Below, in pieces: positions 1 to 5,152 of a stretch of DNA of 5,152 bases. The DNA is from a virus. How positions within the stretch are numbered: the stretch's first letter is position 1; each line of letters begins with the position of its first letter. The translations under genes and the position numbers were made by a program. The DNA lies in UHGV virus genome UHGV-0387548; one strand, given 5' to 3'. The notes beneath the pieces are model-generated. The model worked only from the letters and a program-made list of their open reading frames with translations, had not been told where the DNA came from and made no database searches.

Positions 1-822
1 ACTACGTCTAGTTGTGGTTGTAGTAGTTCCACCACGCCTAGAAGTAGTTGTTACATCAACACCTGGGATCCAATCAGCAAGTTGACTCAGTTTATCTAAT
101 ACATAATCAAGATTTTTAGCACCTGTTGAATTTTCCCATGCCTTTTCATCTTTTTTCAATAAAGACAAAACAACCTCAGCTTGCTCATTTTCTAACTCTA
201 TACCTTTAGCATCTAATCTGTTTTTAATAATTTCTGTCTGTGCTTTTAAACTATTCGCTCTCAAAACATCCTGTTGCAACTTTTCAGTATTAATTTTATG
301 AGATGCCAAAGCATTTTCTAATTGTTTTCTAGCTCTATCATAAGCAAACAAAGTATTGTTATTTTCTATTGCAGTAGCCTCAGCATTAGTTTTTCTAGCT
401 TGAGCATCAATAATTTTGCTTTGTGAATCAATAACTTTACCTTGCTTTTCTTCATTAACAGTTTGTTGCTCCTGTAATTTAGCACCTGCTTCAGCACTTT
501 TGCCTTGTTGTTTTTGCAATTTTGCAGTACTAAGAACAGAAATAAGTTCAGGATTGAAATGCTGTAACTGTGCTTGTGATCCTGCAGGAGTCGTTGCACC
601 TGCACTGGCGTTATCAACTGCCAAAAGTGGATTTAATCCTGCATTTCTCAAATCTTGCATCCTTCTACTAATTGCAGTATTGCTCATCTCTTCCTGAAAA
701 CGTCTGTTTTTTTCTGCTTCATGTTTTGCAGAATTATTTCCTAAAATAGTACTAGCAATTCCACCAGCTGCACCCACTAAATCTCCTGCAATACTTCCAA
801 AACTAAAACCTATATTAATCAC
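1..822 (-). CDS. Microviridae VP2-like minor capsid / DNA pilot protein. N-terminal 274 codons only; the ORF continues past the window start, and it appears to use a non-AUG start.
   Basis: I translated the minus-strand frame by hand. It is open from the in-frame TAG at 825..823 down to position 1 (274 codons). It is not in the supplied ORF track because it is truncated by the window edge. The translation contains GFSFGSIAGDLVGAAGGIASTILG (Gly-rich hydrophobic N-terminal segment) followed by NRRFQEEMSNTAISRRMQDLRNAGLNPLLA. I recognise this as the conserved ERMSNTA...AGLNP block of gokushovirus-type VP2 proteins. The rest is a long Q/K/E/A-rich, probably coiled-coil, region ending in a Thr/Arg-rich tail TTTSRRGGTTTTTTRRS at the window edge. 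The first in-frame ATG is at 687..685, downstream of the Gly-rich segment. Candidate starts upstream of it are GTG 822..820, ATT 819..817 and ATA 813..811. Confidence 0.8.
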   Translation of the reverse strand, partial: MINIGFSFGSIAGDLVGAAGGIASTILGNNSAKHEAEKNRRFQEEMSNTAISRRMQDLRNAGLNPLLAVDNASAGATTPAGSQAQLQHFNPELISVLSTAKLQKQQGKSAEAGAKLQEQQTVNEEKQGKVIDSQSKIIDAQARKTNAEATAIENNNTLFAYDRARKQLENALASHKINTEKLQQDVLRANSLKAQTEIIKNRLDAKGIELENEQAEVVLSLLKKDEKAWENSTGAKNLDYVLDKLSQLADWIPGVDVTTTSRRGGTTTTTTRRS

Positions 823-828
823 CTACCT
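817..828 (-). promoter_or_regulatory. Ribosome-binding site AGGTAGGTGATT upstream of VP2 (exact copy of the ORF56 RBS)
   Basis: The minus strand 12-mer AGGTAGGTGATT (828..817) is followed by AAT and then ATA (813..811). At 5141..5130 the identical 12-mer is followed by GAA and then ATG (ORF56). The SD here also contains the GTG (822..820) that opens the VP2 frame, and it overlaps the TGA stop of the 44-aa ORF. Confidence 0.6.
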
Positions 829-953
829 ATTAAAAAAACAATAATTCCTGAAAAAATAGCTATTAAAAAAATAATACCTAAAAACATTACATAAAATTTA
901 ATTATTCCTTTAATAATTCTCACTATAAAATCATAAAACTCTTCTTGTTTCAT
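819..953 (-). CDS. Small single-pass membrane peptide, 44 aa (MKQEEFYDFIVRIIKGIIKFYVMFLGIIFLIAIFSGIIVFLIGR). Candidate lysis or membrane-targeting protein.
   Basis: The ATG at 953..951 is preceded by AGAGGTGAT plus a 4-nt spacer. The other genes here use the same SD and spacing. The N-terminal ~20 aa are amphipathic and charged. Residues 23-43 form a hydrophobic stretch of TM-helix length, ending in Arg. The TGA stop (821..819) overlaps the VP2 start region. The 78-aa track ORF (819..1055) is the same frame extended to a TTG with no usable SD. Caveat: I/F/L-rich ORFs arise easily by chance in 30% GC DNA. Confidence 0.4.
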   Translation of the reverse strand: MKQEEFYDFIVRIIKGIIKFYVMFLGIIFLIAIFSGIIVFLIGR

Positions 954-1074
954 ACATATCACCTCTAAGGTAATTGTAATATATTTTCTACAACTTTGTA
1001 AAGAAAAATCAAACAAGCTACAAAGCCTAACAGGGAAACAATATACTTGCTCCAATCTTCCACAACATCACCTC

Positions 1075-2019
1075 CTATCTATTTACATTCTTAAATGAAT
1101 TATAAATCTCTCTTCTAATTTTACCTTGTTGGAGAACCCAATCATAAATATCAAAATAGTGTAAATCATATTTATTCATAAGCTCTTTATTCTGCTCTTT
1201 TATTAACAAATCACATCTAGCCTTATACAACTTATAACATTCTTGAATAGCTATATTTTCTGTATTTTCACAATATTTAAGAAAACTCCGAGGTATACCA
1301 ACTTGTTTACCTCTACTATCTAAGACATAACCCAAGTTTAAAATTTGCTCATAGTTTGATAAAAAATAATCCAGTCCTAAAATCTTTTTAGGGTAAACTA
1401 AATATGGTTTCCTAACTTTCTTACCATTAACAACAAAATCATCTTGTTTAATTTCTCCAAACTTAACCATATATTTTGCCATATAAGGAGCTGTATGCTC
1501 ATCAACAGTACCAACTTTAACAAAACCTGCTCCCCAAACTTCCTCTAAAAATTTATCAATATACATATTATATTTCTTTTTAGATGTACCATAATATTTT
1601 AAATCTGAGTCTTTAGGTCTATAACCGAAAAGTATCATGTGAAAATGTGGGCGTCCATTCTCATGTCCATACTCACCACAAACAAGATACTTAATCTTTT
1701 TACCTTCATGATAATCTAACCTTCTTCTAAGCCTTTTCATGAATTTTTGAAAATAAGCATGATGTAAAGAACCATCTGGAAAGACCTCATCTATATAATC
1801 ATCATTAACAGTTAAATGAACAAACCATACTTCATTTTGTGCATAATTTGCTAACTCATATCTAACACGTTGTGCAAGTTGAGTTCTCCATTTTTTTTTA
1901 CAATCAGGACATCTACCACACGGCACAATAGCATAGTGCCACAAATCAGGGTTTTTACTATTAAATTGAAATTTATGTTCTACTTTATCCCAGTAAATTT
2001 TTAAAGGTGACATACACAT
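1075..2019 (-). CDS. Rolling-circle replication initiation protein (Microviridae VP4 / phiX174 gpA-like, HUH endonuclease superfamily I), 314 aa
   Basis: The ORF track protein contains RCR motif 1 (FVHLTVND), motif 2 HUH (RPHFHMILFG) and motif 3 with two catalytic tyrosines spaced by 3 residues (TAPYMAKYMVKF, compare phiX174 A YVAKYVNK). It also has a Cys cluster CGRCPDC near the N-terminus. The start ATGTGTATG is preceded by TAAGGTGAT, and the SD overlaps the TAA stop of the upstream 101-aa ORF. The stop is TAG at 1077..1075. Confidence 0.95.
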   Translation of the reverse strand: MCMSPLKIYWDKVEHKFQFNSKNPDLWHYAIVPCGRCPDCKKKWRTQLAQRVRYELANYAQNEVWFVHLTVNDDYIDEVFPDGSLHHAYFQKFMKRLRRRLDYHEGKKIKYLVCGEYGHENGRPHFHMILFGYRPKDSDLKYYGTSKKKYNMYIDKFLEEVWGAGFVKVGTVDEHTAPYMAKYMVKFGEIKQDDFVVNGKKVRKPYLVYPKKILGLDYFLSNYEQILNLGYVLDSRGKQVGIPRSFLKYCENTENIAIQECYKLYKARCDLLIKEQNKELMNKYDLHYFDIYDWVLQQGKIRREIYNSFKNVNR

Positions 2020-2028
2020 ATTATCACC

Positions 2029-2334
2029 TTAATTATCAAAACCGATTATAACATAAACTTCACCAAGTCCACGCTCATCATCATCAGTAGTTCTGACATA
2101 TAAATTAATCTCATAATCATCTTGCATATCATAAACAAAATCATCAACTAATGTTTTAAACATTGGATTATCAAATTTACGTCTAGACATATAAGAAGAT
2201 AAACCACACTCACCACCATCATTATAATAAAAATCAAAACTACCAAAACCATAATCTTTTAAATTATTTAAAAAATCAACTATTTTTATCATTTCTCTTC
2301 TAGTTAAAACTATTTGACCTTCTCTTAAACTCAT
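2029..2334 (-). CDS. Hypothetical acidic protein, 101 aa, translationally coupled to Rep
   Basis: It is a complete ORF in the track. It is the first gene after the large intergenic region on the coding strand. Its stop TAA overlaps the SD (TAAGGTGAT) of the Rep gene. By my count it has 20 D/E against 11 K/R residues, and it is rich in Tyr/Phe. Its SD (AGGAG) lies 14 nt from the ATG, which is a longer spacing than for the other genes. I recognise no motif in it. Confidence 0.55.
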   Translation of the reverse strand: MSLREGQIVLTRREMIKIVDFLNNLKDYGFGSFDFYYNDGGECGLSSYMSRRKFDNPMFKTLVDDFVYDMQDDYEINLYVRTTDDDERGLGEVYVIIGFDN

Positions 2335-2564
2335 CTTAATAACTCAACTCCTAATATATATTTTATTTATATTTAGAAAATTAAGTTTCAAATTAAGAAA
2401 ATATGTTTGAAAAAGTAACAAAAATGCCTTTAATTAACATTATATGTGGTTTGGTTATTGACTTGATTTAGATAAGAATTATTTAAAATAATTTTTCCTG
2501 AAAGGTTTGAAAGGATAATGTTATTTTATTTTTCTCTAATCAGCCATAATTCTTAATTACTTAA

Positions 2565-2588
2565 CTTTCTCTATTGTTTTTGTGTCAA
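2565..2588 (-). promoter_or_regulatory. Candidate sigma70-type promoter (weak -10), minus strand
   Basis: There is a perfect TTGACA at 2588..2583 (minus strand), abutting the base of the 15-bp stem-loop. After an 18-nt spacer the best -10 is only TTAAGT. This is hexamer inspection in AT-rich DNA, so false positives are likely. Confidence 0.2.
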
Positions 2589-2625
2589 GGGGCAATATAT
2601 AAAACAAGCATATATATTGCCCCTT
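2587..2625. repeat. Perfect 15-bp inverted repeat (stem-loop) with a 9-nt loop in the main intergenic region
   Basis: Plus strand: AAGGGGCAATATATA (2587-2601), loop AAACAAGCA (2602-2610), TATATATTGCCCCTT (2611-2625). The arms are exact reverse complements. There is no U/T tract after it on either strand, so it is not a canonical intrinsic terminator. It is GC-clamped at the base. Confidence 0.85.
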
Positions 2626-2660
2626 TGGGAAGAAACCCCATCGAAGTCTTTTCTCTCTCT

Positions 2661-2700
2661 TCTTGATATTAAATTACAACATAATAATTAATTTGTCAAG
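2661..2700. promoter_or_regulatory. AT-rich dyad element with a phiX174-origin-like core. It overlaps a candidate promoter (TTGACA-17-TAATTT, minus strand).
   Basis: Plus strand 2662-2674 CTTGATATTAAAT matches 11 of 12 bases of the phiX174 viral-strand origin core CTTG^ATATTAAT, as I recall it. The far end of the element (2691-2700, ATTTGTCAAG) is an imperfect inverted copy (CTTGACAAAT on the minus strand). About 25 bp of nearly pure A/T lie between the two copies. On the minus strand the same bases give a perfect -35 TTGACA (2699..2694), a 17-nt spacer and a weak -10 TAATTT (2676..2671). Confidence 0.35.
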
Positions 2701-2715
2701 TAAATAATTTTTTAT

Positions 2716-2792
2716 CGGTCTTTCTGCGACGCTAAAGACGGCTTTTAAGCATTTACAAAATATATACACGGTCTCTCGCCTCGTCGCTTTCT
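2716..2792. repeat. Two GC-rich imperfect direct repeats (iteron-like) in the AT-rich intergenic region
   Basis: Minus strand copy 1 is 2787..2769 GCGACGAGGCGAGAGACCG. Minus strand copy 2 is 2743..2717 (GCCGTCTTTA)GCGTCGCAGAAAGACCG. The shared pattern is GCG(A/T)CG ... GA(G/A)AGACCG, about 50 bp apart. Copy 2 also folds as GTCTTT (2718-2723) / AAAGAC (2734-2739) with a 10-nt loop. These are the only GC-rich islands in a ~75% AT region. Confidence 0.4.
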
Positions 2793-2795
2793 AGT

Positions 2796-2820
2796 AAAAG
2801 AAAAAAGCCCCTTTCGGGGC
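2796..2820 (-). terminator. Rho-independent terminator of the VP1/137-aa ORF transcription unit
   Basis: On the minus strand, 15 nt after the TAA stop of the 137-aa ORF, there is GCCCC-GAAA-GGGGC. This is a 5-bp all-GC stem with a GNRA tetraloop. It is followed by TTTTTTCTTTT. On the plus strand the same hairpin is followed by GGTATAGGG with no T tract, so it works in one direction only. Confidence 0.8.
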
Positions 2821-2835
2821 GGTATAGGGTGAATT

Positions 2836-3249
2836 TTAGGCCTTTGGCAATTCTTGAACTTCAGGTATAACAGTTGGAGTATCTGGAACAACAGGTTTTT
2901 CGATAACTTCATTGCCTTTAATTTCGTAATTATCAGGATTGCTACAATATTCAAAGAATCTTTGAGGAGTTCCAAACATTTGTTTAGCCTTATCATCTAA
3001 GTGTAAAAACTTTCTCTCAATCTTAGCTTTTTCATTTTGCCAATCTTCAAAAGTCCACTTCGAAGTATCATAATTATAAATATCATACACAGGAGTTCTC
3101 GGCGTTCCTCTATAATTTACTAACAATTGTTCTATCTCACACATAGACTTAAAGCTTTGGTCAGTTAAAGAATAATCATTATTGACTGTTCCTTTCTCTT
3201 TAGACCAAGAATCTTTATTAAAATATGTTACAAAAGGTATTTTTGCCAT
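2836..3249 (-). CDS. Hypothetical protein, 137 aa, immediately downstream of and coupled to the major capsid gene. Possibly scaffolding/VP3-like by position only.
   Basis: It is a complete ORF in the track. Its start ATG 3249..3247 is preceded by AGGAGGTGAgaaa, and that SD overlaps the TAG stop of VP1 (TAGGAGGTGAGAAAATG). It is charged and aromatic-rich and has a Pro-rich C-terminal tail (KPVVPDTPTVIPEVQELPKA). I recognise no family motif. It is followed by the intrinsic terminator. Confidence 0.65.
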   Translation of the reverse strand: MAKIPFVTYFNKDSWSKEKGTVNNDYSLTDQSFKSMCEIEQLLVNYRGTPRTPVYDIYNYDTSKWTFEDWQNEKAKIERKFLHLDDKAKQMFGTPQRFFEYCSNPDNYEIKGNEVIEKPVVPDTPTVIPEVQELPKA

Positions 3250-3260
3250 TTTCTCACCTC

Positions 3261-4871
3261 CTATATTCTACCAGCAAGTAAGCTAGGGTCAGCAGTAACA
3301 GGTAATGGTCTAGTAGCTTTAATGTCAAACCAAATGTCCATAATGATATCCGGCTCGTTTGGAGCAGAAAGAACACGTTCGACCGGTGTAGTACTTTCCA
3401 AGAATTTACTGTTAAGCTTTGGTAATGTCTCGAATTTCTCCGCTAAGTGCCAGACATCAAGAGAATCAGCAACTCCAGACCTCATTTTACCAGTGATTTT
3501 GTTTACACCTTCTCTTAATTCTCTATATCTTTCTTGATATCCAAAGACAGCATCATTAGTCGCTTTATCAGCAGACAAGAATATCTCTTTATTGTAGACG
3601 GCTTGGTCACCTAAATTCCAGAAAGCTGGGTTCATATAATCCCATCTCGAAGATTTATTAAACTTTCTTGCAACACCTTGTTGGTAAGTTACATCAGCAG
3701 AGGCACAACACATAATCATAAAAATTCCATGCTCAACTGCAGAAACTTCACAAAGGTTATTATTTTGTTGTCCTACTCCTATACCTGTAAGGTTACCTTG
3801 TGGGGAAACTTCATTCGTAGCTGAGTTTTGAACAACTGGATTAATAACTATGTCCGACGTACAAGAACCTAAAAATTGACTTCTACCTAAAAGGAAATCA
3901 GGGCAAGTTACATCATAGTGCATTTTAACCAATTCTGGATATCTCTCACCAGCACGGGCATCACGTTCAAGTAATACCTGTAAAGCACTTGCTTTTCTTA
4001 AAGCTTCTACTGAAACACCTGTTACTTGAGACATATCAGCATATAAATTACCACTTGCATCATCATTATTCCAATAAGGATCGTTATCTTTACGAATAGC
4101 AGCTTTAACTGATCCACCGGCTTCGATATTCTGAATATTCATAACAACATCATTATGACCTAACGAACTCCTAGACATGATAGGAGCATTACCAACAAGA
4201 GGAATCGTAACTGCCTCACCTGATTGAGGATATGGAAGGCAAGAAGTGAAATAATCTAAAGGTTTACCTTTCTTTAGAATATTATATGTTTTTAAAGTGT
4301 CTTTATCTTCCGCTTTATCACTTATAAGATTATCACCTGTAAATTCTTTTAAAGGCTCTTGTATCTCATTTGCTCTAAACCAATCGTTCCAGATTTTATT
4401 ATAGGCTCTGAATGGTAAAGCACTGACTGTATAATCACAATTAGTACCAGTAGGAGGGCAGCCAAGATAATCAGCTAAACCACCAACAGTATTTTCTGCA
4501 ACTTTCATATTAAGTTGGGGGACTAAATAGTCATTATGGTCATCTTGCCATGTTTTTTCACCCATGAAATTTAGGAAGTGTTTCCATAATAATCTGTTTG
4601 GGACCCAGAAAGCAAAGAATTTTAATTTCACATTATCCATTACAGGAGCAATGGTAGGCATCAATCTGCAAACAGATGCAACATCTACTTCAAAATGATC
4701 ACCTGGGGAAAGTTCTTCCCAATAGACAGGATAAAGATTATCGAAATCAATACAAGTTTTTAAACCTTCACTCAAGTTAAAAGTAGACTTCATACCTTTA
4801 GCCTGAGGTAGAATGTTACTATCAAGTATCACTCTATTGGGCATCTTCATGCTAAATTTTGCACTATTCAT
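3261..4871 (-). CDS. Major capsid protein (Microviridae VP1 / phiX174 F-like jelly-roll capsid), 536 aa
   Basis: It is a 536-aa ORF. The N-terminus aligns with phiX174 F: ours M-N-S-A-K-F-S-M-K-MP-N-R against phiX M-S-N-I-Q-T-G-A-E-R-MP-H-D. Also GDHFEVDVASVCRLMP against GDSFEMDAVGALRLSP, and FFAFWVPNRLLW against FTFYVPHRHVY. The size is typical for Microviridae VP1. The ATG start overlaps the TAA stop of the upstream 32-aa ORF (TAATG). The stop is TAG 3263..3261. Confidence 0.95.
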   Translation of the reverse strand: MNSAKFSMKMPNRVILDSNILPQAKGMKSTFNLSEGLKTCIDFDNLYPVYWEELSPGDHFEVDVASVCRLMPTIAPVMDNVKLKFFAFWVPNRLLWKHFLNFMGEKTWQDDHNDYLVPQLNMKVAENTVGGLADYLGCPPTGTNCDYTVSALPFRAYNKIWNDWFRANEIQEPLKEFTGDNLISDKAEDKDTLKTYNILKKGKPLDYFTSCLPYPQSGEAVTIPLVGNAPIMSRSSLGHNDVVMNIQNIEAGGSVKAAIRKDNDPYWNNDDASGNLYADMSQVTGVSVEALRKASALQVLLERDARAGERYPELVKMHYDVTCPDFLLGRSQFLGSCTSDIVINPVVQNSATNEVSPQGNLTGIGVGQQNNNLCEVSAVEHGIFMIMCCASADVTYQQGVARKFNKSSRWDYMNPAFWNLGDQAVYNKEIFLSADKATNDAVFGYQERYRELREGVNKITGKMRSGVADSLDVWHLAEKFETLPKLNSKFLESTTPVERVLSAPNEPDIIMDIWFDIKATRPLPVTADPSLLAGRI

Positions 4872-4969
4872 TAAAACACTCTCCTTCCACCTCTAGTGTA
4901 TGGGACAAATTGGGATTGGTACAAAAATGTTTTAGAAAACTGTATTCTTCTAGCTCTATTTAATCTCAT
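4871..4969 (-). CDS. Arginine-rich 32-aa peptide (MRLNRARRIQFSKTFLYQSQFVPYTRGGRRVF). Candidate J-like DNA-binding/packaging protein.
   Basis: Translated by hand, as it is below the track's size cutoff. ATG 4969..4967 is preceded by AGGAGGT plus a 6-nt spacer. It has 7 Arg and 1 Lys, no acidic residues, and an aromatic C-terminus. Its stop TAA 4873..4871 overlaps the VP1 ATG 4871..4869 (TAATG). The position immediately upstream of the capsid gene mirrors phiX174 gene J (38 aa, basic) upstream of F. Confidence 0.5.
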   Translation of the reverse strand: MRLNRARRIQFSKTFLYQSQFVPYTRGGRRVF

Positions 4970-5126
4970 TATTTACCTCCTCTTTTTCCAAGTTATTAAT
5001 AGCTCTAACAGCTCGTACAATGAATTCAGAAAACGAAAGATTGAACTTTTCATCTTGTAAGAAACCACCTCTTTTTAATTTTTTCAATGTCCAATAACCT
5101 TGAACAAGATCTATAACATCATTCAT
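4956..5126 (-). CDS. Hypothetical 56-aa protein (MNDVIDLVQGYWTLKKLKRGGFLQDEKFNLSFSEFIVRAVRAINNLEKEEVNNEIK)
   Basis: Translated by hand. ATG 5126..5124 is preceded by AAAGGTAGGTGATTGAA, the same 12-mer SD context (AGGTAGGTGATT) as at the VP2 start. An in-frame TAG lies just upstream, so the start is inside the window. The stop TAG 4958..4956 overlaps the start of the 32-aa ORF by 14 nt. I recognise no motif. Confidence 0.45.
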   Translation of the reverse strand: MNDVIDLVQGYWTLKKLKRGGFLQDEKFNLSFSEFIVRAVRAINNLEKEEVNNEIK

Positions 5127-5129
5127 TTC

Positions 5130-5141
5130 AATCACCTACCT
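5130..5141 (-). promoter_or_regulatory. Ribosome-binding site AGGTAGGTGATT upstream of the 56-aa ORF
   Basis: Identical 12-mer to 828..817. The ATG is 4 nt downstream of the GGTGAT core. Confidence 0.6.
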
Positions 5142-5152
5142 TTTTAAAAACG

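Follow-up and report, generated by a model that had tools for sequence, protein, structure and literature searches.

A small viral genome carries a perfect hairpin upstream of its Rep gene, in the only non-coding region of substantial size. What is the function of this hairpin, and can a function be assigned by comparison with related genomes?

Gene organization of the window and its intergenic region

The stretch of DNA analysed here, hereafter called the window, is 5152 nt in length with a GC content of 32.5%. All substantial ORFs in the window are on the minus strand, and the main features are listed in Table 1. An ORF for a VP2-like protein (276 aa) crosses the junction between positions 5152 and 1. 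Therefore, the window corresponds to a complete circular genome of 5152 nt, and this genome belongs to a gokushovirus-like phage of the family Microviridae. In viromes from the gut and from aquatic habitats, gokushoviruses rank among the most abundant phages with single-stranded DNA. Because the strand packaged by the characterised Microviridae is of mRNA sense, the minus strand of the window was taken as the viral strand.

Table 1 Features of the window in coding-sense order.
Feature	Position	Strand	Remarks
Major capsid protein gene	3261-4871	minus	Pfam Phage_F
VP3 scaffold protein gene, Chlamydia-phage type	2836-3249	minus	Pfam Chlamy_scaf
Intrinsic terminator GCCCCGAAAGGGGC + T run	2807-2820	minus	closes the VP1-VP3 transcription unit; conserved in relatives
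Element A, second conserved structure	2726-2787	minus	flanked by the terminator and the putative promoter
Putative sigma-70-type promoter, TTGACA-17 nt-TAATTT	2671-2699	minus	-35/-10 positions conserved across 14 loci
GGGGTTTCTT box	2630-2639	minus	4 nt 5' of the hairpin; invariant in 9/9 distinct clade members
Hairpin	2587-2625	minus (coding)	15/15 perfect stem, 9-nt loop
CTTG loop core	2605-2608	minus	clade-invariant; Rep cut predicted by analogy after the G, between 2605 and 2604
GACACAAAA box	2578-2586	minus	directly 3' of the hairpin; clade-invariant; candidate Rep binding ('key') sequence
dif-like core TATAATGTTAATT, 13-mer	2432-2444	minus	approximately 130 nt past the hairpin, read in coding sense
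Rep (VP4) gene, ORF2/G2P family	1075-2019	minus	Pfam REP_ORF2-G2P, E = 3e-20

The sole large non-coding stretch of the window (2335-2835, 500 nt) is located upstream of the ORF101 and Rep genes: the terminator that follows VP3 flanks it on one side, and ORF101 and Rep on the other. When 14 loci were aligned, the order of the elements in coding sense was terminator, Element A, putative promoter, GGGGTTTCTT box, hairpin, GACACAAAA box, dif-like core, and the ribosome-binding site with the start of ORF101. The TTGACA-17 nt-TAnnnT pair of the putative promoter is conserved in position, approximately 45-60 nt upstream of the hairpin, and the copy in the window scores under the threshold of our consensus scan. 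Because this putative promoter is upstream, the hairpin is probably also transcribed, as part of the 5' leader of ORF101-Rep, if the promoter is active. Element A consists of an outer stem of 5-6 bp, an inner stem of 3-6 bp, an AT-rich apical region of approximately 29 nt and an invariant bulge of 8 nt, GTCTTTAG (2732-2739). The outer stem pairs in each of the sequences examined (12/12), three of its base pairs covary, and Element A is confined to the clade of the window. Lying in the gap between terminator and promoter, it is probably untranscribed, and it is a candidate for the complementary-strand origin.

The 13-mer TATAATGTTAATT downstream of the hairpin is also found at the locus L021, where it flanks an integrated related phage beside bacterial genes; this core is a probable attachment site. 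Kirchberger and Ochman (2020) placed dif motifs in non-coding regions and did not describe an origin. We considered whether the hairpin itself might be a dif/Xer site, and rejected this idea because the core that flanks the L021 prophage maps to 2432-2444, outside the hairpin.

Geometry, chance occurrence and stability of the hairpin

On the plus strand, the two arms of the hairpin are AAGGGGCAATATATA (2587-2601) and TATATATTGCCCCTT (2611-2625), which are complementary at all 15 positions, and the loop is at 2602-2610. Read on the minus strand, the 5' arm AAGGGGCAATATATA (2625-2611) is followed by the loop TGCTTGTTT (2610-2602) and the 3' arm TATATATTGCCCCTT (2601-2587). No other perfect inverted repeat in the window is as long as this one. 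In dinucleotide-preserving shuffles of the whole window, the longest perfect repeat was 7-12 bp and never reached 13 bp (0/300 shuffles exceeded 12 bp). The calculated DNA fold of the hairpin is -15.5 kcal/mol on either strand, and the mean for shuffled sequences is -6.3 kcal/mol (z = -4.4 and -4.9 for the two strands). No T tract follows the hairpin on either strand, and the combination of a GC-rich stem and a T/U run, by which intrinsic terminators are recognized, is not present at this site. The only terminator-like site that a scan of the window detected is the minus-strand one at 2807-2820.

An earlier sequence-only reading of this locus had described a perfect 15/15 inverted repeat with a 9-nt loop at 2587-2625, and both the coordinates and the pairing were reproduced when we recomputed them. 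Its loop sequence for the minus strand is the one given above. The same reading had judged that the repeat is very unlikely to have arisen by chance and, because of the missing T tract, that it is not a terminator; the shuffles and the terminator scan bear out both judgements. The placement of the hairpin in the only sizeable non-coding region, between a terminator and the Rep operon, also stands (2335-2835), as does the overlap of the hairpin base with a TTGACA hexamer, which is on the minus strand (plus-strand positions 2583-2588). Finally, it had named compensatory changes in related genomes as one check. As described in the next section, the hairpin is kept at this locus in relatives, and both arms covary.

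Covariation and invariant blocks in close relatives

A megablast search with the whole window against GenBank phages gave no matches. In contrast, a sensitive blastn search with the intergenic region detected three faecal Microviridae records, two of which matched precisely over the hairpin. Further sequences from IMG/VR and metagenome contigs were added by pattern scans, in which only the flanks and the base of the stem were constrained. The blastn search and the pattern scans together gave nine distinct versions of the hairpin in the clade of the window. Two of the MAFFT alignments (A2 and A4) displaced two sequences, L009 and L018, by one column. Therefore, we counted the pairs from the invariant base of the stem and from a covariance-model alignment.

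Stem pairs 1-11, numbered inward from the base, are paired in 9/9 distinct relatives. Pairs 7-11 covary with compensation (CG/GC, AT/CG/GC, AT/TA, TA/AT/GT and AT/TA, respectively). In the covariance-model alignment, 93.5% of the cells are paired and five pairs are altered on both sides. The covariation score was 0.288 as compared with 0.097 in shuffled alignments, and 0/500 shuffles equalled the observed value. As a control, we slid the 3' partners by 1-3 columns, and the pairing dropped to 33-59%. Two stems of the clade have a G.T pair when the coding strand is read; the opposite strand would have an A.C mismatch at that position. In L001, a stem mismatch proximal to the loop is G.T on the coding strand. 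The hairpin structure is under selection.

Three blocks are invariant in the clade, namely the loop core CTTGTTT, the 5' box GGGGTTTCTT and the 3' box GACACAAAA. One contig, L004, has a Rep segment that is 99% identical and does not contain the hairpin element. However, this contig is broken across the region that corresponds to window positions 2031-2738. Therefore, L004 is not a counter-example.

Resemblance to the phiX174 origin and to the phiX174 gpA protein

In the phiX174 record, the origin of viral-strand synthesis (rep_origin) is annotated at position 4306, and its sequence reads CAACTTG^ATATTAATAACACTATAGACCAC, where the caret marks the cut. The distance between CTTG and GACCAC in phiX174 is 17 nt. 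G4-like phages carry the 30-mer of this origin unchanged, alpha3-like phages carry it with 94% identity, and its location is inside gene A in every case. The loop of the window hairpin reads tGCTTGttt. Thus, the CTTG matches the core of phiX174 CAACTTG^ATA, whereas the flanks differ; distant gokushoviruses possess the full ACTTGAT. In the window, an AT-rich spacer follows the CTTG, and a GACACA sequence, the counterpart of the 3' key of phiX174 (GACCAC, 17 nt), is located 18 nt after the G. The position of the cut in the window, after the G of CTTG, is predicted solely by analogy with phiX174.

The Rep protein of the window resembles the enzyme that acts on the phiX174 origin. It has the HUH motif HFH at residues 125-127 and the sequence PYMAKYMVK with Y179 and Y183, so that the HUH motif and the two tyrosines of the YxxKY motif, which together characterise phiX174-type Rep, are both found. 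The counterparts in phiX gpA are HFH and FYVAKYVNK with Y343 and Y347, and the motifs of the window Rep align with them. A BLASTP comparison of the window Rep with phiX gpA gave E = 2e-6 over motif 1 and the HUH motif.

Other candidates for the nick site were set aside. The bulge GTCTTTAG of Element A and the 5' box GGGGTTTCTT are conserved motifs that resemble the f1 gpII site. We dropped both because they are specific to the clade, while CTTG is family-wide, as described below.

The hairpin element in distant gokushoviruses

In Chp2, phiMH2K, SpV4, KT264834 and MG945678, the longest perfect hairpin has ACTTG in its loop and is followed by a GACAC-type box on the coding strand. For example, the element of Chp2 reads CTAGCGTATAACAG tctACTTGat CTGTTATACGCTAG, and that of SpV4 reads TGGGGCATAT attACTTGttata ATATGCCCCA ttGACgAC. 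We collected a survey set of 78 IMG/VR genomes, which was seeded with Rep (Rep identity 29-43%). When IMG/VR was searched with either the Rep of the window or a narrow Rep alignment, only three or four loci were recovered, and the survey set was obtained with a broader Rep alignment. The loop of the longest hairpin contains CTTG in 41 of the 78 genomes. By far the most enriched loop tetramer is CTTG, which occurs 74 times as compared with 18 times for its complement.

We then defined a strict element as a perfect stem of at least 6 bp with CTTG in the loop and GAC[AC] 17-18 nt after the G. On the coding strand, this element was found in 59/78 genomes and in 1/234 shuffles. The loop motif common to these genomes, Chp2, phiMH2K and SpV4 can be written (A)CTTG(A/T)T. 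The consensus of the core in the surveyed elements is [C/T][T/C]A-CTTG-AT[G/A]T (YYACTTGAT). The distance from the G to GAC[AC] is 17 nt in 53/60 elements and 18 nt in 5/60, and it is thus nearly constant despite stems of 6-14 bp and loops of 8-20 nt. Only two internal stem mismatches were present among 58 distinct elements, both of them G.T on the coding strand. In 52/57 genomes, the element is 100-775 nt upstream of Rep. Five of the 78 genomes (L038, L040, L072, L074 and L079) have a canonical element whose orientation is opposite to that of all long ORFs. These inverted elements complicate the argument that the coding strand is the nicked strand. A match in Paenarthrobacter, which appeared when contigs were scanned with a DNA pattern, was a chance match and does not identify the host.

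A covariance model built from the clade of the window alone detected SpV4 (E = 3e-5), KT264834 (E = 1e-4) and several IMG/VR hairpins. This result connects the hairpin of the window with the element found across the family. The pan-gokushovirus element can be defined as a perfect or near-perfect hairpin that has CT[T/A]G in its loop and a GAC box at a distance of 17-18 nt from the G and that occupies a non-coding region upstream of Rep; all of these features are found in the window. The clade of the window departs from the family consensus at three points: G or C replaces A at position -1, T replaces A at position +1, and the spacing is 18 nt instead of 17 nt. This clade has both T at +1 and a spacing of 18 nt in common with KT264834 and MG945678, which are the nearest Rep relatives of the window outside the clade. 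The subtype of the origin follows the relatedness of Rep significantly, by a test that does not separate co-evolution from shared descent. Moreover, the element accompanies the viral Rep in very different hosts (Chlamydia, Bdellovibrio, Spiroplasma and gut bacteria), whose priming machinery differs. The box GGGGTTTCTT was not seen among distant gokushoviruses, and it is possibly an auxiliary Rep site.

The hairpin as a probable viral-strand origin

The hairpin is real, conserved and functional. We consider that it is probably the viral-strand (plus) rolling-circle origin and that its loop presents the nick site to Rep. To judge from the sequence comparisons, the best reading is that the window hairpin would be a divergent member of a hairpin-borne origin of the phiX174 type, which is common to most of the gokushoviruses examined. 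The role of a Rep hairpin fits best because its loop and 3' flank repeat the pattern of the phiX174 viral-strand origin and because the element follows the viral Rep across hosts. The sequence-only reading had called the hairpin a candidate origin element and had offered four possible roles, namely a primosome or primase recognition hairpin, a Rep recognition hairpin, a packaging signal and an RNA-level regulator of the Rep operon. The class of origin element is well supported, and Rep recognition is the role to which the phiX174-like CTTG and the GACAC box at 17-18 nt point. The proposed analogies with the G4 complementary-strand origin and the phiX n' site did not gain specific support, and the RNA-level role fared less well.

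If the hairpin is the plus origin, replication may proceed as follows. On the supercoiled double-stranded replicative form, Rep (VP4), an HUH endonuclease with two catalytic tyrosines in the YxxKY motif, would bind the 3' segment, which is constrained in sequence and consists of the 3' arm and the GACAC box. The AT-rich inverted repeat would melt or extrude, and the CTTG of the loop would become single-stranded. Rep would then cut the coding strand, which is the packaged one, directly 3' of the G in CTTG and become covalently joined to the 5' end, and the free 3'-OH left by this cut would prime a host polymerase. After one round, the regenerated origin could refold on the displaced strand and offer the loop once more, now for the cut and the ligation that terminate the round.

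The presence of the stem requires a further explanation. Because phiX174 lacks a hairpin and the linear distance from CTTG to the box is constant, Rep may read unfolded DNA. For the same reasons, the maintained complementarity of the 5' arm is not accounted for by nicking alone. The selective reason for the stem may be elsewhere, in priming, in protection of the single strand or in termination. We also put forward a joint proposal tentatively, as possible but rather doubtful in its entirety: the hairpin-borne ACTTGAT-(17 nt)-GACAC would be the hitherto unmapped plus origin of the Gokushovirinae and homologous to that of phiX174, its stem would add a second function so that the plus and minus origins are combined in one element, and the inverted elements (approximately 6%) would predict packaging of the antisense strand.

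Alternative explanations

The leading alternative to a plus origin is that the hairpin is a complementary-strand (minus) origin. In that case, the hairpin on the incoming viral strand would prime the conversion to double-stranded DNA through host primase, primosome or RNA polymerase, as modelled by phiX n'/PAS, G4 oric and plasmid sso, and this role could coexist with that of a nick site. The hairpin is very stable on the packaged strand, the few mismatches in its stem are G.T when read on the coding strand, as expected if this strand folds while single-stranded, and the constant linear spacing leaves the purpose of the stem only partly explained by nicking. However, the conserved loop and box match the plus origin of phiX174 and not the n' site, the element is kept across hosts with very different priming systems, and in the clade of the window Element A is at least an equally good candidate. 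In plasmid ssoA, the CS-6 motif TAGCGT is located in the terminal loop; a CS-6-like motif is absent from the loop of the window hairpin. A priming role has a precedent in other microvirus clades, for whose Cap-Rep hairpins Olo Ndela et al. (2022) proposed it as a role that could not be certified (PMC9865509, section 3.8). On balance, we regard a minus origin as unlikely to be the function of this hairpin. An RNA-level element in the 5' leader of ORF101-Rep, which would stabilise the transcript or regulate the expression of Rep, seems very unlikely. The -35/-10 pair upstream is conserved in all members of the clade, and the G.T pairs would be G.U in RNA. However, a search of both strands against the covariance models of Rfam 15 gave no match up to E = 1, the missing U tract speaks against an attenuator or terminator, and the context differs elsewhere: the hairpin of L043 directly follows a terminator, and those of L038 and L040 are antisense. 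The invariant loop and the box at a fixed distance fit a DNA origin instead.

The TTGACA at the base of the stem raises another question, because this perfect hexamer could be the -35 element of a Rep promoter with the palindrome as its operator. There is a precedent in pUB110, where Rep bound at the origin silences rep from a position beside its own promoter (PMC5703833). We tested the hexamer as a sigma-70 -35 element and rejected it: none of the relatives has a conserved -10 element at a distance of 16-18 nt downstream, and the promoter scan does not call the site. Moreover, the box in distant relatives is (G)TGACACC and not TTGACA, by which this explanation is largely refuted. The stem-base TTGACA belongs to the GACAC box and not to a -35 element, and we consider transcriptional control by the hairpin extremely improbable. 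An attachment site of the Xer/dif type or a DNA packaging signal must also be considered. This is a temperate lineage, with a dif-like core at a distance of only approximately 130 nt from the hairpin. In CTX phage, single-strand hairpins form the attachment site. However, the stem is unlike the 13-nt core that flanks the L021 prophage, and the same hairpin is present in the lytic phages Chp2, phiMH2K and SpV4. As for packaging, this process is coupled to Rep-driven synthesis in microviruses such as phiX174, and to our knowledge no separate signal is needed. There is only a very slight chance that integration or packaging is the function of the hairpin. The viral-strand origin with its nick site in the loop remains our preferred explanation.

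Significance

An anonymous palindrome in the window can now be given a functional annotation, and the 500-nt region is resolved into six parts: a terminator, a second structured element, a putative promoter, the probable origin hairpin, a dif-like site and a ribosome-binding site. The family-wide pattern is a more interesting result than the window hairpin alone. The putative origin is narrowed to an element of 60 nt with a predicted cut site, and the prediction is testable with one purified protein and one oligonucleotide. Such an element could serve as a non-coding marker by which metagenomic microvirus genomes are oriented and circularised, and it would be the cis element needed for gokushovirus phagemids or replicons. 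The shared origin core links the two best-known microvirus subfamilies. Our literature search found no paper that states where gokushovirus Rep starts replication and no account of a gokushovirus origin hairpin; the original papers on Chp2 and phiMH2K were outside the scope of this search, and an earlier mention is possible.

Comparison with known origins

In CRESS-DNA viruses, as in our reading of the window, an HUH Rep nicks the loop of a conserved intergenic stem-loop beside rep. In contrast to the window, their nick site is an unrelated nonanucleotide motif, for example TAATATT^AC, iterons flank the stem and the hosts are eukaryotic. Furthermore, their Reps possess a single catalytic tyrosine and a fused helicase, unlike the window Rep.

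The intergenic region of the Ff phages (f1/M13) contains a terminator, several hairpins, a plus origin in which gpII nicks within a hairpin, and a separate minus origin. The window resembles Ff in that one non-coding region combines a terminator and several hairpins, and the window Rep falls into a Pfam family whose name refers to ORF2/G2P. The differences are that the Ff nick sequence is TTCTTT^AATA, that Ff has a packaging hairpin and that the origin role in the window is a predicted one.

Rolling-circle plasmids offer another close parallel in design. The nick site of the pC194/pUB110 family is CTTGATA. In pT181 (the IR-II cruciform) and pMV158 (the nic locus), as would be the case in the window, a palindrome exposes the nick site, a Rep site is adjacent and the origin is upstream of rep. 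The standard arrangement of such plasmids is a nick site in an extruded palindrome with an adjoining Rep site; their origins are often upstream of rep, and cleavage depends on supercoiling (PMC5703833). Unlike the window, these replicons are plasmids and not phages, their Rep proteins belong to the Rep_trans, Rep_2 and Rep_1 families, and they carry copy-control elements, which are absent from the window.

Among microviruses, reekeekee- and roodoodoo-microviruses possess conserved Cap-Rep hairpins with compensatory changes in the stems, according to the section on these hairpins in Olo Ndela et al. (2022; PMC9865509). These hairpins resemble that of the window in their location between the capsid-side genes and Rep and in their conserved loop, and the roles given there are candidate roles. 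They differ in that they belong to other clades and in that the same section favours negative-strand priming and reports no link to the phiX origin.

The closest counterpart is the gpA-cut origin of phiX174 and the other Bullavirinae (30 bp). Like the window, it has CTTG on the viral strand, an AT-rich segment after it and, at a distance of 17-18 nt from the G, a GAC(A/C)C box, and gpA shares the HUH and YxxKY motifs with the window Rep. The window reads GCTTGTTT where phiX174 has AACTTGAT, with a spacing of 18 nt as compared with 17 nt. In phiX174, no inverted repeat surrounds the site and the origin is inside gene A. In contrast, the predicted site of the window is in the loop of a hairpin, in an intergenic region upstream of Rep.

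Conserved features around the probable origin hairpin

Features of the window and the inverted putative origin elements of two surveyed gokushoviruses, L038 and L040
Feature	Position	Strand	Remarks
Element A	window 2726-2787	minus	second conserved structure, with the terminator on one side and the putative promoter on the other
TTGACA-17 nt-TAATTT	window 2671-2699	minus	position kept in all clade members
GGGGTTTCTT box	window 2630-2639	minus	3-5 nt upstream of the hairpin
dif-like core	window 2432-2444		in coding sense, some 130 nt past the hairpin; same as the 13-mer flanking the L021 phage copy
Inverted element, L038	about 1039-1079	opposite to all long ORFs	
Inverted element, L040	about 5029-5067	opposite to all long ORFs	

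Element A is restricted to the window clade. Its outer stem is 5-6 bp long (GCGACG/CGTCGC) and occurs in covarying versions, namely CGGCG/CGCCG, GCGGAG/CTCCGC, GCGGGG/CCCCGC and ACGGCA/TGCCGT. The inner stem is GGCNN/NNGCC, the apical region of about 29 nt is AT-rich, and the 8-nt bulge, GTCTTTAG, is invariant. Element A may act as a complementary-strand origin.

The TTGACA-17 nt-TAATTT pair, whose -10 hexamer is replaced by TATATT, TATACT or TAAACT within the clade, probably serves ORF101-Rep as its promoter. If it does, the origin hairpin would fall within the transcribed leader. Closer to the hairpin, the GGGGTTTCTT box is invariant across every clade member; it was not found in distant gokushoviruses.

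Orientation and loop core of the probable origin element

In 5 of the 78 surveyed genomes (L038, L040, L072, L074 and L079), the canonical element is opposite in strand to all long ORFs. These inverted elements have the hairpin, the ACTTGAT loop and, with 17-nt spacing, the GACAC box. On the coding strand of L038 and L040, a T run comes after this hairpin, which thereby resembles a terminator located 3' of Rep. The inverted elements predict either packaging of the antisense strand or a hairpin with a dual use.

In the loop of some otherwise canonical elements (L008 1708-1742, L057, L083 and L092), ACTTGAT is replaced by ACTAGAT. ACTAGAT is a naturally occurring version of the presumed recognition core; the L091 and L092 elements have identical stems and differ in the loop as ACTTGAT versus ACTAGAT. 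The linear "partial genome" record L003 (MG945195, 4777-4807) stops precisely at ...AAGGGGCGTAATACCCTTG, which is where the cut after the G of CTTG is predicted. This end may be a coincidence, the assembly having broken in the palindrome; alternatively, it may be a trace of nicked molecules.

At the contig ends of L081 (4437-4453) and L083 (4680-4696), an identical 15-bp palindrome, GATCGTGACTGGGAA acgt TTCCCAGTCACGATC, was observed. It begins at most about 17 nt from the contig end, is complete only on circular reading, and seems to derive from an adapter or from the assembly, not from a phage.

A dif-like core

In contig L021, a related phage copy (5951-11189) is joined to bacterial genes (radical SAM, RpiR, NagB-like, NagA-like and AAA_14), and the 13-mer TATAATGTTAATT is present on both of its flanks. 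Because the window shares this core, its lineage is probably temperate, with Xer/dif-style integration. The 13-mer resembles the XerD arm of dif.

Follow-up and report, generated by a model that had tools for sequence, protein, structure and literature searches.

The 32-codon open reading frame (ORF) whose stop codon overlaps the start of the major capsid gene VP1 in the virus genome UHGV-0387548 is a genuine gene, conserved and with purifying selection acting on its protein, and we consider it, with a probability of roughly 0.8, to be the version of VP8 (ORF8) belonging to a divergent lineage of gokushovirus-like phages. The window analysed was the whole stretch of 5,152 nucleotides, and the features discussed are collected in Table 1. 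The gene product, MRLNRARRIQFSKTFLYQSQFVPYTRGGRRVF, contains seven arginines and one lysine, lacks aspartate and glutamate, and has a computed pI of 12.0. The original prediction had described a 32-residue ORF with eight K/R and no acidic residue, a strong Shine-Dalgarno sequence and a stop-start overlap with the capsid gene; its coordinates were right, the strand is minus, and both the ribosome-binding motif and the overlap with VP1 were confirmed.

Table 1 Features of the window around the 32-codon gene
Feature	Position	Strand	Details
32-codon VP8-like gene	4871..4969	(-)	ATG 4969..4967, stop TAA 4873..4871
Shine-Dalgarno GAGGAGG of the 32-codon gene	4976..4982	(-)	6-nt spacer to ATG; within 3' end of ORF59
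Codons 26-30 of the 32-codon gene, AGA GGT GGA AGG AGA (RGGRR)	4880..4894	(-)	conserved C-terminal VP8 motif
VP1 major capsid protein gene	3261..4871	(-)	Pfam Phage_F E 1.9e-136; PHROG 514 E 3.8e-166; ATG (4871..4869) overlaps the 32-codon gene stop as TAATG
Upstream small ORF (ORF59)	4956..5135	(-)	59 aa as listed from GTG; conserved; final 14 nt shared with the 5' end of the 32-codon gene
VP3 internal scaffold gene	2836..3249	(-)	Pfam Chlamy_scaf E 1.1e-11; next after VP1, same transcription direction
Terminator-like hairpin GCCCC GAAA GGGGC + T-run	2807..2820	(-)	just 3' of VP3; consensus scan only

The genome is of the gokushovirus type, with VP1, a Chp2-type VP3 scaffold, a VP4 Rep and a 276-aa ORF whose position matches that of an ORF annotated as 'similar to VP2' in relatives. 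This gene content is common to the window genome and its relatives, which were gathered through VP1 protein searches; megablast of the whole window against phage records gave no match. The VP1 N-terminus could be aligned with those of other gokushoviruses. The gene order is VP4-VP2-ORF59-VP8-VP1-VP3, with all genes, the 32-codon one included, on one strand. ORF59, for which an ATG a few codons past the listed GTG ('MNDVIDLV...') looks the more likely start, had no family match in Pfam, PHROG or NCBIfam. Gokushoviruses are without the external scaffold D and the spike G (comparison table, PMC9431446), and no homologue of either was found among the window ORFs tested against Pfam and PHROGs. The hairpin after VP3, the sole terminator-like one in the window by consensus scan, probably ends a VP2-ORF59-VP8-VP1-VP3 transcript, while a promoter scan of the window yielded no more sites than shuffled sequence.

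A 32-aa ORF is not significant by itself in this window, which has 32 % GC and 50 ORFs of 25 aa or more, and the case for a gene is comparative. All 22 full-length copies in relatives (18 distinct DNA sequences, 16 distinct peptides) were intact and exactly 32 codons long, with VP1 identity in those relatives measured ranging from 88 to 52 %. Frame disruption in close relatives, named with the original prediction as grounds for doubt, was therefore seen in none of these copies, and the suggested search of related microviruses recovered conserved copies of the ORF. The codon-level comparison proposed alongside it pointed the same way, with pS 0.615 and pN 0.184 in frame (ratio 0.30) as against ratios of 1.89 and 1.42 when the frame was shifted. 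Variation fell on third codon positions at 29 of the 32 codons, on first positions at 19 and on second positions at 15. Thirteen residues were invariant; the invariant arginines swapped synonymously among AGA, AGG, CGT, CGC and CGA, and invariant serine between TCN and AGT. Since six of the candidate's own Arg codons are AGA and one is AGG, a basic character arising by chance from AT-rich DNA had been raised as an alternative, and these swaps at invariant residues answer it. The peptide was conserved at least as well as the capsid protein, with identities of 87.5, 75, 66 and 53 % where VP1 had 76.5, 72, 52 and 54 %. A GGAG/GGAGG-type motif shortly upstream of the ATG was also kept in clade members amid variable flanking sequence.

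The gene has been overlooked in annotation. Nothing is annotated at the matching site in any of five GenBank relatives (5/5), which bears out the expectation that it would be missing from similar genomes, and only one 32-aa representative was present among 1.84 billion protein clusters. No family in Pfam, PHROGs or NCBIfam matched the peptide at E values up to 10, and an exhaustive phmmer search recovered one clade member and a spurious 303-aa repeat protein. A profile built from the clade gave only chance matches in the PDB (NMDA receptor, uL4 and TIR proteins; E >0.6).

The prediction had also started from the premise that gokushoviruses are usually said to lack a J protein, which would make a J analogue in this lineage notable. 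This is incorrect: VP8/ORF8 is the recognised gokushovirus J analogue (PMC11281519, PMC7062461, PMC9431446). The phiMH2K GenBank record describes it as a 'putative DNA binding protein; similar to bacteriophage phiX174 J protein', ORF8 is annotated in the Chp2 record, 60 chains of the SpV4 'DNA binding protein ORF8' are present in PDB 9CGM, and the phiEC6098 protein is present in PDB 8DES. VP8 lies inside the SpV4 and phiEC6098 capsids, where a hydrophobic pocket of VP1 buries its C-terminal Phe, and its N-terminus becomes ordered only in the presence of DNA; J and VP8 both place their last four residues in this buried hydrophobic pocket of the capsid (PMC11281519). Because gokushovirus VP8 is already known, the candidate, read as VP8, represents an overlooked annotation and not a new kind of protein.

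The motifs of the candidate are arranged as in VP8, and no other ORF in its genome shares this arrangement. Among 30 other microvirus loci scanned, 28 carried, on the same strand as VP1, a single small basic ORF that ends in RGG-x-R-(L/F/M/I)-stop; these included Chp2 ORF8, the phiMH2K 'J-like' protein and SpV4 ORF8, and the two loci without a match were L010 and L012. The R, G, G and R of this motif were invariant in 18 reference VP8s. A six-frame scan found the candidate to be the only ORF ending in RGG-x-R-x(x)-stop in each clade genome, with no second VP8 candidate. Its own tail, RGGRRVF-stop, differs from the SpV4 tail RGGRRF by a residue inserted ahead of the final Phe. The motifs are collinear in the candidate and the VP8s, running from an M-R/K-rich start through S-K/R-x-F (FSKTF in the candidate, SQKTF in phiMH2K) to the RGG-x-R tail. 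Like the VP8s of Chp2 (CAB85594), phiMH2K (AAG45348), SpV4 (9CGM) and phiEC6098 (8DES chain E), the candidate is acid-free, rich in Arg/Lys and present once per genome. On the capsid side, the VP1 residue aligned to the SpV4 pocket residue Y83 is a Phe, within K-F-F-A-F-W.

Profile comparisons gave a weaker signal in the same direction. A VP8 HMM placed the candidate first among ~148 six-frame ORFs in five of ten clade genomes, at E-values of 0.19-6.5 that are not significant by standard thresholds. Alignment of clade and VP8 profiles with hhalign gave P 0.006-0.007 over 25-29 collinear columns at a probability of 5-6 %, and 4 of 400 column shuffles reached this score. The candidate did not match the classical VP8 family, PHROG 10695 (which PHROGs labels 'unknown function'). 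However, the experimentally proven SpV4 VP8, used as a positive control, also misses PHROG 10695, and phmmer with it finds no other VP8; family-HMM and phmmer tests are thus insensitive for such short, fast-evolving peptides.

The differences from classical VP8 are nevertheless clear. The candidate is 32 aa long, 6-12 residues shorter than the classical 38-44 aa, and has 8 basic residues (25 %) and 5-7 aromatics, whereas classical VP8s have 12-19 basic residues (32-46 %) and 1-3 aromatics; charge density is 0.25 as against 0.32-0.46. With fewer basic and more aromatic residues, the peptide may serve mainly in a role other than DNA neutralisation. Its gene abuts VP1, unlike in all classical gokushoviruses sampled (Chp2, phiMH2K, SpV4 and the other loci), where VP8 lies ~1-2 kb upstream with other genes between, Rep among them in Chp2 and phiMH2K. 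No sequence bridging the clade and classical VP8 emerged either: scanning viral, metagenome and genome collections with peptide patterns recovered clade members only, and a DNA pattern for the RGGRRxF-stop tail matched, besides clade members, a single sequence by chance (L055). These differences, together with the lack of HMM-level similarity to VP8, could be explained if the peptide were a functional analogue and not a VP8 homologue, that is, an independently arisen or heavily remodelled 'lining/cement' peptide that binds VP1 through its aromatic mid-section and has a minor role in charge. We consider this unlikely, as the same RGG-x-R-hydrophobic-stop and S-K-x-F elements occur in the same order in a peptide of similar length, encoded once in a genome with no other VP8, and the collinear profile score exceeds 99 % of column shuffles. 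Equally improbable in our estimate is the related idea that an aromatic-rich, low-charge peptide convergently recreated the J-F module of phiX174 with VP1 binding or stabilising, not DNA condensing, as its main job. Read as VP8, the candidate is an aromatic-rich, lower-charge, divergent subfamily, and its novelty is modest.

The comparison with phiX174 itself is instructive. Phage phiX174 J is likewise small, basic and acid-free, has a G-G-x-x-F C-terminal tail like that of the candidate, and is encoded just upstream of F (J 848-964, F 1001-2284). The resemblance is one of position only. J and F are 36 nt apart, whereas the candidate overlaps VP1 as TAATG; J is start-coupled to the D stop, and stop-start coupling ties the candidate gene to VP1. 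Basic residues number 12 of 38 in J and 8 of 32 in the candidate. The Pfam family PF04726 (Microvir_J) did not match the candidate at E values up to 10 but fails with classical VP8s too (control, phiX174 J, 1.7e-16). What stands of the proposed J-like DNA-packaging protein is a small, basic gene tightly linked to the capsid gene. The candidate is probably a J-type DNA-binding/packaging protein and the functional counterpart of phiX174 J.

The junction with VP1 varied within the clade. TAATG is one of four junction types, and most members have a stop-start overlap or abutment with VP1; in L027 (MG945678) the small ORF and VP1 are set apart by a spacer of 76 nt, and VP1 is preceded by a Shine-Dalgarno sequence of its own. 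The claim that the overlap guarantees co-expression was accordingly too strong. A VP8-VP1 readthrough fusion, in frame across a single TAA in four genomes, was rejected: the clade does not keep the two genes in one relative frame, and in the window genome itself they are out of frame. The prevalence of overlap and abutment would also suit a regulatory uORF or leader, whose translation itself matters by feeding ribosomes to the VP1 start through termination-reinitiation, as would the location of the likely VP1 Shine-Dalgarno AAGGAG (4886..4881), 9 nt 5' of the VP1 ATG, within the RGGRR codons. We regard such a leader as very improbable: it is the amino acids that are under purifying selection, with 13 residues held invariant through synonymous changes, and the junction type is not conserved, L027 keeping the peptide across its spacer. 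Coupling is compatible with a structural role but cannot account for conservation of the peptide. Nor is RGGRR simply a VP1 Shine-Dalgarno sequence read in another frame, a possibility that we rejected: it is invariant in the 22 clade copies with synonymous codon changes, and its persistence in L027, where VP1 begins 76 nt on with its own Shine-Dalgarno, marks it as a protein motif. A chance ORF in AT-rich intergenic DNA, basic by virtue of a purine-rich Shine-Dalgarno and AGA codons, or a conserved non-coding element, would fit the base composition, the abundance of ORFs and the overlap of RGGRR with the VP1 signal, but is refuted by the 22 intact copies of constant length, the third-position bias, the shifted-frame pN/pS above 1, the retention of RGGRR in L027 and the absence of any Rfam match at E up to 1.

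For the VP8 reading, we infer incorporation into virions, DNA binding, a capsid anchor, 1:1 stoichiometry and translational coupling, and the mechanism we propose takes the VP8 structures already solved as its model. Candidate VP8 and VP1 would be produced at about equal molarity, because their genes are proposed to be co-transcribed and are joined by TAATG, and a T=1 particle would hold 60 copies of the peptide. The C-terminal ...RGGRRVF is predicted to anchor the peptide to the inner face of VP1, its final Phe buried in a hydrophobic pocket there. The mid-section, the aromatic QFSKTFLYQSQFVPY, would run along the inner capsid wall, and the Arg-rich N-terminus (MRLNRARR) and C-terminal arginines would touch and partly neutralise the packaged ssDNA.

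The candidate VP8 gene overturns no current view and matters chiefly in practice: the annotation of a whole gut-associated microvirus clade lacks a core structural gene. The signature used here, a small acid-free coding-strand ORF ending in RGG-x-R-x(x)-stop, could recover VP8 across Microviridae metagenomes. The clade also shows how far VP8 can drift, to 8 basic residues and ~20 % aromatics with the C-terminal anchor kept, and that its gene can move to abut VP1. Both the drift and the relocation bear on how much charge neutralisation is needed for ssDNA packaging.

On the minus strand directly before VP1, the window reads GAGGAGG, a TAAATA spacer and then an ORF of 32 codons, ATG AGA TTA AAT AGA GCT AGA AGA ATA CAG TTT TCT AAA ACA TTT TTG TAC CAA TCC CAA TTT GTC CCA TAC ACT AGA GGT GGA AGG AGA GTG TTT, closed by TAA. 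The original prediction described this ORF correctly: the peptide is basic without acidic residues (7 Arg and 1 Lys, no Asp or Glu), its arginine codons are mostly AGA (6 AGA, 1 AGG), a strong SD (GAGGAGG) lies 6 nt upstream of the ATG, and the stop overlaps the VP1 start as TAATG. Codons 26-30, encoding RGGRR, read AGAGGTGGAAGGAGA; the same stretch holds AAGGAG, which precedes the ATG of VP1 by 9 nt, so the VP1 ribosome-binding site could have been responsible for part of the basic character.

All recognisable genes of the window (5152 nt, GC = 32 %) lie on the minus strand. A VP2-like ORF crosses the window junction, which is therefore that of a complete circular genome; in relatives' records this position is labelled 'similar to VP2'. 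The C-terminus of the VP2-like ORF (...SRRGGTTTTTTRRSRF) has an odd Thr run with Arg clusters on either side. The genome belongs to a gokushovirus-type microvirus; the window ORFs tested yielded no D or G homologue, and gokushoviruses are tabulated as being without D and G (PMC9431446). As the only terminator-like hairpin of the genome sits after VP3, VP2, ORF59 (a 59-aa small ORF), VP8, VP1 and VP3 are suggested to form a single transcription unit. For ORF59, an ATG a few codons inside the listed 59 aa ('MNDVIDLVQGYW...') is the likelier start. The ORF overlaps the start of VP8 by 14 nt, its peptide sequence is kept across the clade members examined and it matched no family in Pfam, PHROG or NCBIfam; it could be a further unrecognised core gene of the lineage.

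Features of the window genome
Feature	Position	Strand	Evidence or remark
VP4 Rep	2019..1075	-	REP_ORF2-G2P E 3.4e-20; PHROG 942 E 1.8e-65
VP2-like ORF, 276 aa	822..1 + 5152..5144	-	position as in relatives
59-aa ORF (ORF59)	5135..4956	-	between VP2 and VP8
Candidate, 32 codons	4969..4871	-	
VP1	4871..3261	-	Phage_F E 1.9e-136
VP3 scaffold	3249..2836	-	Chlamy_scaf E 1.1e-11
101-aa ORF	2334..2029	-	
Terminator-like hairpin GCCCC-GAAA-GGGGC + T-run	2807..2820	-	just downstream of VP3

Relatives at graded distances were found through VP1 searches: four IMG/VR contigs (L001-L004; L-numbers denote compared loci) with VP1 79-88 % identical to that of the window, and GenBank records MG945195 (76.5 %), MG945371 (72 %), MG945222 (72 %), MG945678 (54 %) and KT264834 (52 %). 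All share the gene order VP4-VP2-(~250-300 nt gap)-VP1, with nothing annotated in the gap and VP3 annotated after VP1 in MG945195. Translation of the gap revealed the same 32-aa peptide in every relative, the conserved short ORF upstream of VP1 for which the original prediction proposed to look. Peptide-alignment scans added one IMG/VR contig, 12 metagenome contigs and one MAG-binned contig. Frame disruption, named beforehand as contrary evidence, was absent: all 22 full-length copies (18 distinct DNA sequences, 16 distinct peptides) were intact at exactly 32 codons, with 13 invariant residues (M1, Q10, S12, F15, Y17, Q18, P23, R26, G27, G28, R29, R30 and F32).

Codon-level conservation likewise agreed with a coding sequence. 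Third positions varied at 29 of the 32 codons, first positions at 19 and second positions at 15, and pooled pS and pN were 0.615 and 0.184, a ratio of 0.30, compared to 1.89 and 1.42 when the reading frame was shifted. Ser12 was invariant across TCT, TCA, TCC and AGT codons, Arg26 and Arg30 across AGA and CGT, and Arg29 across AGG, AGA and CGC. Peptide identity was 87.5, 75, 66 and 53 % where VP1 identity was 76.5, 72, 52 and 54 %, so that the peptide is at least as conserved as the capsid protein. In MG945678 (L027) the ORF ends 76 nt before a VP1 with its own SD and nevertheless keeps FRGGRRLF; RGGRR is therefore a protein motif and not merely the VP1 SD. The candidate is a real gene. A pure leader ORF is an insufficient explanation given the peptide kept in L027, as is a chance ORF given 22/22 intact copies and the in-frame pN/pS. 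A non-coding element is likewise insufficient given the protein-level conservation, and an Rfam search gave no match.

The claim that the overlap guarantees co-expression with VP1 goes too far, because the junction varies within the clade (the window phage and relatives carrying the peptide). TAATG occurs in the window, L003, L024, L028, L033, L042 and L043; TAA followed immediately by an in-frame TTG in L001, L002, L044 and L045; and a probable VP1 GTG start 10 nt inside the ORF 3' end in L025/26 and L046-L050. Tight coupling is thus common rather than universal, and makes sense with a 1:1 virion stoichiometry. In L001 (1808-1935), L002 (2642-2770), L044 and L045, VP8 and VP1 share a reading frame with a single TAA between them, where stop-codon readthrough would yield a VP8-VP1 fusion; as the frame relation varies across the clade, this arrangement is probably incidental.

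The proposed J-like protein had been considered notable on the premise that gokushoviruses lack J. This premise is wrong, as known VP8s and the literature show. The Chp2 record annotates ORF8 (MRLKMARRRYRLPRRRSRRLFSRTALRMHPRNRLRRIMRGGIRF); that of phiMH2K describes a product of 38 aa (MKRKPMSRKASQKTFKKNTGVQRMNHLNPRAMRGGIRL) as 'putative DNA binding protein ... similar to bacteriophage phiX174 J protein'; SpV4 encodes ...RRKVKNTKRHQWRLTHSARSIKRANIMPSNPRGGRRF, the sequence of PDB 9CGM ('DNA binding protein ORF8', 60 chains); and phiEC6098 VP8, ending ...SMRGGIRL, corresponds to chain E of PDB 8DES. In comparison tables gpJ and Vp8 are treated as equivalents (PMC9431446), VP8 and J share a structure at their last four residues that is conserved family-wide (PMC11281519), and the six genes listed as conserved in gokushovirus prophages of enterobacteria include VP8 (PMC7062461). 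A six-frame scan for the VP8 layout (basic N-terminus, S-K/R-x-F, RGG-x-R-(L/F/M/I)-stop) found one small VP1-strand ORF in 28 of 30 other microvirus loci (L010 and L012 gave no match) and the candidate as the sole such ORF in clade genomes. Among 18 aligned reference VP8s N25, R33, G34, G35 and R37 were invariant and F15 nearly so; the candidate carries the F (within FSKTF) and R-G-G-x-R. In the VP1 of the window, a Phe within K-F-F-A-F-W aligns with SpV4 pocket residue Y83, which fits a buried C-terminal Phe but is weak evidence for it. We conclude, with a probability of about 80 %, that the candidate is VP8 in function and probable homology. The predicted packaging/DNA-binding role is probably right; the claim that it is new to the lineage is not supported, VP8 being a known core protein of gokushoviruses.

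Formal sequence statistics for this membership are weak. Across the complete set of 1,477 stop-to-stop ORFs from ten clade genomes, a VP8 HMM ranked the candidate first in five genomes, at E values of only 0.19-6.5. Alignment of the clade with VP8 by hhalign gave P 0.006-0.007 and a probability of 5-6 % over 25-29 collinear columns ending at the C-terminus; only 4/400 column shuffles of the clade alignment reached the observed score, so the match exceeds composition. PHROG 10695, which holds Chp2 ORF8 (E 5.8e-19) and phiMH2K VP8 (8e-08), was not matched by the candidate, nor were Pfam and NCBIfam, and the clade profile gave only chance matches in the PDB. Bona fide SpV4 VP8 likewise misses PHROG 10695 and by phmmer matches only itself in the PDB, so such tests cannot exclude membership of short, fast-evolving peptides. 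Peptide- and DNA-pattern scans and phmmer found no sequences bridging the clade and classical VP8. That the candidate is an analogue of VP8 and not a homologue is unlikely; we favour VP8 itself.

The ORF has generally been missed, as foreseen: it carries no annotation in any of the five GenBank relatives. An exhaustive phmmer search through 1.84 billion cluster representatives, with the peptide as query, returned a single 32-aa relative (MRKSRARARQFSKSFIYQSKTVPNYRGGRRVF) and one spurious repeat protein. Since the classical VP8 family, PHROG 10695, has the label 'unknown function' in PHROGs v4 and misses the structurally proven SpV4 protein, VP8 is systematically under-annotated.

A human gut contig of 58,997 nt (L050, ENA OWPF01000316; locus ~430-5520 and 5611-6093) contains an entire clade genome whose VP8 is intact. 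The flanks find no match in the circular relatives L048/L049, and on the right flank a tyrosine recombinase of the Phage_integrase family is encoded (E 3.3e-22). The genome is thus probably that of an integrated prophage, which, if true, would make the clade temperate. A phage-sized clade contig (L058, CAUWNL010000234.1, 4790 nt) was assigned to the MAG of an uncultured Sarcina sp.; as a pointer to the host this is weak, but it agrees with the 32 % GC of the window and its AGA-rich codon usage. Contigs exceeding one genome unit (~4.8-5.2 kb), namely L043 (NFZC01008978.1; 10,724 nt), L001 (5,884 nt) and L049 (5,874 nt), are probably circular genomes that the assembly joined into concatemers.

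The clade protein differs from known counterparts in charge, composition and position. The candidate has 8 basic residues (25 %), whereas classical VP8s have 12-19 (32-46 %) and phiX174 J has 12/38; 60 copies per particle would supply ~480 positive charges against 5152 phosphates. Aromatic residues number 5-7 in clade members compared to 1-3 in classical VP8. From VP8 stop coordinates and VP1 starts, VP8 of other loci lies ~1-2 kb upstream of VP1, with Rep standing between them in Chp2 and phiMH2K, whereas clade VP8 adjoins VP1, resembling J-F of phiX174 (J 848-964, F 1001-2284). The finding thus comes down to a divergent VP8 subfamily that has gone unannotated, carries less charge, has an aromatic mid-section and occupies a new position adjoining VP1.
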